The notes under the pieces are model-generated. The model had not been told where the DNA came from. It searched no databases and saw nothing but the letters and a program-made list of their open reading frames with translations. A DNA stretch of 64,000 bases, from the sequence record PZ445514.1, one strand, 5' to 3'. Below are positions 1 to 64,000 of the stretch, piece by piece. The translations under genes were made by a program, and so were the position numbers. The stretch is from a phage. Position 1 is the stretch's first letter, and the number at the start of each line of letters is the position of its first letter.

Positions 1-258
1 CCAAAAGTCTACGATTTTTGCGCCTCCAGCCTTTAGGCGGTATAGTGTTTCTTGCATCTTGTAAGCCGGGATCGGTCGCGGTGTTACCTGGTCGCCCTTC
101 TCATTCTTGTACTTGATAATATAGTCTTCATTGTCGTTGAATACCCAAAACGGGTATTCTGTAAGGGCGTTGCTATCTTTTTCGTTTTTAGATTGGATCT
201 TGTTTACAATTAAAGCCGTAGCAATAGCGCCAATAATAAAACTTGCCCCGCTGATCAT
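1..258 (-). CDS. hypothetical membrane protein, C-terminus cut by window edge
   Basis: ATG at 258-256 with AAGGAG 7 nt upstream; frame stays open to position 1; hydrophobic N-terminal helix ISGASFIIGAIATALIV. Confidence 0.5.
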   Translation of the reverse strand, partial: MISGASFIIGAIATALIVNKIQSKNEKDSNALTEYPFWVFNDNEDYIIKYKNEKGDQVTPRPIPAYKMQETLYRLKAGGAKIVDFW

Positions 259-333
259 GTACTTTCTCCTTTCATTGTATTGATAAACTATCTTTATAGA
301 TGGCCCTGCTACCAGGACCACCGAAAAAACAGC

Positions 334-579
334 TTATTTGACGATACCGACAAAACAGATCCCGCCTTCCCCTATATAGGCAATATCGGTAATTTTATAA
401 TTTGTCAAGATCCGCGTGTTCAGATCATTAATAAAATCGGTCATCGCGTTGGTGTAGTTGTCTTCCGTGTCTAAGGCATAATCCCAGGTGTACACCTTTT
501 TACGTCCGAAGCCTTTTACCATGATACGGGCGCTTTTGGTGTTGGTAGGGGCATAATATTTGGTGATTAGTGCTGCCAT
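334..579 (-). CDS. hypothetical protein
   Basis: 81-aa ORF with AGGAG 7 nt upstream of ATG. Confidence 0.55.
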   Translation of the reverse strand: MAALITKYYAPTNTKSARIMVKGFGRKKVYTWDYALDTEDNYTNAMTDFINDLNTRILTNYKITDIAYIGEGGICFVGIVK

Positions 580-622
580 GGTTTTAACTCCTATGCATTA
601 GTTCAGTGTTAACAGTATAAAG

Positions 623-666
623 TTTACTTTATTGATGGCCCTGGAGTCAAGGCCATCTAAAAATAA
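623..666. repeat. 44-bp repeat element with internal stem-loop, copy 1
   Basis: Exact copy of 1244-1287; contains GATGGCC-CTGGAGTCAA-GGCCATC; lies 2 nt past the stop of gene 669-1010. Confidence 0.7.
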
Positions 667-668
667 TC

Positions 669-1010
669 TTACTCGTTTTCTTCCAGTTCTGCAAGCTCTT
701 CTTTTGCTTCTTCTAACTCTGTCTGTAATTCCTGGTATTCTTCATCGTCCTCAATATCCAGGCTGTCGATGTAGTCGCTAAATCCGCAGCGGTAAGCGAT
801 AGGATCTAGCTCCTTGAGGATACGCGACGGAAGAAAAGAAATGTTTCCGATCATAATTTCGCCGTAGATCTCGTCTAACCATTCATCATAGTTTTCGTCG
901 TACTTGTCCTCGTCGATTTCAAAGTTATCGATCTTGTTCTCAAGGTCTGCGATCTGTTTTTTCAGTGCGGCGATCTGAATAGCTTTTTCTGCGGCGGTCA
1001 TAGTAGTCAT
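669..1010 (-). CDS. hypothetical acidic coiled-coil protein
   Basis: 113-aa ORF, AAGGAG upstream; very acidic, heptad-like sequence. Confidence 0.6.
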   Translation of the reverse strand: MTTMTAAEKAIQIAALKKQIADLENKIDNFEIDEDKYDENYDEWLDEIYGEIMIGNISFLPSRILKELDPIAYRCGFSDYIDSLDIEDDEEYQELQTELEEAKEELAELEENE

Positions 1011-1089
1011 GGTGTTTTCTCCTTTTGTGTGCTCTGGGAAGTTTTCCCGTTTACGTGTTTAAGTATATCAATCTAAGTTAGCTTGTCAA

Positions 1090-1209
1090 TTAAAAATTTA
1101 AGAAAAATTTTGCAAAACTGTTAGCGCTACTCATTAACATTTGCGCCAGGATGTAACCGACAACGCAGGCGATAATAGTTACCTTTGTGTATTGGCGTGT
1201 AGTGCTCAT
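1090..1209 (-). CDS. putative small membrane peptide (39 aa)
   Basis: Short ORF below ORF-track cutoff; AAAGGGGG upstream of ATG; one hydrophobic helix; sits between two copies of the 44-bp repeat. Confidence 0.3.
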   Translation of the reverse strand: MSTTRQYTKVTIIACVVGYILAQMLMSSANSFAKFFLNF

Positions 1210-1243
1210 CTTAAAGCCCCCTTTTTCGCTTAGCTGAGATTAA

Positions 1244-1287
1244 TTTACTTTATTGATGGCCCTGGAGTCAAGGCCATCTAAAAATAA
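1244..1287. repeat. 44-bp repeat element with internal stem-loop, copy 2
   Basis: Exact copy of 623-666; lies 2 nt past the stop of gene 1290-1694. Confidence 0.7.
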
Positions 1288-1289
1288 AT

Positions 1290-1694
1290 TTAGTAAGTTT
1301 TAAGTACTTTACCGTCTAACCTGTCAAGCTGGATCTCAATAGCTGCAGAGAATCTATTGTACACCACATCGCCCATAGAATCCAACCAGTCTATGACATT
1401 ATACACTTGCTCTTTGTTCTTGCAGGTCCGGATCCGTTTCATGATGTAAGCCGGATCAATATTGGTACTCTCGTTGGTGCTCCCCTGTACCTGGTTTGCC
1501 GTATTAGTTACATCTTTAATGGCCTTTACCACCACCTGGAATGGCTTTAAGGTGCCTTTTGCGTTCATCTCACGCGCTTTTGCGGCGCGGTTGTTATATG
1601 TTACACAACGGCGGCAAATGTTGATCAAATGCATGTCAATAATTTTTTCATCGTTTGCCAGTTCATTCATGATGCGGCGTACGTTCTTATTCAT
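1290..1694 (-). CDS. hypothetical protein
   Basis: 134-aa ORF with AAGGA upstream. Confidence 0.6.
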   Translation of the reverse strand: MNKNVRRIMNELANDEKIIDMHLINICRRCVTYNNRAAKAREMNAKGTLKPFQVVVKAIKDVTNTANQVQGSTNESTNIDPAYIMKRIRTCKNKEQVYNVIDWLDSMGDVVYNRFSAAIEIQLDRLDGKVLKTY

Positions 1695-1742
1695 GATCTT
1701 TTTCCTTTGTGTTGGCGGGAAACATTCCCGCCTTTTGTGACT

Positions 1743-1770
1743 AGTTTACTTGAATTTTGCAGCGTGTCAA
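1743..1770 (-). promoter_or_regulatory. candidate sigma70 promoter (TTGACA -35, 16 nt, TAAACT)
   Basis: Consensus -35 upstream of gene starting at 1694, followed by 5'UTR hairpin GGCGGGAA-TGTT-TCCCGCC. Confidence 0.3.
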
Positions 1771-1776
1771 CAATTT

Positions 1777-2175
1777 TTATTCGTGGGCGCATGTTACAAT
1801 GTGCTTTTTATAGCCAAGGTGGTTAGCAAGTGCCGACAAAAACTCTTCTTCATAGATCCAGCCGTTGGCAGTGATCCCCATAGCATTTAATGCGCTCTCA
1901 AGTGCTGCATTAGCTTTATCGTAACCGTGACCGCTCGCCTTCCCGCCAGTATAACCGTACTTATTGTTCTTGTTGTCGTGAATCCAAAAAACGCAGTATT
2001 GAGTGTTCCCGCTGGCGGCGGCATAATACCGGATCTCAGCTACTTCGTGCAAATTATTGTCATCGTCCAGGCCAACCAGATTATAAGCCTTGTAGAATCC
2101 ACGATCACGGCGGCAGTTCTTGACATCAGAAAAAGAAAAGTCCGCATTATCAAAGTTAAAGGTAGTGGTTTTCAT
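1777..2175 (-). CDS. hypothetical protein
   Basis: 132-aa ORF with GAGGATAAAAT upstream of ATG. Confidence 0.6.
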   Translation of the reverse strand: MKTTTFNFDNADFSFSDVKNCRRDRGFYKAYNLVGLDDDNNLHEVAEIRYYAAASGNTQYCVFWIHDNKNNKYGYTGGKASGHGYDKANAALESALNAMGITANGWIYEEEFLSALANHLGYKKHIVTCAHE

Positions 2176-2207
2176 GATTTTATCCTCTTAGTGTCTTTTG
2201 TGCTTTT

Positions 2208-2236
2208 AGTGTATTTGGTGTCGGACTATATGTCAA
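2208..2236 (-). promoter_or_regulatory. candidate sigma70 promoter (TTGACA -35, 17 nt, TACACT)
   Basis: Consensus -35 with weak -10 upstream of gene starting at 2175. Confidence 0.3.
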
Positions 2237-2239
2237 TAC

Positions 2240-2437
2240 CTATTTTTTATTAAACCAGTGGTTGATCTGGCCTTTTGTCAGGGCGCAACGATTAAGCTGT
2301 TGCCGGGTATAGCTCTGACCGCGACGGAATTTATAAAGGCCTTGCCCGTTGTTGATGGTTACGTCCGCCTGGCAAACCATTTGATCGGTGACGGCCTGGC
2401 GAGTGTTGCGACGTACTTTAATTCCGTAGGCGTTCAT
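2240..2437 (-). CDS. hypothetical small basic protein
   Basis: 65-aa ORF with the same GAGGATAAAAT-ATG context as the neighbouring gene. Confidence 0.5.
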   Translation of the reverse strand: MNAYGIKVRRNTRQAVTDQMVCQADVTINNGQGLYKFRRGQSYTRQQLNRCALTKGQINHWFNKK

Positions 2438-2524
2438 GATTTTTATCCTCTCTGTTAATTAGTGTGGTGTTGTTCACCTTGCGAGGATAAGAATAACAGA
2501 ACTATCCGAGCTGTCAACCATTGG

Positions 2525-2695
2525 TTAGAATTTTTTTGGTAAGAATTCTCCAGCCGCCGCCCCTGCCAGGTTAACCATCATTTTTTCGTACTCTTCTTTA
2601 TGTTCCAACGCTCCCGCCATAGCCTTTTCAACCAGGGCGATAGCCTCAGCGTCATTAATAGCTACATTTTCCAGGGGGATCATATTACCTTTCAT
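2525..2695 (-). CDS. hypothetical small protein (56 aa)
   Basis: Short ORF not in ORF track; strong GAGGAGG 7 nt upstream of ATG at 2695. Confidence 0.4.
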   Translation of the reverse strand: MKGNMIPLENVAINDAEAIALVEKAMAGALEHKEEYEKMMVNLAGAAAGEFLPKKF

Positions 2696-2699
2696 TTTT

Positions 2700-3650
2700 G
2701 TACCTCCTCTTCAATTGTTACCTATCCTATAGCATAGGCCCACCAGGTTTGCAAGCCTTCATTCTCTCCTACCTGGTCAGTTAGGTCCTGCCAGGCTGGC
2801 CCCGCCAGGTTGCAGCGGTCAGCGCATCAGGTTAGAAAAATTTTTTTGAAAAGTGTTGACAGCGGCCCCGCCAGGTGGCACAATATACCTATCGAAAGGA
2901 CGGCAGGCACCGGTGACGGGGAGACAACCACCGGGGATGGGCGCTGCATAAAATGAGAACGGTTATCATTATCGTCTAAAAATTTATGCAAAAACTTCTT
3001 GCTTTCTTTGTCCTGTGTGTTACTATAATAACAAGCCGGGGCAGTAGGGGCCGGGAGACAATCACCGGGGGTGCCCGTTATTCTGCAAACGAGAATGATT
3101 ATCATTCAAAATTCTAAATGAGAACTTTTCTCATTTCATAAATTTAGTTAGCATGCTAATTACCTACCGTGACAATTCTATATAAAATAATACCTCCTAA
3201 AATATTTCCATATACAAATTTTAAAAATCCATTTCCGAAAACGAAAAATCGCTTTCGTTCCCAAAAATTTTAGACCTGGTGCTGGACCAATTTCAAGAAA
3301 ATCCGATTCAGAAAACGAAAAACAGATCGAGTACTGAGAAGTTTATCGAGAAAAATTTTCAGAAAATTCAATCTTTGAAACGAAAAACAGATCGAGTACC
3401 TAGAAAGCTGCACCGCAATTTCAAGATGGTGGTTAGATTATTACCATAAAAGGTCAAGGGTGAGTGGGAAAGTTCTGGTAGAGGGGTGTGAGCATACGCG
3501 GAAAATCTAGAATGGTAGTCCGGAATATGGTGCAAACGATAGGATGAGTGGTTCAGCTCGTCGTGCCTACTCTGAAAAAATCCATTTTAGTTTTCGATCC
3601 ATTTTCTGATTTTCTAACAATTTTAAAATATCTGGCCGGGTGAAATATCA
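2700..3650. repeat. ~1 kb non-coding region with several families of short direct repeats and hairpins
   Basis: No RBS-supported ORF; repeats GAAAACGAAAAACAGATCGAGTAC (x2-3), AAATCCATTTT (x4), GGCCCCGCCAGGT (x2) and two related hairpin-containing ~60-bp units near 2900 and 3040. Confidence 0.55.
2856..2884 (+). promoter_or_regulatory. candidate plus-strand promoter (TTGACA, 17 nt, TG-n-CACAAT) reading into the non-coding repeat region
   Basis: Consensus -35 with extended-minus-10-like TG; no protein gene downstream on the plus strand. Confidence 0.3.
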
Positions 3651-3651
3651 A

Positions 3652-3682
3652 AAGGAGGAAATCCATTTTAGAAATCCTCCTT
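3652..3682 (-). terminator. candidate stem-loop terminator
   Basis: 8-bp inverted repeat AAGGAGGA/TCCTCCTT with T-rich tract after it on the minus strand; downstream of gene ending at 3712. Confidence 0.35.
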
Positions 3683-3711
3683 ATACTTGATATGTCAGAA
3701 ATTTTCAAGTA

Positions 3712-4041
3712 TCAGCTATCTTTGTTTTTAGGTTTATACATGCGGAGAGGTATAGTCTTTGTAACATTCCATTTACTCAACCCTTCCCAGCTCCAGTTGT
3801 GGGCATGGTATCCGGTTATGCATGCACTGCTGGAGTGATCGTAAGCATAAGAGAACGCTAAGCGCACCAGGTGAGGCCAGTCTTTCCACGGTTGTGGTCC
3901 GTAAGCTTTTCTCCAACACCGACACAAACTAAATGTCTCAAGAATAGGCAGGATAACAAATCCATACACCGCCACCAGAATAGCCAGCGCAATGATTGTC
4001 AGGAATACATACCCTGCAGTTGAAACGATGATCTCTGTCAT
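3712..4041 (-). CDS. hypothetical membrane protein
   Basis: 109-aa ORF with N-terminal transmembrane helices; stop/start overlap with next gene. Confidence 0.55.
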   Translation of the reverse strand: MTEIIVSTAGYVFLTIIALAILVAVYGFVILPILETFSLCRCWRKAYGPQPWKDWPHLVRLAFSYAYDHSSSACITGYHAHNWSWEGLSKWNVTKTIPLRMYKPKNKDS

Positions 4042-4235
4042 TTGTCGTCCCCTTTCTTACGGATATAGATGTGAGAGCCTGCCTGTATATAAATTTCTCG
4101 ACCATCTTCTGCAAAGATATGAAATACACGATCACCTTCATACTCGATACGTGATATCTTCATAATGGTCTTTCCACCTGGGATGCGGATCTCGTCCCCC
4201 ACAGCGATGTTCCATGCAGATTTAAGCTTAAACAT
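4038..4235 (-). CDS. hypothetical protein
   Basis: ORF-track start at 4241 is GTG; ATG at 4235 follows AGGAGG by 6 nt. Confidence 0.55.
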   Translation of the reverse strand: MFKLKSAWNIAVGDEIRIPGGKTIMKISRIEYEGDRVFHIFAEDGREIYIQAGSHIYIRKKGDDK

Positions 4236-4473
4236 CTGCACCCTCCTTTGGGAACTTAAACTCTGGCATAGCCATATACGCTACAACAGGGTTGTGATCA
4301 AAGTAGAACTGACCGTTAATTATCCCGGTTTTGTCCACATAGTTACCAGATCCTGCAAGAACAACCTCGCAAGCTCCGAAATCCACATTGCCATCCTCAT
4401 CAGCCATGGCTACGATATACTTTCCAAGAGGCATGTTTTTAACGCCGTCTACAAATGTCCACCCTTTGTTCAT
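4228..4473 (-). CDS. hypothetical protein
   Basis: 81-aa ORF with AGGAG 7 nt upstream. Confidence 0.55.
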   Translation of the reverse strand: MNKGWTFVDGVKNMPLGKYIVAMADEDGNVDFGACEVVLAGSGNYVDKTGIINGQFYFDHNPVVAYMAMPEFKFPKEGADV

Positions 4474-4493
4474 ACTTTATCTCCTGCATTCTC

Positions 4494-4826
4494 TTAAGGT
4501 AACCAGTAAACAATCTCGCCTTTCAGCTTCATGTCGTTTCCAACATAAATTTGCCAGCCATCCATCTTAGCAGCTGCAGGCCCAAAGTCATCCGCACCCC
4601 TTACCTCTTTCCAGGTCCCGTAGTCAGGTTGCCAGATGTAAAATCCACCTTCTTTGTCCCATGCTCCATACACTACGTTTAACAAGTTTCCCATTGCAAC
4701 AATAGTGGGCCGTGGGAACAATGCATCTACAGATGCGCCACAATATCTGGTATCTTTTAAATTGCACTCCCAAAAGATGTCTGCCAGTGTGGCGGCGATA
4801 GCTTTACGTCTTTCTAATGTTACCAT
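4494..4826 (-). CDS. hypothetical protein
   Basis: 110-aa ORF, weak RBS, tightly packed in operon. Confidence 0.5.
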   Translation of the reverse strand: MVTLERRKAIAATLADIFWECNLKDTRYCGASVDALFPRPTIVAMGNLLNVVYGAWDKEGGFYIWQPDYGTWKEVRGADDFGPAAAKMDGWQIYVGNDMKLKGEIVYWLP

Positions 4827-4833
4827 ATCATAC

Positions 4834-5025
4834 TCACTTGTTGTTAATAAGTTCTAAAACTTTCTGTCTTACCTTATCAATATCTGTTGATTCAAAAACT
4901 GTACGATATCCCCAACTTTGCCCATAAGAATGGCTGCAATCACCATAACACCATTGCTCAATTTGATAGTATTCAAGGAACGGGTGCTGTCTAACTATGA
5001 TACCGTCCCGGTTAAAAATTACCAT
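4834..5025 (-). CDS. hypothetical protein
   Basis: 63-aa ORF immediately downstream of a consensus TTGACA/TATAAT promoter. Confidence 0.5.
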   Translation of the reverse strand: MVIFNRDGIIVRQHPFLEYYQIEQWCYGDCSHSYGQSWGYRTVFESTDIDKVRQKVLELINNK

Positions 5026-5056
5026 AATACATCACTCTCTGTTAGTTTATGCGTAT

Positions 5057-5084
5057 ATTATACACTGCAGTTTTCAGATGTCAA
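5057..5084 (-). promoter_or_regulatory. sigma70-type promoter (consensus TTGACA -35 and TATAAT -10, 16-nt spacer)
   Basis: Minus strand reads TTGACA-16 nt-TATAAT about 30 nt upstream of the gene starting at 5025. Confidence 0.5.
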
Positions 5085-5088
5085 CCTC

Positions 5089-5283
5089 TTACAGATTGCT
5101 CCAGTACAATCGGCATTTACATTTTGGGCAATGAGGTTCTTTTATGTAATAACCGTCAGTCTTTGGAACACTTTTTGGTGCAGTTTTAATATTGTACCTG
5201 GTAAAACATCGGAAGCAGGTTACCTCTCCAATCTGTTGATCGTTGATCCACTCGCCAGAGTAAAGTTCTTTCTTGTTCCTCAT
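5089..5283 (-). CDS. putative zinc-ribbon protein
   Basis: 64 aa with CxxC...CxxC pairs (CFRC, CPKC); GAGGAGG upstream. Confidence 0.5.
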   Translation of the reverse strand: MRNKKELYSGEWINDQQIGEVTCFRCFTRYNIKTAPKSVPKTDGYYIKEPHCPKCKCRLYWSNL

Positions 5284-5492
5284 AAGCCCTCCTCAGTCCT
5301 CCAGAACAAATACCAACTCTCCGGTAAATGTTTTTGCAAAGTAATAGCCTGAACATTCATCACTTTTGTACAGCCACCACGTGTCCCAGTCAGGAAGTCG
5401 TACAAGGATATGCTAGGCCCATCTATTACTGGGTATTCTTCAAACGGCCCTTGATTATCCGATTGCGTGGACACACATATGCAGGTTTTCAT
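5280..5492 (-). CDS. hypothetical protein
   Basis: Start moved to internal ATG preceded by GGAGA 7 nt; ATGA overlap with upstream gene. Confidence 0.45.
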   Translation of the reverse strand: MKTCICVSTQSDNQGPFEEYPVIDGPSISLYDFLTGTRGGCTKVMNVQAITLQKHLPESWYLFWRTEEGL

Positions 5493-5659
5493 GCCAGAAT
5501 CTCCAGCCAGAAAGCGCACGGGAACACTTTGATGATTGAATCTTTACCCGGTTCGGCAGTTCTTTTTCCGTAGGGTAGGTAGAAATACCCTCCTGCAGAT
5601 TCGAACACAGCCCCTTCGGTTGTATCTATCACAGCTAGAATTAAGATTTTAGTCTCCAC
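5489..5659 (-). CDS. hypothetical small protein (56 aa, GTG start)
   Basis: GTG preceded by GAGAGGAGAG; stop overlaps start of next gene; not in ORF track. Confidence 0.35.
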   Translation of the reverse strand: METKILILAVIDTTEGAVFESAGGYFYLPYGKRTAEPGKDSIIKVFPCAFWLEILA

Positions 5660-5713
5660 AGTGCTCTCCTCTCTTAGTTGTTGTGGAAACTATATCACCT
5701 CAGAAGATGGTCG

Positions 5714-6172
5714 TCAACACTTTTTGTACTCTACTACAACCACATCAATATCTGTGGTTGCAAGATTAATTACATCTTCTACATGTTCCCACTTTAGACC
5801 GCCAATACCGCATCCGATTTTAGGAATGTAGAACGGCAATGACACACCTTTGAATACCTCGTTGACTCGCTCAAAACCTTTCATGATTGAGAAGTATTCA
5901 GCATTGGGCCCTGGGTAGAACTGGGTATACAGGTTGATTCCATATACGACCCTGTTCTTGGCAAAATGCTCCCAACAAGAAAACATACCCAGCTTGTCTA
6001 GATTCCCATAAGCAGTCTCTTTGTCGGCTGCCAGTGCTTGAGGGAACTCACGGGCAATATCTTTCGCTATGCCTGCACCCATTGTGTGAAAGCAGTTACA
6101 ACCGTGGATCATGTGGCCTGACCCTTTCTTGAAAATGGAGATTAGATCTCCCTTTACAGTATCAATAATCAC
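5714..6172 (-). CDS. macrodomain protein, OARD1/TARG1-like putative ADP-ribose hydrolase
   Basis: By-eye match to OARD1/TARG1 signature from memory: VKGDL, H-x-C-N, MGAGIA, PKIGCGIGGLKWEHV; start uncertain (GTG at 6172 with GAGGAG upstream, or ATG at 6211). Confidence 0.7.
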   Translation of the reverse strand: MIIDTVKGDLISIFKKGSGHMIHGCNCFHTMGAGIAKDIAREFPQALAADKETAYGNLDKLGMFSCWEHFAKNRVVYGINLYTQFYPGPNAEYFSIMKGFERVNEVFKGVSLPFYIPKIGCGIGGLKWEHVEDVINLATTDIDVVVVEYKKC

Positions 6173-6587
6173 GGTATTCCAGCTCCTCTTCTGCAATTTC
6201 CAAAAACTCATCCCAACCCTGTGGCATATTTGAGTTGCCGAAGTGGCTTTCGTAGTAGAGATTTTTACCACTTGGAAGGTAGAAATCTGTTACCTCATAG
6301 AATCCACAATCGTCGCACTCACCTTCTTCAAACTTGGCCTCAACCTTAATACCGAGGAAGGTGAAAAGTTTATGGATATCTTCAGTTTCGAACTCCCAGT
6401 GAATGTTGTTTTCCGCATCGGTGTAGAACTGGATCAGCAGACCATTGTCCAGTTTACCAAAATACTCTGTGAAGTAACTTCCTTCCCAGAAATCTTTATG
6501 ACAAATAATATCCATGCGTTTGCCCATAATAATGGTGTGAGCGTTTTGGGCATCGTCACGAATCAGTTTTGGCATTTCATAGATCAT
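6162..6587 (-). CDS. hypothetical protein, translationally coupled to macrodomain gene
   Basis: 141-aa ORF with GGAGAA upstream; 3' end overlaps the macrodomain gene start. Confidence 0.6.
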   Translation of the reverse strand: MIYEMPKLIRDDAQNAHTIIMGKRMDIICHKDFWEGSYFTEYFGKLDNGLLIQFYTDAENNIHWEFETEDIHKLFTFLGIKVEAKFEEGECDDCGFYEVTDFYLPSGKNLYYESHFGNSNMPQGWDEFLEIAEEELEYRDY

Positions 6588-6655
6588 CTTAGTTCTCCGG
6601 GTTCAACAGGTGGTGGTGCTACAGGAAGATCATAAAACATGGCTATCACAGTCTC

Positions 6656-6853
6656 TTACACAGGAATTGCTTCAAATAGACCGTTATCTATACCGTCCTT
6701 CAGATAGAGATTATATTCTATGTCGGTATCTGTATAAAGGGCAGCATCCAGCATTCTATCTGTGAGTCCATCCATCGGGTGGAGAAACCACCACCCACGC
6801 CAGTCAAAGTAACAGCCTGGTGCATCTTCTCTTACACGGATTCGATAAATCAT
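6656..6853 (-). CDS. hypothetical protein
   Basis: 65-aa ORF with AGGAGG upstream. Confidence 0.5.
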   Translation of the reverse strand: MIYRIRVREDAPGCYFDWRGWWFLHPMDGLTDRMLDAALYTDTDIEYNLYLKDGIDNGLFEAIPV

Positions 6854-6949
6854 GGGCAGTGGCCTCCTGTTAGTTATACATCCCAGTTTTCTTCGTTCAT
6901 CACGTCCTCCCGTTCTATGAAGTTATAATTGCACACCTTTCAACTTGTG

Positions 6950-7366
6950 TCAACAGAAAACTTCAACAAATTCTTCCACAGTTTTAATGTCGTGGGAAAA
7001 AGGTTTACGGCTATAACGGGCAATAGCACTATCAACCACCGCCCGGTACTCCAAATCTTCAGAATATTTCATGAAGCATTGCAGCGTCTCTGGGCAGATA
7101 GCTAAATAGCTCCACCACCCCTCTTCAGATTGGTAGTCGAATCCCATACTCTCCAACCATGAAGCATATACGCCTGCACCTTCAAGCCAGTGAGTATTTT
7201 CATCCAGAAACTTGTTAATAGACATGTGAGCTTCTAAGCATTTATCCAGCTCTTTTCCGTTAACCAGCCATGCACTGACTGTGGCGCATCCGAGGTCTAC
7301 AGATTGAGTTGACAGGTTGTATTGGTCATAGTTCTCAGGTTTAACAATGATATCTTCTAATGTCAT
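6950..7366 (-). CDS. hypothetical protein
   Basis: 138-aa ORF with AAGGAG upstream; first gene after terminator at 7384-7413. Confidence 0.6.
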   Translation of the reverse strand: MTLEDIIVKPENYDQYNLSTQSVDLGCATVSAWLVNGKELDKCLEAHMSINKFLDENTHWLEGAGVYASWLESMGFDYQSEEGWWSYLAICPETLQCFMKYSEDLEYRAVVDSAIARYSRKPFSHDIKTVEEFVEVFC

Positions 7367-7383
7367 TTTTCAGATCTCCTTAT

Positions 7384-7413
7384 ACAAAAATGCCCCACCC
7401 TTTCGGGCAGGGC
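7384..7413 (-). terminator. rho-independent terminator
   Basis: Minus strand GCCCTGCCC-GAAA-GGGTGGGGC followed by TTTTT; downstream of gene ending at 7429. Confidence 0.6.
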
Positions 7414-7428
7414 TATGTTAACTAGATG

Positions 7429-8655
7429 TTAGAATGGGATGTCATCATCAAAGGCGTACTGTGCTGGATTCTGATCCATCGGGTCATCTTCCTCGTCATT
7501 TACAGGAGGAGCGTCTACAGTGTTTTGCTGTGGAGCTGCTTCCTGTTTGGCAGCTTGAGGTTCTTGATGGTCAGTGGACTCAGCACCGTTCTTGATCCAA
7601 TCGTACAACGGCTCAGCCAGATTAGTCAAGACATCTTTTGCTTCTGCAGTAATTGCCGCTGCAAAATCATCAACTTTCGTTTTCTTGTCAATACGGCGAC
7701 AAGCGTTCAACACCGCATTACCGACACTGGCACCTACTTCATCTTCAGTTCGGTTGGTGGCTTGAGCATACTCTTTCTTAAGCTCAATGGTGACTACGTG
7801 CAGTGTTTTAGCCACGCTTAGTGGGTCATCCACTTTAAACCCGCGATCCAGGATGATCTGCAAAGCATTGATGCTATGCCCCGTCTCTACACCAATAGGG
7901 TCGTAAGAGGATTTACGCTTGCCACCAGAGCCTTGAGTGCCGTTCTCTGCCTTAGGTGGATAGGCTTTGAAACCACTGATAATGTTTCCGGTGTCTTTGT
8001 CAACAATGGCTGCAACACGACCACCTACTACCAGGTCTTTAAGCTGCTCATCAGTGACAACCATAGCACCTTCGCCAATCTTGTGGTCATTAACAGTAAC
8101 CACGTTGCCAACAATCTGAGTCACATCACCATAGATGCGTAAAACGTCCTGATTGGCATTCTGCTGAGGTTTCTGCTTCTGGCCTTGTGATTGTGCACCT
8201 TGTTGCTGTTTTTGCTGTTGAGTCGCTGCTGGGGCCTCTCCTGCACCCAGCTTAACCATTTTAGCCAGTGATCCTTTATAATAGGTCTTACCGTTATGCT
8301 CGTTTGCCTTCAAAGGGATATTTACGATCCATCCCGGCGTTACGGTTTCCCACTTGTCATCAATTTTAACAGAGACAGAGTCTTGATGACCAGGTTTAAG
8401 CAGCTTATCACCCATACTGATCCAAACTTCTTCACCACCTTGAAGCAGGTTATCAGAGGAATCCAGTTCAGAAATCAGTAAAGAGATGGTGTGGCTGGAT
8501 TCAATTTTCTTACCTTGCCACACAGTGGTTTTAATACCTGTTGTAGGATCAGCACCTTTGATAGGTTTGATGCTGACACGTTTAATCATGCCGTGAGCCA
8601 GTAAAACAGTTTCACGCGGATTCATCGGGTTAGCAAATTGTTGAATAACGCTCAT
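7429..8655 (-). CDS. putative ssDNA-binding / replication accessory protein with SSB-like acidic C-terminal tail
   Basis: 408 aa; Q-rich low-complexity linker; ends ...AFDDDIPF, the same tip as E. coli SSB; AAGGAG upstream. Confidence 0.55.
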   Translation of the reverse strand: MSVIQQFANPMNPRETVLLAHGMIKRVSIKPIKGADPTTGIKTTVWQGKKIESSHTISLLISELDSSDNLLQGGEEVWISMGDKLLKPGHQDSVSVKIDDKWETVTPGWIVNIPLKANEHNGKTYYKGSLAKMVKLGAGEAPAATQQQKQQQGAQSQGQKQKPQQNANQDVLRIYGDVTQIVGNVVTVNDHKIGEGAMVVTDEQLKDLVVGGRVAAIVDKDTGNIISGFKAYPPKAENGTQGSGGKRKSSYDPIGVETGHSINALQIILDRGFKVDDPLSVAKTLHVVTIELKKEYAQATNRTEDEVGASVGNAVLNACRRIDKKTKVDDFAAAITAEAKDVLTNLAEPLYDWIKNGAESTDHQEPQAAKQEAAPQQNTVDAPPVNDEEDDPMDQNPAQYAFDDDIPF

Positions 8656-9020
8656 TATTTGTCTCCTTGTTCTTCGTTAGTGTTTGCCGTGTGTGCAAAC
8701 CCTGCTTGAATTAATTTGTCCTGAACTTGAGCCAGCAGGCCCATTGCAAAACTTGTGGTCCCAGAGAGGGCCATCAGCATATCTCGTTGTTGAGCTACCC
8801 AACCTAAGGCATAGTCCAAACGACGATATTTTTCTTCTTCACGCAAAGCTTGGAATAATTGTTCAGCCTCTGGCTGTTGTGTGAGCTCCTGAAGTCTTCC
8901 CATGAAAGAAGAAAGCACTAGCAGAAGAGACACTTGATCTTTACTTAACCCTAAGAAAAATTCTTGAGGTTGTTCTTGCTCGTTCATCGCAACCGACGCT
9001 TGATCGTTCATTTGTTCCAT
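8655..9020 (-). CDS. hypothetical protein
   Basis: 121-aa ORF with GGAGA upstream; TAATG overlap with next gene. Confidence 0.55.
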   Translation of the reverse strand: MEQMNDQASVAMNEQEQPQEFFLGLSKDQVSLLLVLSSFMGRLQELTQQPEAEQLFQALREEEKYRRLDYALGWVAQQRDMLMALSGTTSFAMGLLAQVQDKLIQAGFAHTANTNEEQGDK

Positions 9021-9103
9021 TATGGAATCTCCGATTTTATTTGAACAACATAGAAGGAGACACTATTTTAGCATCCCCTTCTGTAAATTACAATAGGTAT
9101 TTG

Positions 9104-9349
9104 TTAGCCAATCACTTCGAAAGTTCCCCAATTCCCGTCCAGCAGGCAGGTGATCGGATCTCCATCGTCGTCAAAGATTTCAAAGTTTTCAGCATCCAGG
9201 ATGTGGCCCTCGAACACAATACTCTCGTCGCCACCACCAGAAATAACAGCGTATTCCTTACCTTGAGTCAAGTTTTGACACCCTTTGCCACCAAAACCTA
9301 CTTCCACACAACGTACTTTCTGTCCTGCGCGAGCAACTACTTCAGCCAT
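9104..9349 (-). CDS. hypothetical small acidic protein
   Basis: 81-aa ORF with AGGAGA upstream. Confidence 0.55.
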   Translation of the reverse strand: MAEVVARAGQKVRCVEVGFGGKGCQNLTQGKEYAVISGGGDESIVFEGHILDAENFEIFDDDGDPITCLLDGNWGTFEVIG

Positions 9350-9366
9350 CTTAAGGTCTCCTGATA

Positions 9367-9669
9367 TTAATCGTCAAGTTCAAAATAGATTTTAACAGCT
9401 TCATCAAAGATTGGAATCCCGATGTTGTTGATAAGCTGCCAAACTACCATATCTTTACCTGGATCTGGGAGAATGTCAACCTTTCTCCATGCGCTGTATA
9501 TCCAGTTCGGACCACCTTCTGCACTAACTGGCAGATTTTCACCAGCTTCCTGTAGATACTTATACAGCAAAAGATATTCTGGATACTCTAGAACACTGTC
9601 CTCTGTAGTATATAGCAGTTCACGGTATACTTTTAAAAACCCTGCGGGGGTGATGTTTTCAGTCTTCAT
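9367..9669 (-). CDS. hypothetical protein
   Basis: Start set to ATG at 9669 preceded by CAGGAGAAG; overlaps upstream stop. Confidence 0.5.
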   Translation of the reverse strand: MKTENITPAGFLKVYRELLYTTEDSVLEYPEYLLLYKYLQEAGENLPVSAEGGPNWIYSAWRKVDILPDPGKDMVVWQLINNIGIPIFDEAVKIYFELDD

Positions 9670-10048
9670 TTGCTGCTTCTCCTGCATTCATCAGATCTGC
9701 CATAGCGTCACCAACGAAGAGGACAACCACATCGTTGACAGCGTCAGCATCATCTTTGTTGACGTTGCTGAATTTAGGACACACAGCAATGATCATATAG
9801 ACACCGTTGCCCACCTGAACTGTCCGTGTGGTGCACATCATGGCGGTATTTGTGCCTTCTTTGAAGGCGAAGCCTTGAAGACGCTCCTCTAGAGTGTTAC
9901 CGGTAGATTTCAGAAGCGCCAGCTCGTCCAAGGCATAGATGATATCTCCGGAAGTTAGTGTTGCCTTTCCATCAGACACCATAATCACTCCATCAGCACC
10001 GTCAAGCTTAGAGGCTTCAAAGATATCAATATCCCAAATATTTTTCAT
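9659..10048 (-). CDS. hypothetical protein
   Basis: ATG at 10048 with GAGGA upstream; ATGA overlap with upstream gene. Confidence 0.55.
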   Translation of the reverse strand: MKNIWDIDIFEASKLDGADGVIMVSDGKATLTSGDIIYALDELALLKSTGNTLEERLQGFAFKEGTNTAMMCTTRTVQVGNGVYMIIAVCPKFSNVNKDDADAVNDVVVLFVGDAMADLMNAGEAANED

Positions 10049-10320
10049 CACGCTTCCTCGTCGTCTAAGTAATCATCAAGAGAGGTGAAGATTTCACCGA
10101 AGTATTCTAAGATTTCTAGCTCACGTGTGGTGCAGCAAACATAATCTCCTTGGTCGTCCTTAATAGTGGCCTCTTTACCCAGAATATCTACTTCAAGTTC
10201 ATCGTTCAACAGGACGGCCCCTGTGTAAACTTTGTCAGCTGTGCAGTCCCGAAAAGCAGAGTCCTTCTCCAGATAGTCTGGCTTAACCTTGGCTTTAATT
10301 CGTTGATATTGTTTGGTCAT
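10048..10320 (-). CDS. hypothetical small acidic protein, paralog of 10384-10638
   Basis: Shares AFRDCT..Y and KDDQGDYVCCT motifs with neighbour; start set to ATG after AAGGGG because ORF-track start is TTG inside a hairpin. Confidence 0.5.
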   Translation of the reverse strand: MTKQYQRIKAKVKPDYLEKDSAFRDCTADKVYTGAVLLNDELEVDILGKEATIKDDQGDYVCCTTRELEILEYFGEIFTSLDDYLDDEEA

Positions 10321-10383
10321 TGCTGTGGTCCCCTTTCGTTTTGATAGGGCCATTATAGTAGGCCCTATCACTGTTGTCAAGTA

Positions 10384-10638
10384 TTAATGTTCAGGTTTTA
10401 CAAAAACTACTTCATTAACAGTGCACCAGACAGAGTCTCCTTCATCATCTTTAAAGGTAAGGCACTGTGCTGAGTTTTCCAGCTCATCGATCTCTTCTTG
10501 TGATAAAGGGGCCCCTTCTTCCAGGAGGGCTTTTACCAGAGGGTTCTCACAAAACTCTGCTTCATAAATTGCACCGACTGTGCAATCTTTAAAAGCTCGG
10601 TCATTTGCAACGCATTCTGACTTCAAAGTAATTTTCAT
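10384..10638 (-). CDS. hypothetical small acidic protein, paralog of 10048-10320
   Basis: 84-aa ORF with AAGGAG upstream; AFKDCT and KDDEGDSVWCT motifs. Confidence 0.55.
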   Translation of the reverse strand: MKITLKSECVANDRAFKDCTVGAIYEAEFCENPLVKALLEEGAPLSQEEIDELENSAQCLTFKDDEGDSVWCTVNEVVFVKPEH

Positions 10639-10689
10639 CTTAGCAGTCTCCTTAGTTATTTAAAAATCAACGCTCTGTTTGTGTAAAGC

Positions 10690-10718
10690 ATCTTATATCT
10701 AATCTTACTTCTTGTCAA
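10690..10718 (-). promoter_or_regulatory. candidate sigma70 promoter (TTGACA -35, 17 nt, TAAGAT)
   Basis: Consensus -35 with weak -10 upstream of gene starting at 10638. Confidence 0.3.
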
Positions 10719-11086
10719 TGACTATTTTCAATCAGCCACACAGGGTCGAGGTAAATTTGTTGGCGTGTTGCCCAATGACAAACTTCATTGTACATCTGAA
10801 CCTCTTTGTCCGTCAGTTCACGAATAGGCTCATCTATACCCCCATTTTTGTGGTAATCCCAGTCGGCATCGATTTCCCACAGCCATGACTTGTTGTCACC
10901 ACGCTTACGCACACAGAAGTCACCAGGACGGCCTGCCAGTGCATTTAAGAACTCGTTCTCCGCTCGCTCCTGAAGAATACTAAGGAGCAAAACGTTGGAG
11001 CATGACCGTAAAATATGCTTCAGCTCACAATCATCAATCTCAACTTCAATACGTTGTTTGACTGTGTGGGTACCTTTTACTAACAT
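10715..11086 (-). CDS. hypothetical protein
   Basis: Start set to ATG at 11086 preceded by AGGAGG. Confidence 0.5.
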   Translation of the reverse strand: MLVKGTHTVKQRIEVEIDDCELKHILRSCSNVLLLSILQERAENEFLNALAGRPGDFCVRKRGDNKSWLWEIDADWDYHKNGGIDEPIRELTDKEVQMYNEVCHWATRQQIYLDPVWLIENSH

Positions 11087-11096
11087 ACTACCTCCT

Positions 11097-11291
11097 CTAA
11101 ACGAACTCTGCAAGAGTTGTGTTGTTCACTGCACCGCAGTAAATGGAGTATCCCAGCCCATTAGAGTGCAGAAACCACGGCGTGCCGAAATTATCTTTCA
11201 CGTAGACATCACCGTTGTTTGTAAAGGGCCAATATTCTTCCCCAAGGGTAAAATACCTATTCATACCTTCAGCAAGATACTTTACTTTCAT
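11097..11291 (-). CDS. hypothetical small protein, paralog of 11288-11515
   Basis: 64-aa ORF; similar to neighbour over the W-F-(I/L)-(S/H)-x-x-G and Y-x-I-Y(/C)-G motifs. Confidence 0.5.
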   Translation of the reverse strand: MKVKYLAEGMNRYFTLGEEYWPFTNNGDVYVKDNFGTPWFLHSNGLGYSIYCGAVNNTTLAEFV

Positions 11292-11515
11292 AGGTCCTCT
11301 TCAACAACTACAAACTTGGCAAGCAAAGTGGTTCCGTAGATATGATACTCGCCGTTTGCCAGATGGGAGATAAACCAGGCAACCCCTTCCTCGTCTTTAA
11401 TCATTTTATTTGCACGAGCTTTATCGTAATAAACCTCGTAGGTCTTTCCTTCTTTAAAGAATGACAGGTCTGTCATCTTTTCTTCTACAAAAGTAGCTTT
11501 AACCAAAGTTGTCAT
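11288..11515 (-). CDS. hypothetical small protein
   Basis: 75-aa ORF with AAGGAG upstream. Confidence 0.5.
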   Translation of the reverse strand: MTTLVKATFVEEKMTDLSFFKEGKTYEVYYDKARANKMIKDEEGVAWFISHLANGEYHIYGTTLLAKFVVVEEDL

Positions 11516-11829
11516 TGATCGGTCTCCTTCTTGTTAAGTCTGAATACTGCAATAATAGCATTCCCAAGGTGCAGTGTCAAATCATTTCCAAGATACCACA
11601 GCATCCCACGGTCATCTTTAATGAAAGGGTAGCAATTTGGTGCCTTCTCTTTAATGAAAGGGTGACAATCTGGTGCCTTCCAGACATTGTACACTTTCCC
11701 AACCTGAAAGAAATCAGGCCCTGTCGGGATTTTGGTGCCTGGCCACACTTGAGATACCTGAACACACTCCACCTGCATAATAACAGGGATAGTCATGGAT
11801 GTAAATGTTTTTGTTGGCTCTACTACCAT
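11512..11829 (-). CDS. hypothetical protein with internal 11-aa tandem repeat
   Basis: Start set to ATG at 11829 after AAAGAGGAGA; encodes HPFIKEKAPNC / YPFIKDDRGML from a 33-bp tandem duplication. Confidence 0.5.
   Translation of the reverse strand: MVVEPTKTFTSMTIPVIMQVECVQVSQVWPGTKIPTGPDFFQVGKVYNVWKAPDCHPFIKEKAPNCYPFIKDDRGMLWYLGNDLTLHLGNAIIAVFRLNKKETDQ
11615..11680. repeat. 33-bp tandem duplication (2 units) inside a CDS
   Basis: Units starting 11618 and 11651 differ at a few positions; in frame, giving an 11-aa protein repeat. Confidence 0.6.
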
Positions 11830-11878
11830 AAAAGTCTCCTCTTTGCTCAACAACACTTCCATGTGTTGATAGTTTACA

Positions 11879-14656
11879 TTAGTGACAATCACCCCAATTA
11901 CGACCACACAAGTATTCACCTGTGATCTGGAACGGGACTCCCATCATTTTAGAAGCTTGCCAGAAGCAATGCACCACCATTTCACCCACAGGGCTCCAGA
12001 TAAGTTCAAGCTTCCCGTCATCGTTCAGGATAGGATCGTACACCGTGTTTCCGTCTCTGTCAACCACTTCGTTTCCGTTCTCATCCTTGCGTGCCTTTTT
12101 GTACTTATGACCGTCAAACACATGAAGTTTGGCTTCCTGCTCTGCCTTAAATGCTTCCAATTCTTCAATTGTGTCGAAGGTGTACACAGTCTTATACTTA
12201 GGCGTGTCAGGGACTTGAAGTTGGTACTCATCATGGTAATAAATAATACGACGAACACCTTCATCGTACCACCCACGCTTCACCATTTGGTGGTGCATGA
12301 GTATCCCAACTAAGTCACACAACGATGCACCGCCATTTTGTTGGTATGCATTGAGTAAAGAGTGTTTAGATCGAGTCCAGATAGCATGACCATCAAAAGA
12401 GTAGATAAACTTCTTACCCGTTGCTTCCCAGAATTTCTCCAGATCTTCTTTACGCCCCTTAAGACCCGGGTTGGCATCCCAGAGTGCATCGATTACCCTT
12501 TGTCCCAACTCTGGAGAGATATCCAGCATATCTGCAACTTTATCTTTTTGTGCCCCGTACATAACCCCATACGTGATAGGTTTACCGTCGTTACGAGATA
12601 CCTCTCTGCCTGCTACTTTTGTATATGCCTCGGCGTTGTTTTGGTGTGCGTCTCCGTTACTTACAACATCATAATACAAGCCGTTGTCGAACTCAAAGGC
12701 ACCCCAAGCCCCGATAAGCTGCTCTAAGTTGGACCCGTCAATACCGATCTCAAAGTATCCCGGAGGAACACCCCACAGACTACGCATCTCTTTACCCATA
12801 ACCACTTTAGGAGATGGTTTAGGCATGTTCGCACAAATACTGTGTTTCTGTCGGGAAGTGTTTGTTAACCCAGAACTTTTAGCAGGAAGCTTATGGTCAA
12901 TCTTCAAACGTGGGTGATTAAGAAGACCAGTATCAACCTTATCCTCCTTGATTGGATCAAGTACCGATCTGCGGTTTCGCAATGATAACCACAAGACGAT
13001 ATCTTTAGCCATCTCTCCGTTCAATTTTTCAAGATTAGGGCATAGGTGTCCAAACGTATCTTTCAGTTGCGGAGAAGTAATAAGTGCCCTAGCTTTTCTA
13101 CGTATTTTCCCGAATACTTCCTTTTTAATCCTTTCGGAGTTAGGAAAGCTTCGGAACTTGTGCACGGTTGTCTGGAACTTAGCATCAGTTTTGTTCCAGA
13201 AGTTGATAATCAGGTCACAATACTCTGACTCTAAAAGCTCGTCCATATATGCATATACTCGTGCATCAACATCTGCATCAGGTAGAGCTTTCTTCTTGCT
13301 GTCTTTAGTTACATCCTTAGTTCTCCACATTGTCGGAAGCCAACCAGCACTGATCAGGTATCGCTTAATGTCGTCCTGGTTGCTGATTTTCATAGGTATC
13401 TTGCAGTCCGGCATTCGCTTCTGCTGTAGATCACTTATTGCCTGATCCATTAGCTCTTTAGGTAAAGGTTGTGGTGTGGAGGTGCCCTTAATATAGCCTC
13501 TCAAGAAATCAGCCATCTTATCGGGGTCTTTGCAGCCCATCTCTTCACACCATTTTATCCCCATCTTACTGACATCTCCTGTAGAGGTAAATGCTCGCTT
13601 AGGCGGGGCTTTGAACTCTAAAGCGCTCATATCTACAGGATAGCCAAGCTTATCTTTTAACCATTTCCAACCATTATTGGAGATTGTCCCATCTTGGTTA
13701 AACGGCTTTTCAGGGAACTTGGGCCGCTGAGACATTGACAGCTCTTTTAAAGGTAGTTGCGGTTCAACACGATCAGCGATTTCTTTCATCCACGCATCGC
13801 AACGGTCACGTAAAGCAATAGCCCCATCTATGTCAAAATACACACCCTGACGGGCCTGCAGCTCCATCAGGAAGTGCTGCAGCATGCCTCGGCGTAATGC
13901 GTTCTTCCAGGTGATCTTCTTGAACCCTTTCGGCTTCTCTTTGGCAGGATCGTACATAAAGTTCTGCATGTCAGATTTGCCGTAGAATACACCTTTTGAT
14001 TCCGCTACCAGCTCTTTCCAGAGCAGCTCCTGGATGATAACGTCCTCGAATACACGATCCACATACTTCCACAACGGAAGATCGCGCCAGTCATCAATTT
14101 GAACTTTCTGGTTACCAAGGGCGTAGCCCCATGCCATAAGGCCGTGAGGACCGACAGGCTGCATTTTCTTAGTAACCGGGTTGAATACAGAGTCCGGACA
14201 ACCTTTTGGTAAAGGGCGATCAGGCCATAAGATTCGGCTCATCGCCAACGTATCAAACAGGTTGACCTGGTGGTCGTTGATAGTCCCCATGCATTTAGGA
14301 TCACGGAACATATCAAAATGAATACCGGATAATCTTTCCATCAGCATAAAGTCATAACTGTAGCAGTTATGGCAGTTCAAAGCTGTTGGTGACCAGTCGG
14401 AATTGCCTGTAAGCCAACCTTCTAACTCCGAAAAATCTGCTATGCGAACTTCAAAATCTTTATAAAGAGTTTTCTTTGCCAGAATAAAGTTCTTAGCCTT
14501 CTCTATATCCTCCTCGGAGTAGTGTGTGCGGTCATTTAGAGGAAGGAACAGCATAAAACGGTTCTTATTCAGCTCTTTAAACAGGCCGCAGTGATAATAA
14601 AGATCTGGGTCTTCCAGCAAACCGGATGACTCAAAATCGAAAGACCACATGCTCAT
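11879..14656 (-). CDS. DNA polymerase, family A, with 3'-5' exonuclease domain
   Basis: 925 aa; Exo I FDFESSG near N-terminus; Pol motif B K..YGVMYG and motif C YYHDEY; AAGGAGA upstream. Confidence 0.9.
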   Translation of the reverse strand: MSMWSFDFESSGLLEDPDLYYHCGLFKELNKNRFMLFLPLNDRTHYSEEDIEKAKNFILAKKTLYKDFEVRIADFSELEGWLTGNSDWSPTALNCHNCYSYDFMLMERLSGIHFDMFRDPKCMGTINDHQVNLFDTLAMSRILWPDRPLPKGCPDSVFNPVTKKMQPVGPHGLMAWGYALGNQKVQIDDWRDLPLWKYVDRVFEDVIIQELLWKELVAESKGVFYGKSDMQNFMYDPAKEKPKGFKKITWKNALRRGMLQHFLMELQARQGVYFDIDGAIALRDRCDAWMKEIADRVEPQLPLKELSMSQRPKFPEKPFNQDGTISNNGWKWLKDKLGYPVDMSALEFKAPPKRAFTSTGDVSKMGIKWCEEMGCKDPDKMADFLRGYIKGTSTPQPLPKELMDQAISDLQQKRMPDCKIPMKISNQDDIKRYLISAGWLPTMWRTKDVTKDSKKKALPDADVDARVYAYMDELLESEYCDLIINFWNKTDAKFQTTVHKFRSFPNSERIKKEVFGKIRRKARALITSPQLKDTFGHLCPNLEKLNGEMAKDIVLWLSLRNRRSVLDPIKEDKVDTGLLNHPRLKIDHKLPAKSSGLTNTSRQKHSICANMPKPSPKVVMGKEMRSLWGVPPGYFEIGIDGSNLEQLIGAWGAFEFDNGLYYDVVSNGDAHQNNAEAYTKVAGREVSRNDGKPITYGVMYGAQKDKVADMLDISPELGQRVIDALWDANPGLKGRKEDLEKFWEATGKKFIYSFDGHAIWTRSKHSLLNAYQQNGGASLCDLVGILMHHQMVKRGWYDEGVRRIIYYHDEYQLQVPDTPKYKTVYTFDTIEELEAFKAEQEAKLHVFDGHKYKKARKDENGNEVVDRDGNTVYDPILNDDGKLELIWSPVGEMVVHCFWQASKMMGVPFQITGEYLCGRNWGDCH

Positions 14657-14714
14657 ATACAGTTCTCCTTAAAGGGGAGGCGGTTGTACTACCCCTCCCA
14701 CTCTTTGTTAAACA

Positions 14715-16793
14715 TTAAAAAGGTGTTTCATCATCCTCAAAACCAGGAACATGGTCAGAGGACGGATCATCGTACTGGAGTTCTTCCTGCGTGTCAACAG
14801 GCTTAACAGTAGGAGTTACAACCTTATCAGCCACAACCTTGCCCATAGGTGTTTCTACAACTGCATGCTCCTGATCCTCAAACATAGCCTGAGGTCTCCA
14901 AACAACCTCCCCACCTTCTCCATCTGTAAACATTTGCATTTCTTTGTCCCAGTACCAATTACTGGCATCATGGAACTTACCTGTGTGCGGGTCCATAACC
15001 AAAGTGTCAGCAATACCTAGAGTTTTTGCTGGACGGTTTTTAAGACCTACCAGACGGACACGTCCACGAGAACGATCCACCATTTCTTCGGCCTCGACAC
15101 CTATGACTACCCAACTCAACTGTTCAAGCCCCGCCGATCCTCGCAAATTCTCTTTTCGCACAGGATACCAGAAAGGTAACGGGTTACCATCCTTGTCCTT
15201 AGGAGGCACAATCTCTGTACGTTTGAGGTGAGCGATCACCAAGATAAACACGTTAAACTGCTTACAAAACGCAGCCAGCTGAGTCATAGCCATGTCCAGT
15301 TCTTTTCGCTCATCCTTAACATTAAGCCCTGAAATTACCATGGACAGGTGATCCAGCACAATATAACGGCAATGGTACAGGCAAACCATTTGCTTAAGCT
15401 TGGTAATCAACTCATCCACCGGAATAGACCCGAAATGTTTGAACACCTTGATTTTTCCAGCTTTTGCCCATGATTGGTGAATCTCTGCGTGTTCTTGATC
15501 AGTTAAAAACTGGCTAGGATCTTCAACAAACTCTTTAACATCAAACCCTAACTGGTTTGCATACAAGGAGTTAATTGCTTCCTCTGGGTCCTCCTCAAGA
15601 TGGATCATACATAGACGATCATCCTCTTCATAGTCATCAGCCTTCGGGCATGTCGGGTCCATTAGGTATCTTGCAATACAGTGTTCCAGTTTTTTAGCTA
15701 CGGTTGTTTTACCGCCACCTGATGGACCTGTAAGCATTACGAGTGTCCCTTTGTGCAAGCCTTTTAGCATTTTTTGCAGTTTTGGGAACTCTGCGCTGAT
15801 ATCTACCCCGTTGGAAGTCTTTTTCCGCAAAGACTCGATAGAGAAGTCTTCTAAATCCGACACCGCATCAGGCACATATTTAACAGGATGCCGGAACATG
15901 TTGACAATATCTTCCAGCTTTTTAGCCTTCAGCATGTCTCGGATATCTTTTACACCGTCAGGGTCGTTTACTTCACCAGGGTATTCTACGTGGTAAACGT
16001 TATCAGCCATCAAAAATGCTGCGATATTGTGCGTGGCCTCAACACCTTTAATGACGTGTTTTTGCTTCTCTACCTCGTTAGCTGCATCGTTATCCATTGC
16101 CAGCACAACTGTTCCATAGCTACGGATAAACTTCTCATTGTTTGCAAAAGTATCTACTGCGTTTGCACATCCACAGTTAATTCCAACAAAAGGCAGGCAG
16201 GGTTTTCCTGCCAGATCACCACCGTTGATAACTGCATCGATCCCGTCCTGGACCTCTTTAGCCCACTGCTTCACCTTTGCCGGGGCTTTAGCGTTGGTGA
16301 GAATCCCTTTTACTTGTATCTGATATGCAGCCTGCCATGCTGCAATAACATCACCTTCCCCCTCACAAACGTTAATTTGCTTACGGTTGTTGGAAGATGC
16401 ACACAGCTTTTGCCCAAACATCTGAGAGTTAGCCTTTACTATGCCAACAACTGAGAAATGGCCCCTTTGCTCTTTAGGAATCGTCCAGTCACGCTTTTTG
16501 AAACCGGACAGATTTCCGTAGCGGTCGTAATATGGGAAATATGTTGCAGTGACTGTCACACCGTCTTCTTGTGACAATGCTGATCGCACACCAAAATATT
16601 GTGCAGCCATCAGACCGATATTTTGTTGTGGGACAGGGACAATTTTAGTATTTTCTAAAACAGTCTCTACAGTTTCAACTTCTTTTTCATCACGATAGTC
16701 TCGTTTCACACTTCCCCCACTTTTATACTTAGTTGCTTTCGGGTTTGGCTCACCGAAACGGTTGTATGCAGATGCCATAAATTTACTTCCCAT
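14715..16793 (-). CDS. bifunctional DNA primase/helicase (Toprim primase plus DnaB-family helicase)
   Basis: 692 aa; Toprim acidic motifs EGEGD and MDNDAAN; Walker A GPSGGGKTT and Walker B IVLDHLS. Confidence 0.9.
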   Translation of the reverse strand: MGSKFMASAYNRFGEPNPKATKYKSGGSVKRDYRDEKEVETVETVLENTKIVPVPQQNIGLMAAQYFGVRSALSQEDGVTVTATYFPYYDRYGNLSGFKKRDWTIPKEQRGHFSVVGIVKANSQMFGQKLCASSNNRKQINVCEGEGDVIAAWQAAYQIQVKGILTNAKAPAKVKQWAKEVQDGIDAVINGGDLAGKPCLPFVGINCGCANAVDTFANNEKFIRSYGTVVLAMDNDAANEVEKQKHVIKGVEATHNIAAFLMADNVYHVEYPGEVNDPDGVKDIRDMLKAKKLEDIVNMFRHPVKYVPDAVSDLEDFSIESLRKKTSNGVDISAEFPKLQKMLKGLHKGTLVMLTGPSGGGKTTVAKKLEHCIARYLMDPTCPKADDYEEDDRLCMIHLEEDPEEAINSLYANQLGFDVKEFVEDPSQFLTDQEHAEIHQSWAKAGKIKVFKHFGSIPVDELITKLKQMVCLYHCRYIVLDHLSMVISGLNVKDERKELDMAMTQLAAFCKQFNVFILVIAHLKRTEIVPPKDKDGNPLPFWYPVRKENLRGSAGLEQLSWVVIGVEAEEMVDRSRGRVRLVGLKNRPAKTLGIADTLVMDPHTGKFHDASNWYWDKEMQMFTDGEGGEVVWRPQAMFEDQEHAVVETPMGKVVADKVVTPTVKPVDTQEELQYDDPSSDHVPGFEDDETPF

Positions 16794-17547
16794 TAATTCT
16801 GCTCCTTACTACAGGCTCGTTTGCCAGGAATACGGCTTTTGCCCAGCCACGTGGTGTGAGGCTTCGAATCATCTTCGTTCTTGCACTCTTTCCACCCAGC
16901 TTGGCGTGTTGCATGGAATACCCGCTAACCACGTCAACTATTTGCGGGACAGGTTTTGTGGCTGGGATTATAAATCCATTACCTATCCAGCCGCAAGTTA
17001 TTTTTGGATAGGCATCACGTGGAGCTATAAATTCAGGAAACCATGGGTTTACATCATCTTCCGGTAAATACCCGCCATAATCCGAAGGGTGAAAACGGTA
17101 ATCAGGTTTGCGCCACAGTGTGGACATAACACCCACAGGATTCTCTACATGCCACGGGCAATCGTAAATCTCTCCCAGCTCTTCCGCAACCCGAGCATCC
17201 TTTACAGCATTAATTTGGATCATGGGGTCCTTAGCCAGCTTTTTCTTAAAATGTGCAGCACCTGATACCGCTAAATGCGTGCACGGAGGAAATGCAAGAA
17301 TAAAATCTGGAGCCGGATACATGCAAAAAGTTTCCTGAGGGAACCACGGGTCAATCCAATAGTCCACATAGTGAATGTTGGGATGATCGGTGATCACCTC
17401 TGCATAACTGCCGTGATCAGCGCCTTCTGCATTAAAGCACAGGCACAGGTACCCAGCTTTTGCCCAGTCAATGACTGCACCACCAGACCCGTCAAATAGA
17501 CTCCACACAACACCTTTGTGGTAGTGTTCTTTGTAGATAAATTTCAA
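16783..17547 (-). CDS. putative DNA C5-cytosine methyltransferase-like protein
   Basis: Motif I FDGSGG, motif IV FPPC, motif VI-like VENP; short, no obvious target-recognition domain; start set to TTG after AGGAGA. Confidence 0.55.
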   Translation of the reverse strand: MKFIYKEHYHKGVVWSLFDGSGGAVIDWAKAGYLCLCFNAEGADHGSYAEVITDHPNIHYVDYWIDPWFPQETFCMYPAPDFILAFPPCTHLAVSGAAHFKKKLAKDPMIQINAVKDARVAEELGEIYDCPWHVENPVGVMSTLWRKPDYRFHPSDYGGYLPEDDVNPWFPEFIAPRDAYPKITCGWIGNGFIIPATKPVPQIVDVVSGYSMQHAKLGGKSARTKMIRSLTPRGWAKAVFLANEPVVRSRINGK

Positions 17548-17563
17548 TTTGCTGTCTCCTAAT

Positions 17564-17592
17564 GCAAAAAGCCCCACCCTTTCGGGCAGGGC
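17564..17592 (-). terminator. rho-independent terminator
   Basis: Near-identical copy of the 7384-7413 hairpin followed by TTTTT on the minus strand; downstream of gene ending at 17599. Confidence 0.6.
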
Positions 17593-17598
17593 CTAGTG

Positions 17599-18081
17599 TT
17601 AAACCCGGATACCTATTGTATACTCGGTGGATACCAATGTCAAATCTAAATTTAAAATTTCTTGCATCTCATAATATGCGTCCAGGGTTAGATACATTTC
17701 CCCATCCTTTTCTGCATACTTGTCCAAGTGCTTAAGGCATTTCGGATAACTATCGAGTGCAGCTTTCAGACACTCAAATTCTGTGCTGTTAATGAATCCT
17801 TCCATCTTAGCTACCCGTTCTGGAGTAACGATAGCACTGTAGTGAGATTTAGCTTCCTGAATGCAATGGGTCCAAGCATCAACTTTCTCTTCGAAAAGCC
17901 CGAAGAACTTCTTTTTGGTGAGCTTCAGATTCTTTAAGTGCTTAAGCACTCGGTTGCCGATCACAGCCACATCACGAAACTTAAGGATCACTTTGTCGAT
18001 ATCCTCGCGGCCTATTTTCACAAAGCAAGCCTCGCACATTTCAGGAGTGGCATAGCCTACTTTCCACATAAAATCTGACAT
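17599..18081 (-). CDS. hypothetical protein
   Basis: 160-aa ORF with AAGGAGAG upstream. Confidence 0.6.
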   Translation of the reverse strand: MSDFMWKVGYATPEMCEACFVKIGREDIDKVILKFRDVAVIGNRVLKHLKNLKLTKKKFFGLFEEKVDAWTHCIQEAKSHYSAIVTPERVAKMEGFINSTEFECLKAALDSYPKCLKHLDKYAEKDGEMYLTLDAYYEMQEILNLDLTLVSTEYTIGIRV

Positions 18082-18093
18082 AACACCCTCTCC

Positions 18094-18489
18094 TTATTCC
18101 TGAAAAGCAACGATATCATATGAACTTGCAGATGATCCTGGTGAAGAATGACTCCAGTCTAGGTCATCAGAGTAGTCAGCGTACTGTGCACCACTACGTA
18201 GTTTGTATTTTACCCACTTACCTGGTGCAGGGTTTTCACCACCTTCCCATACTTCCCAGCCTTCTGGCAGGCCGTCCTGGGGGTAGTCATCCACCTCACT
18301 AATAATCTTAGGGTTTGGCACCAAGATCCCTGCAGGCTCTTCCTTCCTGATAAGTGTCCACACAGTGTAGGTGTCTGAGCAGGCGCATGATAGCAAAGTA
18401 TATCCACTATTCAGAACTTCTGCAAGCTCTTTCTCAGCATCTTCCAACTTGGTTAAGTGGTATTGGACAATCTTCACATCTGTAATCAT
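18094..18489 (-). CDS. hypothetical protein
   Basis: 131-aa ORF with GGAGG upstream; ATGA overlap with upstream gene. Confidence 0.55.
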   Translation of the reverse strand: MITDVKIVQYHLTKLEDAEKELAEVLNSGYTLLSCACSDTYTVWTLIRKEEPAGILVPNPKIISEVDDYPQDGLPEGWEVWEGGENPAPGKWVKYKLRSGAQYADYSDDLDWSHSSPGSSASSYDIVAFQE

Positions 18490-18794
18490 CAGAAACCTCC
18501 CACTTCTTCGGCAAATGCAGCTGCTGTCGTCGCTGCATCAAGATAGGACTCTAGTTCACGGGCTGCACGTTTGTAAATTGAGTGGCGCATATCGTTTGGC
18601 AGTTTGTGGAAGTCCACCTCTTCACCGTTGTGGTAAACATGCACATCAGTGATCTGTCTAAATCCATAATAGTCAACATCAGAATCACGACACTCTGGGT
18701 CTGGCAACTGGACAACTGCCTGAGCTTCCACAGTGAACATATCGTCAAGTTCAAAATCGATTTCAAAAGTGTATGGTTTATAACGTTTCATCAT
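18489..18794 (-). CDS. hypothetical protein
   Basis: Start set to ATG at 18794 just past the methyltransferase stop. Confidence 0.5.
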   Translation of the reverse strand: MMKRYKPYTFEIDFELDDMFTVEAQAVVQLPDPECRDSDVDYYGFRQITDVHVYHNGEEVDFHKLPNDMRHSIYKRAARELESYLDAATTAAAFAEEVGGF

Positions 18795-18807
18795 TTGATT
18801 GTACTCT

Positions 18808-20133
18808 TTATTGATCAGACTTATCTTTCGCAACTAAGGCCGGGGCAAGTTTGTAATAACGGAAGCCACCACCACCTTGCCAGTTTACAGACTTAGAAAT
18901 ACCCCCTTGATCTTCGCCATCGATCACTTTTTCCAAGCGCGGAATAATATGGGTATGACAATGATCACCTAGCTCGATTGAGATCCAGCGTCTTTTCATC
19001 TTATGAGCTACAGCAGCAGTAGTTCCCGAACCACCGAATGAATCCAATACCAAATCGCCTTCTCGCGTGCACATTTCGAAAATCCGCTTCAAAAGCGCTT
19101 CTGGTTTTTTCCCATTTTTGAAACTAACGCCGCCTTCATTTGCTATTCCATTCCAACTAATGTCTGTCCAAACATCAGTTATTAGTTCCGCAGGTTGCAT
19201 CTCACCGTCAATTTCCAAAAGCCTATTGGAGTAAAAGACCATTTGCCTACCATTTGCGATATAAAATCCTTCAACATCCTCATTTGGATGTACATAAACC
19301 TTATCCCTATCTTTCTTTGACTTCTCGATAGTTTCTTTTCTCTTTATTTTAGCACCACCACCAATTGCAACAGATTGAAATACACGTTCTGCATTATCAA
19401 TTGCGAATTGTGCTAATTCATCATCGAATGTATCAGGCAGTTTTTTCTTGGCTTCTTTTGCATCTTTATAGCCATTGGCCTTTGCAAACGCATCGGCAAT
19501 ACCGCACCACGTCCAATTTTTATAATGGTCATCCGGGTTTAATAGGTATTTGTTATATCCTGTATCATACCCTTTAGGTATATAGATTTTGTTAAGCGGT
19601 TTCTGGGTGCGATCTTTTGCATATACAAGCAAAAAGTTTGCTGTGGAGAAAACTGTGGCTCCTGTTGCCTTAAATCCCGAAGGGGAATTTGTGGTCATCG
19701 ATATAGTATTTAACTGATTTGCACGACCAAAAATCTCGTCCATCAAAACTTTTAAATACGCCATTTCGCAATCATCTAAGTGAACGAATATTACCCCATC
19801 ATCACTTAGAAGATTACGAATTATTTCTAACCTATCCCTCATTAAGCCCAGCCAAATGGAATGCTCCAGGCTATCATCGTAATGCTCAAAAGCCCTCCCG
19901 GTATTGAATGGTGGGTCTATGTAAACACACTTCACTTTGCCTGCATACTCTTGCTCTAGCGCCTTCAATGCTAATAAGTTATCTCCAAAAATCAGTTTAT
20001 TATCAAAAATATCGTTTTCGGTCACTTTCTGGCTGTGGTAAGATTTGCTAGAATCTTCTAACAAAATGTGTGGCTCTAACTTTTTGCGCTCGTTTTTACC
20101 TATCCAGGTAAGTTCTAATTTGGTTTTGCTCAT
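18808..20133 (-). CDS. DNA methyltransferase, beta-class amino-methyltransferase (N6-adenine or N4-cytosine)
   Basis: 441 aa; DPPF motif near N-terminus and FGGSGTT AdoMet motif near C-terminus; AAGGAGAG upstream. Confidence 0.8.
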   Translation of the reverse strand: MSKTKLELTWIGKNERKKLEPHILLEDSSKSYHSQKVTENDIFDNKLIFGDNLLALKALEQEYAGKVKCVYIDPPFNTGRAFEHYDDSLEHSIWLGLMRDRLEIIRNLLSDDGVIFVHLDDCEMAYLKVLMDEIFGRANQLNTISMTTNSPSGFKATGATVFSTANFLLVYAKDRTQKPLNKIYIPKGYDTGYNKYLLNPDDHYKNWTWCGIADAFAKANGYKDAKEAKKKLPDTFDDELAQFAIDNAERVFQSVAIGGGAKIKRKETIEKSKKDRDKVYVHPNEDVEGFYIANGRQMVFYSNRLLEIDGEMQPAELITDVWTDISWNGIANEGGVSFKNGKKPEALLKRIFEMCTREGDLVLDSFGGSGTTAAVAHKMKRRWISIELGDHCHTHIIPRLEKVIDGEDQGGISKSVNWQGGGGFRYYKLAPALVAKDKSDQ

Positions 20134-20194
20134 CGTTTGGTGCTCTCCTTAGTTTTTTGTGGGGAGGAGGCCTCCCCTTTATACTCACATCTTA

Positions 20195-20536
20195 CTACTC
20201 AAGGTCTTCAGAGTCAAGCTCAAAAAGAATCAAACTGTGCATGCCTGCAGATAGATTAACACACCCTGCAACAATAAGGGTCTGATAGTAAGGTTCAGCA
20301 CCCTCAATGTCTTCGTTAAAATCCACAACAAGGTAGTCACCTTTGTTAAAGGTGTATTTGTCCGATGTAAACGCAAAACCTGCCCAGTCCCCTACTGCAG
20401 GGTCTTTATCAGTCACCTTTGTTAACAGTAGATCTTTTTCACGGGATCTTTTAGTAAAATCGTGAATCACAACATCCTTCTCTTCAGGAGTTGGATTGCC
20501 ACACACGTAGTTAACTATATTTCTCCACAAACTCAT
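20195..20536 (-). CDS. hypothetical protein
   Basis: 113-aa ORF; ATGA overlap with helicase gene. Confidence 0.55.
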   Translation of the reverse strand: MSLWRNIVNYVCGNPTPEEKDVVIHDFTKRSREKDLLLTKVTDKDPAVGDWAGFAFTSDKYTFNKGDYLVVDFNEDIEGAEPYYQTLIVAGCVNLSAGMHSLILFELDSEDLE

Positions 20537-21903
20537 ACGTCCCCCTCTTCGGCTCTGGTTTCAAAATCTTTCCTGACAATTTTGTCTAAGTCAGGGAATG
20601 TTGTATTGTAAAACTCTACGACTCGCGGGTCAACAATAATGTCAACTTCTCTTAGTGGACGCAACAAGTTTATTCCTTGTATTGTCTTAACCCGACTCAA
20701 AGCAACATACGTCATCCCAGGAGAGAAAGCTCCGTTCTTTCCAAGGTCCAGGTTGTAACAATCTAGCGTAAGTCCTTGACTTTTATGAGATGTTACGGCA
20801 TACCCAGATTTCAGAGGAAGTTGCCTGTATGACCCAATCACTACCCTCTCTATAAACTTCTCCATCTTCCTTTCTGCAATGTTGTATCTCTGAGATGGCT
20901 TATACTCGTTATTTTCCCACAACCTCTGCTCTATGTCAACCTGTGTTCCATCTTCAAGCTCTACCACCACCGCCTTGTTCTTAAATTTAACAATTGTGGC
21001 ACGTGTTCCGTTAACATAATAAGGTACTTTGTGCGTCGGGTCAACATCGTTGGCGGTTATCATAACTTTCATGCCAATTTTCAACTTCATCTCCTGCTCA
21101 ACTGGCAGGGTGGAGGGAAACTTACCCTTCATTTCACCAGTGTATACCTTCTCTGGGGCGTTGATGGCATCATAGAACCTTCTGTTCACTTCCTCTGCTT
21201 GTTTGTTGGTGGCGCAAATTGTGAGAGCGTCTGTTGGTACACCGCCTTTGTAACAGCGAGCATTAAGTTCTGCTACAACCTCTTTTATGCGACGACCCTC
21301 ACGAACACAGTTGAGCATTGTGGCAAATCGAATAGACTCCTGTCGGAACTGGTCTATTAGGGCTATGTTGTGAAGGTCCAGCTCTTTCCAAGATTCGGTA
21401 TAGCAACATAGGTCTGTGTGGTAGAAGTTGAAGTAGGCCTCCTTCTCCATAGAAGAGACAACAGGAGGTGCCTGGTAAAAATCGCCAAACAATATGACCT
21501 GTATGCCTCCGAAAGGTTTGTCATTTTTTCGAAGGAAGCGGAGTTTCCTATCCATCTCTATAAACTTATCAGCACGGATCATAGAGATTTCATCGATAAT
21601 TAGGATGGTAAATGCCTTGCTTTTCAAAGGCTTTGCTGTTTTTGCCCTTATTGCAGTCCAGTCAGACTCCATGCTCACACCTGCTGCAAGATCGAAGGTT
21701 CGGTGTGCTGTTGCTCCATTAACGTTTAAAGCGGCTACCCCTGTCGGGGCAACCGTTATGCAAGAGTCTCCATACATTGACTGGATCATGTTGATGAGGT
21801 ACGTCTTCCCACAACCTGCGGGTCCTGAAACGAAGACATTCTCCCCACTCATGATTGCAACAAGGGCAGCATCTGTGCCTACATCATACTGCCCTTTTTC
21901 CAT
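20533..21903 (-). CDS. SF1 DNA helicase, Dda/RecD-like
   Basis: 456 aa; Walker A GPAGCGKT; C-terminal TSHKSQG and ALSRVK motifs typical of RecD/Dda helicases. Confidence 0.85.
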   Translation of the reverse strand: MEKGQYDVGTDAALVAIMSGENVFVSGPAGCGKTYLINMIQSMYGDSCITVAPTGVAALNVNGATAHRTFDLAAGVSMESDWTAIRAKTAKPLKSKAFTILIIDEISMIRADKFIEMDRKLRFLRKNDKPFGGIQVILFGDFYQAPPVVSSMEKEAYFNFYHTDLCCYTESWKELDLHNIALIDQFRQESIRFATMLNCVREGRRIKEVVAELNARCYKGGVPTDALTICATNKQAEEVNRRFYDAINAPEKVYTGEMKGKFPSTLPVEQEMKLKIGMKVMITANDVDPTHKVPYYVNGTRATIVKFKNKAVVVELEDGTQVDIEQRLWENNEYKPSQRYNIAERKMEKFIERVVIGSYRQLPLKSGYAVTSHKSQGLTLDCYNLDLGKNGAFSPGMTYVALSRVKTIQGINLLRPLREVDIIVDPRVVEFYNTTFPDLDKIVRKDFETRAEEGDV

Positions 21904-23108
21904 TACGCCTCCTCGTAAAGAATGTCGATAGTGTTACCGTCTCGGTCAACCACGTATTCAATCGGGTCTCCGTCCTTGCGTGCTTCCGGAGCTACCACAA
22001 TCTCATAGCGGCATGCACGGCACTTAGCGCTATTGTGTTGGTATGGCACACTAACCACATCTGCAGGGTCAACCATGACAGTCATTACAGTGCCGTAGCT
22101 CTTTGCATACTCCTTGCTGGCGCAGTGTAAGCCATAGGAGCACGCAGCTTCAGGATCATCCTCTACAAAGTTACGAGGCATGGATACAAAAGCACCCTGG
22201 TATTGTGGAACTTTACCACTGTGCCAATCCACCCACTTGCTGCCGTTAAACTGAACCCCTTTGTAGCAAATGATTCGACCATCTTCTGCAATCTGGATAT
22301 CGTTGGCCTGCATAAAATCGTAGAGCATGTTTACAGATTTTGCAGAAGGATTGCGTAGCAGGCGAACGAGGAATTTCACATAGCGGTCATCCAGTGTTCC
22401 GTCTGCATAGTCTTTCTCAATTTTCTTTGCAATGGTGGATCGCATCTCTACACCGTAGTAGTAGAGCTTACCATCTTTCATGATCAGGTTGTCTGCAAGT
22501 GTGGTGAACTCATTCTTGCGTTCCAGCCAGACAAGGATTTCACCAATTGCCTCATCATATTCCTGAACAGAGATATGGTCGAAGACTTTCTGGTAAACTT
22601 CCTCACTTTCGCTGCGGCGAATTTCAAAAATGCCTTCGTTGCAGGTGATCTGGAGGAGTTCCCCACAAATAACTACTAAAGGCTCGATGCTTCGAGTCTG
22701 TTGCTGAGACACACTGCTCACCACCTCCAGCACCGGGTCTTTGACTTCTACTAAAGGTTCTTCTGACTTGATTGCCACCCCAGTGAACCCCACACCGTGA
22801 ACAACACACAGTGGGTATACCACGCCCCAACGTTTAACGGAACCTTCGCCTAAGTCTAAGATCATGGCGTACTTACCATTATCTTCCAGCCCATATCGAA
22901 ATAGACGGGCCTCTTCACGGGTTTCAAAATCCTCACGGGTGTAGCAGACGCTGTCACGGTCAGGATCGAACAACTCTGGGGCACCAACTGCCAGTGTCCA
23001 GGTTGTGTCGCCTTTCTCAATGGCACATGTGAAACCCTTCTTCTCAAGTTCTGCACGGCGGTCGCGTGCTTCTTTACGAGTTTTGAAGTGTTCGTAGATG
23101 AAAATCAT
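21903..23108 (-). CDS. hypothetical protein, possible rIIB-like partner of GHKL ATPase
   Basis: Start set to ATG at 23108 after AAGGAGA; rIIB assignment is positional inference only. Confidence 0.55.
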   Translation of the reverse strand: MIFIYEHFKTRKEARDRRAELEKKGFTCAIEKGDTTWTLAVGAPELFDPDRDSVCYTREDFETREEARLFRYGLEDNGKYAMILDLGEGSVKRWGVVYPLCVVHGVGFTGVAIKSEEPLVEVKDPVLEVVSSVSQQQTRSIEPLVVICGELLQITCNEGIFEIRRSESEEVYQKVFDHISVQEYDEAIGEILVWLERKNEFTTLADNLIMKDGKLYYYGVEMRSTIAKKIEKDYADGTLDDRYVKFLVRLLRNPSAKSVNMLYDFMQANDIQIAEDGRIICYKGVQFNGSKWVDWHSGKVPQYQGAFVSMPRNFVEDDPEAACSYGLHCASKEYAKSYGTVMTVMVDPADVVSVPYQHNSAKCRACRYEIVVAPEARKDGDPIEYVVDRDGNTIDILYEEA

Positions 23109-23118
23109 AACTGTCTCC

Positions 23119-25101
23119 TTATTTGGTGTTATTCTTTGTATCAATCAGCTCACGGTATTCAATCATAGCAGGGGTGTCCCAATATTTCAAGCCTACATGC
23201 TTCAAAAGTGGGTATTTCTTTTCCAATCTCGCAATATAGGCCTTCCCGCATTTAACTCGGTTGGCGATTAAGATTTTGGCACGATGATTTAGCTCACTGT
23301 GCTTCCACGTGGTGTTACCTTCCCACTTGTGGAAATGTGGCCGATAATTTCCAAAATCTTGCATGGGAATAATTTTCCCTAATTGTCTATACAGGCTGTC
23401 ATAAGAAGTCTCATTTGCTGCACGGGTCAGTAAGAATTTCCAAGCATCCTCTTTCAACAGGTGCTCCACATTCTTCTCTGTAACATACTGGCAATCAGGA
23501 TCAGTCCAAAGCAGACGAGATTCAGATACCAGATACAGATCTTCACCTTCAGGAATCTGAAGTGCCGCACGTACACGGTCATAATCTTGCTGGTAGATGT
23601 TACTCATCTGCCCCAGCCAACAACTTCCACGTTGGATATCACCCTCATAAGGGATGCAGTGTTTAATCTTCCGGAACTCTGCCTTAGTAATACGCTCACG
23701 GCGGAAGTAACCATCCTTCTCAAGTTTTTTAACCCAATAGCCTGGCTCATAACGAGTTTTTGTTTCACCTTTCTTGACAGGTCGGCGAGGGAGCTCTGAT
23801 AACAATTTGACCGTATCTGCAAAGAACGGGTGGTGTGCCGCCTCTTTAAACTCTTTCACCAGATCAGTGTTCCGGCAATAGAAAACGTTGCGTCCGGTGA
23901 TCTCGCTTAAGTAGTTACACTTATTTCGGTTATATTTGCCGTCTCCGTCGTTAAATACTAAATAAACTCCCCGTAAGAATTCTACCTTTCCGTAACAAGC
24001 GTAACCTATGCGGCCTTTATTTAAGCCGCCAGCGAAGATCTCACAGTCCCCCAAATTTCCTAGGCCTGTCTCTTCCCATCGTTCCCACATAAAATTCTTA
24101 CCGAAGATGTGCCCGAACACTCCACTGTTCTTCATCATCTCGCGTGCTTCTGAGGATGTTTTTGCTGTCTCCAATTCCGCAACAACTTCTGCCCCACGTA
24201 GACGGATACCCTCTTTGACAAAAGCCTCCAGACGCTCTTGGAATCCACCATCGTCGTGACCCTCTATAGTCCATTCACGCCCTGGGTTAATATTGCAATC
24301 CCCGATAGGGATCTCTACACAGATTGCAGGGTAGTCTGTTAATGTCTCCAAGAACTTAGAACGGTAAGGTTGGTGACCCATTACCACGCGACTCTCGTCA
24401 GAGCTGGTATAGCCCTTTAGGATGGTCATTTTCCAACCATCTTTCTCGTAGTGATACTGCGCCTCAACCTTGTCACCTTCCAGCATCTTACTGGTCATAG
24501 GGTCGGTAACGGTAAACGGAAACTTTGCATAGCGTAGGCATGATGCAATAGCAGTGCGATATTTCAGAACATGCTCTTTCTTAACATGGAACTGAACTTT
24601 TACCCCATTGTGCTCTTCGGTCTTCCGCTCGCGGATCTTGGTAACGTTTGGGATACCTTGATCCAAGAACAATAGATATGTGCTTTCAACACCATTGTGC
24701 ACACTGATCACATCGAAAGTGTCCACCATGCTGAACGGAGCCTTCGAACCAACACCTTTATTACCTACCAGAGCGTTGCTGTTGCGCTTGGTTGACTCCC
24801 CGAGGTTCATGAAAGTGTTGCGGACCATCTCTTCTGACATGCCTAACCCAACGTCCTGCACAAAGAAGTACGGTTCAAGATCTGTAGGAGAGTGAATGAT
24901 GATCGGCACATCACCCCGTCCAGACTCAACATGGGAGTCCACAGCATTAAAGATTGGTTCACGGCAGCTTGCCAACACCTTATCTTCGTAAATCCCTTTA
25001 ATGATTAGCCCAAAAGTCTCTTTGTTCAGAGAAATTGAGCCCCTGGTGACCTCCATATTTCCAGTTAGCACCGCTTTAGTTTCATTACTGTTTACAATCA
25101 T
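23119..25101 (-). CDS. GHKL/Bergerat-fold ATPase domain protein, rIIA-like
   Basis: 660 aa; N-terminal DVGLGM and GNKGVGSKA match G1/G2 boxes of HATPase_c; AAGGAG upstream. Confidence 0.55.
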   Translation of the reverse strand: MIVNSNETKAVLTGNMEVTRGSISLNKETFGLIIKGIYEDKVLASCREPIFNAVDSHVESGRGDVPIIIHSPTDLEPYFFVQDVGLGMSEEMVRNTFMNLGESTKRNSNALVGNKGVGSKAPFSMVDTFDVISVHNGVESTYLLFLDQGIPNVTKIRERKTEEHNGVKVQFHVKKEHVLKYRTAIASCLRYAKFPFTVTDPMTSKMLEGDKVEAQYHYEKDGWKMTILKGYTSSDESRVVMGHQPYRSKFLETLTDYPAICVEIPIGDCNINPGREWTIEGHDDGGFQERLEAFVKEGIRLRGAEVVAELETAKTSSEAREMMKNSGVFGHIFGKNFMWERWEETGLGNLGDCEIFAGGLNKGRIGYACYGKVEFLRGVYLVFNDGDGKYNRNKCNYLSEITGRNVFYCRNTDLVKEFKEAAHHPFFADTVKLLSELPRRPVKKGETKTRYEPGYWVKKLEKDGYFRRERITKAEFRKIKHCIPYEGDIQRGSCWLGQMSNIYQQDYDRVRAALQIPEGEDLYLVSESRLLWTDPDCQYVTEKNVEHLLKEDAWKFLLTRAANETSYDSLYRQLGKIIPMQDFGNYRPHFHKWEGNTTWKHSELNHRAKILIANRVKCGKAYIARLEKKYPLLKHVGLKYWDTPAMIEYRELIDTKNNTK

Positions 25102-25598
25102 TTATTGCGCTCCTTGTAGTAGATATGACTCCCGAATTGAGCTGTCCTCTGCATCTTTTTTGCCCATTTCGGTCGTACTTTGGTTGTATGGTAGTGTGTT
25201 GCTCCACCTGTTATATCCATAGCCATGTATGCAACATGGTTGTTATTATAGACCTTTAGAAGCATCTTTGCAAGACTTTTAGCGTGATCCCATGAATCTT
25301 TTTCTGTCACCTTAAAAGTTTTGCCGTGGTTTGTCCACGAAAACTGGTTAGGTTGGTAGACAATCTTTCTTATAGTGTCTGGGTATTTGGGGTGAGATTT
25401 CCTGTTTAGTGTGGCAAACCCAGATGCCAGCATACCCATCGTGCCATCTCCTCTGGCCTCCCTGTAGATATTGCATGCCAGAATGTTTTCCTTAGTATCC
25501 GAGGGCTTGCAAGTATGATATACTTTTTGTTTTGGTGCTGCAACAACAGGCAGCGATAAAAATGCGCTCAAAATAATAGCAAAGATCTTAATTTTCAC
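25098..25598 (-). CDS. secreted cell-wall hydrolase, SleB-like
   Basis: 166 aa; GTG start after GGAG; signal peptide ending VVAAP; NIYREARG motif of SleB/Hydrolase_2 family. Confidence 0.65.
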   Translation of the reverse strand: MKIKIFAIILSAFLSLPVVAAPKQKVYHTCKPSDTKENILACNIYREARGDGTMGMLASGFATLNRKSHPKYPDTIRKIVYQPNQFSWTNHGKTFKVTEKDSWDHAKSLAKMLLKVYNNNHVAYMAMDITGGATHYHTTKVRPKWAKKMQRTAQFGSHIYYKERNK

Positions 25599-25611
25599 AA
25601 TAACTCCAAAT

Positions 25612-25635
25612 AGAAAATCCCCGCCGAAGCGGGGG
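25612..25635 (-). terminator. rho-independent terminator
   Basis: Minus strand CCCCCGC-TTCG-GCGGGG followed by ATTTTCTATTT; downstream of gene ending at 25647. Confidence 0.55.
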
Positions 25636-25646
25636 TGTCTTAGAAA

Positions 25647-26027
25647 TTAATCGTAGTGTGCCAAAATCTCTCCATCGTTGCAAGTTCCCTCTACAAAGTT
25701 ATGAAGATTCATGCACTCATCTTGATAGAAGAATTTACCGCTTTTCAGCCGTAGGCCAAACAACTCCGCATCTCCACGATGGCAAGCCTCTACAAGTTCA
25801 TAGATTTCATACGGCAACTCTCCGTCGTCATGGAAGAACCCAGCCTTATCGTTGACATAGATGAAGAAATAATCACTGCTGTCGCAAGCGTCTAGTATTT
25901 CAAACCAGATTTCATCTACATCTTTTTCTCGGATATCGATCACGCAAGTGGAGCTGCATTCGTACTCCTTCTCCGGCTCTTCGGTCAATACTACCAGGTA
26001 GTTTCCCCGCTTACCTACTTTAGCCAT
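25647..26027 (-). CDS. hypothetical acidic protein
   Basis: 126-aa ORF with GAGGAGG upstream. Confidence 0.55.
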   Translation of the reverse strand: MAKVGKRGNYLVVLTEEPEKEYECSSTCVIDIREKDVDEIWFEILDACDSSDYFFIYVNDKAGFFHDDGELPYEIYELVEACHRGDAELFGLRLKSGKFFYQDECMNLHNFVEGTCNDGEILAHYD

Positions 26028-26036
26028 ACAACCTCC

Positions 26037-27221
26037 TCAAGCTTTAGCCAAAATGGCGCTAAACTCTTCACCAAACTCTTTTACAATCTTCATCAGGTTT
26101 GGGTATGCTTTAATCAGCTGAGCAACAATCTTGTCACGCCCTTTACCGATAAGCAAGGCATTTCCTAAGGCATTAGGTTTCATCATCGCCATAAAGACTG
26201 AGAATACAAAATCTCGGTTCTCGTCCTTGAAGTTTTCCCAAAGGAAATCGAGGAAGTTTGCCACGCAGCTGACAAGATCTTCGTCTGAGATACTTGCATT
26301 TTCCATCATATTACGAATAGCGATACAACCTTCAGATCCAAGAATCCACAAAATGTCTGGCTGCTTAGGACCTACGTATTCTTTGCAACCACCTGCCATA
26401 ATCCGACCGATTTCAGGTAAATTGCGTTTCTTGGTGTGGTATGTCCAGATCTCTACCGCTGCAGTGTGACCAATAGCACCTTGCAGAAGAACACGGGCCA
26501 TAGCGTCAGAAATAATACCGCTGTCAAAATCGTGCAAGATGTCAGATGCAGCAACCCAAGATCGCGGTGTGGCAAAAGATGGACAATTAATCTCAGCCAT
26601 AGCCTCATAATTATCGATAGCTGATGGAACTCTTTTCAGATACCCAATTACAGAGGAGTGCACCCCATTGAGGAATGCGTAGTCCTCAATAAACACCTCT
26701 GCATTGCTTGTAACCTCTACAATGATAAAGCGGTTAGCCAGAGGAGCTTCGAGCGCCGAAAGAACAGCACCATCTGTAGAACGGTTACCCGCAGCCACAA
26801 AAACAGAGCCTTTAGGGAATGCATAGGTGCCGCACTTGTGGTCGAGCATAATCTGCATTGCAACCTTTTGCAGATAGTTATCTGCATGAGTAAGCTCATC
26901 CAGAAAGATAATTCCACTCCAGTTCGGATCTGCAGGCCAAAATTCTGGAATTGCAAACACTGTACGTGTAGTTCCATCAGCTTCTACAGGGATAGGTAGC
27001 CCAGATAAGTCGGCAGGATCTTTATCTGACAGCCGCACGTCAACCAGGTTGTCATCTCGCTCACCGAACATATTATCGGCGATCTGCTTCATCACCTGGC
27101 TCTTTCCCACGCCCATTGGTCCTAAAATCAGGACAGATCGGTTATGACGCTGGGCAAACTGAATGATAGCTGGCAACTCACGGACAGTGATTTGACCACT
27201 TTCAAATACGTTTCTTGACAT
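26037..27221 (-). CDS. AAA+ ATPase, MoxR/CobS-like
   Basis: 394 aa; Walker A LGPMGVGKS, Walker B IIFLDELTHA, sensor-1-like FVAAGN. Confidence 0.8.
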   Translation of the reverse strand: MSRNVFESGQITVRELPAIIQFAQRHNRSVLILGPMGVGKSQVMKQIADNMFGERDDNLVDVRLSDKDPADLSGLPIPVEADGTTRTVFAIPEFWPADPNWSGIIFLDELTHADNYLQKVAMQIMLDHKCGTYAFPKGSVFVAAGNRSTDGAVLSALEAPLANRFIIVEVTSNAEVFIEDYAFLNGVHSSVIGYLKRVPSAIDNYEAMAEINCPSFATPRSWVAASDILHDFDSGIISDAMARVLLQGAIGHTAAVEIWTYHTKKRNLPEIGRIMAGGCKEYVGPKQPDILWILGSEGCIAIRNMMENASISDEDLVSCVANFLDFLWENFKDENRDFVFSVFMAMMKPNALGNALLIGKGRDKIVAQLIKAYPNLMKIVKEFGEEFSAILAKA

Positions 27222-27514
27222 TAGTAAAAGTCCTCTACTTGTGTGTAAGTGTTTTCGAAGTTTTCCAAAACAGATGTCACATCGGATCTGTCAATATCGT
27301 ACACAACTTCCCAGTTGTATGCAACCCTTTCTGCTGTTGCTTCTTCAGGGCTTAGTCGCCTGCTGGGGTGAAAGAATGCTGGAGTGCACCTTTTTAGGTA
27401 TCTTCCGGGTTTCCCGTAACAATATTTGTGGATAACTTTGTCAAAATTTAACTCTTTTTCTGCACAAAGTTCGTGTTTCTGGTATAACATGTTTATTACT
27501 CTTCTAAGCGGCAT
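27221..27514 (-). CDS. hypothetical protein
   Basis: Start ambiguous between 27526 (GTG), 27514 and 27490. Confidence 0.4.
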   Translation of the reverse strand: MPLRRVINMLYQKHELCAEKELNFDKVIHKYCYGKPGRYLKRCTPAFFHPSRRLSPEEATAERVAYNWEVVYDIDRSDVTSVLENFENTYTQVEDFY

Positions 27515-27529
27515 CCCTGCCACCACCTA

Positions 27530-27910
27530 CTAGAATGCAGTTCGAATCCAGACAAGGTTCTTATCTGCCCAATCATAGAGGCAAGTCATTGCGCTATTGA
27601 ATTGCTCACACGGAGGATAATCTTCTTCCATCTGGCGCATAGCGGAGCCTTGTGGGTAAAGCTCCCGTGCTGCAAGCCACGCATCGTAGTCATCCACGGT
27701 ATCGAAGTAGTATACAACATCCTCCAACTCAGGATCGAACTTTGAATTATCAGGATCCAGTTGTTCAGGGAACTTGGAGCGTAACTTGCCAGCCACAATG
27801 CTTGCCAACTCGCTAACATGCTTATTGTCCCACTCTACTAGTTTCCCGTCTTCAGCGATGCGTCCTAACCACTGATCATGAAGGTCAACTGTTGTCTTCC
27901 ATCGGGCCAT
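27530..27910 (-). CDS. hypothetical protein
   Basis: ATG at 27910 after GAGGTGGA; ORF-track start is TTG. Confidence 0.55.
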   Translation of the reverse strand: MARWKTTVDLHDQWLGRIAEDGKLVEWDNKHVSELASIVAGKLRSKFPEQLDPDNSKFDPELEDVVYYFDTVDDYDAWLAARELYPQGSAMRQMEEDYPPCEQFNSAMTCLYDWADKNLVWIRTAF

Positions 27911-27912
27911 TA

Positions 27913-28170
27913 TCAATCCACCTCTTCTTCTCGTTGTAGTTCAAGATACCCGTAGGTCTGGATATCTTCAAGAGTGTGGAACTCCCCATCTGCCGCTAAA
28001 GCACGAACAACTTGGCACAAAACCTTATGAGGAACTTCATCCAGACCCAGATTCAGTGCAGGGAACACCTTATCTAAGTCAACAAAATAAACGAACTGTA
28101 GCTCACCAGCTTCAAAAGGCGTATCTTCAATAAACATCTTCTCGGCATTAGTCAAAATCTGCACTTTCAT
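27913..28170 (-). CDS. hypothetical protein
   Basis: 85-aa ORF with GAGGAGG upstream. Confidence 0.55.
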   Translation of the reverse strand: MKVQILTNAEKMFIEDTPFEAGELQFVYFVDLDKVFPALNLGLDEVPHKVLCQVVRALAADGEFHTLEDIQTYGYLELQREEEVD

Positions 28171-28526
28171 TATTCTACCTCCTCTTCTTTTTCTTCGGCG
28201 TTAGTTTCAGTGCTACCCCACTCTGGAGTTTCCACCTCGATAGTAAACTCACGCACTACACGGTAATTGCCCATGAAGCGCTCCACTTCGTCGAGGTTTA
28301 TGGAGAGGCCATTGGCAACCAGGTCTGCAGCACCATCTTCTACCAGGTAGTCCAGGTTGGCTTCCAAAGCTTCAGGCTCAAACCCTGTCAATGCAATCAG
28401 ATAACCTTTCCCTTCATCAGGGAGGACAATACAGCCCAACTGATTTTCTTTAAAAAGCCAGTGACCATCATTATTGATTGGGTGTTCATTGCAGTAAATA
28501 GCTGCACGATAAGTAACTTTAGACAT
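28170..28526 (-). CDS. hypothetical acidic protein
   Basis: ATG at 28526 after AAGGAGG. Confidence 0.55.
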   Translation of the reverse strand: MSKVTYRAAIYCNEHPINNDGHWLFKENQLGCIVLPDEGKGYLIALTGFEPEALEANLDYLVEDGAADLVANGLSINLDEVERFMGNYRVVREFTIEVETPEWGSTETNAEEKEEEVE

Positions 28527-28539
28527 AGGTAAGGCCTCC

Positions 28540-28812
28540 TTAGGCAATTGTCATTTTACATTCTTGAAATTTTAACACAAGACGGTGATTGTGTCTAGTG
28601 TCTAAAAAGATTTTTTCAACCATCAGGCACACGGTATAACCGTCCATCTTGTTAACAACAAAATCTCCAGGGTGAGGGAGGATGTCTCCCGGGTTGGGGA
28701 AACATAGTCCGCTCAAGAAGGCATCGTCGGTGGTAGACTTAATAGATTTCCACACGCTATCTGCCTGAACATTCTCACCCACATAGTATACGCTACCACA
28801 TGTCTTCATCAT
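28540..28812 (-). CDS. hypothetical protein
   Basis: ATG at 28812 after GGAGA; ORF-track start is TTG. Confidence 0.5.
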   Translation of the reverse strand: MMKTCGSVYYVGENVQADSVWKSIKSTTDDAFLSGLCFPNPGDILPHPGDFVVNKMDGYTVCLMVEKIFLDTRHNHRLVLKFQECKMTIA

Positions 28813-28814
28813 AG

Positions 28815-29714
28815 TCAAATCTCCGCGTAAATTAAACTGGAATCAGTATACTTCTTTAATGGGTAAATATCCTGTCCATAGATGCAGTCATTAAACACCT
28901 CATCTACCCAAAGGCTACACTTATATCCCATCATTTCTAAAACACCCATCTCTTCTTCGGTAAACTTATCACCGCTCTTGCAAGATGTCAATACCTCATT
29001 CTGTACTCTTGCTACCTCGAAGCGGTTATTGGCAATATCGCTATTGGCGATCAAATACTCACCTAAAGGGTGTGCGGCATTAAAGATGCACAGTGGGCGG
29101 TTGACGTAATAGTCTCCAGGTGTATAAAAATTATTGAGGTCTTTCACTAGAACATTCTTATCAGTCACTTCATTTATAACATCATGCATATCGCACATCT
29201 TTATATGTTTGAGGATTCCATCTCCCATCACAAAATAAAAACTTGCTGAGGCACTTTCGGCATAGATCTTACTAGATCCGTTGTAGTTGTATTTTACTCG
29301 GATGCTAACGGGGGTTTTTCCTGTCGCGTTAGCCATCATCCAAAGAAATGGCAGCTCATACTTCTCCTCTGAGGAAACAAAAGGTGAAGTAGCCAGAGAT
29401 CGAAAACCTCCAGAGAAGTTGAAAGTTACAGAACCGCTCCGGCGGTATGATACCGCGTATTCTACTTTTATATCGACATACCCGTTGGAATAGGTGTGTC
29501 CTTCATTATCTAAATATGTCCACTTATCAGACCCAGATACCAATCTACGCTCAATCACCTTCATCACTATAGGAATTAGTGGGTTGGTACAAACCGCTTT
29601 TGAAGTAGCTTTATCATCCAGAGCTTCGTAAATTGCAGAAAGGATATCTCCAGCTGAGAGATTGGTTGTTATATCCTGTTGCCACCTGGTGCTAAAACTG
29701 TTAAGATTTGCCAT
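28815..29714 (-). CDS. hypothetical protein, first gene of leftward operon
   Basis: 299-aa ORF with AGGAG upstream; divergent from plus-strand block. Confidence 0.6.
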   Translation of the reverse strand: MANLNSFSTRWQQDITTNLSAGDILSAIYEALDDKATSKAVCTNPLIPIVMKVIERRLVSGSDKWTYLDNEGHTYSNGYVDIKVEYAVSYRRSGSVTFNFSGGFRSLATSPFVSSEEKYELPFLWMMANATGKTPVSIRVKYNYNGSSKIYAESASASFYFVMGDGILKHIKMCDMHDVINEVTDKNVLVKDLNNFYTPGDYYVNRPLCIFNAAHPLGEYLIANSDIANNRFEVARVQNEVLTSCKSGDKFTEEEMGVLEMMGYKCSLWVDEVFNDCIYGQDIYPLKKYTDSSLIYAEI

Positions 29715-29793
29715 GAGTAAGTGCTCCTATGTTAGTTTTCTTTCGAATGGGTGCACTATATCGGAGATTTAGCGTAAAGTCAACACGTTTTTG

Positions 29794-30834
29794 ATGTTGA
29801 CATCTGTTGGGACAGTTGATACGATTTCTTCACTTACAGAGCACGAGAAACAACTCATGAATCTTGAAAAATATTATACACCAGAAGAGTTAGAGCGCCT
29901 GCTCAAAAAATATAGACGCAAACAGAATAATGCACGGAAACGAGATATAGAGTTCGACCTGTCGTGGGAAGAATACCTCCTATTTGGTAAAAAACTTTTA
30001 GGAGAAGGGGTATGCGACTACACTCTTATACCTTTCGACATGCACACAGATGAAAACGGGCTGGGAAATCCTTTCTATCCATCTCTGGAGCGGATAGATG
30101 ATGAAGGTCCTTACGCAATTGATAATTGTTGTGTGGTAGGATTGAGGTGCAACTCTCTGAAGGACTGTCTGGTAGATAAAAAGACTGCAATCCTGATTAA
30201 AGACAAAACTGATCGAAAAATTGTCCAGCAGATGATGCTCCACCTGAGCGAAGAGCGTATGGAGAAGTTGAAAGGTGATTATACTTTTGAAGATTTCATC
30301 TTGCAATACGGGACAGAAGAAGATAAACTAGCACTTTTTGACGAAGAGGAAGAAGATATGTCACCAATGCAGGACTTTAAAAATTTCATGGCTGATCGTG
30401 CAGCCAACAAACACATTTCAGACATCGTAAACGAAACTGTGACAGAAGAAATTGAAGAACAGAACTCTGAAAAGGAAAAAGAGCCTCAGAAGGTCGAAGA
30501 GGAGATTGCAGAAGAGGTTCCTGCACTGCCTGATGATGTTGAGGTTGCTAAGGCTTACACTTTCTATTGTCAAACGTTCTACGATGCAGGTATGAAAGTT
30601 GATCTGTCGTTCAGCCAGTTTAAGAGTTCGTATATTCGCAAATGCTGTGCTTTAACTGGTGAACGTCTCGGAGCTGGACTTAAACCACTACTGGTGACCG
30701 ACTGGAATAAAGGTTTCACTAAAGGAAACTTTATGGTAGTATCTCCAATTATGGAGAAAGCTATGACAGATCTTATGAAGACCACCCGCATGACAATGAC
30801 CGAGTTGGCAGGTATTTTCAAACACGTTAAATAA
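29794..30834 (+). CDS. hypothetical protein with possible degenerate HNH-like segment and acidic linker
   Basis: 347 aa; segment ERIDDEGPYAIDNCCVVGLRCNSLK resembles HNH spacing but lacks the catalytic His; poor RBS, start uncertain. Confidence 0.5.
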   Translation: MLTSVGTVDTISSLTEHEKQLMNLEKYYTPEELERLLKKYRRKQNNARKRDIEFDLSWEEYLLFGKKLLGEGVCDYTLIPFDMHTDENGLGNPFYPSLERIDDEGPYAIDNCCVVGLRCNSLKDCLVDKKTAILIKDKTDRKIVQQMMLHLSEERMEKLKGDYTFEDFILQYGTEEDKLALFDEEEEDMSPMQDFKNFMADRAANKHISDIVNETVTEEIEEQNSEKEKEPQKVEEEIAEEVPALPDDVEVAKAYTFYCQTFYDAGMKVDLSFSQFKSSYIRKCCALTGERLGAGLKPLLVTDWNKGFTKGNFMVVSPIMEKAMTDLMKTTRMTMTELAGIFKHVK

Positions 30835-30867
30835 TGACAGGGGCCAATGGCCCCTTCTGGAGTTTTA

Positions 30868-32328
30868 ATGGATAGCAGAAGTTCAGAAATCATTGCCTCA
30901 CAAAAAGATGATGCCCTGAGAATGTTGCAGGCTGCACGTATGTATCTCCTTGAAAAGCTGCCGTTTTATGGCACACTGCTGTCAGGGTTGCAGTTCGTAG
31001 AAAACCACACATGGTGCTCCACCATGGCAACCGACCATAAACGCATCTATTACAGTCCTGAGTTCATTATGGGGTTGGCTGATGAACGCAAGGCTATTCT
31101 TAAGGCTTCTCTAACTGACGAGCAGTTTGAGATGGCTGAAGTTTTCTATTCCCCCAAATCTGTGAAAGAGGTAGCCTTTCTTCTGTCACATGAGGTGGGT
31201 CATATTATCTGTGATCACCTGGTCCGTGGTAAAAGCTTTGAGCCGGAACTGTTCAATATTGCTTGTGATCACGTTATCAACACAGGTCTTGTGGTTGACT
31301 TTAGCAAGCCACCTTGTGTTTTCTTCCCGAAAGGGAAAAGCACTACGTTCGTAAAAGGTAAGCCTTTTGGCTTCTTAGCCAGCTGCTACTGTGACATGAA
31401 GTTTCATGGATGGATTGCTGAGAACGTCTATGCAGTTCTTGATAAGCAAAGAGATCAGAATAACGGTAAAAGTAAGAGCGGTAAAGGTGAGAACTCTCAA
31501 GGAGATAAGCGACAAACCGATGATCACATGAGTGGGAACGGTGGCACCAGCGATGATCTTGGAAAGGCTATGGGGTATGATCAGCCACAACCTGTAATCA
31601 GCCAATCTGATAAAGATCAGGCCATGCAGGACTCTGGTGACATGCTGGAGGCAGCAATGCAAGCTTCCGGAGGCCGTTGCCCTGAGGCGGTGCGTGAGTT
31701 TGTCAAGAACAGGGGTAAGCCTGTAATCAACTATATAGACATTATTAAGCAACGCATGTTGTCTAAACGAAAGGCTGAACTGACCTACAGAAAACCTGGT
31801 CGCCGATCTGGTTCTTTGACCAGCACAATGCGAAAAGTTGGGGCTATAAACAAGAACCAGCACGTTATTGTTCCCGGTCGTAATCCTGAAAACACTATAG
31901 ATATTGTGGTGGCTTTAGACGTTTCTGGCTCGATCTCTCAAAGAACTTTAAAGAAAATGTTCAATGAAATCACCGGATTGTGCAATCTGTATAAAGAGTT
32001 TAAGGTTACAATGTTCTGTTGGTCAACCGAGGTTGGAGAGGTCAAAGTATACACTCGCGGCAACATAGACGAGATGATCAACTATGAGGTCCACTCAACA
32101 TGGGGCACAACAGCTGCTTGCGTGTTCGAGTATCTGGATGCCAATATACCGAATGCAAAAGATGTCATCGTCCTGACCGACCTATACTTTGAGCATAACT
32201 TTGAACAAAAGGCTGTTGACAACAAGTGGAAAAAGTACGATACTTTATGGGTTCTCACCGAGGGGTATAATAAAAATTATATCCCGAGCTTTGGGAAAAC
32301 TGTGGAATTAATCGAGTACGCTAAATAA
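30868..32328 (+). CDS. VWA-domain protein with N-terminal putative zinc metallopeptidase domain
   Basis: HEVGH (HExxH) in N-terminal half; MIDAS motif DVSGS in C-terminal half; start moved to 30868 (GGAG 5 nt upstream) because ATG at 30847 lies in a hairpin. Confidence 0.75.
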   Translation: MDSRSSEIIASQKDDALRMLQAARMYLLEKLPFYGTLLSGLQFVENHTWCSTMATDHKRIYYSPEFIMGLADERKAILKASLTDEQFEMAEVFYSPKSVKEVAFLLSHEVGHIICDHLVRGKSFEPELFNIACDHVINTGLVVDFSKPPCVFFPKGKSTTFVKGKPFGFLASCYCDMKFHGWIAENVYAVLDKQRDQNNGKSKSGKGENSQGDKRQTDDHMSGNGGTSDDLGKAMGYDQPQPVISQSDKDQAMQDSGDMLEAAMQASGGRCPEAVREFVKNRGKPVINYIDIIKQRMLSKRKAELTYRKPGRRSGSLTSTMRKVGAINKNQHVIVPGRNPENTIDIVVALDVSGSISQRTLKKMFNEITGLCNLYKEFKVTMFCWSTEVGEVKVYTRGNIDEMINYEVHSTWGTTAACVFEYLDANIPNAKDVIVLTDLYFEHNFEQKAVDNKWKKYDTLWVLTEGYNKNYIPSFGKTVELIEYAK

Positions 32329-32343
32329 AGGAGGAGATTATTT

Positions 32344-32607
32344 ATGGCAACAGAGTTAAAATTTGCATCAAACCGTAAAACTAAGAAGTATCTGTCTTCC
32401 GTAGCTCCAGGCACTGTGGTGATGTTTGTTGATGAGCTTGGGGATGTGAATACAGCACTTGTTGTAAAATCACATCCTGCAAACATATATGTTGGGGTAT
32501 TTGACTTGTTCAGAAAGGTGTTTGTAGAACTACCTCACAGTTTGGTTGTTACAGAAATGGATGCCTGCATAGAAATTCTTGGCGAAGTTATGGTGGAGGA
32601 ACAATAA
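32344..32607 (+). CDS. small protein, tandem paralog 1 of 4
   Basis: 87 aa; AAGGAGGAG upstream; shares K-F-x-C/S-G-x-V-V core with next three genes. Confidence 0.6.
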   Translation: MATELKFASNRKTKKYLSSVAPGTVVMFVDELGDVNTALVVKSHPANIYVGVFDLFRKVFVELPHSLVVTEMDACIEILGEVMVEEQ

Positions 32608-32870
32608 TGGCTACTAGCATTGTATTCAATTCTAAGGTGAAGAACAAAAAGCGTGCAGACAGCTTCCCGTGTGGGACCGTGGTAAGTTGTGACGGAGACG
32701 GCATTCAAAACATAGTTATGATTGTCAAAACAGGAGAACATTGTGTGTGGGGGTTTGATTTAGAAAATAATGAGTTGTACGATCTGCCACCAAACATGAA
32801 AGTTACAGAGCTTGACACCAAAATTACCATCCTTGGAGAGACAAGCTATTCAAAAGAAGGAGGAGAATAA
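32607..32870 (+). CDS. small protein, tandem paralog 2 of 4
   Basis: 87 aa; TAATG stop/start overlap; GGAGG upstream. Confidence 0.6.
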   Translation: MATSIVFNSKVKNKKRADSFPCGTVVSCDGDGIQNIVMIVKTGEHCVWGFDLENNELYDLPPNMKVTELDTKITILGETSYSKEGGE

Positions 32871-33133
32871 TGACCACAAAAATCACTATCGCAGAACCGA
32901 AAGCTAACACTCAACCTATCGAAAAGTTTAAATGCGGTGAGGTGGTAACATTCACACCAGATAATGAAGATGCTAAGATTTTCGCCATGGTCACAGCAGA
33001 GTGGATGTGTGACAACACCACACAGGTTCTGCGTTTTGACACCTATCTTACCGATGAAATCAGGAACGACAAGATCGTGACTGGTGTGGATACTGAGATT
33101 GTTTTCTACAAGAGCTTTTTAGAGGGTTTCTGA
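32870..33133 (+). CDS. small protein, tandem paralog 3 of 4
   Basis: 87 aa; TAATG overlap; GAAGGAGGAG upstream. Confidence 0.6.
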   Translation: MTTKITIAEPKANTQPIEKFKCGEVVTFTPDNEDAKIFAMVTAEWMCDNTTQVLRFDTYLTDEIRNDKIVTGVDTEIVFYKSFLEGF

Positions 33134-33134
33134 T

Positions 33135-33368
33135 ATGGCAAAAATTCGTAAATTATCCAACAATCAGGTTGTGAAAGACTTTGAATCTGGAGAGATTCTT
33201 TATGTTCGTGATGCAGATGACGAAGGTGAAGATCTTGTTATGTTGGTAGGGCACGCTGAGGACGGATGCATCCAAGCTGTTTTTCTTGAAACAGCTATGG
33301 TGCACTGGATAGAGCTGGACCTGAAAGCACGAAAACCTAAAGCAGAAATCTTGATTTACGAAGATTAA
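33135..33368 (+). CDS. small protein, tandem paralog 4 of 4
   Basis: 77 aa; related FESGEILYV...LVMLVG core. Confidence 0.55.
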   Translation: MAKIRKLSNNQVVKDFESGEILYVRDADDEGEDLVMLVGHAEDGCIQAVFLETAMVHWIELDLKARKPKAEILIYED

Positions 33369-33384
33369 CAAAAAGGAGAGAGCC

Positions 33385-33834
33385 GTGTTGAGCAAACGTG
33401 AATGCGACAGCATTAGCCTAAATTCTTATAAGAAACAATGGTTTGGGGTGGAAGTTTGCCGACTGCGGCTAGGCTCCTACCTGAACTTCGTTTATTATGA
33501 GAGCGACAGTCGTATCGTTTCTTATGAAGTGTTCTACACTAAGAACACATTCGAACTGCGCCGTAAAGCAGAGGGAGGGAGAACTACCACCCAGAATAAT
33601 TGGGAAACTATTCTGCCTCCAGATGTCATAGGAAGTCCCCTGAATGTATCTGAAGATGAAAATCTTATGGTTCATGCTATGATGGGACTTGACAGCTTAG
33701 AGCTGGCGATCTATGATATGTCCATCGAAGCAGTTAAGCTGGACTACATCGAAAACACTTTAGAGGAAGGTATCAAGAAGTTTCTCAGTGAGAAATTAAA
33801 AGATCACTTTCATAAGGAGCTATACCTGTTATGA
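33385..33834 (+). CDS. hypothetical protein
   Basis: 149-aa ORF, GTG start after AAAGGAGAGAG. Confidence 0.55.
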   Translation: MLSKRECDSISLNSYKKQWFGVEVCRLRLGSYLNFVYYESDSRIVSYEVFYTKNTFELRRKAEGGRTTTQNNWETILPPDVIGSPLNVSEDENLMVHAMMGLDSLELAIYDMSIEAVKLDYIENTLEEGIKKFLSEKLKDHFHKELYLL

Positions 33835-34076
33835 AGACCCGTAAAGAACGTAACAAAATTTTACCTGGGGCTCTCGAACACCTGATGAAGTGCAGATCTA
33901 TTTGGCACTCTGCCAAGGAAGGGCAGAAGGTGGTTGTGGTTAGTGACAATACCAACCCGTTTGGAGATTATACCACCATGATGGCCCCATATGTCCGTGA
34001 TGGCGTTGTGGAAGTGGTCCCTTACAACGGTCTGCATGAACGTCACTTTGAAAGCACTTTGCTAGTGGAGCTATAG
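33831..34076 (+). CDS. hypothetical protein
   Basis: 81-aa ORF; ATGA overlap; AAGGAG upstream. Confidence 0.55.
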   Translation: MKTRKERNKILPGALEHLMKCRSIWHSAKEGQKVVVVSDNTNPFGDYTTMMAPYVRDGVVEVVPYNGLHERHFESTLLVEL

Positions 34077-34078
34077 TC

Positions 34079-34645
34079 ATGGCGGTCAATGTGGCTTACA
34101 ACACAGGAAAGCTTGACAGAGACATTGGGTGTCTTGTCCTTTCAGATACAGAAGAGTATTGGGGCTATGGGTTGCTGTCAGACCCACACCCGAGCAACCT
34201 CGTATCAACAGTGCTATACCGCTACGACCCTGTGCCAACGGTACACGACAAAGACATTCACGACCTTCGGATTAAGTGTTTGGAAGATCTGCTGAACAAT
34301 GGTTGCAACGATCTGCGGGTAGCCAAAGAGAAGCTTACAAACATTCACAAAGAGGAAGTGATGAGCACCCTCAGTAAGAGATCAGTGCACAAAAAGATGA
34401 TGCTGAACTTTGCAATGGGTATCTACATGGACGGGTATAAGGGAGGTGATCCGATTCTCAAGCTTCGCTGCCCAACACTGTGGGAAAGAGTGGTTGACAG
34501 TAAGGACGGCACTGCCCTGCTCGAACTCCACACCGCAGGTTGGATTTGGCGGTATGTAGACGGATACCCTCTGTGGGCATGTGGACCTGGGGAATTTGTT
34601 GACAGACCTAGCGCGGTAGTGGACTTGCTGTTACAGTTTGAATAA
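34079..34645 (+). CDS. hypothetical protein
   Basis: 188-aa ORF with GGAG upstream. Confidence 0.55.
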   Translation: MAVNVAYNTGKLDRDIGCLVLSDTEEYWGYGLLSDPHPSNLVSTVLYRYDPVPTVHDKDIHDLRIKCLEDLLNNGCNDLRVAKEKLTNIHKEEVMSTLSKRSVHKKMMLNFAMGIYMDGYKGGDPILKLRCPTLWERVVDSKDGTALLELHTAGWIWRYVDGYPLWACGPGEFVDRPSAVVDLLLQFE

Positions 34646-34704
34646 AAGGTGAGTTATAAGGTATTCATGCACCTACCAACAACAATACAACAGGAGAGAC
34701 TGAG

Positions 34705-34980
34705 ATGACGAAAGAAGAGGCCGACGTATTAGATTTTGCACTAGAGGCTACGCAGGAGGCTTTGGTGTTAGCTTGGAAAATGAACCAGCGTGCTGCAGAA
34801 TGCAACCGCCGCATCAATGAGATTCTGGGCATGTCTATGTATGATTTTACCATGCATGCCGGAGAGATTCCTGAATTAACTGCAGAGATGAATGATCTTG
34901 ACAATAAAATTAATATCATTCTGAAGACAGCAGAAACAACTCACCAAACCGCCCGTAAATTTATCAACGAGAAGGTGTGA
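34705..34980 (+). CDS. hypothetical helical protein
   Basis: 91-aa ORF with AGGAGAG upstream. Confidence 0.55.
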   Translation: MTKEEADVLDFALEATQEALVLAWKMNQRAAECNRRINEILGMSMYDFTMHAGEIPELTAEMNDLDNKINIILKTAETTHQTARKFINEKV

Positions 34981-34982
34981 AT

Positions 34983-35456
34983 ATGGACTACAGCTACTGC
35001 GGGGAAGAAGTTCCTTTTAACTACAGCAATCTTACCACGAGCAATCCATATGAGACTCGCCACGGCACGCACATCATCGCCATTGACTTTGATGGAACGT
35101 TTAATGCGAGCCCTTTCATCTTCTCCCGCCTGATCAGGGATCTGAAGAAAGAGGGGTGGACAGTCTACCTTGTGACTTTCCGATTCATTACTCAAGACAA
35201 TGTAGACATCGAGTATTGGCGCAAGGAGCTCAATGTTGGTGTGTTTTATACTGGTGGTGTTCAGAAGGCAGCCTATCTGGCGCAGTTTGATATCTACCCA
35301 GATATCTGGATTGATGATTCTCCGGCATGTATTCCGGCTAAGAATCAGTTAGAGTTTGCAATGAAGGAGATCGAGTATAAGTCTGAGGCTAAGCGGAACG
35401 GATGGCCCTTTATTATTGAAGATTACCCAGATCCTGAACCGGAGCAAGAGCCATGA
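34983..35456 (+). CDS. HAD-superfamily phosphatase, possibly nucleotidase-like
   Basis: HAD motif I IAIDFDGTF; acidic C-terminus; ATG at 34983 just after upstream stop. Confidence 0.6.
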   Translation: MDYSYCGEEVPFNYSNLTTSNPYETRHGTHIIAIDFDGTFNASPFIFSRLIRDLKKEGWTVYLVTFRFITQDNVDIEYWRKELNVGVFYTGGVQKAAYLAQFDIYPDIWIDDSPACIPAKNQLEFAMKEIEYKSEAKRNGWPFIIEDYPDPEPEQEP

Positions 35457-35623
35457 GGCGAAGATATCATTACCTGATGTGGAAGTTATATCAAAATGCT
35501 GCCAAAGCCTATCATACCATGTTTGGCAATGACGATCACTACATCATGCTACATCTCACCGCTATTGAGCATCACAATGAGTGGATTCATGCAATCGTGG
35601 CAGGTGATAAAGACTTTAAGTAA
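35453..35623 (+). CDS. hypothetical small protein (56 aa)
   Basis: Not in ORF track; ATGA overlap with HAD gene; GGAG 8 nt upstream; His/Tyr-rich. Confidence 0.45.
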   Translation: MRRRYHYLMWKLYQNAAKAYHTMFGNDDHYIMLHLTAIEHHNEWIHAIVAGDKDFK

Positions 35624-35750
35624 GATATGACTTAAAACGCAACAGGAGCCCCTGCAGCGCACTTAACTCACCGCAGGTATAAGATTGCATTGCTAGGTAG
35701 TTTTGTGCGTCATTTTTAGTTACATAGCTTTCTAGACGGAGACTGATTAA

Positions 35751-36131
35751 ATGTGCAAGTGTAAATCCTATAATTGGAAAGTGAAAGGTGCCAAGCATCC
35801 AAATGTTATCGTTGATGTGCCTAAAAAGCTCCGTGACGGCAAAAAACGTGTGTGCCTTGATAAGTGCATGGTTAAGCCTATTATGAGTCTATGGGCAGCA
35901 GGATTGAAAACTCTAAACTGCTGCTGTGGTCACAACAAAGATGTTCCAAGCATCATTATCCCAGAAGATGCAGACCCTAAAGCTTATGCCAAAATACTGA
36001 CCCGCTACCCAAGCACCTTTCTGATCGGAAAATGGTGTCACGATGAACTTCAATGGTGGATAGCGTACGGTAGTGTAGGTGCTGCTTTTGGCTTCCCAGC
36101 TTTGTCAGAGCGCTACGTCAAAGCGTCATAA
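35751..36131 (+). CDS. hypothetical Cys-rich protein
   Basis: 126 aa; GGAGA upstream; clusters CKCK, CLDKC, NCCCGH suggest metal binding. Confidence 0.55.
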   Translation: MCKCKSYNWKVKGAKHPNVIVDVPKKLRDGKKRVCLDKCMVKPIMSLWAAGLKTLNCCCGHNKDVPSIIIPEDADPKAYAKILTRYPSTFLIGKWCHDELQWWIAYGSVGAAFGFPALSERYVKAS

Positions 36132-36236
36132 TCTGTTTTAAGGCCTCAAACGAGGCCTGTGCCTTCATAAATTGCCCTACCTTATGTGATTACCCTCCTG
36201 AACAAAATACCTCCCCAAAATCGTTTAAAATTAAGC

Positions 36237-36265
36237 TTGACCCCAACATCAGATCTATGTATGAT
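36237..36265 (+). promoter_or_regulatory. sigma70-type promoter (TTGACC -35, 17-nt spacer, TATGAT -10)
   Basis: Sits about 30 nt upstream of the RBS and ATG at 36296. Confidence 0.5.
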
Positions 36266-36295
36266 TATCTCACCAACCAAACAGGGGAGATCGTC

Positions 36296-36703
36296 ATGGA
36301 TAATCTTGCAAATGTGAACGTCGAAATTGTTAAACTAAAGTTTTTGGGATTTCGAGACCCTAATTCTTTAACAGCCATACTAATGGATACCCACTTCACG
36401 CCAGGGAAAGAGTACACCGCCTTCCGTTATATTTGTGGAGATCACGAATCAGCTTATAGTGTGAATACAAACCTCGGCGAGGGATATTTCATCAGAGATA
36501 TCACAGATCACTTATGGGGAATGTGGGAGTTGGTGGAAGAAGAGAATAAATCCCTTCCTAAAGAGATTTGGGTGCACACCTTCCACACAGGTAAGTTTGG
36601 AGGTACGGAACATAAGTCTATCCACTATGATGAAGAAAGTGCCATCAAACAACAAGCTGTGCTTGGTGGATCTGTAGAAAAATTTGTTAAATGCGAGGAC
36701 TGA
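36296..36703 (+). CDS. hypothetical protein
   Basis: Start set to ATG at 36296 after GGGGAGA; the ORF-track ATG at 36257 lies inside the predicted promoter. Confidence 0.55.
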   Translation: MDNLANVNVEIVKLKFLGFRDPNSLTAILMDTHFTPGKEYTAFRYICGDHESAYSVNTNLGEGYFIRDITDHLWGMWELVEEENKSLPKEIWVHTFHTGKFGGTEHKSIHYDEESAIKQQAVLGGSVEKFVKCED

Positions 36704-36706
36704 GAA

Positions 36707-36907
36707 ATGGCTGATTTTTGTAAAGATTGCTCTGAAGAGTTGTTTGGCTTTGACTGCAAAGATTTGGAAGGTCTGATCACTGAGGATCAGTGGAAGGAAG
36801 GCTATGCAGCACCTGTTATTTGTGAAGGTTGTGGCTATACCTATGTTGACCATAAAGGTAAGCGCGTCAAGCCGTCTGAAGATGGGGCATGTTGGGAGTA
36901 TTACTAA
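36707..36907 (+). CDS. putative zinc-ribbon protein
   Basis: 66 aa; CxxC pairs (CKDC, CEGC); GAGGA upstream; followed by strong terminator. Confidence 0.55.
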   Translation: MADFCKDCSEELFGFDCKDLEGLITEDQWKEGYAAPVICEGCGYTYVDHKGKRVKPSEDGACWEYY

Positions 36908-36912
36908 CTATA

Positions 36913-36946
36913 AAAAGAAAGGGGCCAAACGGCCCCTTTTTTATTT
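36913..36946. terminator. bidirectional rho-independent terminator between convergent operons
   Basis: GGGGCC-AAAC-GGCCCC flanked by AAAAAGAAA and TTTTTTATTT, between plus gene ending 36907 and minus gene ending 36956. Confidence 0.65.
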
Positions 36947-36955
36947 ACCCCCTTG

Positions 36956-39900
36956 TTAACGAGAAAAGGTTGCGTAGGCTTCTAGACGATACTGCTGGTC
37001 ACCAGGGAACATAACACCTATAGAGGCTGTCCCTAGAATCCTGCCTTCCTTTCCAGACTCCATTCTGAACCCTACCCATCCTGAACTCCTTGCAGCCTCG
37101 ATGTTGTCGCTATACCCGAAAGTGGCAAGATCGTCAACACCAGCCCCAAACAGCAACTGAAGCTGACTTCTAGGAAGCCCTATAATTTCAGGAATATACG
37201 CACCAAAGTACACCATCTGCCCTACCTTAGGACCGCTGCCGTACTCCATCGGTTTGCTTGTAGAGAAAGTCTTCATACCAGAAGTACCTGCCGGATTAGG
37301 GTATGCCCCGTTTGTTGCTGTACCTATCCACATTCTCCACTGTGGTGCCATCTGTTTGACAGTAAAAGATGTTGAAGACGTTTTGCGCCCTGCATCATCA
37401 GTAACTACAAACTTTATGGTGACATTCCCAGTAGCTTTAAATGTTACCAGCCCTGTGGCAGCATCCACTGTTGCAATGTTGGTATTACTACTTTCCCAAG
37501 TCTTTCTAATACCGGATACGTTGGAAGGGGTAATAGAAGGTTCCTGCATCTGCAGTTTACCACCCACAATCCCTATGCCGTTACCTGGGTTATACAACAC
37601 ACCAACTTCATCTATAATGTTACCTGCTTTGAGACTATACTTCCTTGAAAAGTTGTAGGTTCCGTTATAAGAGTGTGTCCCTGAGAAGGTGACATCTGCC
37701 TTCCCGTAAGATATGCAAACCAAAGCATACTTCCTGTCAGGCAACGTTTCCCCAGTCTCTGGGTGAGTTTTACCCACCTGGAACACACTCGGGTCAGTAG
37801 AGTCGTAACTATCGCTAATGGAGCTTGGACCGCCCATCAACTGTGACAAACAATTCCTTACCCATGTCCAGTTATTATCACTGGAGAAGTCCACAGTCAA
37901 ATCAAACACAACCCACTCATTCGGCTTCCACACAGGTGTTGCAATGGACTTGCCTACACCGCCTCCTTGGAGTGTTGCCGACTGTTCGGTGATCAGTGCC
38001 GCATAGGCCAGAGTTCCTAAACTCAGAGTCTGGCTTGCTGTCCTCACTACCTTAGAATCAGCATCTGTGAAGTTGTTGATGATTTGGAATGTACCATAAG
38101 TGTTTTTACAGGTAATTCTGGCGTTCAGTGTGTCAATCTTCCTCACATCTGCCATAGCAGTGTTAGACACAGAGAAGTCAGAAGCTTTAGCTGAGTTTGC
38201 CGCAACAGCAGGATCAACGTTAAGAGTTGCGTTGAACTGGCAAGCAGGGGTAACCAGCAGCTTGTTATCACCTATTTGCTTCCATGAAACACTTTGAACA
38301 GGAAGATTCCATTTAATACCTGAGAAAACTTTAGCAACCCTCGGCCCCAGAGCTCCAGTCCTGTTGTCTTTACAACACATAGACATGGTGATCGTTGACG
38401 GAGTGGCCTGACCAAATAATTGCTGTGCTTTTGCAGAGGACATGGTGTAGAAATTGTCCTTAACAAACTCATCAGCGGCTAAAGATCCATCAGCCCTCCA
38501 CCACTGGACCTGATACCCTGTTTTATCCCAACCACCGACCTGCTTCAAGTCCTCCCAGGAGATTTCTAGATCCCCGGTGGTAGGGTTGATTGCAGCAGTT
38601 CCTGGTGTTCCAGGTGACCACAATGGAATATCGAACCACGCTGGTTTAACAGACTGCACTGCGCTAGGGCCTATTGCGGCAGCAAGTTGCTGGCCCATCA
38701 ATACACGAGCATCTTTCACCAGACCCCACTCGATCATGGACCCAGAGTAACCTTCTTTCTTGTAGGCTGAGGATCCGTTCAAGTGGATAAGTCGGCTTGT
38801 GCCAAAGTTATATGCCCCGCCACCGTTATCATCTGCAAAATTGTATATGATTCTATCCCTAATATCCTTCCATGCCCTGCCGCCGATCTCGTAGTCATGG
38901 TCATAGCATCTTTGCAGCGTTGTCCAGCAAATGATCGCCATCCTTCTGCCGTCACTAAAGCCAAAGGCCTGATCGTTAAGCTCTCTCCACAAGTAGCAGT
39001 TAGTGGTCCACATAGCTCTGTGAATGTTGAACCAATTTATAGACCTGGCTGCATTGTTGTAGGCGGTGCCTTCTAGCGTAGGCCACACTGCATTAACCAG
39101 CATGTCCTCTGTCCCTGCGTCTATCAGGAATCCTCTCACTTTCTTACCCATTCCTACTCTATCCTTGGCAATCCATGAGCCGAACAATTTCAGTTTAGGA
39201 CCGATTACGGCATCCTCTGGATGCTCAAGAGAGACATACTTCAAGTATACTGTAGGATCACCGTAGGTGCCATCACAAACAGCTTTGTGCATGTTTTCAC
39301 CAAGGTCCAGACGGATACCTGTGAGAGTTTTGGTATCATCTGTGAACTTATCTGTCAAATCAAACTCGTACCACCACCACCCGGCTCCAAGTAAAACTTT
39401 CTTACAGCGTTTAGCGTCTGTGTCGGAGATTCTTTTATCCCCTGCATATGGCGAGTCTGCAAACTGGTAGTGCAGAGCAACTTCAAAAGGATGTGTGGAT
39501 GTCCCGTTTTCTGCAAGAACTTGCTTCCCGATCAGATCGCATTTAATAATCATCACGACACGTTTGTATCCATTGGCAACTGGAACGTCGAACGGATACC
39601 TCGCACCATCCATATTCGCATGCAAAGCTGCGAAATTTATGTATGGGTCAACAGCGTTACCTAAAGTTTCAGGCCCTGGGATCATCTTGTACTTCTTGAC
39701 CTGTCCCATGATATAGTCGCTGCCGTAGGTTGCAGCCTCGAAGCAAGAACCGCTGTCAGGCAGTTCAGCAGGACCCCAAAAGTATGCTCCGTAACAATTA
39801 TAGAACCATTTGTTAGGGTCATAGTTATTCTTGAAGGTCTGAACCTCGTTTGCCTGTTTCAACAAGAAAACCTGCGTATCTGTGAAGATTGCAGGGTTTA

Positions 39901-42592
39901 CTCTCGCCTGACGTGGAGGGTATCCTGTTGATTGGTTAAACCACTGATTACAAGAGTAATCCCTCATATAGTCATAATCAGAGTATTTGTTTGCATCCTC
40001 GTTCCAACACATGTTCAGGTTGGTACCGCCCATGCATACAATATATTCTGCGACATACTTATCACTTCTGGTAGGAATACCTATGAACCATCTGTTAACA
40101 GGCTCATCCCAAGCTGTGCGCTCATCTTTAACGCAGATAGCAATCCAGTCATGTGTTCCTGTTTTCTTGCACACATCTCGCTTCATGCCGTAGTAGAACT
40201 CTTTAGTATTCGGCTCAGGTGCATTTATCAGGTAACTCCATGCCTGGTCTGCATAGGTTCCATTGGTGCGAGGGTCATGATCAAAGGCATACATGATGAT
40301 CCTTTCCCCACCAAGATGTTCGCCAAGAGTAACTTTGACATTCACATCGCCGTAACCGTTGCGAACAACATCCATATTGTCAATAGAGATGCCTCTAGGG
40401 GTGTAGGCAATTTTCAGTGAGTTATCCTCACTAGTGCCTCCAAGGGTGATCCCTATGTTGTTTGTTGTCCCGTCGGCATATCTTACTGTAGCTTCCCAGC
40501 GTATTCCGAAATATCCTGCATCATGGCTAACAATTTTCAGTGTACGAGCACCAGAGTTAGGTTTTCCAGGATCAGGCCAAGGGTTTGGGTGTTCGTGAAC
40601 AGTCAACGATGTCCCGTTTTGTTCATTGACCTGCAACATTTTACCACCCCTTCCGTTTGGGTTGAACTCCCATAGGGCCTGTGTCTGCACCAAGTTATCA
40701 TAGGTATTTCGTCGCTGATTATAAATCTCTTGGGTAACATCATAAGTTACTGATCCAGCATCCATTCTATGGAGTCTGACCATATACGATGTATCCCCTT
40801 CTACTGCAGGCTGGGCCGCATTTAGTCCAAAGTATACAGTGTCATTAACATGGAACTGTTTGTTTCTACCGACAGTATGCCATTTACCATCAGACGGGTA
40901 AGCCGGGACAATAGTGTTCCAGTTCAAAGTCCTTGTTGTGTGGGTCCTGCCTGTGCCATGTTTGTCATGATAAGTTATTTTTACAGAGTACAGGCCACGT
41001 CTGTTAACATTCCTGTTATACTGGGTAACAATAACTTCGTTGGCTCCACCGTGGTTCCAGTTGGTAGAGAATTGGTAATTTGCATCTGTAACAACCGTGC
41101 CTGCAGCATTTACCAGTTCAATCTTGTCAATAATGAACGTGGCCCCTTCTGGCTGAGGCTTCAATTTCATCTTGACCGTATCACCAATGTAAATATTGCT
41201 AACGCTGCTAACACCGTTAACGTCGAAAATATCATCAACACCCCAACTGTCTACTGGGACATTTTTATACCAATTCTCAGGTACCTCCGTGAACCCTTGG
41301 CTATTAAGCCTGCCGCCAAACAGGTTATTAGAGCCTGCAAAACTTCCCCTTGGGATACCTGACCACCAAAGTTTACCATTAACAACAGTAAAGGTTCCTA
41401 AAAAACCTTCTCTGTGAATGCCTTGGAAATAAACACTCTCTGTCCAGCTAACTGGCAAACGTTGCTCAACATATTTAGCCGTAGCAAGGGCCTGGTAATG
41501 AATAAAATCGGCACGGGGGTTATTGTTTGCAGATTGTGCGCCAATATCGTTGCACAGGTTTCGAGAGAAGCCACGATACTGCTTGGTGCCGTTGTTGAAG
41601 AAAATACCACTGGTGCCATAGCCACGAGCCATTATTACTTCATGGGTGTAGGTAATATTTAATGGACGCCAGGTATCATCTCCCCAAACGTTTTGCCCGT
41701 AGAATACGTTAACAAGTTGTTGGTCATCAGGTCTGTGCATTCTTTGTGTTACAACCACTGCCCCGTTCGGACCGCACATGAACCCTTTCCACTCCTCATC
41801 TGCAGGAATACCTCTCAAATCGTCACGGGTAATCTGAGCAGGAGGCCAAACAAGGTCGTTTCTACTGTTGTTTCTCAGAAAATCGTACCCAGCAATCCAG
41901 AAACCTCTAGGACCACCGAAAATAACAGAGTTATCATGCACCTCACAGTTGATGCTTGGGTTTTTCCAAGGACCTGTTTCAGGATTTTCCGATGTTTCAC
42001 CAATCTTTACAGGAGTTGCATGCTGGTTTTTATCCACATGCAAAGATCCATAGGTGTTGTTACCAGATCCGTACAGGTGTAAAATGCCAGCGCCTTCTGC
42101 CTCTGCAATAACCCAGACCGTGTTGTTAATACCTCCCATCACCTCAATAAGGCGCTCTGGGTGGGTGTCAAGGTGCAACCCTTTAACGATCTGTTCAGGA
42201 AGAGGTGTCCACTCTCTTACACAAACATCATTACCGCCTGCAGCATCAGACCCAATAAGCCCTGCCGTGCAGCCGATGTAGAAAAACTGGTTATCAAAAG
42301 TTCGGATCACAAACGCACGGTCTGCTCTCCACACATGATCAACGTTCCAGGCAGCCTCGTTGGGATAGTTTATCGTGTCAAGATCCCCAGTGCGGCACTC
42401 TCCGAACCTGTTATAGCCCGTGATATTAAGTTGACCATCATCAAAAAGTATAGCTAAGCTATTTACATAGGATACTGTAGTGCTTGTGCCATCACTGTTG
42501 TCTATTGGGTATGACAGAACAGCAAGTTCCTTAATTCCACCCCTCTTATCGAGGAAATGACGACCAAGTTTTAGCAAAGGGATTGGAAGCAT
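36956..42592 (-). CDS. giant tail/host-recognition protein with Big_2-like Ig domain
   Basis: 1878 aa; Gly/Asn/Thr-rich beta-type sequence; Big_2-like segment NIATVDAATGLVTFKATGNVTIKFVVTDDAGRK; last gene of tail operon. Confidence 0.65.
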   Translation of the reverse strand: MLPIPLLKLGRHFLDKRGGIKELAVLSYPIDNSDGTSTTVSYVNSLAILFDDGQLNITGYNRFGECRTGDLDTINYPNEAAWNVDHVWRADRAFVIRTFDNQFFYIGCTAGLIGSDAAGGNDVCVREWTPLPEQIVKGLHLDTHPERLIEVMGGINNTVWVIAEAEGAGILHLYGSGNNTYGSLHVDKNQHATPVKIGETSENPETGPWKNPSINCEVHDNSVIFGGPRGFWIAGYDFLRNNSRNDLVWPPAQITRDDLRGIPADEEWKGFMCGPNGAVVVTQRMHRPDDQQLVNVFYGQNVWGDDTWRPLNITYTHEVIMARGYGTSGIFFNNGTKQYRGFSRNLCNDIGAQSANNNPRADFIHYQALATAKYVEQRLPVSWTESVYFQGIHREGFLGTFTVVNGKLWWSGIPRGSFAGSNNLFGGRLNSQGFTEVPENWYKNVPVDSWGVDDIFDVNGVSSVSNIYIGDTVKMKLKPQPEGATFIIDKIELVNAAGTVVTDANYQFSTNWNHGGANEVIVTQYNRNVNRRGLYSVKITYHDKHGTGRTHTTRTLNWNTIVPAYPSDGKWHTVGRNKQFHVNDTVYFGLNAAQPAVEGDTSYMVRLHRMDAGSVTYDVTQEIYNQRRNTYDNLVQTQALWEFNPNGRGGKMLQVNEQNGTSLTVHEHPNPWPDPGKPNSGARTLKIVSHDAGYFGIRWEATVRYADGTTNNIGITLGGTSEDNSLKIAYTPRGISIDNMDVVRNGYGDVNVKVTLGEHLGGERIIMYAFDHDPRTNGTYADQAWSYLINAPEPNTKEFYYGMKRDVCKKTGTHDWIAICVKDERTAWDEPVNRWFIGIPTRSDKYVAEYIVCMGGTNLNMCWNEDANKYSDYDYMRDYSCNQWFNQSTGYPPRQARVNPAIFTDTQVFLLKQANEVQTFKNNYDPNKWFYNCYGAYFWGPAELPDSGSCFEAATYGSDYIMGQVKKYKMIPGPETLGNAVDPYINFAALHANMDGARYPFDVPVANGYKRVVMIIKCDLIGKQVLAENGTSTHPFEVALHYQFADSPYAGDKRISDTDAKRCKKVLLGAGWWWYEFDLTDKFTDDTKTLTGIRLDLGENMHKAVCDGTYGDPTVYLKYVSLEHPEDAVIGPKLKLFGSWIAKDRVGMGKKVRGFLIDAGTEDMLVNAVWPTLEGTAYNNAARSINWFNIHRAMWTTNCYLWRELNDQAFGFSDGRRMAIICWTTLQRCYDHDYEIGGRAWKDIRDRIIYNFADDNGGGAYNFGTSRLIHLNGSSAYKKEGYSGSMIEWGLVKDARVLMGQQLAAAIGPSAVQSVKPAWFDIPLWSPGTPGTAAINPTTGDLEISWEDLKQVGGWDKTGYQVQWWRADGSLAADEFVKDNFYTMSSAKAQQLFGQATPSTITMSMCCKDNRTGALGPRVAKVFSGIKWNLPVQSVSWKQIGDNKLLVTPACQFNATLNVDPAVAANSAKASDFSVSNTAMADVRKIDTLNARITCKNTYGTFQIINNFTDADSKVVRTASQTLSLGTLAYAALITEQSATLQGGGVGKSIATPVWKPNEWVVFDLTVDFSSDNNWTWVRNCLSQLMGGPSSISDSYDSTDPSVFQVGKTHPETGETLPDRKYALVCISYGKADVTFSGTHSYNGTYNFSRKYSLKAGNIIDEVGVLYNPGNGIGIVGGKLQMQEPSITPSNVSGIRKTWESSNTNIATVDAATGLVTFKATGNVTIKFVVTDDAGRKTSSTSFTVKQMAPQWRMWIGTATNGAYPNPAGTSGMKTFSTSKPMEYGSGPKVGQMVYFGAYIPEIIGLPRSQLQLLFGAGVDDLATFGYSDNIEAARSSGWVGFRMESGKEGRILGTASIGVMFPGDQQYRLEAYATFSR

Positions 42593-42604
42593 TGTGTTCT
42601 CCAG

Positions 42605-42633
42605 ATAAGAAAACCGCCCCGTCAGGAGCGGTT
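42605..42633 (-). terminator. rho-independent terminator
   Basis: Minus strand AACCGCTCCTGACGGGGCGGTT followed by TTTCTT; downstream of gene ending at 42643. Confidence 0.5.
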
Positions 42634-42642
42634 AGATATATA

Positions 42643-44388
42643 TTAACGTTGTGCAATTACTACGTCTACGATATCACCAACACCACAATATGTTAATTGC
42701 AGCAAGGTAACACTATTAGCCTTGTTATTAATAACAGGTGTTGCCGACAGGATAGCATACTTATCGTGCAAAGTCACGTTGTGACCTACAGCATCCTGAA
42801 TGACATAGATAACTGCAGTGAATGGATAAGGTTTATCTTCCGCTGATGTCCCAGGCCACTGCCCTATTGTAAAATCCCCTTTCGCGTGGACAACATACAT
42901 GCTGGCCTGCCCGTTAGGTGTCCATGTCCCACTGGACGCGTCAACCTCCTCTAAGTCAAAATCTACCTTTCCTGCGTGGAAAGTAGGGGCAGTAATGGTT
43001 TTACCAGCCTCAATTTCTTGAGAGGTGGTTATCTTACCGCTGGAGTTAATGCCATTACAAACAAAGTTGACATTAGAGAAGTCTGGCAGCCACCCAGTCA
43101 CTGTGCCGGATATTTCAAGGTTGTGAAGGTAGGTGGTGCCCGTCCCTGCTGCGTTTAAACTAACATCTCCATTTACCTGCAAGTTTCGGGTAACGTTGCA
43201 GTTTTCAGAGTTTGCAGTTGTTGCAGTTAAAGTGGTGGTTGTCAGCTCGGTAATTGTACCTTTATTAGCTGTAAGCCCTTCTCCTTCAAAAGTTGCACGC
43301 TCATTAACTCTTAAGGTATTCAGAGCTATGTTTTGGATAGAGGCTGTACCTCGAATAACTACAGATCCACCAACCTCCAAATCGCCATTTATCAATGCGT
43401 CACCCGTGCTTTCAATATAGCTAGGGTAGATCATGGTGCCATCGACAGAGTAGGTTATCCCTGTAACAGTACCTGTCACCTCAAGGTTCTTAACCCTGGT
43501 GGTCCCATCGACCTGCAATGTCGGTTCGGTTGCTGCCTTCATGGCATTACCACGAATGTACACGTAGTCAAAAAAGTTATTACCCAGACCATCAAAATGT
43601 ACATCGTTATTATTAGCCACTGGTTTCCCAGAAGTTATAGTGTCAGCTATAATCCTGTGGGTAGACACTTCATGAGGTTGCAGCTCTGTGCTTCTCCAGT
43701 CTGCATGCTTAGGATCACTCCACGCAAAAGTAAGTGTAGAAGTATTTGCCGTGAGGATTAGGTTCCTGAAGCGTGCAGTAGAATCTGCTCCATTAACAGG
43801 CCCATGTAAGGTGAGTGTGCCCCCAACTATGGTGTTAGCAAGTTCTGTAAGACCTTTTACCACCAAAGACCCTACAGTAACTTTCATCCCCTCCATGGCT
43901 TCAAATATGCTATCCACATAGTCAACAACAAACTCTGTGTTTGCTATAGACTCAGACTTATCGTCCATTGGAGGCGTAGGTACTCGCGGGTCACCTTCGA
44001 ACCTCGGACTGTTAAGTTTTGCGTAGTATTTTGCCATTACTGCAGAGTCGGTATATAATCTCCAGTTTGGAGATTGTGAAGGATCTGCTGGCATTCTAAC
44101 CGGGTTAGATTTTGATGCTGCGGGAGCGTACCACCACTGAGGGCCTGTGTCCCCCTTAAACTCGTACAGCTGGTTAAAAACTGTTGTGGATGCACCATAC
44201 GCCCAAGGGATCGGTGGCGTTTTAAAATAAAGGGTGTCAAGCATGGCTTTTCGTACCGTAGGGATGGTGGTCCCATCCTCTACGACAACTTCATCCACAG
44301 CGTTACCGTTGACAATCAGGTGCAAACGTTCAGAATCAACAATTACTTGATCTACCGCCTGCTCAAAGCTTGTCATGTCTTGCGCCAT
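42643..44388 (-). CDS. putative tail fibre / receptor-binding protein
   Basis: 581 aa; repetitive G/T/N-rich beta segments; AAGGAGA upstream; terminator downstream. Confidence 0.6.
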   Translation of the reverse strand: MAQDMTSFEQAVDQVIVDSERLHLIVNGNAVDEVVVEDGTTIPTVRKAMLDTLYFKTPPIPWAYGASTTVFNQLYEFKGDTGPQWWYAPAASKSNPVRMPADPSQSPNWRLYTDSAVMAKYYAKLNSPRFEGDPRVPTPPMDDKSESIANTEFVVDYVDSIFEAMEGMKVTVGSLVVKGLTELANTIVGGTLTLHGPVNGADSTARFRNLILTANTSTLTFAWSDPKHADWRSTELQPHEVSTHRIIADTITSGKPVANNNDVHFDGLGNNFFDYVYIRGNAMKAATEPTLQVDGTTRVKNLEVTGTVTGITYSVDGTMIYPSYIESTGDALINGDLEVGGSVVIRGTASIQNIALNTLRVNERATFEGEGLTANKGTITELTTTTLTATTANSENCNVTRNLQVNGDVSLNAAGTGTTYLHNLEISGTVTGWLPDFSNVNFVCNGINSSGKITTSQEIEAGKTITAPTFHAGKVDFDLEEVDASSGTWTPNGQASMYVVHAKGDFTIGQWPGTSAEDKPYPFTAVIYVIQDAVGHNVTLHDKYAILSATPVINNKANSVTLLQLTYCGVGDIVDVVIAQR

Positions 44389-44397
44389 GATTTCTCC

Positions 44398-44664
44398 TTA
44401 AGCTTTTTGCTCTTCGTTTTTAACGTGGTCAGGGTGCTGGCAACCCCACCGGAGCGAGATGAATTTGCTAATAAGCTGGGGGCAAGCTACTGAAGGCGCG
44501 TATATCCACGCATACCATTCAGGAAGCGTATCATTATACCCCATATGAATAAACACCCCAGTCATCACCGCCATGCCTATGTTCGACCATAGCTTAGATT
44601 GGGACACTTTCGTAGGGTCATCGGATGCCGCAACCAGTCCCCATAAAAACTGAGTTAGTTTCAT
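44398..44664 (-). CDS. hypothetical small membrane protein downstream of tail fibre A
   Basis: 88 aa with hydrophobic segments; weak RBS. Confidence 0.45.
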   Translation of the reverse strand: MKLTQFLWGLVAASDDPTKVSQSKLWSNIGMAVMTGVFIHMGYNDTLPEWYAWIYAPSVACPQLISKFISLRWGCQHPDHVKNEEQKA

Positions 44665-44675
44665 TTACCCTCTTT

Positions 44676-45719
44676 TTAAGCATAAGATATAGTGATCCAT
44701 TGACCATTTACAAGTTTTTGGATAGCACCTGTCCAGTAGTCACCTTGATAAGGGTGTTTATAAGCGTAGTTACCAGAGCACATCACATGTCCAGGGTAGA
44801 CTCTTGACTCTCTGTAGGTGGTTTTGAAACGGTTTGCTATCCTTACATCATCAACCCCTCTGCTAGGCATAGGAATAGTAAGGTTACCACTGCTGTCTGC
44901 GCCGTTACCATTTACCCTGCGGACCACGTTTCTTCCACCAACTGTTGCATATTGGCCCCTGACGGTTTCATCGTTACAATCAACTCTTCCACCTATTTGA
45001 GCGCTTCCGCAGGATTGTTGTCCATTAACAGTGGCTCTTGGTATAGTAACTGCATTGGCATTTGCAGAGGAACTTTTTGCATCGTTGCATTCAAGATTTC
45101 CTTGGATAGCCAGTCTTGCACGGTTGGCAGTTATAGCATTGAGCTTCATAGCCGAAAACACAGGCTGCCCACCAGAAGGCTGAAATCTCCAACGGAACCC
45201 GTCTATTTGGTGAGAAGGATCATCAAGGTCTGTGCCGTCAGCACCACCGATGTTGTCCATAATCCAGAAATCCATAGTCGTCTTGTCTGGCGTTATGGTG
45301 GTATATATTGCCGCACTGTCTGTTGACGCAGATGCAAACTCGATTCTTTGGAGACCTAAAGTTTGAGTCTGAGTCATTATGTCTCCAGACTTGTCAACAT
45401 ATAGATCGTCCATTTCTTCAGGTGAGTATACATTGAGAACTTGACGTGCAGCAGCTTTGTCTGGAACGTCTGCTAGATTATTAGTGACCCTTAAGAATCT
45501 ATTATCCCATCCTGGGACAACATCTTCTGTTAAATGCTTTAACCACGCAGAAAGCATGTGAAGTTCAAAGTTAACAACTTCACATGCCATTCTTTGTGTC
45601 ATATCCCAACCTTTCAATCTCTCTTCTTTTTTTGGTTGAGACTTATTCAACTCTCCTGTATTTTCAAGCACAACATCCTGATTGGCCCAAATATCAAGAG
45701 GGATAACTGGTTTAGTCAT
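44676..45719 (-). CDS. tail fibre protein, paralog A
   Basis: Paralog of 46734-47774: shared N-terminus and C-terminal LVNGQWITISYA; ATG at 45719 after AGGAGAA. Confidence 0.65.
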   Translation of the reverse strand: MTKPVIPLDIWANQDVVLENTGELNKSQPKKEERLKGWDMTQRMACEVVNFELHMLSAWLKHLTEDVVPGWDNRFLRVTNNLADVPDKAAARQVLNVYSPEEMDDLYVDKSGDIMTQTQTLGLQRIEFASASTDSAAIYTTITPDKTTMDFWIMDNIGGADGTDLDDPSHQIDGFRWRFQPSGGQPVFSAMKLNAITANRARLAIQGNLECNDAKSSSANANAVTIPRATVNGQQSCGSAQIGGRVDCNDETVRGQYATVGGRNVVRRVNGNGADSSGNLTIPMPSRGVDDVRIANRFKTTYRESRVYPGHVMCSGNYAYKHPYQGDYWTGAIQKLVNGQWITISYA

Positions 45720-45808
45720 CACGTTCTCCTGAGAAAATTCCTTAGGACTATTTTAACACTTTAGAGAACAAAATGCAAGAACGGAGTCCTTTCCGTTCTG
45801 ACCTTTGT

Positions 45809-46123
45809 TTACCTTTTACTATGCTCTACGAGCATGTGCAAAATCTTTTGTACATCAGCTCGGATGCCGGAGACATCTGTCCTGACATCCTGCTTAAGGT
45901 CGTTAATATCGGCCTCTAGCTTGCTTAACCGGGTCTCGATAACGGAATCAAGTCTATCTTTTGTAACCATACTGTTTTTCACTAAGATGAGGTCTTTCTC
46001 CAGCTCATCTAACCTCTTGGAAATGCCTTTCCATTTGGTGTGCCACTGGTTGAAAGCCCATACACAGATCGGGACAACGGTACCCATGCAGATACCGTAC
46101 AATGCCGCCAAATCCAACTCCAC
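45809..46123 (-). CDS. hypothetical membrane protein with coiled-coil segment
   Basis: 104 aa; GTG start after AAGAGGAGG; N-terminal TM helix then heptad-like region. Confidence 0.5.
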   Translation of the reverse strand: MELDLAALYGICMGTVVPICVWAFNQWHTKWKGISKRLDELEKDLILVKNSMVTKDRLDSVIETRLSKLEADINDLKQDVRTDVSGIRADVQKILHMLVEHSKR

Positions 46124-46134
46124 AACACCTCCTC

Positions 46135-46719
46135 TTAGAGGGTAGGTCGCTCCGGGAAGAAAATGTCAGGGGCTTTAGATGTATCTATTTCAAGAAGTTT
46201 TACCCTGTACATTTTCAAATCTCTGATGTTACGTTTCTGGTCATCAGTAAGATCATATTCAAGGTCAATCATGTCTTGATAGGCACCAATTCTAGCAGTA
46301 GCCCAAGCAAGTTCTGTCTCTATGACACCCTCTGCCTGTTGAACAAAGAATTCATTGTCTGTGACAAATTCATCACCAACTAAACGCAAAGCGTCGTGGT
46401 GAAGCATAATGTTTTCTGGTACCTCTTCTTTTTTGGCGATAACCACACGAAGACCTGGAGCAGGCCATAAGGCATCAGGTTCTTCTGTAGATGTCTTAAG
46501 AATTCCCTTTTCGTCAACAAGTAGGAAGATACAACCCGGATTTTCTTGTCGTAATGTTCGTGACTGCACATACCAATCGCCATCATCATTACGTAAAAAA
46601 TACCCAGTGTATGCGGTGTAATCCTCAACCTCTTGAGGGGTCAGCTCTTTGGTTTCCTTGTTGGCGTGGTATTCGCCAGATCCCGGCTGGTAAAGTTTAA
46701 ACTCTTGAAGTATTTTCAT
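46135..46719 (-). CDS. tail fibre assembly protein, lambda Tfa-like
   Basis: 194 aa; C-terminal KMYRVKLLEIDTSKAPDIFFP resembles lambda Tfa [21 protein letters not shown] from memory; directly downstream of tail fibre B. Confidence 0.65.
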   Translation of the reverse strand: MKILQEFKLYQPGSGEYHANKETKELTPQEVEDYTAYTGYFLRNDDGDWYVQSRTLRQENPGCIFLLVDEKGILKTSTEEPDALWPAPGLRVVIAKKEEVPENIMLHHDALRLVGDEFVTDNEFFVQQAEGVIETELAWATARIGAYQDMIDLEYDLTDDQKRNIRDLKMYRVKLLEIDTSKAPDIFFPERPTL

Positions 46720-46733
46720 GCTAGTCCTCCGAT

Positions 46734-47774
46734 CTATGCATAATTAACAGTGATCCATTGACCGTTTACAAGTTTTTGTAAAGGTCCTGCCCAGTAAGTT
46801 GAACCACGCATCTCTTTTTTGTCACCGAAATGCCAGCCTGTGACAACGTAGCCGTTGCGGATTGGAGATTCAGAAACGCCGTCCACAAGTCTTGCACCGA
46901 TTCTGATGTCTTGCACACCTGTCTGCGGGATAGTGATCGTTACATCACCGTTACCGTTAGCCGTCACTCCGTTCACAGAGCGAACCACATTTCTGTTACC
47001 GACAACACAGTGCTGGCTTCTTACAACCATACTGTCACAACTTGCACCACCATTAACATATACTGACCCAGCAGTCAATTGACTAGCCACATTACAGTTG
47101 GTGAATGTTGCGGTATTGCTGATAGTAAGGTTATTACACCTCATGTTATCGACAACTTCAACATTGCCTACCACTTTCAACAGCGCACGGTTAGCTGTGA
47201 TCGCGTTAAGGTACATCAAAGTGAACTCTGGATTAATATCCGGCTGAGTTGGCTGGAATCTCCAACGAAACGCATCTATTGTAGATGTGCCACCATCATC
47301 AAACGACCCAAAATTATCACTTAACCCAAAGTCGAGAGTTGTCTTATCTGGGCCAATAGTTGTCTCTATCCAAGCCTTATCTGTCTCGGCAGCTTTAAAG
47401 TTGATACGTTGCAAACCCAATGGGCCTGTCATTGTATCACCTGTAACTTTTACATACCTGGCGTCTGCCTCTTCCTTGGTAATAATCCCAAGGTTTCTAC
47501 GGGCAACAGGAATGTTCAAAAGATCACTCAAGTTATTATCACGTACCAGATAACGGCCTTCTTGAGCGGGGATCTGCTCGTCAGCAATGTATTTTGCCCA
47601 AGTTCCGAGCATATTGAAAATATAGTTAAGTTCTTCACATGAGGGCTTTTGACCAAGATCCCAACCTTTTCTCCACAAATCATCAATCGGGCGTAGCCTG
47701 TTCTGTCTGTGGGTGTTAGGCAGAACCTGATCCTCCTCTGCCCAAATCTCTAATGGAAAACTAGGTTTTGACAT
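46734..47774 (-). CDS. tail fibre protein, paralog B
   Basis: 346 aa; AGGAGA upstream; paralog of 44676-45719. Confidence 0.65.
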   Translation of the reverse strand: MSKPSFPLEIWAEEDQVLPNTHRQNRLRPIDDLWRKGWDLGQKPSCEELNYIFNMLGTWAKYIADEQIPAQEGRYLVRDNNLSDLLNIPVARRNLGIITKEEADARYVKVTGDTMTGPLGLQRINFKAAETDKAWIETTIGPDKTTLDFGLSDNFGSFDDGGTSTIDAFRWRFQPTQPDINPEFTLMYLNAITANRALLKVVGNVEVVDNMRCNNLTISNTATFTNCNVASQLTAGSVYVNGGASCDSMVVRSQHCVVGNRNVVRSVNGVTANGNGDVTITIPQTGVQDIRIGARLVDGVSESPIRNGYVVTGWHFGDKKEMRGSTYWAGPLQKLVNGQWITVNYA

Positions 47775-47786
47775 TTTATCTCCTGA

Positions 47787-49859
47787 TTATGAGAAGTCTG
47801 GCGGGACAACATCTTCTACATACCCTTTCAGAGCAACCTGCCCCATATGAAGCACGGTAGAATCTCTAGCGGTAACAGTGATGCTGTCAGACATTACTTG
47901 CGGGTATGCCCACACATACTGTTTTACCTCAGGGTATCTATACTCTATAGTTGCCATGTTTCCGCAAATACATCTCCATAAAAATTCTTGGTAATTCCTA
48001 GTTGGGTCGTAGCCATATACCGGAGCAAGCTCTTTACTAGGAACGAACCCTGCAAGGTATTGTATTTCAGACGGTTGCCAACCTAACTTAACGATAGGTA
48101 TGTTTACAGACTCTTTTGCCTTTTCAATACCTCCCTGCATCACCCAATCGTAGCACTCGGTGCAGAAGAAATCAAGAGCACCTGCTTCCTTTTTATATTG
48201 GTCAGCAAGGTTCAGCTTTTGTGTAAGCTCAGTTTCCATAATGGTTGGGAAAAACAACAAAGCTGTCATCTGAGCTGATGCAGCGTGTGCCTTTATTGCC
48301 TTTGAAATAGCCGCAATACGAGCGCCAAGCTTACCACGACAAAATGCTACATACTTGTCGTAAACACCGCCAGTTTTAGGATCGTCAATAGTCCCAATAT
48401 CTAATGCATACTCACCTGTCTCATCATAAAACGCCTGTTTTGTAGGGTAATCATAAATACAAGGTCTACGAGTATCGGTATTGTACCACCACCACGGTTC
48501 ACCAACCTGCATAATCACTGGCAGGTTGTTTCTCATAGCGGCTGATGCAAAATTCTTAAATACTGCAGTAAGGAAATTCATACCCTCTTCAATGGTTGGA
48601 GACAGGAGGTAGCTACAAGGTGTATACCCTGTTTTAGCGTAGTTATCGTTCCAGTCTCTTTGGGTCCATTCCAACGGGCAGGCATCGCTGAAAAGCTCAA
48701 AACTTACAGATTGCATAACGTCGAAGTTATGTCGTTTGGCATTGTACATAAAATCATCATGCCATTTATAAGCTGCAGCGTTTAGCGCTCCTGTTCTGTT
48801 TATAGACCATTGGGTTCCTGACCATGTGTAGTCATAATAATGACTCATACCAACATAATGGTTTATGGTTCCGGTATAGCCCAGACGCTTGATATTGTTC
48901 AACACCCTTAAAGGAGATACGTTCCACATATCGTCATATGCGGTGCAGATCCCAACGTCGTGCTCTCTCACCTGAATATTGTTAAGTTGCATCATTTTCC
49001 AGCCTGTGTCTGGCTGAAGCAGATCTAGGCGCAACTCACACTCTACGTTTTCCGTTCTCGGGTCTGTGCTGTTACTTACCCAGTCTTTAGGCATAAGCGG
49101 TATTAAAATCCTTCTCACCTGCCGAGGATCAACACCCATCATGCTGTTGTTCTGGTCCATCCCGACGCAGTCCTCAAAATCAATATGAATTTCTGCAACA
49201 TTCTTATCCTCTGAGATGCTGACAGCATATTGAGCTAAAGGAACATAGATGATTGTGCCATCAACAAGGTCTACAGTCATAATCATCTTTTCAGGAGTGG
49301 AGAAGTTGCTGGCGTTGGTTATTGACATTCTGAACCAAAGCTTGGTATTTCTCATCTCATAATGATCATCAAACCCAATACCGAAATGATCATACTTGTC
49401 AACTGTTTCCCAAATGCACCCGGCCATACCTCCATATGTTCTTGACACTAAACGGTTAATACAACAGTTATTATCTGCAACAATACAGGTACTTTCAGTC
49501 TGCTGAGTAGTTGTAACCCAATATCTTGGGTGGAACATTCTCTCCTCAACAGTATCCCAAGATATCCTGTCAAGATTCTCATCTGAAACTATTGTACATT
49601 TCGCCCTTTGTGTTCCAATCATCACCCCTTGGGATTTTGATGAAAACTCCATAAAGAAGCTTCTTGGCAACCTATTGGGTAATTTGTCAACAATTTCCAC
49701 CGGGATCTCAATACTGGTTGCCCCAATTGGGATAGTTACATCGCCCTCAACATGATTATAATCCCTACCAGGAACGGCAGTATCCTGAACTGTTCGGTAA
49801 TGAAACTGTGCAGCCATTGTAGAGTAATCACGGTAAGGTTTAAAAACAGCTGTTGCCAT
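47787..49859 (-). CDS. putative tail/baseplate-associated protein
   Basis: 690 aa; N-terminal Calx-beta-like segment GDVTIPIGATSIEIPVEIVD; W/Y-rich; function unknown. Confidence 0.55.
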   Translation of the reverse strand: MATAVFKPYRDYSTMAAQFHYRTVQDTAVPGRDYNHVEGDVTIPIGATSIEIPVEIVDKLPNRLPRSFFMEFSSKSQGVMIGTQRAKCTIVSDENLDRISWDTVEERMFHPRYWVTTTQQTESTCIVADNNCCINRLVSRTYGGMAGCIWETVDKYDHFGIGFDDHYEMRNTKLWFRMSITNASNFSTPEKMIMTVDLVDGTIIYVPLAQYAVSISEDKNVAEIHIDFEDCVGMDQNNSMMGVDPRQVRRILIPLMPKDWVSNSTDPRTENVECELRLDLLQPDTGWKMMQLNNIQVREHDVGICTAYDDMWNVSPLRVLNNIKRLGYTGTINHYVGMSHYYDYTWSGTQWSINRTGALNAAAYKWHDDFMYNAKRHNFDVMQSVSFELFSDACPLEWTQRDWNDNYAKTGYTPCSYLLSPTIEEGMNFLTAVFKNFASAAMRNNLPVIMQVGEPWWWYNTDTRRPCIYDYPTKQAFYDETGEYALDIGTIDDPKTGGVYDKYVAFCRGKLGARIAAISKAIKAHAASAQMTALLFFPTIMETELTQKLNLADQYKKEAGALDFFCTECYDWVMQGGIEKAKESVNIPIVKLGWQPSEIQYLAGFVPSKELAPVYGYDPTRNYQEFLWRCICGNMATIEYRYPEVKQYVWAYPQVMSDSITVTARDSTVLHMGQVALKGYVEDVVPPDFS

Positions 49860-50545
49860 TAACCCTCCTGTCTAGTTGCGTTTACTGTAATACTTTCACA
49901 ATAAATGGTTGTGGTGTCCCAATCAGGTCTTACGTCAGGAACATACAGCAAAGTAGCCAGCCCACCAACTCCGAATTGGTTTTCTTCCCACACTGATCCG
50001 AAGCCAAGAGCTGTAGAGTCCCCTTCAAAACCAAAAGCTTGCCCTTGCGATTCTGTAAGACGCAAATGACAAGGCAATGGTAGCATATCTAAGATCTGAT
50101 CGATAGACTGCAATATGTCAAAGCAAGTTTTTCTAATATTTATGTCAAACCGGAAGTTGTCTCCTTTCCACGTATCGAAATTGTCTCTTCCGAACAATTG
50201 TCGCAAGGTGGAGATGACATCTTCGCGAGTCCCGCCCCTTGATGCTGCGGCCTGCTGAATAATTAGTGTGGCACGAAAATCAGCATCTGAAAGTCCATTC
50301 CTAAGAATACCAAGTTGATTACCAACTTCGTCAAGGTATCTTCCGCTGGCATTGTTAAGCAACCTTCCTTCAGCCAAACCTACCAGCATCTTATCAACAT
50401 CCTCCAACCTTTTAAGGTATACGGTTAAGAATGTGACTAAATTAACCTTCTCAGCCAGAAAATCTCCAGGCAGGTAGTCAAGACCTCCCTGAACAAAATC
50501 TGGCAGAGTGTGGATGTGGTTAACATCCGACTTAATCTCTGCCAT
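49859..50545 (-). CDS. putative tail/baseplate protein
   Basis: 228-aa ORF in tail operon; assignment by position only. Confidence 0.5.
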   Translation of the reverse strand: MAEIKSDVNHIHTLPDFVQGGLDYLPGDFLAEKVNLVTFLTVYLKRLEDVDKMLVGLAEGRLLNNASGRYLDEVGNQLGILRNGLSDADFRATLIIQQAAASRGGTREDVISTLRQLFGRDNFDTWKGDNFRFDINIRKTCFDILQSIDQILDMLPLPCHLRLTESQGQAFGFEGDSTALGFGSVWEENQFGVGGLATLLYVPDVRPDWDTTTIYCESITVNATRQEG

Positions 50546-50556
50546 ATCTCGCCGCC

Positions 50557-52047
50557 TTAAATAGTTTGTTGGAAAGTTATATTACTTTCGTCGAGGTCAA
50601 ACACCTCGGTCATGTTCGCAACAATATCGTTTGTAGTGTAAGCTTCATCAGAAGCCCCTACTGGTTTAACTTGAATTACCAGCCTATTAAATCTGCCTAT
50701 TGACACAGCAGCAGATGCAGCACCGACCAATTGTATATTATACAACGTATCTGCAACATCCAGTCCGTTAACAACCTGCAAAAGAGCCTCTATAATGGCA
50801 TCTTTTTCGGTTGTGGAAAGCGCAGCACCGGAGTAGGTAATTCTTACATCTAGGCGGTAGGTATTTGCCTTGGAGTAATAAATTCTTTCAGTTTGACCGT
50901 CAGATGTAGTGACATCGTAGAAAATATTACCATAAGTCCTGTTCGTACAGGCTATAGTTTGGTAAAGTGCTTGGCAAATGTCCTCCGTTGCACCACCAAA
51001 CACAACCACTTGGAACTTGTAAGGAGGTATACCTTTAGCATCAGTTTTATCAGTGTTGTTGGAAAACACTCTCACTTTCTCAACACCTTTCACCTCGCTT
51101 ACAGCGCTAAGGATTGCAGGACGGGTAGCCTTCGATGTTAACTGTTTTGTGCTGGAAGCTCTTAAGCGATACTCTGAGTCTTTCTCAACATCCCTGCCCT
51201 CATTGAATCTTTCTCGGTTGGTAAGCTTGATAAATCCGCTGGGAGTAGGTGACATTGTTGTCACGGTTTCTGCCTCTCTTGACAGCTCACCAGCCTCGTT
51301 AGCGATAACATCCAGTGTGATAGTTCTTTCCCCTACAATCGGGGATACTCTGAAATCTACCCTGCTGTTAAGTCCAACTTGATCAAGATTCGAATTGTAC
51401 CCTATCCACAACGTTCCTGTCAACATATCGATCTGAATCAAATCGTCGTTCAACAGGGTTGTATTATCGACAATGAATTGCTTAATCTCTCCGTAAAAGC
51501 TTGGCAAATCAGAAGAGTCCAGAGACTTATCTGTTAAAACCAGGCTTTTTGTTTTGATACTTCCATCTGTCTGGTTGGTAATTTGAAAGTTGTATTTACC
51601 AATCCTTAGGTCTGGAGCATTTATTCTGTGAGCAATAAGATTCCCTGCTACTTGCACATCGTTGCTAAGAACAAAGTTGCCACTGTCCAGCGTATAAGTT
51701 TTGGAATCATAAATCATATTGTACGGCACAGTTGTGTTGATTGTCAACTGGCAGGTACCTGATGATTTAGAACGGCCTCTTCGGTAAATACCCTGTCTTC
51801 CAAGAAGCTCATCCAGGTAAATACCTTCTGCCCCATACAGCGTCTGTGATGCGTATACAGATGCTGCCATAAGAATAAGTTGATACTCTCGCTCGTTGAA
51901 GATAGTGGTAAGCTTATCTGCAACGGAGTTACTCTGTACGTTGAAGTTTTCGCCAAAAGCACGGATCAGGCTTTGCTTAGTTTCAACGATTAGGTCATTT
52001 AGGGTTGGTATAACGAAACCAGCCTCTGTCAATCCATACTTAGCCAC
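50557..52047 (-). CDS. putative tail protein, possibly baseplate-J-like
   Basis: 496 aa; GTG start after GGAGGAG; N-terminal region loosely resembles Baseplate_J proteins. Confidence 0.5.
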   Translation of the reverse strand: MAKYGLTEAGFVIPTLNDLIVETKQSLIRAFGENFNVQSNSVADKLTTIFNEREYQLILMAASVYASQTLYGAEGIYLDELLGRQGIYRRGRSKSSGTCQLTINTTVPYNMIYDSKTYTLDSGNFVLSNDVQVAGNLIAHRINAPDLRIGKYNFQITNQTDGSIKTKSLVLTDKSLDSSDLPSFYGEIKQFIVDNTTLLNDDLIQIDMLTGTLWIGYNSNLDQVGLNSRVDFRVSPIVGERTITLDVIANEAGELSREAETVTTMSPTPSGFIKLTNRERFNEGRDVEKDSEYRLRASSTKQLTSKATRPAILSAVSEVKGVEKVRVFSNNTDKTDAKGIPPYKFQVVVFGGATEDICQALYQTIACTNRTYGNIFYDVTTSDGQTERIYYSKANTYRLDVRITYSGAALSTTEKDAIIEALLQVVNGLDVADTLYNIQLVGAASAAVSIGRFNRLVIQVKPVGASDEAYTTNDIVANMTEVFDLDESNITFQQTI

Positions 52048-52117
52048 GTCACTCCTCCGGTATGAAAATCTCTACAAGGTATTTTACCAAATTTTGTAAC
52101 AATAGTCAATCTGAGCA

Positions 52118-52144
52118 TAAAAATAAACCCCGCCGAAGCGGGGC
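52118..52144 (-). terminator. rho-independent terminator
   Basis: Minus strand GCCCCGC-TTCG-GCGGGG followed by TTTATTTTTAT; downstream of J-like gene. Confidence 0.6.
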
Positions 52145-52152
52145 TTTAAAGG

Positions 52153-55100
52153 TTAGTCGTGAGACTCGTTCCAAGGTCCTTGGAAACTAGAGTTAGAACG
52201 GCTTACCACAACAGTAGGACAGGATATTGCAACCCCTGTTACAGAAGACGTTGACCATGGTGTGTAGATTTCAACAACAATATCTATGGTTTGTTCACCA
52301 AGACCTGTTATCCCTACCGCACACATGCCGTTGTTGTCGTTTCCGTACTTCTTACCTGCAAGGATTTGATGTCCGGCTATCCAAACGTTAAGCTGGGAGC
52401 CAGACAAGGTTCCGTTTAGTTTAAAGAAGAATGTTACGTTCTTACCTTGTCCTGAAACGTTGTCCACATATCTCCACCTCCAACGGCAAACCCTCTGCTG
52501 CGAGTTATATACTGGAGGACAGTCACCGTAGGTTCTGTGTGCAACTATTGCACCTTCGAACTGGTTAGCACGGATAACAGAAGCTTCTACACGACCACGG
52601 AAGGTACCTCCGGTTGCATCTATGGTGCCTCTAAAGCTACCATTATTGGCATAAACATCCCCACGGAAGGTACCACTAGTGGCGTTAACTGCCCCTGTGA
52701 AGTTACCAGAACTGGCGTTGATGTTGCCTTTCACCCACACATCCATAAATTGGGCGTGCCCGTTCTTGTTAATATACCAACCGTATTTATGGTACCCGTT
52801 GCCATCGTAGTTGTTTGACGAAATTTCTTGTGCAATCTTGGCAGAGGAGATCGTGCCATTCTCTATAAAAGCGTCTTTCAAGAACGCTTGGTTGTTCTTG
52901 ATTGCGAAAGCAAGGGTTGCTGTTCCATTTCCAGGGTTGTATACCGCAAAATTATTTGCACTAACCATGAAGTAGGATTGAACTTGGCCCCCAGACCCTT
53001 CCATCCCCAGCTGGATACCTGCAACATATTTATTCCCTGCGGAGTCTACCTGTATTTTTGTGCCCCACTGAGCGTTTACTTTACCCTCTAAGTCGGTTAC
53101 AGCCTTAGATGTTGTAGCTACTGCAGCCCTGATCTCAGACACATCCCCAACATCGTCAATGATCTCCTGCTTAGCAACAGCAAGTTCTTGACGAATAGCT
53201 GACGCTGTGCCGTTGATAAGGTCCACAGTGGCTTTGTTGGTATCGGAAATTGTAGCATCCAGCGCTGTTTTTGTGGAGGTCAGTTTTCCATCCAAAGCAT
53301 CAATCGCTTGCTTGTTGGTAGAAATCTCCCCACGTGCAGAAGTTATCTGCTCTGACAGTGCAGATGTTTTCTGATTCAGCAAGTCAGTTGTGGCCTTGTT
53401 GGTATTGGCAATCAAGGTGTTGAGGTCAGTTTTTGCGGTAGTTATCTTGCCGTCAAGGGTGGTATAGTTTTTAGATACCGTCGCGTTTGTCTGACTAATC
53501 TTTTGATCCAGAGTTTCAGATGTCCTGTTCAAAAGATCTACAGTGGCTTGGTTAGTGCTCAAGATGCTTGCGTCAAGTTCTGTTCTCTGAGTATTGATCT
53601 TACCATCCAGAGTTTTATCTCCGGCTAAATACCCGCTCTCAACTCCCTCTATCTGCTCTACCAGCTCACCTTTGGCGGCAACCAATTTCTCATCTAAAGC
53701 CTCTGTCTTTTTGTTCAGAAGATCAGTAGTTGCTTTATTGGTTGTCTCAATCAGGGATGCCAATCTTCCACTTTCAGTGTTCAGATCGTTGGTGAACTTG
53801 TTCTGTGCAGCAACAAGTTTCCTATCCAGCGCTGTGATATTGCCATTGACATCCTCAAACTTCTGAGTTGTCTCTGTAACTACCGCACCTATTCTGTCTC
53901 CAAGTTGCTGGAATGCCTCATCTACCCTACCATCCATGTACCTGTTAAGTTCTGTGACCCTATTTTCAACCTCTTCAATAGATGAATCTAAAGTGCTCAT
54001 CAACTCTTTATAAGTTTCTGTCTTTTTAAATTCAGCATCTATCTGAGGCATCAAATCCTCAATAGAGGTGTAGCAGCGTGCAGCGCATTCTACAAACTGA
54101 GAACTACCAAAAGCGTTTGTGGTTCGAATATACCAATAATAAACCTTATCGTTCTGCAGACCTTCAGATGTCCAAGTTGAACCAACACCCATACGGGTGG
54201 CGTTTGAAGTAACGGTTGCATCACTGGTGTCGGGCAACCTTGTCATACCGGATGTCCAAAAGTCATACTGGGTGCTAACACTTGCTAAATCCCTACTATG
54301 CGGAATCAAGGTGATAGCAAAGTATCCTTGCTTAACCTCTACAGAAACCGGAGCTTCAGGTGCCTGAATGTTAAACTCACAATACGCTTCTGGAGATACA
54401 CCACCTTTATAAGATGTTGCAACCACGGTTGCTGTGTATGACCCTTTTGTCAAACCTTCTACTCTGACAAACTGCTCAACTGTCTGTGCTGTCCAAACAA
54501 TCTCTCCGTTCTTTCTTACCTGCACAATATTTTGAGCGTAAGTCCCAACGTTGTCCCAGGCCAAAACACCGTGAGTTACTTCCCCAGCTTGGAGAACGGA
54601 GTATCTGAAGTTTTGCGGCTGAGCCACACCGGACGGGGATATCGGAATATCTACATCGCCGGAATCCGGAAGTTGCCCTGTGGCATCATTCCACTCTTTA
54701 GCATCTTGACGAAGTTTTACCTTGACACCGCCCTTTTTGGTGAACTCCCATTCAAGAACCCTCATTTCTTGGCCCACTATACCAATACTTGGGAGGTCCA
54801 TTGTAACATAACGGCCAGGCTTAAATTTAAAACCTCGCATATTGCAGGTGACTTCAATAATCCTGCCAGCTCTAGCACGTCTTAAGAAGATTGCAGAAAC
54901 ACGTTGAGCTTGATAAGGGCTGGTAACAAAGCGATAGTCTATATCGATTATCTTTCTTTCTCCATCCTTCTCTATCCACTCTGGGACAAACACTGATGGA
55001 AAATCTGTTTCAGAATACCCTTTGGTCGGGCTAGTGAATCTGCCAGTTATTGTGTTGGATCTTTTGTCAAATGAGGCTTCCGGATAGATCTTAACCTCAC

Positions 55101-55992
55101 CGCAGACACAGTCCTCACTCAGTGTCATCGTTGCCGGACCATAGTATGCACCAACCAGCAAACCATACTTACCAGCAACATAACTAAGATCTGCACCGCA
55201 AGCTTTCAGCATTTCTGCCATAATACTTGCTGGGGCCTCATCCATGTCAAACTCACCGTTAATGGTGTAACGTCGCTCACTGGTCCCGTCAGCGTTTTTT
55301 ACCGCCTCGTCGCATATGTTGGCAGCCTCCTTGAAGGACTCCCAGTTGATGGTTTCGTCAGGACATTTAAGGTACGTTCTTAAATAGTCCAGGATCACCA
55401 AGGCTGCGTTATTGGTGTATACCTCTTTACTGATACGAGGATCATAGCATTTTTTACCAACCTTAACGAGTGTAACGTTTGGCAACCCAAAAGGAAACTT
55501 GTTAGGGTCAAACTTGAAACTGGCACGTAGCCAACTGATCCCTCTACCTATCATGTCGGGTGACCATGATGGGCAGTGTGTACCCATGAAAGGATCAGAT
55601 GTTTTTCTGTCGTTATGTAGCTCCCACGATACCAGATCTCCATACGAGGAAATAGGATTACCGTCGATGAGTATGTCTTCTATACCTTCCAGAGGATGAT
55701 TAGCAAGAACAATAGCACAATGGAGGGTTCTGTCGCTATCCTGCTCCAAAAACGCAAGCAATCCGGATGTGCGTGTCTTCCCATACACTACAGAGCAGGG
55801 TGCAGCAGAAGATCTGAGAAGCTTTTGTCTATCTTGCTGACTTCTGTAAGATTTGTTGCCCTCAAAAATCTTATCCAGAGTTCTGGTGGTAACAGTGTTC
55901 AGGCTGTCAGCCAGAGCTGCCTTGGATGCGTTCCAGTCATAACTTGAAGATCTTGCAGAAGCAACGATGTTATCAATCATTGCAATTGGCAT
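52153..55992 (-). CDS. tail tip / host-specificity protein, lambda gpJ-like
   Basis: 1279 aa; J-like N-terminal domain, FN3-like segment YYWYIRTTNAFGSS, four coiled-coil repeats containing ATTDLLN, C-terminal Gly-rich domain. Confidence 0.75.
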   Translation of the reverse strand: MPIAMIDNIVASARSSSYDWNASKAALADSLNTVTTRTLDKIFEGNKSYRSQQDRQKLLRSSAAPCSVVYGKTRTSGLLAFLEQDSDRTLHCAIVLANHPLEGIEDILIDGNPISSYGDLVSWELHNDRKTSDPFMGTHCPSWSPDMIGRGISWLRASFKFDPNKFPFGLPNVTLVKVGKKCYDPRISKEVYTNNAALVILDYLRTYLKCPDETINWESFKEAANICDEAVKNADGTSERRYTINGEFDMDEAPASIMAEMLKACGADLSYVAGKYGLLVGAYYGPATMTLSEDCVCGEVKIYPEASFDKRSNTITGRFTSPTKGYSETDFPSVFVPEWIEKDGERKIIDIDYRFVTSPYQAQRVSAIFLRRARAGRIIEVTCNMRGFKFKPGRYVTMDLPSIGIVGQEMRVLEWEFTKKGGVKVKLRQDAKEWNDATGQLPDSGDVDIPISPSGVAQPQNFRYSVLQAGEVTHGVLAWDNVGTYAQNIVQVRKNGEIVWTAQTVEQFVRVEGLTKGSYTATVVATSYKGGVSPEAYCEFNIQAPEAPVSVEVKQGYFAITLIPHSRDLASVSTQYDFWTSGMTRLPDTSDATVTSNATRMGVGSTWTSEGLQNDKVYYWYIRTTNAFGSSQFVECAARCYTSIEDLMPQIDAEFKKTETYKELMSTLDSSIEEVENRVTELNRYMDGRVDEAFQQLGDRIGAVVTETTQKFEDVNGNITALDRKLVAAQNKFTNDLNTESGRLASLIETTNKATTDLLNKKTEALDEKLVAAKGELVEQIEGVESGYLAGDKTLDGKINTQRTELDASILSTNQATVDLLNRTSETLDQKISQTNATVSKNYTTLDGKITTAKTDLNTLIANTNKATTDLLNQKTSALSEQITSARGEISTNKQAIDALDGKLTSTKTALDATISDTNKATVDLINGTASAIRQELAVAKQEIIDDVGDVSEIRAAVATTSKAVTDLEGKVNAQWGTKIQVDSAGNKYVAGIQLGMEGSGGQVQSYFMVSANNFAVYNPGNGTATLAFAIKNNQAFLKDAFIENGTISSAKIAQEISSNNYDGNGYHKYGWYINKNGHAQFMDVWVKGNINASSGNFTGAVNATSGTFRGDVYANNGSFRGTIDATGGTFRGRVEASVIRANQFEGAIVAHRTYGDCPPVYNSQQRVCRWRWRYVDNVSGQGKNVTFFFKLNGTLSGSQLNVWIAGHQILAGKKYGNDNNGMCAVGITGLGEQTIDIVVEIYTPWSTSSVTGVAISCPTVVVSRSNSSFQGPWNESHD

Positions 55993-56417
55993 TAATACCT
56001 CCAGACATCAACAACGATAGAATCTTTCATGTCGAACATAAAGACCCCTTTATCACCTTTCGCCCAAATCTGGTTGTTCCAGAACACACCAGCGGTGAGC
56101 CCGTTCAGACCCTCGAAGATAACAATATCGCCACGCTGAACCTGTTTAGGAGTATCTAGTCGAGTCATAAAGAGATCAAAAATAGTAGGCAGGTGTGTGG
56201 TTTTGAAACGGAGCATGCACCATCTTTTGCTTTCCAACTCTGTTTTATACGTTCCTTCGAAGTTAGAAAGAAAATCTGTTCCGTATTGGGCATCAACACA
56301 CTTAGCTGCAAAGGTGCAGCAATCGTGGAATCCCCATTCAAAAGGTATGGTGGCCTCTTCGTCAAACACTTTCCACAATCTTTCTTGCCAATCCACTAAA
56401 CGAGGGTGTGTGCTCAT
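55992..56417 (-). CDS. putative tail-associated NlpC/P60-like protein (gpK-like position)
   Basis: 141 aa; possible catalytic Cys context FHDCCTF; directly upstream of J-like gene. Confidence 0.5.
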   Translation of the reverse strand: MSTHPRLVDWQERLWKVFDEEATIPFEWGFHDCCTFAAKCVDAQYGTDFLSNFEGTYKTELESKRWCMLRFKTTHLPTIFDLFMTRLDTPKQVQRGDIVIFEGLNGLTAGVFWNNQIWAKGDKGVFMFDMKDSIVVDVWRY

Positions 56418-56968
56418 TAAACCTCCCAAATGATCGGGCGGCTCGCCACCTGATCCACATATTTAAAAAATCTGTCATTATCGTTTCTTGAGCTGTGGCT
56501 TTCCTCCGTGTACCGATAAGGAAAACCTCTTAACCAACTGTTGAAGATGGAAGAGATGGATATGGACAAAGCACTATTCTCCCCTGTCTGAATAGCCATA
56601 TCTGTTATAAGGCCGTCAAACAAGCCATTAGTTGTGACAGGCAGACCATTCTCCATAGCGGTAATGTACAACGTGGCACGACAACCAGAATACTCCGTCT
56701 TCAGCAGATCACCCACATACTTAGGATCAAACCCGTTCAATGTTGCTACCACAGATCCGAAGTTGGTGGCATCTTTCTCAGACACAGCAGTTAATGTTGC
56801 TGATCCCCCTATCCCTATAAAATGTTGCCCCTCAATTACCACAACACCAGTGCCTGAGCACACCCTGACAGTTCCTGTCGGTAGCTCCAGCTTTGCAGCA
56901 ATTAAGATCTCAACACCATCAAGCTCCAGCTTTTCAAGAAATAAATTATCTAATGGCGCTCTGATCAT
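56417..56968 (-). CDS. putative minor tail protein
   Basis: ATG at 56968 after GAGGA; ORF-track start is TTG; position in tail-tip cluster. Confidence 0.5.
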   Translation of the reverse strand: MIRAPLDNLFLEKLELDGVEILIAAKLELPTGTVRVCSGTGVVVIEGQHFIGIGGSATLTAVSEKDATNFGSVVATLNGFDPKYVGDLLKTEYSGCRATLYITAMENGLPVTTNGLFDGLITDMAIQTGENSALSISISSIFNSWLRGFPYRYTEESHSSRNDNDRFFKYVDQVASRPIIWEV

Positions 56969-56969
56969 C

Positions 56970-57560
56970 TTAGAAATCCTCAAAGAAGTTGATAACTATA
57001 TTATCACCTTTTTGCATAGCATCGACTTTTTGCTTAATTTTATAAATATCTCTGATATGAAACCTACCCTTCGGGGATTGAGTTATTATCTTCATAGTGT
57101 CCCCTGCGGCAATAGGTTTTCTAAGTCTTGGAGATATGCTTATAACAGCAGACCCAACACCATCGCTACGCACTGGAGCTGTTACCACTTTCAATTCATC
57201 ATTGACAGATATTTTATCCCCAGCTCTGGCTATGTCTCTGTTTGGCTCCCACCCAACCGTCTTCAAAAAATCGTCGTTACCAGTAGGCCCAAGGGCGATT
57301 GGCTCATTAGCTGTAACTGAGTGACCGTAAGTTTTAATAAGAAAGATGTTTCCATCTTTATACACCTGATCAACAAAGCTCTTAAGCTCTAGCAACTGTG
57401 ACTCGCTGATATTGGAAACCGTCAAAGTGCCTTTCCAGTTAGGTGTGGCATAGGTTACTTTTTGCGTTTTACCTGTAAACGGACTTTTAAACGTAACAAT
57501 ATCTGCCAGCAGCTCCAATCTAATATCTGGAAGGTATCTAGGCCTTTCCCATAAAAACAT
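56970..57560 (-). CDS. putative minor tail / distal tail protein
   Basis: 196-aa ORF with GGAGG upstream; first gene after terminator at 57626-57652. Confidence 0.5.
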   Translation of the reverse strand: MFLWERPRYLPDIRLELLADIVTFKSPFTGKTQKVTYATPNWKGTLTVSNISESQLLELKSFVDQVYKDGNIFLIKTYGHSVTANEPIALGPTGNDDFLKTVGWEPNRDIARAGDKISVNDELKVVTAPVRSDGVGSAVISISPRLRKPIAAGDTMKIITQSPKGRFHIRDIYKIKQKVDAMQKGDNIVINFFEDF

Positions 57561-57625
57561 TGTGCCTCCAGGTTAAACAATCATGATAGCTATTTTACCA
57601 GATTTTGAGTTAATACGCAATACAA

Positions 57626-57652
57626 ACAAAAAGCCCCCGCCGAAGCGAGGGC
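57626..57652 (-). terminator. rho-independent terminator
   Basis: Minus strand GCCCTCGC-TTCG-GCGGGGGC followed by TTTTTGTTTGT; downstream of S74 fibre gene. Confidence 0.6.
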
Positions 57653-57659
57653 AGAACAG

Positions 57660-60600
57660 TTACTTCAGTTTCTCTTGCAATCCAGTAACAACCTCTGTCA
57701 ATTTTTTAACCTGCTCCTCAAGGGCGGTTATTTTATCGTCCTGTTCCCTGCAAACCTGGACAAGCAAGCCTGTTACAGCTGCGTAGTCAACGTTATAGAA
57801 CCTTTCCTCGGTCATCAGAGGAATACCGTCTTGAGTAGGACCTTCTATTTCCTTCCTTTTCACGAAAGATCCTACTGCCTCTGGCAATGCTTCCATAACC
57901 TCTTGAGCAATCACGCCTGCATAAGGCATACCATTCTCTTTCAAGGTGTAGGTATAGCCTTTCATCTTTCTAATTGCTTCCAGAGCGTTAGGTATGACCT
58001 CTATATTATCCTTCAGGTCTCTATCGGAACTTTGGCTAACAGTGGTACATTCTACCGTGCCGTTGACAGCAAAATATCTTGATTTAGCCTCATCTGCCTT
58101 AGCTCCGCAGTGGAATACCCAGCTGGCGGCTGTTGAGTTATCACTTATCTGAAACTCAAGCACATTCTTCCTATCAGCGCCATTACCCCAATAGTACAAC
58201 CTGCCTGTATTAGAAGGCATGTTCGAAGTGTTGGTAACATCAGTACCACCACCTGTGTGTATTGTGAACTCAGGTTCAAGATTGGACCCTTGAGTTTTTA
58301 AAGTGATACCCTTACCGCCAAGCTGCTGCCAATGGCCCCATGTGAAAACACCACCTATCGTTGTTCCATAACGCAGGAATTTTTCTCCAAGATATGTTGT
58401 ATATTCCTGTACGCAACTCTCTGGAACGTTGGCATAGTTTCTATAGACAAGGAGAGTACCTGCCTGAGAGCATGGGTAGTTTCTATCAAGTGCGGCTTGA
58501 GCATTGGCCTCCTGATGATAAAAACCCTCTCTATCTCCTTTGTAGTCGTTAAGGTCATTAGTTCCCAACCCTTGTCCACGGTGCTGAATAACTTTGTTCC
58601 ACGCTCTGTGGTTTCCCTGCTCTATGGAACGAGTGTACAGCTGGTCTAAACGACCTGCCATCTGGAAAGCGTAGTTTCCAGAAAAACCAACCGACAACCC
58701 TGCTACAACCATGGAACCTTCAGGTCCGTTGACGTTACCAGCCATTATTTTAGAAGGGTTGTTATTCCCGAACTGGTTGTTCCAGTCTGCACCTGTGTGG
58801 CATACAAAACCACCAGGAGCTGAGAAAGTGCCATCTTTGTTGAAGTTGTAGAATCTGTGAGCAGAACCTACAACATCACGAACAATAACTTGACCAGCCT
58901 CTGGAGTAGATCTGAACTCTGCCTGACCTTTGAGACCAGCACCATTACCGCATTTAGAGGTAAACGTACCGTTAGTCAGATCCTCTGTCCCATCGGATGC
59001 ACACTGGAATCCTGCATTAGAGAATAACGCCCTTCTAGGACTGCCGTAGCACAAATAGTCAAGGCCGTCTGCCCATAGCTCGACTTTTGGCATATTCATT
59101 TTGCTCATCACAGCATAGCGTTCAGCAGTGCCTATATAGTGCCACTGTGTGCCGCCACCAGTGTAGAACCCTGAAGTACCTTTGAAGTCAACAATAGGTC
59201 TGGTATTGGTGTTGTTATCTCCAAGAATAGCAAGATTCAAATCTGCTGACTGAAGAGGTGCAACGAACTTAACCCCATCCTGATTGTCTGTTACAGCCCC
59301 GACCTGGTAATCTTGCTCTCTGGTAAACACTTCGACAACATTTCTACTTGCGTATATGCTGACAGGGAAAGCACGAGCCTCTACATAGAAAGCAACATAC
59401 TCTTGTTTACCCCTTGTTGGAGCAACCATCCCAAGAAGTGCTTTTTCATTCTGGTAGAAATTTACTACCCCGTAGAAAGAGTCTCCCCTGTCCGTCCAGC
59501 CACCAGTTCTATAGTGACACTGCAGGGTGGCACAGTTCATAGGGTCATTTCCAGATGAAGACCTGGTGACTATGGTAATATCTGTACCTGTCGAAGGGGC
59601 GTAATACGGATCTGTTCTAACGATAATTGGGTAGTATTTCCCATCTTCCATCCCTGCGGTTCTTGGCAGTGTCAAGAAGTCTTTTACACCTGCTGCTATA
59701 GGAACTTTGAACAGATTCTGAGCATCTGCTAAAGTTGTAGCCCCAGTGCCGCCTGCGGCTTGAGGTAAAGGTTCCCACTTGGCCTTCCGGTTGTTATAAA
59801 CACCCCATTCCAGAGTGCCGTTACCGGATTCGTCCATCCCACCATCCCAGACAACCATCTTGGCGGCTTTCTTAGACCCCCAGAAGCCTCTTTCTGCCCC
59901 TGAACTACGGATCCACTCTCCAAGTCCCCAGTTTGTCAGCTGACCAGTAAGATCCCCAACCTGCATGTATTTAGGGCAGTCTAATACACCGTCTTCGCGG
60001 AAACCCAAATATCTATGAGTTTCAGATCCTTTTGCACCTTTGTGCAGGTGGATTGTCAACCAAGCCTTATTGTCGTTTCTTACTTCAGAGTAGATCCTAT
60101 ACCCGTGCTCAAGGACACCGTCAGCGCTGTATTTGTCCCCGTTAACAATACCTGATGCCGACTTAACATCAGCAGAACTTTGAGACAGGTAAAGGTGCCC
60201 GAAGGTAGGGGTATTTCTAGGCCCAAGACCGATGTGCGATCTAAAGGTATCATCGTTACGAGGTCTGACCATCGGCTGCCATGCAGTCCACTGGTTTGTG
60301 TTGGCCTGATAGGTTCTCAAATACCAAACATCTACGTTAGAGAATGGATAGTATTCCTGACGACAACCTGTACCGCCGTTAGCATTGTTCTGCCAAACAA
60401 TCAAGTGACCAGCACCAGAACCTGCAGGGTAACCATTTGCCTCGGTTGCATAAGCAGTCATCGGTTGGTAGTATACACCATCCTGATTACCAGTCAAGTT
60501 ATTGATATTGAAATTTGGCTCAAGGGCTGCACGTTGCTTATAGAAAGCCCCCAAGTTAATGCGTGCACCTGCGGCATCCCTGGCACCTGTACCGCCTTGC

Positions 60601-61460
60601 TCTATAGCAAGAGGTTGCCACGAGGCTGTTTGTTGGTTCCACATGCCCCAACGGCCTGTTGCGTCAAGCTGCAAGTACCCTGCCGTGTTTAAGTCATCTC
60701 CAGCACGGATAACTGTTCTTGTTGGGTTATTTGCCTCTAGGCGTTTAAATTCATCACGAAGTGCTATTCTTTTTGTTGTTGCCACACCGTTGGTTACTGC
60801 AATGGTATACATGGCTCCTGAAGTAGCGCCACGGAAAATACCATCAACAGTTGTAGTATCACGACGAGATACCACACCATTCAGAAATTTTTCACCAGCT
60901 GCTACAGAAGGGTAGTTGGTAGTTCTTCCCTCTTCAATAACTGCAGGGCCAACAAAGTTATCAAGGTGAATAACATCGCCTACAGTGTGCACTGTACCAA
61001 AATCTACACGCTGTGCAAGGGCTTTAGCATCGTTAGCTGTCTGAACAGTAACATCCATTACATCCTGGACAGACTGCCCTTCGGCTGTCATAATCATAGA
61101 TGCGCCAATGGTAGATTCCAGCTCCTCCCTTAAGGACGGATCTGTATATACCATCCATGCAGCGTCAGTAATCCCACCATCGGAGTACGGTGAAGATAGT
61201 GCAGGGACAGTGTGTGGAAATTCGCCTTTCCAACGCAGGTAGAGGTCTTCCTCTTCGAAGTAGGCAAAATCCATTGGGCCGTTTAACTTACCACCTTCCT
61301 TAAAGGAGATTACATGAGAAACAGTCCCATCCACATGGACAACATCGCCAATTTTTACACGACGAGTCAGGTCTGGTTGTTGAACAACCAGGTAATCATC
61401 CTCTGTCACTGCGGTAGTGGCAGGAAGAGATTCAATTCTGACAACTTTAATATCAGCCAT
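57660..61460 (-). CDS. tail fibre/tailspike with C-terminal intramolecular chaperone (peptidase S74-like)
   Basis: 1266 aa; C-terminal SDRDLKDNIEV...GYTYTLKENG...GVIAQEV followed by coiled coil matches the auto-cleaving chaperone of L-shaped fibres and endosialidases. Confidence 0.75.
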   Translation of the reverse strand: MADIKVVRIESLPATTAVTEDDYLVVQQPDLTRRVKIGDVVHVDGTVSHVISFKEGGKLNGPMDFAYFEEEDLYLRWKGEFPHTVPALSSPYSDGGITDAAWMVYTDPSLREELESTIGASMIMTAEGQSVQDVMDVTVQTANDAKALAQRVDFGTVHTVGDVIHLDNFVGPAVIEEGRTTNYPSVAAGEKFLNGVVSRRDTTTVDGIFRGATSGAMYTIAVTNGVATTKRIALRDEFKRLEANNPTRTVIRAGDDLNTAGYLQLDATGRWGMWNQQTASWQPLAIEQGGTGARDAAGARINLGAFYKQRAALEPNFNINNLTGNQDGVYYQPMTAYATEANGYPAGSGAGHLIVWQNNANGGTGCRQEYYPFSNVDVWYLRTYQANTNQWTAWQPMVRPRNDDTFRSHIGLGPRNTPTFGHLYLSQSSADVKSASGIVNGDKYSADGVLEHGYRIYSEVRNDNKAWLTIHLHKGAKGSETHRYLGFREDGVLDCPKYMQVGDLTGQLTNWGLGEWIRSSGAERGFWGSKKAAKMVVWDGGMDESGNGTLEWGVYNNRKAKWEPLPQAAGGTGATTLADAQNLFKVPIAAGVKDFLTLPRTAGMEDGKYYPIIVRTDPYYAPSTGTDITIVTRSSSGNDPMNCATLQCHYRTGGWTDRGDSFYGVVNFYQNEKALLGMVAPTRGKQEYVAFYVEARAFPVSIYASRNVVEVFTREQDYQVGAVTDNQDGVKFVAPLQSADLNLAILGDNNTNTRPIVDFKGTSGFYTGGGTQWHYIGTAERYAVMSKMNMPKVELWADGLDYLCYGSPRRALFSNAGFQCASDGTEDLTNGTFTSKCGNGAGLKGQAEFRSTPEAGQVIVRDVVGSAHRFYNFNKDGTFSAPGGFVCHTGADWNNQFGNNNPSKIMAGNVNGPEGSMVVAGLSVGFSGNYAFQMAGRLDQLYTRSIEQGNHRAWNKVIQHRGQGLGTNDLNDYKGDREGFYHQEANAQAALDRNYPCSQAGTLLVYRNYANVPESCVQEYTTYLGEKFLRYGTTIGGVFTWGHWQQLGGKGITLKTQGSNLEPEFTIHTGGGTDVTNTSNMPSNTGRLYYWGNGADRKNVLEFQISDNSTAASWVFHCGAKADEAKSRYFAVNGTVECTTVSQSSDRDLKDNIEVIPNALEAIRKMKGYTYTLKENGMPYAGVIAQEVMEALPEAVGSFVKRKEIEGPTQDGIPLMTEERFYNVDYAAVTGLLVQVCREQDDKITALEEQVKKLTEVVTGLQEKLK

Positions 61461-61495
61461 TCTTTCTCCTGAAAGGGGGCAAACAGCCCCCTATG

Positions 61496-64000
61496 TTAAA
61501 GGTACAATCCACGGTATTGAGCATAAAGGCCCAGACCGCGAAGGATTTCGCCAGAGTGATAGCCAACCGGATCAGAAACTGCCCAGCAGCCGTTTAAAAT
61601 ATTATCCCCATTAATGAAGTGGTGCTTTTGCAGTAGCTTCACACAGGCTTCTACAACAATATCTATTTGAGGTATTGTCTCTGAATACCCGCACAGACCT
61701 AGCCAGCAGCAACCTGCAAGCCATTCACCTACCACCCACATCCTGTCCCCTCTGTCTTGATAAGAGTATCCCCCAGAGGTGTTAAAGTCTGTAGGCAGAT
61801 TTCCTGAATGAGATGACTGGAATCTGTTGAGGAACCATGCCCATTTCTGGCAGAACAGGAATAGTCTTTCATCAACAGGTTCTTTATGTTTCTTGAGCTC
61901 ATATATTGTGCGGCACGCAGCAACAAAAGATCTTGACTGTAGTTTAGAGTTATCTACCATCTCCCACCAACCAGTCAGCCCTTCATTGCCTCTCTGCCAT
62001 ACATAACGCGAGGCAACTGGACCTTCTGTCTTAAATGTATTGTTATACCAGACTTGAGCGTCATACAGAAAGCCTATTGTATTTGACAATCTATGGCGAT
62101 CTATGTTTTCTGCACCCATGCAGTAGACTGCTGGGTATTGCATGCCAGGGTAGGGCCAATTTGGCCTTTCCTCCAAGAGATAGTTTTCCTTATCTATCAC
62201 CTTTCCGGCAGGGAACACACCGGGTGTGTGCCTGTATGCACCTTGCTTGTAGTTTCTGACATAGCAATCGCCAACCTTAGCGGTTGATTCTGTCTTGCTT
62301 GCCATCCATACGCTAAACCAGATTAGATAAGCATCCCTATCTGCAATATAAAATTGCGGCAGTGTGTTGACGCAATACAGATCAAACAAGCCATTACCTA
62401 TCTGCCTGTCGCTTAGGCTGAAATCTACAGAGGTGAGCCCCTTAGGATTAGCAAAGAAAGGTTTAATCTCTTCTTCGGTGTGATGAGGCTGTGTCGGATC
62501 TAGTTTGAAATCTCCTAGAGTAAGAGTTTCTGTTATCCATTGTCCATTAGTGGCATATAGATCAGCATACCATAACCACCTGTCTTTGTCAAGAAATTTG
62601 ACCCTTACCATCTCATCATCTGATCGATAAGTTACTGAGTTTAAAGAAATCTCTCTTCCAAAATTGAAAGTTACTTTACCTCTTGCTATATTACAACGGG
62701 TGAAGTTGTCAGAGTGGTTGTAAATGTCGGTATCATACTGCAGACTAACACTAGCACCACCGCTTACGGCAATGTTTTCCTCTTTAGGTAAGAGATACGG
62801 ATTACCGTCTTTACCAACTACCTCTACGAAATCAGTGACCTTGGCAACTATTTCTGTTACCTCTGCCCCTCCAAAAGGAACCCCTATCCTGTACTGTTTT
62901 TTGTTATTGTTGCCATCATTAAGGATGAAATGTGGCTGGAACAGAACCCCTTCTCCTCCGAAATTCATAACAATTTCAGCATCTCTGCCTATTTTGTATG
63001 TAGTCCCTTTTTGAATTATTTCGCAAGGCTGGCGTGCGTTCATTCTAAAATTGATATACCCGTCACTGTCCCTGCTCATGACAGGAACTGTTCCTGCAAC
63101 AAGACAAGTACCATCTGTGAACGGTGCCTTAATCAACGTGGTCTTCCTAAACAGTTTGTCGTAGGCGTTTATATCACTGAAATTAAGCAACTTGTTGTAA
63201 GACTGTTTAAACGCGGTGTAATACTTTTCCTCACCTGTCAAGGTGTAGAGTTGATAACAAGCGTCACACCACATTTCTTCCCCGTCCAACTCCGGGGCCT
63301 GATTATCTGCAACCACGTTTATAGGATTTACAATTACAGGGGATCCTGCAGGTATCACCGATCCACCCTGCTCTTGAGGTAATCTTACACAATAGGTCAC
63401 CTTGTGGCTGCCTGTAACACCCTTATCTTGTAGTTGGATTGTGCCGAACTCTACAGACGTATGACCACTGTCGGCTATGCTACCGTTAGCCCAATAGCGG
63501 TTACCATCCCATGCTATATACCACTCAACCCACCAACTTAATCCGGATGTTGTCCAATCTGGGTTAGCATCTGTACCACCGTAAACATCAGAGTCTACAG
63601 TGTTTCTTCCTAACACACCGTTATATGCTTGGAATGCCTTGTCCAGGTATTCTCCCCATGTCGGAGATCCAGCTGGGATTTTTCCTCTACCATTAGTAAA
63701 AGACACCACCACATCTTTAAACCCACCATGTGATGGAACCCCATCTGTGGATAGAGGGTAGTGGGACAATCTTTGCATTTTACTTTCTACTGCATATGCA
63801 CCCAGAAGATGACTATTGTAAGCTTCCCAAGCATCTTTTGCCCTATCCAAGTAGAAATCGCTTTTCGATGCCCTGTATGCCTCAATGTATCCCAGAATCA
63901 ACACAGCTTGGGACTCATGCATTGCCCAATCATTATTTATCTTATTACCTGCCCACCCTGCAGCTATAAGACCATCAGGGTTTACTAGCTTATTTTGTGT
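61496..64000 (-). CDS. hypothetical W/Y-rich structural protein, N-terminus beyond window
   Basis: Frame stays open upstream of the ATG at 63922 to the window edge and that ATG has no RBS, so the true start is probably outside the window. Confidence 0.55.
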   Translation of the reverse strand, partial: TQNKLVNPDGLIAAGWAGNKINNDWAMHESQAVLILGYIEAYRASKSDFYLDRAKDAWEAYNSHLLGAYAVESKMQRLSHYPLSTDGVPSHGGFKDVVVSFTNGRGKIPAGSPTWGEYLDKAFQAYNGVLGRNTVDSDVYGGTDANPDWTTSGLSWWVEWYIAWDGNRYWANGSIADSGHTSVEFGTIQLQDKGVTGSHKVTYCVRLPQEQGGSVIPAGSPVIVNPINVVADNQAPELDGEEMWCDACYQLYTLTGEEKYYTAFKQSYNKLLNFSDINAYDKLFRKTTLIKAPFTDGTCLVAGTVPVMSRDSDGYINFRMNARQPCEIIQKGTTYKIGRDAEIVMNFGGEGVLFQPHFILNDGNNNKKQYRIGVPFGGAEVTEIVAKVTDFVEVVGKDGNPYLLPKEENIAVSGGASVSLQYDTDIYNHSDNFTRCNIARGKVTFNFGREISLNSVTYRSDDEMVRVKFLDKDRWLWYADLYATNGQWITETLTLGDFKLDPTQPHHTEEEIKPFFANPKGLTSVDFSLSDRQIGNGLFDLYCVNTLPQFYIADRDAYLIWFSVWMASKTESTAKVGDCYVRNYKQGAYRHTPGVFPAGKVIDKENYLLEERPNWPYPGMQYPAVYCMGAENIDRHRLSNTIGFLYDAQVWYNNTFKTEGPVASRYVWQRGNEGLTGWWEMVDNSKLQSRSFVAACRTIYELKKHKEPVDERLFLFCQKWAWFLNRFQSSHSGNLPTDFNTSGGYSYQDRGDRMWVVGEWLAGCCWLGLCGYSETIPQIDIVVEACVKLLQKHHFINGDNILNGCWAVSDPVGYHSGEILRGLGLYAQYRGLYL

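Follow-up and report, generated by a model that had tools for sequence, protein, structure and literature searches.

What function is served by a gap of about 1 kb between the leftward genes of an rV5-like E. coli phage (Vequintavirus)? The gap lies in a stretch of 64,000 nucleotides (the window) that is identical to rV5_ev147, and an earlier note had read it as a replication origin, an iteron cluster or a non-coding RNA locus. That note placed it at 2700-3650; the gap is real, but its true limits are 2696-3711, and the features described within it were all found where they had been placed. Between 2856 and 3140 identity among 11 relatives reaches 96.8% (263 of 286 columns invariant) against 86.4% in the adjacent gene, which puts the constraint on this segment above chance. 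Promoter P1 with RNA unit 1, promoter P2 with RNA unit 2 and a third RNA domain all lie on the plus strand, opposite to the flanking genes (Table 1). The sequence shows the gap to be conserved and non-coding, and in our preferred reading, to which we give a confidence somewhat short of even, it is a control region whose transcription runs rightward, opposite to the leftward genes that flank it. In the literature searched, no paper connected Vequintavirus with Fur boxes, with a replication origin or with non-coding RNAs.

Table 1 Features of the gap, in positions of the window
Feature	Position	Strand	Details
Promoter-like site for leftward gene 2525-2695	2726-2754	-	TTGCAA (2754-2749), 17-nt spacer, TATAGG (2731-2726); putative, read from sequence
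GC-rich motif GGCCCCGCCAGGTKGCA (family D2), four of five copies	2737-2880	.	at 2737, 2784, 2798 and 2864
Promoter P1	2856-2884	+	TTGACA-17-CACAAT with upstream TG; opposite to flanking genes
RNA unit 1	2887-2955	+	diverged paralogue of unit 2; covariance model R1 24.3 bits, E 4e-4
Predicted Fur-box operator 1	2955-2973	.	minus strand GATAATGATAACCGTTCTC; 16/19 Fur consensus; 0.04-0.05 expected in window
Promoter P2 (putative)	2999-3029	+	TTGCTT (2999-3004); TG-extended TACTAT (3021-3026) overlapping TATAAT (3024-3029)
RNA unit 2	3034-3084	+	R1 72.6 bits
Most AT-rich DNA of the window	3081-3380	.	29% GC vs 44%
Predicted Fur-box operator 2	3085-3109	.	two overlapping 19-mers, 6-bp offset; 15/19 at 3091-3109
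Third palindrome AAATGAGAACTTTTCTCATT	3116-3135	.	weak Fur-like box; overlaps minus-strand promoter-like site 3139-3111
Candidate promoter P3	3160-3188	+	TTACCT (3160-3165)-17-TAAAAT (3183-3188); our own reading of sequence and alignment
Three direct repeats (D1)	3215-3405	+	starts 74 and 65 bp apart
Structured RNA domain 3, G-rich	3400-3542	+	compensatory changes
Conserved right block	3578-3650	.	93% identity
Intrinsic terminator of upstream leftward operon (putative)	3652-3682	-	AAGGAGGA / TCCTCCTT stem, then U-rich tail on minus strand

The plus-strand promoter-like site reported at 2856, running against the surrounding genes, is present as P1 and is invariant in 11 relatives except at two or three spacer positions. 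At the position homologous to P2, other genera carry TTGCAA-17-TATATT or TTGATC-16-TATTAT, and at the place equivalent to P3 phage GAP31 has a clear TTGACA-18-GAAAAT, one of four rightward promoter-like sites in its homologous gap. Host-type promoters point into the region both in the phage itself and in a distant genus, although the number of promoter sites is not significant when taken alone (nine found vs 5.2 expected). On the minus strand, the leftward gene 2525-2695, with a GAGGAGG ribosome-binding site and an ATG at 2695, lies downstream of a promoter-like site that is polymorphic, with a deletion in three to four relatives. At the opposite edge, the right block contains short repeats, AAATCCATTTTAG at 3578 and 3659 and AAATATC at 3626 and 3643 (family D5), the latter recurring in other genera at the same edge of the region, and in the adjoining terminator an A-to-C change in relatives keeps the pairing only as G:U and only on the minus strand.

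We identified two tandem cassettes, each a promoter followed by a structured RNA (2856-2955 and 2999-3084). They correspond to the two related hairpin units noticed near 2900 and 3040, which form the GC-rich family D4 (2906-2939 and 3040-3073, 76% identical). Covariance model R1 was built from relatives with unit 1 outside its training set, and its only matches in the window are the two plus-strand units, which places them above chance; in 845 kb of unrelated viral DNA it found a single match, itself a relative. Unit 1 folds with an outer stem GCAG..CUGC and an inner stem CCGGUG:CACCGG closing a loop with GAGACAAC, and this loop has a 1-nt deletion in the window compared with 10 relatives. The core of unit 2, GAGACAATCACC-N5-TGCCCGTTATTC, hardly varies across Vequintavirinae and Phapecoctavirus, and within the region unit 2 alone is conserved in distant genera. 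When columns are counted on an alignment made without regard to structure, its outer helix is 86% paired, shows AU/GC covariation and contains many G:U pairs; the covariation tests draw on 10-23 related sequences. A crude 'best complementary 8-mer' test of this helix was not discriminating, and the folding energies of the units are unremarkable against shuffles (z -0.8 to -1.4), which counts against our preferred reading.

Members of this RNA family stand beside promoters in Vequintavirinae, Phapecoctavirus and metagenomic phage contigs, one of which holds five copies, and rV5_ev147 has a third copy at ~107.2 kb, 9 kb from the locus and upstream of a gene. As copies exist away from any repeat array, the motif is not specific to an origin. 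The units have no clear terminator in the phage under study; in other contigs an intrinsic terminator follows the copies, and in some cases genes come next. Rfam covariance searches gave no match in the window at gathering score, only chance-level matches in 2400-3900 at E up to 10, and no family in eight related loci or in the metagenomic copies, so that an identity as RyhB, PrrF, a riboswitch or any other Rfam family was rejected. We likewise discarded a tRNA, intact or pseudo, an idea suggested by the 'tRNA-Met' that OY978796.1 annotates at its homologous site (ARAGORN and Rfam negative there and here), and mimicry of a host RNA, for which the core pattern has just two occurrences, both attributable to chance, among 185,579 bacterial genomes and the model gave no match. 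A pseudo-ToxI or anti-defence repeat mimic also failed, since the pseudo-ToxI locus of phiTE lies at 106.7 kb and its homologue of the region at ~39.6 kb, with no ToxI match in the latter.

Further to the right, domain 3 combines outer helices (3400-3402:3540-3542 and 3409-3414:3529-3534), a helix 3429-3433:3443-3447 and further helices at 3478-3480:3526-3528, 3484-3487:3518-3521, 3493-3495:3512-3514 and 3499-3502:3506-3509. Its 28 pairs are 95.4% paired though the segment is just 74% identical (slid controls 30-48%), and eight of them show compensatory changes. The covariation is strand-specific, with -2.5 kcal/mol and no compensatory changes on the minus strand vs -12.9 kcal/mol on the plus strand. 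From 3141 to 3400 we found no plus-strand structure signal. The proposal of a structured non-coding RNA is supported by the promoters, the two plus-strand covariance-model copies, the outer-helix covariation and the compensatory changes of the third domain and, together with the Fur boxes, we consider it well supported. Our preferred reading takes the RNAs to be a previously undescribed family restricted to phages.

Palindromic repeats had been recorded in the region and are present as family D3, three AAATGAGAAC..TCATT palindromes at 2951, 3087 and 3116, but it had been missed that these AT-rich palindromes appear to be Fur-box operators. We rejected RNA hairpins as their explanation, since the half-sites are conserved in sequence yet often not complementary to each other, for which a DNA operator is the better fit. 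Scored against the 19-bp Fur consensus GATAATGATAATCATTATC, all window 19-mers with at least 14/19 matches sit at the two predicted operators, and the top four window hits of an E. coli-trained PWM fall there as well (operator 2 first, operator 1 second and third). The minus strand of operator 2, TTGAATGATAATCATTCTCGTTTGC, has 16 nt identical to the E. coli fhuA Fur site. By the same consensus 14/19 positions match in the verified fhuA site, 15-16/19 in the footprinted sites of fepD-entS and fepB-entC and 13/19 in fepA-fes, and in a control 24-kb E. coli stretch this score picks the fepD-entS and fepB-entC operators. The conclusion that the phage boxes match as well as E. coli's own operators, at the level of verified sites, is well supported. 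Overlapping 19-mers lie 6 bp apart in the window (3085 and 3091) and likewise in five other genera (1526 and 1532), an offset of 3 or 6 bp being typical of Fur site clusters (PMC2189734).

In all genera examined the boxes occupy the same position after the RNA. Measured from the starts of P1 and P2 they fall at about +50 to +82, and measured from the next plus-strand promoter at about -60 to -100. They lack the overlap with the -35 or -10 elements of the plus-strand promoters that is usual for repression, which counts against our preferred reading. The only promoter-like site overlapped by Fur-like palindromes is the minus-strand one at 3139-3111, which is weak and not conserved, and most relatives have a degenerate right half in the third palindrome. 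Two unrelated contigs (L144 and L148) also carry arrays of this palindrome, in an uninformative context.

The direct-repeat families of the earlier note were all recovered, with three copies of D1, five of D2, the three D3 palindromes and the two D4 units. D1 is a 52-nt repeat at 3215, 3289 and 3354, of which copies 2 and 3 terminate in GATCGAGTAC (3325-3334 and 3390-3399); the degenerate copy 1 forms an inverted repeat. The suspected iterons are real in that the three-copy array is conserved across genera: it is 92.9% identical among Vequintavirus, and eight relatives of other genera have three copies of GATCGAG[AT]AC or GATCGAGACC on the same strand, 63-78 bp apart. Further lineages carry other repeat families in its place. 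With its regular spacing kept while the flanks vary, the invariant 10-nt core GATCGAG[AT]AC has the look of a site bound by protein on DNA, not of an RNA structure, and the GATCGAGTAC-core repeats would most simply be binding sites of a phage DNA-binding protein. Family D2 comprises five GGCCCCGCCAGGTKGCA-like copies, the four in Table 1 lying within or adjoining divergent promoters; its two best copies are unique in 64 kb (0.17 expected), and the copies are likely promoter-spacer or operator modules. The AT-rich tracts that had been described are also present, with A5/T5 runs four times denser than the window average, and the AT maximum of the window falls at 3081-3380 at 100-, 200- and 300-nt scales.

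Origin function is plausible for this AT-rich repeat array, whose architecture fits in its promoters, its direct repeats (at least three, regularly spaced, of one motif) and the window's AT-richest DNA, which would offer an adjacent unwinding region. Genes for a T7-like DNA polymerase and primase-helicase lie 8-13 kb from the locus; the neighbouring genes encode unannotated small proteins, none recognised as an initiator. GC skew, suggested as a check, gave no support. Across the region the GC3 skew makes a step whose sign is opposite to that of a G-rich leading-strand model, probably a gene-class effect, and a published rV5 analysis, in which skew changed only where transcription switches direction, reported no origin signal. 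Moreover, rV5 has another, larger gene-poor region which could hold the origin, and this counts against our preferred reading.

In the mechanism we favour, the tandem host sigma-70-type promoters P1 and P2 would each start a short structured RNA, composed of an outer helix and a hairpin presenting the conserved loop GAGACAAWCA and then a 3′ segment UGCCYGYYAUUC, with Fur-like operators directly after each RNA. Transcription continuing past the boxes, or starting from the weaker third promoter, would enter the AT-rich repeat DNA and then reach the structured G-rich domain. Iron-loaded Fur on the boxes may limit rightward read-through, the next promoter or both, such that transcription into the repeat element would follow host iron status, and this element would be the best candidate for a transcription-activated origin, served by the T7-like polymerase and primase-helicase. 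Fur binding in vivo, control of read-through and origin function are what we infer, and to the explanation as a whole, a non-coding control region with Fur-gated transcription into a candidate origin, we give slightly less credence than doubt. A broader form of it, in which a virulent enterobacterial phage subfamily would carry a non-coding module in the host iron regulon, a new RNA family and Fur operators at fixed spacing with Fur gating read-through into an origin or further non-coding RNA, so that phage replication or host takeover would respond to host iron status, seems unlikely.

It is quite possible, though on balance we doubt it, that the locus is purely one of non-coding RNA, producing trans-acting RNAs that would serve in host takeover, as decoys against defence or as regulators, with no start of replication. 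The Fur boxes would then tune expression as for RyhB and PrrF1/PrrF2, and the repeats would be part of the transcript or sites for a regulator. The occurrence of the family elsewhere as stand-alone promoter-RNA-terminator units agrees with such a locus, as do the third copy 9 kb away, the three plus-strand structured domains, the four rightward promoter-like sites of the GAP31 gap and the lack of skew support for an origin. However, the units have no clear terminator here, the loop finds its complement only at the locus itself and at two one-mismatch sites with no target or partner recognised, and the repeat core, with its regular spacing, variable flanks and the lack of plus-strand structure in 3141-3400, resembles a DNA site. 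A boundary between leftward modules, combining the terminator of a tightly packed replication-gene module with the promoter of a loose small-gene module while convergent rightward transcription blocks read-through, is improbable. Both a terminator and a leftward promoter lie in the gap, and gene packing (sharply) and gene GC3 skew differ between its two sides, but far less DNA would suffice for this purpose, and 285 bp of near-invariance, a covarying RNA family, Fur boxes and a cross-genus repeat array would go unexplained.

The claim that the gap holds no convincing ORF stands in so far as no frame is conserved; a 92-aa minus-strand ORF (2827-3105) nevertheless exists, and records of relatives list it as a phage protein (PHROG 14993). 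Its first 63 codons are open in all 11 Vequintavirus sequences and it matches PHROG 14993 at E 3e-43, but the match spans residues 1-65 only, and the C-terminal third differs between isolates through a 1-nt indel and changes in poly-T length. There is no Shine-Dalgarno sequence or Pfam domain, the start codon lies within Fur box 2, variable sites have no third-position excess (13/10/8), the gap carries no annotation in the V5 type record and, among homologous loci, the PHROG 14993 frame is not conserved, being broken in other genera by a 2-nt indel despite conserved DNA. We therefore regard a small protein as extremely unlikely; annotators should note that the 'phage protein' at this locus, like the PHROG derived from it, is probably spurious. 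Just as remote is a packaging (pac) site or genome terminus formed by the repeats. The DNA is repeat-rich, bent and AT-rich like some pac/cos regions, and some assemblies begin near or within it. The terminase genes are far away, however, and the related phage KPP-1, which has a 514-bp direct terminal repeat at 116,316-116,829 (PMC9862379), carries its copy of the element at 125,124-125,199, ~8.3 kb from that repeat, and on these distances a packaging end was rejected.

Transcription-activated origins include the T7 primary origin, with promoters 1.1A and 1.1B and an AT-rich region, T4 oriF and oriG, and ColE1 RNA II. The locus resembles them in its tandem promoters leading into an AT-rich segment and in a G-rich, structured transcript, and the phage shares with T7 a T7-like DNA polymerase and primase-helicase. 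It differs in having host sigma-70-type promoters with Fur boxes interposed, long (65-74 bp) direct repeats with a conserved core inside the AT-rich part, and an RNA motif also found at non-origin places. Iteron origins, such as lambda ori, P4 ori/crr, SPP1 oriL/oriR and those of plasmids, have repeats spaced at ~22 bp. Like these the locus has three direct copies of one motif on one strand beside the most AT-rich DNA, with a motif whose sequence varies between lineages while the architecture is kept, but the spacing is 63-78 bp, each core contains GATC, and no initiator gene overlaps or adjoins the repeats.

Fur-controlled small RNA genes include E. coli RyhB and the tandem PrrF1/PrrF2 of Pseudomonas, which share with the locus tandem paralogous small-RNA units with high-quality Fur boxes. 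They show no similarity to it in sequence or structure, and their boxes lie over the promoter, whereas those of the locus lie downstream of the RNA in a virulent phage; the ryhB Fur site is cited in PMC2189734. A further possible resemblance is to phage HK022. Its put RNAs are cis-acting antiterminators just downstream of early promoters, and they too are promoter-proximal two-helix RNAs of ~50-70 nt with several copies per genome; some copies of the present family have a terminator and then genes, again as with put. There is no sequence relation, however, and no plus-strand genes lie downstream of the locus.

The rV5-like phages, Vequintavirinae and Phapecoctavirus have broad host ranges and are often proposed for therapy and biocontrol, and in their records this locus is unannotated or filled with spurious ORFs. 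If our preferred reading of a Fur-gated control region is correct, it would provide a new phage RNA family and a concrete candidate origin, together with conserved, high-quality predicted Fur operators in the non-coding DNA of a virulent phage, which would be new within the literature searched.

The gap at 2696-3711 runs from the start codon of the gene at 2525-2695 to the stop codon of the gene at 3712-4041. On sequence evidence it is a non-coding unit transcribed rightward, which combines three putative structured RNAs with operators of the Fur type and a predicted protein-binding repeat array located in the AT minimum. The flanking genes are all on the minus strand, with loosely packed small genes to the left and tightly packed genes to the right, including a T7-like DNA polymerase and primase-helicase 8-13 kb away. 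Along LR597647.1 105,956-136,384 gene spacing changes from loose with gaps on the left of the region to tightly packed or overlapping on the right. The source is an rV5-like E. coli myophage of the genus Vequintavirus; window 2450-3800 has 100% identity with Escherichia phage rV5_ev147 (LR597647.1, 115,777-117,127) and 80-93% with ~120 further records. Sixteen 'Campylobacter phage' records (MG0656xx) are ~93% identical across the region to this E. coli phage, and their host labels are probably wrong. Outside the genus, BLAST aligns only ~3051-3138 (80-89% identity), with matches in Certrevirus, Seunavirus, Mydovirus, a Serratia phage and Phapecoctavirus, all of which have a gap of ~1 kb with the same layout. 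Several genera carry at its left end a small plus-strand gene of 60-88 aa (L007:1069-1260, L008:1083-1265, L009:1073-1258, L010:1028-1294), directed as the RNAs are and absent from rV5-like phages. Window 2735-2786 is missing in 3-4 relatives (slur16, JEP1, L163 and, partly, Gotham), a loss that takes away one copy of a GC-rich motif and a promoter-like site of the leftward gene.

Features of the gap and mean pairwise identity among 11 Vequintavirus sequences
Feature	Position	Strand	Details
P1	2856-2884	+	sigma-70-type; TTGACA-17-CACAAT with TG
RNA unit 1	2887-2955	+	
Fur box	2955-2973		16/19 consensus matches
P2	2999-3029	+	sigma-70-type; TTGCTT, then TG-extended TACTAT overlapping TATAAT
RNA unit 2	3034-3084	+	
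Fur boxes	3085-3103, 3091-3109		14-15/19; 6-bp offset
Direct repeats	3215, 3289, 3354		GATCGAGTAC at the end of copies 2 and 3
Domain 3	3400-3542	+	putative structured RNA
Right-edge block			conserved; short repeats AAATCCATTTTAG, AAATATC
Terminator of upstream leftward operon	3652-3682	-	after right-edge block
Identity, neighbouring gene			86.4%
Identity	2856-3140		96.8%; 263/286 columns invariant
Identity	3211-3410		92.9%
Identity	3411-3577		74.4%
Identity	3578-3690		93.0%

The region is almost certainly non-coding, in agreement with the earlier note, which saw no convincing ORF here. A 92-aa ORF on the minus strand (2827-3105), labelled 'phage protein' in the records of several relatives, was judged spurious because it has no Shine-Dalgarno sequence at its start, its ATG falls within a Fur box, its match to PHROG 14993 ends at residue 65, its frame shifts, its variable sites show no third-position excess, and the frame closes after ~25 codons in other genera, in which this DNA is conserved but contains a 2-nt indel. 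A 1-nt indel at ~2917 separating the window from ten relatives, together with a poly-T tract (2839-2845) of 7 to 16 nt among relatives, leaves the C-terminal third rewritten or ending variably. At 2917, in the loop of unit 1, the window and rV5_ev147 read GGGG and the ten relatives GGGGG; this difference and that at 2839-2845 could be true polymorphisms or homopolymer sequencing errors. The remaining small ORFs of the gap had no family match and are annotated inconsistently among records, the V5 type record having an empty gap.

The TTGACA promoter-like site at 2856 and the two hairpin units described in that note are present, and each RNA unit is preceded by a plus-strand promoter, with near-consensus promoters at equivalent sites of other genera. 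The core GAGACAAWCACC-N5-TGCCYGYYATTC is nearly invariant, and the conserved loop is displayed by a hairpin whose stem sequence varies. Pairing in the outer helix reaches 86% when 23 distinct sequences are aligned by MAFFT without regard to structure; one position alternates between A:U (10), G:C (8) and G:U (1), and G:U pairs, equivalent to A-C mismatches on the opposite strand, are frequent at two positions (16 and 6). Slid controls were 33-52% paired vs 75.6%. A covariance model built from the relatives' units (R1) had just two matches in the window, 3023-3091 at 72.6 bits and 2887-2955 at 24.3 bits (E 4e-4), both on the plus strand and the latter outside the training set; unrelated viral contigs totalling 845 kb gave one match, itself a relative. 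R1 had no match in bacterial genomes, and a host RNA mimic was rejected on that result. Because no Rfam family matches the units and their folding energies are not exceptional, the case rests on conservation, covariation and promoter context, from which we consider the plus-strand RNAs quite likely to be real.

A third copy of the RNA motif lies outside the window in rV5_ev147 (LR597647.1 ~107,214-107,281; L183:7715-7782 minus; 23 bits, E 1e-4), with CTTGCA-17-TATACT ahead of it and, directly after, a second promoter (TTGACA..TAGCAT) and a same-strand gene; a plus-strand 'hypothetical protein' is annotated over this copy. Mydovirus-type contigs have a second copy ~7 kb away, and the motif occurs in metagenomic phage contigs (L168, L169, L170, L172, L177), with five paralogous copies in 6 kb of L170 (Ga0315903_10028264; ends at 633, 1258, 2085, 3447 and 4612). 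Each metagenomic copy has a consensus sigma-70 promoter ahead, most consisting of TTGACA-17-TATAAT, the RNA and then an intrinsic terminator; no Fur-like boxes were found at these copies. In L005-L011, loci of other genera, unit 1 is replaced by another RNA-like element of high conservation, ACGCCACCCCACGGCGAAAAGGCGGGGCTAAC...GGAAGGTGGATCGCCGGTAG, which lies ~150-200 nt before the core (e.g. L007:1318-1405). This element could form a pseudoknot and contains a hairpin with covariation; Rfam does not list it and the window lacks it.

AT-rich palindromes following each RNA unit fit the Fur consensus, and 19-mers with at least 14/19 matches occur in the 64 kb only at the three boxes (Table); at least 15/19 was observed 3 times vs 0.35 expected. 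The minus strand at 3109-3085 has 16 consecutive bases in common with the Fur site of the E. coli fhuA promoter, verified by gel shift (PMC2189734). As a positive control, a 24-kb stretch of the E. coli ent-fep cluster had scores of at least 15/19 solely at the fepD-entS and fepB-entC promoters; the E. coli fhuA and fepA-fes sites score 14 and 13, and the fepB-entC operator shares a TGAGAA half-site with the phage boxes. The four best window matches to a PWM trained on these E. coli sites all fall within 2955-3109, and the distance from box to RNA core is constant in every genus, also after the second Mydovirus copy. That the half-sites are conserved in sequence yet often lack mutual complementarity is more in keeping with an operator in DNA than with a hairpin in RNA, and the boxes probably bind Fur. 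They do not overlap the plus-strand promoters, lying ~+50 to +82 from the P1/P2 starts and ~-60 to -100 from the next promoter, from which we infer that they would act as a roadblock, by control of the next promoter, or both.

The repeats and AT-rich tracts reported earlier were likewise recovered. The AT-richest DNA of the 64 kb at three window sizes is 3081-3380 (29% GC vs 44%), where A/T runs have four times their average density. Eight relatives from other genera share the three-copy, same-strand array, its cores (GATCGAG[AT]AC or GATCGAGACC) lying 63-78 bp apart, and two more lineages have other repeat families at the same place, a pattern expected for sites co-evolving with a DNA-binding protein. 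No plus-strand RNA structure signal was found in the repeat-array segment. Beyond it, in a fast-evolving segment, RNAalifold gives domain 3 a plus-strand structure of 28 pairs with 95.4% of cells paired and changes on both sides in 8 pairs; its covariation score was attained by 1/500 shuffles, slid controls were 30-48% paired, and the minus strand gives essentially nothing (-2.5 vs -12.9 kcal/mol). Support for this putative domain is good but not final, because only 10 sequences were sampled and the alignment tested also supplied the structure. TGCAAACGA occurs at 3085-3093 and 3531-3539, after RNA unit 2 and after the closing helix of domain 3 (TATTCTGCAAACGA / TATGGTGCAAACGA); domain 3 could be a diverged third cassette whose box has decayed. 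At the right edge, a substitution seen in relatives leaves the terminator paired on the minus strand only.

We tentatively propose, at somewhat short of even chances, a model in which Fur would gate rightward transcription that enters a transcription-activated origin in the repeat/AT-rich part. The candidate origin itself is possible, if rather doubtful: promoters firing into AT-rich iterons, lineage-specific repeats and the T7-like replication genes speak for it, but a skew signal is absent, no initiator was identified, the RNA motif is also found elsewhere, and the step in GC3 skew has the wrong sign (coding-strand values for leftward genes of LR597647.1 105,956-136,384 are -0.117 on the left side of the region and +0.025 on its right side). 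The rV5 paper sought an origin by skew and found none. Of the earlier proposal of an origin with iterons or a structured ncRNA, the RNA units and repeat array stand and the origin gains no support from skew. A further point against an origin is that rV5 has a second, larger gene-poor region (LR597647.1 ~102,430-105,950; L183:2930-6450), the 'non-coding' box of the rV5 paper. That region lies between convergent units, includes a few repeats and might contain the genome ends or an origin. A locus for non-coding RNA alone is considered slightly less likely than the Fur-gated model, and a module boundary and minor readings take up the remaining probability.

A packaging end was rejected, the terminal repeat of the related phage KPP-1 being 8.3 kb from its copy of the element, as was a pseudo-ToxI. 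A tRNA was rejected since neither ARAGORN nor the Rfam model gave one; ARAGORN gave none for any sequence submitted, so these negatives rest mainly on Rfam. The tRNA-Met, tRNA-Ile and tRNA-Lys annotated in OY978796.1 (L004:1420-1573, 878-953) were recovered by neither, and their coordinates may be misplaced. The literature searched yielded no paper connecting these phages to non-coding RNAs, Fur boxes or an origin. Small RNA genes, Fur operators and iterons are each familiar as elements; what looks new is the RNA family, together with its linkage at a fixed distance to predicted Fur boxes in virulent phages.

Follow-up and report, generated by a model that had tools for sequence, protein, structure and literature searches.

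The principle that a phage macrodomain can reverse the ADP-ribosylation of DNA by DarT-type toxins is not new, as earlier publications cover it for T4 and for PhiKZ. T4 tk.4 was the single significant HIDEN-SEQ gene, and was conditionally essential, on a host with DarTG2 (preprint, bioRxiv 10.1101/2025.11.20.689424). The same preprint gives the gene the name adfM and reports that a clean knockout of tk.4 rendered T4 sensitive to DarTG2; this evidence is genetic. The PhiKZ-type macrodomains, which were also named AdfM, strip the ADP-ribose added by DarT2 from DNA in vitro (Cell Reports 2026, PMC13309987), and they have a lysine-type active site (Asn23/Lys78). NADAR-type erasers (AdfN) have the same role against DarTG1 (PMC11825919).

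Among bacterial proteins, the macrodomain SCO6735 from Streptomyces coelicolor shields cells from DarT (PMC9411070). With the Q85A mutation, SCO6735 no longer hydrolyzed thymidine-linked ADP-ribose on DNA; Asn27 locks the rotamer of Gln85. The same study noted that DarG, the antitoxin of the DarTG systems, does not have the catalytic aspartate of human TARG1 (also known as OARD1).

We analyzed a 64,000-nucleotide stretch of phage DNA (record PZ445514.1; "the window"). Over positions 4500-8700, its sequence matches Escherichia phage rV5_ev147 at 100% identity and over 100 Vequintavirus genomes at 96-98% (megablast). A preliminary description of the window had proposed that a macrodomain encoded there counteracts host defenses by removing ADP-ribose. 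Given the protein's homology to T4 Tk.4, the phenotype of the T4 knockout, and the activity of PhiKZ AdfM, that proposal is right in kind, but its novelty is gone. We searched the literature for tests of Vequintavirinae or rV5 against DarTG2 and found none.

The macrodomain gene and its relationship to T4 Tk.4

The macrodomain gene is on the minus strand (5714..6172, with the stop codon at 5714-5716). It corresponds to rv5_gp204 (gp204) of the reference rV5 genome, where it is labelled "tk.4: phosphatase; similar to RB49 Tk.4". The preliminary description had given this protein 153 amino acids and had allowed for an extension to 6211. The open reading frame is present, but the protein has 152 amino acids, and the extension is not supported. 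The alignment of gp204 with T4 Tk.4 begins at residue 1 (MIIDTVKGD versus MIVKYIKGD); a direct reading of the sequence places a Shine-Dalgarno sequence (GAGGAG, 6183..6188, minus strand) 10 nt before the GTG codon and within the 3' end of the preceding open reading frame; and the RefSeq annotation of rV5 has the same 459-nt coding sequence. Together, these observations indicate that the GTG at 6172 is the true start. The longer in-frame alternatives, ATG at 6211 and GTG at 6271, were rejected because no homologue supports them.

It is established that gp204 is a stand-alone (orphan) macrodomain of the ALC1-like class, which includes TARG1, DarG, SCO6735, and Poa1p. The assignment follows from a match to the Macro family of Pfam (PF01661; 25.9 bits, with a gathering cut-off of 22), a confident AlphaFold2 model (pLDDT 97 and pTM 0.91, with an alignment of 105 sequences as input), and the structures that are similar to this model. 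The model has the three-layer alpha/beta/alpha macro fold, as also indicated by Foldseek. When we compared the model to the PDB with Foldseek, TARG1, DarG (the Thermus and Mycobacterium tuberculosis macrodomains), Poa1p, and SCO6735 all matched with a probability of 1.0 and TM scores of about 0.7-0.8. The best match was TARG1 (8.5e-10), and structures of Poa1p were also among the top matches (1.8e-09).

Searches with profiles gave the same picture. gp204 belongs to PHROG 335 (E = 8e-60), and the profile of its family matched members of the TARG1/DarG/SCO6735/Poa1p class in the PDB with E values of 1e-15 to 1e-12. In this ranking, BT1257 (1.1e-15) and SCO6735 (7.7e-15) scored a little better than TARG1 and DarG (about 1e-13). 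The PADLOC model for DarG also matched gp204 (E = 8.5e-13), with the match limited to the macrodomain part of the model (positions 3-143 of 329). Similarly, the NCBIfam model for DarG (NF048014) matched over positions 2-144 of 338 (E = 6e-12), and its score of 45.5 bits falls well short of the equivalog cut-off of 250. So, Pfam, PHROG 335, the profile search of the PDB, AlphaFold, and Foldseek agree with the preliminary description that this is a macrodomain of the OARD1/TARG1 class, and chance is far from explaining these matches.

The motifs that bind ADP-ribose are present in gp204: Asp9 (within VKGDL), Asn26, MGAGIA (residues 31-36), and GCGIGG (residues 120-125). All of the motifs that had been listed from the sequence are in the translation (VKGDL at 6-10, MGAGIA, and PKIGCGIGGLKWEHV at 117-131), and the terminal hydrophobic strand is borne out as well, as residues 143-149 (DVVVVEY) form a beta-strand in the AlphaFold model. 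Human TARG1 (PDB 4j5r; TM 0.75 to 0.81, 24-27% identity) has the VKGDL, MGAGIA, and GCG-loop motifs in common with gp204, but both of its catalytic residues differ.

By BLASTP, gp204 is 39% identical to T4 Tk.4 over 153 aligned positions (E = 4e-44), and the alignment runs from end to end. T4 Tk.4 (L002:3001-3468) is also in PHROG 335. From the full-length alignment, the level of identity, and the common PHROG, we conclude that gp204 is the rV5 orthologue of T4 Tk.4 (AdfM). The two proteins have the same architecture, a single macrodomain (155 amino acids in T4 and 152 in rV5), and the same active-site segment with a glutamine (NLYTQ-PGPN), and each is encoded among small non-structural genes that form a cluster. 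However, the neighbors of tk.4 in T4 are vs and tk.3, and the neighbors of the rV5 gene are unrelated to these. Also, T4 is a member of the Straboviridae while rV5 is in another family-level group, the Vequintavirinae. More broadly, homologues of gp204 are found in 2,827 of 50,697 phage records. The Tk.4-like macrodomains of Felixounavirus HY02 (L006 295-1065) and Kuttervirus CBA120 (L007 226-831) have C-terminal extensions of 50-100 amino acids.

Glutamine in place of the catalytic lysine

We examined the active site in two alignments, one of 105 homologues of gp204 and one, made with MAFFT, of gp204 with TARG1, M. tuberculosis DarG, SCO6735, T4 Tk.4, and four further homologues from phages. 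The preliminary description had left it to be checked whether the catalytic lysine and aspartate of TARG1 are in place, and neither of them is. In the MAFFT alignment and in the profile alignment, the position of TARG1 Lys84 and DarG Lys80 is occupied by Gln84 (codon CAG, 5921..5923, minus strand), which corresponds to Gln85 of SCO6735. (In M. tuberculosis DarG, the aligned segment is PTK(K).) The position of the catalytic Asp125 of TARG1 is occupied by Gly124 (codon GGC, 5801..5803, minus strand; GCGIGGLKW in gp204 versus GCGLDRLQW in TARG1). The conserved active-site asparagine of macrodomains, whose role has been described (PMC9411070 and PMC13309987), is Asn26 in both of our alignments (codon AAC, 6095..6097, minus strand) and corresponds to Asn27 of SCO6735 and Asn22 of DarG.

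No variation is seen at Gln84, Asn26, Gly34, Gly120, or Gly122 across the 105 homologues, and almost none at His23. Of 120 homologues from the databases, 115 contain the motif N-x-Y-T-Q. His23 aligns with His24 of SCO6735, and the glycine-rich loop is conserved (its counterpart in SCO6735 contains Gly128). Furthermore, the profile matches to BT1257 and SCO6735 place glutamine on glutamine. Because Gln85 of SCO6735 is essential for the hydrolysis of thymidine-linked ADP-ribose, and because T4 Tk.4 has the same glutamine, the absence of the TARG1 dyad from gp204 indicates an alternative catalytic arrangement of the SCO6735 type and not a dead site.

SCO6735 (PDB 5e3b) and BT1257 (2fg1/2afc) resemble gp204 in being stand-alone ALC1-like proteins with glutamine instead of lysine and with no aspartate; the histidine, the asparagine, and the glycine loop are conserved. 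There are also differences. The identity to gp204 is only about 28%. SCO6735 is a bacterial protein that is regulated by DNA damage, while gp204 is a phage protein. In addition, the mobile loop after the glutamine is longer in SCO6735 and includes Lys89, which contacts DNA. In gp204 and Tk.4 this loop is 5-6 residues shorter (QFYPGPN versus QHGMKTGSKGAP) and contains no lysine.

The macrodomain of DarG2 (Thermus aquaticus, 5m31/5m3e; M. tuberculosis, 5m3i) has the same fold as gp204 (TM about 0.75) and presumably the same substrate, but it uses Lys80 where gp204 has Gln84. DarG also has a C-terminal domain of about 190 amino acids that binds DarT and is absent from gp204, and DarG is encoded beside darT, while gp204 is not. 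The AdfM of chimalliviruses (PhiKZ gp104; PMC13309987) is, like gp204, an orphan macrodomain from a phage; it acts against DarTG2 and removes ADP-ribose from DNA. However, PhiKZ AdfM is of the lysine type, is closest to DarG2, and is imported into the phage nucleus, whereas gp204 is of the glutamine type and belongs to the Tk.4 lineage.

Variation at this position is seen within the genus Krischvirus: the Tk.4 protein of ECD7 (L003 10659-11114) has a lysine at the position of Gln84 (NLYTKF), while that of JK32 (L004 1501-1956) has the glutamine. The lysine in ECD7 is either a natural switch to the state of DarG and TARG1 or a sequencing variant.

Gene neighborhood and the overlapping 141-aa gene

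The macrodomain gene lies within a long run of small genes on the minus strand. We compared nine neighboring genes to PHROG, and all of them belong to families with no assigned function. Neither the annotation nor the PHROG scan identified a darT gene among the neighbors of gp204.

Sigma-70 promoters are annotated in the reference rV5 genome, and a consensus scan predicts similar sites in this cluster. One candidate (6925..6953, minus strand; TTGACA, 17 nt, AATTAT, with an extended TG) lies upstream of the open reading frames at 6656-6853 and 6162-6587 and of the macrodomain gene itself, and the scan yielded further candidates at 6710-6738 and 5689-5717. These annotated and predicted promoters make it plausible that the predicted operon is expressed early by the host's RNA polymerase. 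Farther upstream, a hairpin that resembles an intrinsic terminator (7392..7413, minus strand; a 9-bp stem with 7 GC pairs and then a run of T) probably delimits, on the upstream side, the transcription unit that includes the macrodomain gene.

Before this strong hairpin is the largest gene of the cluster (7429-8655, minus strand), which encodes a 408-aa protein from another family with no assigned function (PHROG 4477). This protein has a long low-complexity center that is rich in glutamine and lysine, and an acidic tail. The reference rV5 genome also has an endonuclease gene between gp207 and gp209 (rv5_gp208; L001 8930-9553), which is absent from the window at about 7366-7430. Relatives of rv5_gp208 are annotated as endonuclease VII or as homing endonucleases, and in many related genomes the megablast match is split into 2-3 pieces.

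On the other side of the macrodomain gene, a 64-aa zinc-ribbon protein (CxxC...CxxC; 5089-5283, minus strand) corresponds to rv5_gp201 and belongs to PHROG 4864, which is also a family with no assigned function. Vequintavirus BP9 has no gene annotated at this position. Just downstream of the zinc-ribbon gene is a perfect match to the sigma-70 consensus (TTGACA, 16 nt, TATAAT; 12/12; 5057-5084, minus strand), which is the annotated promoter P205 of rV5. The zinc-ribbon protein is 78% identical to gp090 of Krischvirus ECD7, and gp090 is immediately downstream of tk.4 in ECD7, with an overlap of 11 nt. gp204 itself is 68% identical to the Tk.4 protein of Krischvirus, which is far above its 39% identity to T4 Tk.4. 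The similarity of both proteins to their Krischvirus counterparts suggests that rV5-like and RB49-like phages have exchanged a block of genes.

Upstream, the macrodomain gene overlaps by 11 nt with a gene for a 141-aa protein (6162..6587, minus strand), which is rv5_gp205 and belongs to PHROG 8157 (E = 2e-80). Its stop codon (TGA, 6162-6164) falls within the opening codons of the macrodomain gene (GTGATTATTGA). The 141-aa protein is acidic (pI 4.3, with 31 Asp and Glu residues versus 11 Lys and Arg residues), and conservation is concentrated in its C-terminal half (EGECDDCGxYxVTDxxLPSGxxxYxExHFGN). Our searches for its family and fold gave no match beyond PHROG 8157, which has no assigned function. 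Among 1.84 billion representative proteins there were 11 relatives, one of which is a spurious Cys-rich protein from a eukaryote. We also considered whether the 141-aa protein might be a relative of T4 Vs or of the C-terminal extensions of the Tk.4-like proteins from Felixounavirus and Kuttervirus, but it proved to be unrelated to either. In Krischvirus ECD7, the end of the homologous gene (gp065, L003 20001-20432) overlaps the start of dam, which encodes a DNA adenine methyltransferase, by 1 nt. This small family is therefore found beside a different DNA-modification gene in each of these groups of phages.

The preliminary description had suggested that this gene and the macrodomain gene are coupled. 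The overlap is real, but a partnership is not supported. Within the cluster, genes overlap at 6 of 13 neighboring junctions. The family of the 141-aa protein is found in 177 phage records, all of them from Vequintavirus or Krischvirus, as compared to 2,827 for the macrodomain. In ECD7, 9 kb separates the homologous gene from tk.4, and in both T4 and ECD7, vs is the upstream neighbor of tk.4. The distribution and arrangement of these genes make it unlikely that the 141-aa protein is a functional partner of gp204.

Proposed role of gp204 and its alternatives

We propose that gp204 is a glutamine-type, SCO6735-like DNA ADP-ribosyl glycohydrolase that counters DarT2 during infection by rV5, and we give this reading a probability of about 0.68. 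With the fold, the family, the active-site residues, and the orthology to Tk.4 documented above, we infer the substrate of gp204 and its role in rV5 from that orthology. The proposed mechanism is as follows. Infection would free the host's toxin DarT2, which would modify thymidines of the phage's single-stranded DNA with ADP-ribose and thereby block replication. gp204 would be produced from the cluster of small genes behind the sigma-70-type promoters. Asp9 would bind the adenine of the ADP-ribose and the MGAGIA and GCGIGG loops its diphosphate, with Asn26 contributing to binding as well. The invariant Gln84, held by Asn26, would take over from the lysine nucleophile of TARG1 and DarG by positioning a water molecule and the distal ribose. 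Cleavage of the bond between ribose and thymine would then allow replication to resume. Because gp204 does not have the C-terminal DarT-binding domain of DarG, it would be mainly an eraser, although weak direct inhibition of DarT is possible, as has been reported for SCO6735.

Several observations weaken this reading. gp204 and T4 Tk.4 are only 39% identical, and the evidence from T4 is genetic and from a preprint. The class is also promiscuous: SCO6735 and TARG1 act on proteins too (PMC9411070), and Poa1p acts on ADP-ribose-1''-phosphate. Furthermore, a bacterial homologue, from Pelagimonas, is in a housekeeping neighborhood, and we found no DarT gene beside it, so the macrodomain family is not tied to DarT. 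One alternative is that gp204 is a general enzyme for ADP-ribose metabolites, such as a Poa1p-like ADP-ribose-1''-phosphate phosphatase or an O-acetyl-ADP-ribose deacetylase, that cleans up NAD-derived metabolites during infection instead of repairing DNA. Related records are labelled "phosphatase", "Poa1p-like", or "O-acetyl-ADP-ribose deacetylase", and in some Vibrio phages (H80 and H81) the homologue adjoins a gene for ribose-phosphate pyrophosphokinase. Also, Poa1p is among the top structural matches, and gp204 has His23 and Thr30 at the positions of Poa1p His23 and Ser30. We consider a metabolic role unlikely because the label "phosphatase" is inherited from a generic in vitro activity of macrodomains, because the active-site signature of gp204 is that of a hydrolase of ADP-ribosylated DNA (SCO6735), and because the sole known phenotype in the family is the sensitivity of T4 to DarTG2. 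A second alternative is that gp204 acts on another target, namely proteins or RNA that are modified by other ADP-ribosyltransferase defenses of the host or by enzymes of the phage. The activity of SCO6735 and TARG1 on protein-linked ADP-ribose would be compatible with this, and a family that is present in 2,827 phage records over many hosts may extend beyond the distribution of DarTG2. However, our analysis gives no indication of such a target, the genes around the rV5 macrodomain give no functional lead, and no other T4 gene was significant on the DarTG2 host, so we view this idea as improbable too.

Two other alternatives seem far less probable than these. The replacement of Lys84 and Asp125 of TARG1 by glutamine and glycine could mean that gp204 is a catalytically dead module that binds ADP-ribose or a related signal, either as a sponge or as a reader. 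But both replacements are also found in SCO6735, a hydrolase of high activity for which the glutamine is required, and DarG itself does not have the aspartate; moreover, the (near-)invariance of Gln84, Asn26, and His23 is the pattern expected for an active site under selection. We regard a dead module as very unlikely. It is similarly hard to credit that gp204 and the 141-aa protein form a two-part counter-defense in Vequintaviruses, amounting to a split DarG, with the 141-aa protein as a trans-acting module that would bind DarT or mimic single-stranded DNA. The C-terminal domain of DarG, which gp204 does not have, has been described as a negatively charged mimic of single-stranded DNA, and the 141-aa protein is strongly acidic and its gene overlaps that of gp204. 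Nevertheless, the much narrower distribution of the 141-aa family, its separation from tk.4 in Krischvirus ECD7, and the presence of vs upstream of tk.4 in T4 all argue against such a system.

Tk.4, gp204, and 115 of 120 homologues carry the SCO6735-type glutamine, as opposed to the lysine of DarG and PhiKZ AdfM, so phages appear to have turned one class of macrodomain, in two catalytic variants, against the same toxin. Tk.4-type macrodomains are perhaps a glutamine-type lineage that is distinct from the lysine-type PhiKZ AdfM and DarG and that has a broader range of substrates. The use of two variants is an incremental observation: it adds one mechanistic point to the published work and opens no new question. 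DarTG2 systems occur in E. coli, including in pathogenic strains, and rV5-like phages are used for typing O157 strains and are candidates for phage therapy. Recognizing an AdfM-type eraser in rV5-like phages would help to predict their host range.

What the first reader, a model, noticed from the sequence alone, without database searches (positions are those of the whole stretch)
7429..8655. 408-aa protein ending in the E. coli SSB tail motif DDDIPF
The terminal hexapeptide DDDIPF is the exact motif E. coli SSB uses to recruit replication and repair partners. Here it terminates a much larger Q-rich protein without an obvious canonical OB-fold. It may be a phage SSB, or a protein that mimics the SSB tail to hijack or compete for host SSB-interacting proteins.
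Basis: partly seen in the sequence, partly recalled or inferred. Interest (0 to 1): 0.5.

Follow-up and report, generated by a model that had tools for sequence, protein, structure and literature searches.

The report
Phage SSB-like protein with host tail
This gene of an rV5-like E. coli phage most likely encodes the phage's own single-stranded-DNA-binding protein, built on an unusual scaffold but ending in the same docking peptide as the host's SSB; a 2026 preprint already describes a 99%-identical protein in these terms.

Summary
Window 7429-8655 on the minus strand is a 408-aa ORF ending ...AFDDDIPF-stop, with an RBS, a start coupled to the upstream ORF and a terminator directly downstream.

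The window is a Vequintavirus (rV5-like) genome. The protein is 404/408 identical to Bas52_0087 of phage RudolfGeigy. A bioRxiv preprint of April 2026 reports that protein as an "SSB-like" trigger of the DRT10 defence system, with an FDDDIPF tip.

- **Sequence databases:** nothing is recognised (no Pfam hit; PHROG 4477 "unknown").
- **Family:** the acidic-[ILV]PF tip holds across at least 250 diverse relatives.
- **Context:** the gene follows a primase-helicase and a family-A polymerase even in 31%-identical relatives. No other SSB was found in the 136-kb genome.

It is most likely the phage's replicative SSB, whose tip recruits host SSB partners and/or the phage replisome. DNA binding and tail interactions remain untested. 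The finding is already known and of moderate interest. An unexplained conserved 15-residue "cap" follows the tip in other alleles.

The parts
7429..8655 (-). CDS, 408 aa plus TAA stop: SSB-like protein, ortholog of Bas52_0087 (PHROG 4477)
8236..8655 (-). Domain D1 (aa 1-140): OB fold, mildly basic (pI 8.8). Conserved G22, H55, W78, G82, W102, G108, G122.
8152..8235 (-). Linker 1 (aa 141-168): Q-rich, disordered, and length-polymorphic between near-identical alleles
   Evidence: pLDDT below 50; 12 Q in 28 residues; deletions in P0002 and P0005
7948..8151 (-). Domain D2 (aa 169-236): small five-stranded beta-barrel with OB/S1-like strand order. Accessory: present in only about 28% of diverse family members.
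   Evidence: Secondary structure. IF1-like and proteasome OB-domain Foldseek hits of about 65-70 columns. Occupancy. The preprint calls it a second OB fold.
7906..7947 (-). Linker 2 (aa 237-250): G/S/K-rich, disordered
7588..7905 (-). Domain D3 (aa 251-356): four-helix bundle and the best-conserved part of the family (D252, G255, G259, H260, N263, G308, G312). It carries both DRT10 escape positions, D252 and Y351.
   Evidence: pLDDT 90-96 and helices 253-270, 278-299, 304-321, 328-355. Conservation. Escape mutants.
7456..7587 (-). Intrinsically disordered acidic linker (aa 357-400), net charge -10, P/Q/E/A-rich
   Evidence: pLDDT below 50; charge
7432..7455 (-). C-terminal tip AFDDDIPF with a free carboxyl end. 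The last 7 residues are identical to those of E. coli SSB.
7392..7413 (-). Intrinsic-terminator-like hairpin (GCCCTGCCC GAAA GGGTGGGGC) followed by a T-run, 16 nt after the stop
8663..8668 (-). Shine-Dalgarno AAGGAG, 7 nt upstream of the ATG. The ATG overlaps the stop of the upstream ORF (TAATG).
8655..9020 (-). Upstream 121-aa ORF, translationally coupled (PHROG 7310, unknown function); a possible partner
11879..14656 (-). Context: family-A (T7-like) DNA polymerase, same strand, upstream
14715..16793 (-). Context: primase/DnaB-type helicase, same strand. Its own C-terminus is acidic and ends ...GFEDDETPF.

Best explanation
The gene most likely encodes the phage's own single-stranded-DNA-binding protein, serving its T7-like replication and recombination machinery.

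Proposed mechanism:
1. The mildly basic N-terminal OB domain (D1) binds ssDNA. In this phage lineage the small accessory barrel D2 may help.
2. The conserved four-helix domain D3 provides self-association and/or a partner-docking surface.
3. The long acidic disordered tail presents a free ...FDDDIPF tip on ssDNA-bound protein.
4. The tip acts as a docking peptide. It would fit the SSB-Ct pockets of host proteins (ExoI/SbcB, chi, PriA, RecQ, RecO, RecG and others). By analogy with T7 gp2.5 and gp4, it probably also fits a basic patch on the phage polymerase.

What is shown here: the ORF and its signals, the motif and its conservation, the predicted folds, the synteny, and the lack of any other SSB candidate.

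What is shown by others, for a 99%-identical ortholog: missense changes D252V and Y351C let the phage escape DRT10, and ExoI overexpression attenuates DRT10-mediated restriction.

What is inferred: ssDNA binding, oligomerisation through D3, and every tail-partner interaction.
For: 1. **Motif.** The tip is exact, at a true C-terminus, and far beyond chance.
2. **Motif conservation.** 152 of 203 family sequences end in xPF. A further 37 have PF plus a cap, PF/PW plus at most one residue, or an acidic run ending in F/W. The consensus of the last eight residues is DFDDDIPF. P407 and F408 are near-universal in 138 diverse representatives.
4. **SSB-like polarity.** D1 has pI 8.8. The last 52 residues carry net charge -13 and are predicted disordered.
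5. **Context.** The gene lies on the same strand downstream of a PIF1-like helicase, a primase/DnaB-type helicase and a family-A polymerase. The order primase-helicase, PolA, a few small ORFs, then this gene recurs in three metagenomic contigs whose proteins are only 31-33% identical.
6. **No other SSB.** None is annotated in the 136-kb genome. Local tblastn and phmmer with E. coli SSB, a canonical phage SSB, T7 gp2.5 and T4 gp32 find only this protein's tail.
7. **Independent work.** The preprint on Bas52_0087 (404/408 identical) predicts an SSB-like fold. It finds only missense escapers of an ssDNA-producing defence system, with a genetic link to ExoI.
8. **Annotators.** Several GenBank records label phi92-like relatives as SSB.
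9. **Precedents.** T7 gp2.5's acidic tail and terminal Phe dock on T7 polymerase. The tip of phage HK620 SSB recruits the phage protein Sak4.
10. **Second tail.** The phage's own primase-helicase also ends in an acidic ...EDDETPF tail.
Against: - There is no sequence-level membership in any SSB family. Pfam finds nothing. NCBIfam SSB models touch only the tail, at E 0.3-0.7. The PDB profile search hits only the tail, at E 0.1-0.2.
- No biochemical data exist for this protein or its ortholog.
- Expressing the ortholog alone neither harms cells nor triggers DRT10.
- About 7% of family members, including viable Vequintaviruses, carry a 15-residue cap after IPF. A free Phe carboxylate therefore cannot be indispensable in every phage.
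- The absence of another SSB rests on annotation and BLAST-level searches. A very divergent one could have been missed, and the phage could also use host SSB.
Confidence: 0.7

Rival explanations
1. Host-takeover decoy. The protein's main job is to present many copies of the host SSB tip and so titrate or redirect host SSB-interacting proteins, for example keeping ExoI/SbcB off phage 3' ssDNA ends. DNA binding is dispensable or secondary, and the phage relies on host SSB for replication.
For: - The last 7 residues are identical to E. coli SSB. Some relatives match the last 12 residues, EPPMDFDDDIPF.
- The preprint links the ortholog genetically to SbcB dosage and proposes competition with or displacement of SbcB.
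- No sequence homology to SSB bodies.
Against: - A confident OB fold of the SSB type occupies the N-terminus and is conserved family-wide.
- The tight synteny with polymerase and helicase points to a replisome part.
- No other SSB was found in a phage that encodes its own replisome.
- Overexpressing the ortholog alone is not toxic. Massive titration of essential SSB partners might be expected to be toxic.
- Capped alleles lacking a free tip exist.
Confidence: 0.1
2. T7-style internal wiring. The tip exists mainly to couple the SSB to the phage's own family-A polymerase and primase-helicase, as T7 gp2.5 and gp4 use acidic tails ending in Phe. Its identity with the host tip is convergent or incidental, and host partners play no significant role.
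For: - The replication module has a family-A polymerase and a gp4-like primase-helicase.
- The primase-helicase itself ends ...GFEDDETPF, mirroring the two acidic Phe-terminated tails of T7.
- The T7 literature shows the tail and terminal Phe acting on the polymerase basic patch.
- A phage SSB tip recruiting a phage partner is documented for HK620.
Against: - The tip is not merely acidic with a terminal Phe. It reproduces the bacterial consensus D-F-D-D-D-I-P-F across the family, more than electrostatic docking needs.
- In the three distant contigs the helicase tails are not of this type.
- The genetic link to ExoI suggests host partners matter.
- The two uses are not mutually exclusive.
Confidence: 0.25
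3. Recombination or replication mediator rather than the bulk SSB. On this reading it is an OB-plus-helical-domain accessory, RecO-like in outline, that loads or remodels other proteins on ssDNA, with the tail serving for autoregulation.
For: - D3 is the most conserved module and the site of the escape mutations, which suggests a specific protein-protein function.
Against: - RecO reads the SSB tip rather than carrying one.
- The long disordered linker plus tip is the hallmark of SSBs themselves.
- No zinc-finger or other RecO signature was found, and there are no sequence hits.
Confidence: 0.1

Closest known systems
Bas52_0087 (QXV84166.1) of Escherichia phage RudolfGeigy / Bas52, bioRxiv 10.64898/2026.04.29.721553
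   Same: - 404/408 identical, same length, same FDDDIPF tip, with D252 and Y351 present.
- Same genomic position in a Vequintavirus.
- Described there as SSB-like, with two OB folds, a disordered C-terminus and an SSB C-tip, and as the determinant of DRT10 activation.
   Different: Four substitutions: S280G, E359G, A369T and A401S (window residue first). The text sections of the preprint that I read do not describe the four-helix domain in which both escape mutations lie in my model. That work did not address the family's breadth, its synteny, or the absence of another SSB.
Bacterial homotetrameric SSB (E. coli SSB; Pfam PF00436 / TIGR00621)
   Same: - Disordered low-complexity linker.
- C-terminal tip identical over the last 7 residues.
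   Different: - No detectable sequence homology in the OB domain.
- 408 aa rather than 178 aa.
- Two extra folded domains (D2, D3) lie between the OB domain and the tail.
- The Q-rich linker sits between D1 and D2.
- The oligomeric state is unknown.
Bacteriophage T7 gp2.5 (with gp4 and gp5)
   Same: - Encoded beside a family-A polymerase and a primase-helicase.
- OB fold plus an acidic disordered tail ending in an essential-type Phe.
- The helicase also has an acidic Phe-terminated tail.
   Different: - No sequence similarity.
- The tip follows the bacterial DDDIPF consensus rather than ...DGDF.
- The extra D2 and D3 domains are absent from gp2.5.
Phage HK620 SSB with Sak4 (PMC5928155)
   Same: A phage-encoded SSB whose last six residues, similar to DDDIPF, are needed to recruit a phage partner on ssDNA.
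   Different: HK620 SSB is a distant but recognisable homolog of bacterial SSB and a tetramer. It sits in a recombination module, not a replisome module.

Membership tests
Bacterial-type SSB (PF00436 / TIGR00621) | Sequence match of the OB domain to the family model above its threshold | tested here: not met
   Pfam has no SSB hit. TIGR00621 gives E 0.29 at 11 bits against a cutoff of 54, covering only residues 331-408. phmmer and a profile search against PDB hit only the tail.
Bacterial-type SSB (PF00436 / TIGR00621) | N-terminal OB fold of the ssDNA-binding type | tested here: met
   [not shown]
Bacterial-type SSB (PF00436 / TIGR00621) | Intrinsically disordered linker followed by an acidic tip ...D-D-D-[IL]-P-F with a free C-terminus | tested here: met
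   Residues 357-403 have pLDDT below 50. The last 52 residues carry net charge -13. FDDDIPF is followed by TAA.
Bacterial-type SSB (PF00436 / TIGR00621) | Sequence-independent, high-affinity ssDNA binding; homotetramer | not testable with these tools
   This needs EMSA or anisotropy and SEC-MALS. No multimer prediction was available.
Bas52_0087-type SSB-like proteins (PHROG 4477) | Full-length sequence match | tested here: met
   PHROG 4477 matches at E 7e-174 over residues 1-408. BLASTP against Bas52_0087 gives 404/408 identities.
Bas52_0087-type SSB-like proteins (PHROG 4477) | Residues whose substitution abolishes DRT10 triggering (D252, Y351) | tested here: met
   Both are present. D252 is conserved in 113 of 138 diverse relatives.
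Bas52_0087-type SSB-like proteins (PHROG 4477) | Required for DRT10 activation during infection | not testable with these tools
   This is a genetic result for the ortholog only.
T7 gp2.5-type SSB | Sequence or specific fold similarity to gp2.5 | tested here: not met
   [not shown]
T7 gp2.5-type SSB | Acidic C-terminal tail ending in Phe, encoded with a family-A polymerase and a gp4-like primase-helicase | tested here: met
Pure SSB-tail mimic (no nucleic-acid-binding module) | Absence of a DNA-binding fold | tested here: not met
   An OB fold is predicted with high confidence and is conserved across the family.

The most novel reading that the evidence does not exclude
The family is a distinct, uncatalogued class of mobile-element SSB: a divergent OB domain, a family-defining four-helix module and a host-type SSB-Ct tip. 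On this reading the tip is an active host-manipulation device. It sequesters ExoI and other SSB partners on phage ssDNA, and that perturbation is what DRT10 guards against. The conserved end of the four-helix domain (D252, G255, G259, H260, Y351) would be the oligomerisation or sensing surface. As a further layer, phages and plasmids switch such tips off or retarget them with a conserved 15-residue C-terminal cap (AP[IV]GLQYG...), sometimes carried together with a homing endonuclease.
Probability: 0.2. Interest if true: 0.6.

Novelty: already known. Interest (0 to 1): 0.3.

Why it matters
rV5-like phages are common therapeutic and model coliphages, yet no SSB is annotated in the records examined here. 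Identifying this gene as the probable SSB fills a gap in their replication module and corrects the 'hypothetical protein' label seen on nearly all of the 360 or so matching phage records.

The protein is also the reported trigger of a reverse-transcriptase defence system (DRT10). Whether it binds ssDNA, and what its host-identical tip recruits, decides how that system senses infection.

The core observation and interpretation have already been published for a 99%-identical ortholog. This analysis adds context rather than discovery:
- a domain-level fold test;
- the conserved four-helix domain that holds both escape sites;
- the breadth of the family;
- synteny with a T7-like replisome;
- the lack of any other SSB candidate.

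Tried and rejected
- **Sequence searches of the whole protein** gave no functional assignment: Pfam, NCBIfam, PADLOC and PDB (phmmer and profile). Only the tail resembles SSB.
- **Foldseek on the full-length model** gave only weak scores (E >= 0.02), because three domains are joined by flexible linkers (pTM 0.36). It was uninformative apart from the uniform OB-fold hit list. The question was resolved by modelling D1 alone.
- **The cap as a homing-endonuclease by-product** was considered and rejected. The cap occurs without any endonuclease in mEp235, Vibrio phage F27, BME3 and KpS8, and its codons differ mostly synonymously.
- **An apparent cap on a ribonucleotide reductase small subunit** (H44) turned out to be mis-registered annotation in OY978796.1. 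The sequence is the primase-helicase C-terminus.
- **The search for homologous proteins with a short tail query** failed twice. A 27-aa query was too short.
- **Other defence papers.** The Retron-Eco2, Retron-Eco7 and Hna papers mention Vequintavirinae or phage SSBs but do not identify this gene. The Vequintavirinae phage HZA56 'unknown function' trigger of Retron-Eco7 could not be checked.
- **RecO-like reading:** considered and ranked low (see the rival explanations).

Full report
**1. The observation**

The coordinates are right, but the gene is on the minus strand. The plus-strand frame of 7429-8655 is broken by stops. The minus strand carries a 408-aa ATG-initiated ORF ending ...NPAQYAFDDDIPF, followed directly by TAA.

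It looks like an expressed gene. AAGGAG lies 7 nt upstream of the ATG. The ATG overlaps the stop of the preceding 121-aa ORF (TAATG). A GC-rich hairpin plus T-run sits 16 nt after the stop.

With the window's amino-acid composition, DDDIPF at a given C-terminus has probability about 3e-8, so it is not a chance match. Residues 141-168 are indeed Q-rich.

**2. What the window is, and prior work**

The ORF is 100% identical at the DNA level to Escherichia phage rV5_ev147, and 95-99% identical to about 100 other Vequintavirus genomes, where it is annotated 'hypothetical protein'. The window corresponds to rV5_ev147 positions 113328-136384 joined to 1-~40943.

A literature search found a bioRxiv preprint (10.64898/2026.04.29.721553, 30 April 2026). 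It reports the following:
- Escape mutants of BASEL phage Bas52 from the DRT10 (UG17) reverse-transcriptase defence carry D252V or Y351C in Bas52_0087.
- The C-terminus carries FDDDIPF, resembling the E. coli SSB tip.
- Expressing the protein alone does not trigger DRT10.
- Overexpressing ExoI (SbcB) attenuates the defence.

I verified that Bas52 is phage RudolfGeigy, MZ501102.1. Bas52_0087 is 404/408 identical to the window protein, with D252 and Y351 retained.

**3. Anatomy**

Sequence libraries recognise nothing. There is no Pfam domain. PHROG 4477 is 'unknown function'. PADLOC gives nothing. NCBIfam SSB models touch only the tail at non-significant E-values. PDB sequence searches hit only the tail.

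AlphaFold2 with a 23-sequence alignment gives three confident domains separated by disordered segments:

| Segment | Residues | Prediction |
|---|---|---|
| D1 | 1-140 | all-beta |
| Linker 1 | 141-168 | disordered, Q-rich |
| D2 | 169-236 | five strands with a short helix between strands 3 and 4 |
| Linker 2 | 237-250 | disordered |
| D3 | 251-356 | four helices, pLDDT 90-96 |
| Tail | 357-408 | disordered |

D1 is therefore an OB fold closest to the SSB type, at about 10-13% identity. The IF1-like and proteasome-OB hits of about 65-70 columns do not appear among the top 60 hits listed for D1 alone. They probably come from D2, but I did not test D2 separately.

The charge layout is SSB-like. 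D1 has pI 8.8 and the linkers are basic. The last 52 residues carry net charge -13.

**4. The family**

A word-indexed search found 56 relatives. A profile search of 1.84 billion representatives found 252 at E <= 1e-3. Most are 250-300 aa and consist of D1, D3 and the tail. D2 is occupied in only about 28% of 138 diverse members, so it is an accessory of the Vequintavirinae-like branch.

The best-conserved features are in D3 and the tip:
- D3: D252 (113/138), G255, G259 (130/138), H260, N263, G308, G312 (137/137).
- Tip: P407 and F408.

Of 203 sequences on file, 152 end in xPF, and the consensus of the last eight residues is DFDDDIPF. Several members reproduce the last 12 residues of E. coli SSB, EPPMDFDDDIPF.

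Both DRT10 escape positions lie in D3. D252 caps helix 1 and Y351 is near the end of helix 4. In an up-down-up-down bundle these lie at the same end, next to the conserved glycines and H260. This follows from the topology; I had no access to the model coordinates.

**5. Context**

In the window the gene is the last of a co-directional block:
1. PIF1-like helicase (20533-21903);
2. methyltransferases;
3. primase/DnaB-type helicase (14715-16793);
4. family-A polymerase (11879-14656);
5. about ten small ORFs of unknown function;
6. this gene.

The same order, primase-helicase then PolA then a few small ORFs then this gene, is found in three metagenomic contigs whose proteins are only 31-33% identical.

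No SSB is annotated anywhere in the 136-kb genome. Local tblastn and phmmer with E. coli SSB, a canonical phage SSB (ECH1), T7 gp2.5 and T4 gp32 find nothing except this protein's tail.

The phage's own primase-helicase ends in an acidic ...GFEDDETPF tail. This recalls T7, where both gp2.5 and gp4 use acidic Phe-terminated tails on the polymerase (plus my own knowledge of the Richardson-laboratory work).

**6. Most likely mechanism (confidence about 0.7)**

This is the phage's replicative and recombinational SSB.
- D1, perhaps with D2, binds ssDNA.
- D3 mediates self-association or partner docking.
- The acidic disordered tail exposes a free FDDDIPF tip once the protein is on DNA.
- The tip docks into SSB-Ct pockets of host proteins and/or a basic patch on the phage polymerase.

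The link to DRT10 fits this reading. That system makes ssDNA, and ExoI, a classical SSB-Ct client (my own knowledge), modulates it.

Shown here are the motif, its conservation, the predicted folds, the synteny and the lack of an alternative SSB. Shown by others are the escape genetics and the SbcB dosage effect. DNA binding, the oligomeric state and every tail interaction are inferred.

**7. Rivals**

- **Pure decoy (about 0.1).** It is disfavoured by the conserved OB fold, the replisome synteny and the non-toxicity of overexpression.
- **Tip serves only the phage replisome (about 0.25 as the principal role).** It is compatible with the best explanation. It is supported by the helicase tail. 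It is weakened by the fidelity of the tip to the bacterial consensus and by the ExoI link.
- **RecO-like mediator (about 0.1).** It has only generic structural support.

**8. Comparison and novelty**

Functionally the protein resembles bacterial SSB and T7 gp2.5. By sequence it belongs to neither family, so those membership tests fail. By architecture it shares the OB fold, the disordered linker and the tip.

It is a member of the Bas52_0087 / PHROG 4477 group. Because a 99%-identical protein has been described with the same features and interpretation, I rate the finding 'already known', with moderate-to-low interest.

What this analysis adds:
- a clean domain-level OB test;
- recognition of the conserved four-helix domain holding both escape sites;
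- the breadth of the family and the near-universality of the tip;
- the T7-like synteny;
- the absence of any other SSB candidate.

**9. Side observation, unexplained**

About 7% of family members carry a conserved 15-residue cap directly after IPF, of the form AP[VI]GLQY[GA]xxx[IM][HY]x[ILV]. The window allele is uncapped.

*With an endonuclease.* In phage VB-EcoM-WM the cap comes with a cassette of about 640 bp inserted within the last codons. The cassette carries an overlapping endonuclease VII/HNH-type ORF. The canonical SSB of phage ECH1 has the same arrangement.

*Without an endonuclease.* The cap is also found in:
- the canonical SSBs of mEp235 and Vibrio phage F27;
- the SSB-like protein of BME3;
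- the primase-helicase of Klebsiella phage KpS8 (...DDDTPFAPIGLQYAKHAIYVI).

*On plasmids.* Matches covering at least 80% of a tip-plus-cap query occur in 94 plasmid records, and nearly all those listed lie in annotated SSB genes.

Codon comparison shows mostly synonymous differences across APxGLQYG, which argues for selection on the peptide. A capped tip has no free Phe carboxylate. By what is known of SSB-Ct recognition (my own knowledge), it should not fit the canonical pocket. Its function is unknown.

Noticed in passing
Not in the window (its allele is uncapped at 7429-7434). Seen at L003:2540-2584, L004:2525-2569, L005:2540-2584, L017:1528-1572, L018:1528-1572, L019:1522-1566.: A conserved 15-residue cap, AP[VI]GLQY[GA]xxx[IM][HY]x[ILV], directly follows the ...DD[DE][IT]PF tip in four settings:
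- about 7% of this family;
- canonical phage SSBs (ECH1, mEp235, Vibrio phage F27);
- the primase-helicase of Klebsiella phage KpS8;
- 94 plasmid records, nearly all those listed lying in annotated SSB genes.

Codon differences are mostly synonymous, so the peptide appears to be under selection. A capped tip lacks the free Phe carboxylate. Function unknown.
   Followed up: partly
L003:2533-3180 compared with window 7425-7435; L004:2559-2969: In phage VB-EcoM-WM a cassette of about 640 bp is inserted within the last codons of this gene. It carries the cap plus an overlapping 207-aa ORF (PHROG 'endonuclease VII', with an N-terminal CxxC...CxxC motif). A related endonuclease overlaps the end of the canonical SSB gene of phage ECH1. 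This looks like a free-standing homing endonuclease that resides at SSB-tip coding sequence. The window lacks it.
   Followed up: partly
window 14718-14741 (minus strand): The phage primase/DnaB-type helicase ends in an acidic tail, ...HVPGFEDDETPF. This resembles both the SSB tip and the acidic Phe-terminated tail of T7 gp4. It suggests that both tails address the same site on the phage family-A polymerase.
   Followed up: partly
window 8655-9020 (minus strand): The 121-aa ORF immediately upstream (PHROG 7310, unknown function, no Pfam hit) is translationally coupled to the SSB-like gene through a TAATG overlap. It may be a functional partner.
   Followed up: no
L014:9837-10001: In a distant metagenomic relative, the small ORF whose end overlaps the start of the SSB-like gene matches Pfam PF25708 (Phage_T7_Gp5_9, the T7 RecBCD inhibitor family).
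   Followed up: no
window 8152-8235 (minus strand): The Q-rich linker is length-polymorphic among alleles that are otherwise 95-98% identical. P0002 lacks 4 residues and P0005 lacks 13 residues in this segment. This is typical of an unconstrained low-complexity spacer.
   Followed up: partly
GenBank MG0656xx records: Sixteen records named 'Campylobacter phage' with host Campylobacter jejuni are about 97.5% identical to E. coli Vequintaviruses across this gene. The host or name assignments in those records look doubtful.
   Followed up: no
L020 (OY978796.1, Klebsiella phage vB_Kpn_K45PH128C2): The feature table of this record appears mis-registered. The CDS labelled 'ribonucleoside diphosphate reductase small subunit' translates to the C-terminus of the primase-helicase, and the next 'CDS' is full of stops.
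   Followed up: yes
window 1-64000: The window runs across the ends of the linear GenBank record. It equals rV5_ev147 113328-136384 followed by 1-~40943, so it contains the replication module, rIIB/rIIA and the tail-fibre region in one piece.
   Followed up: yes
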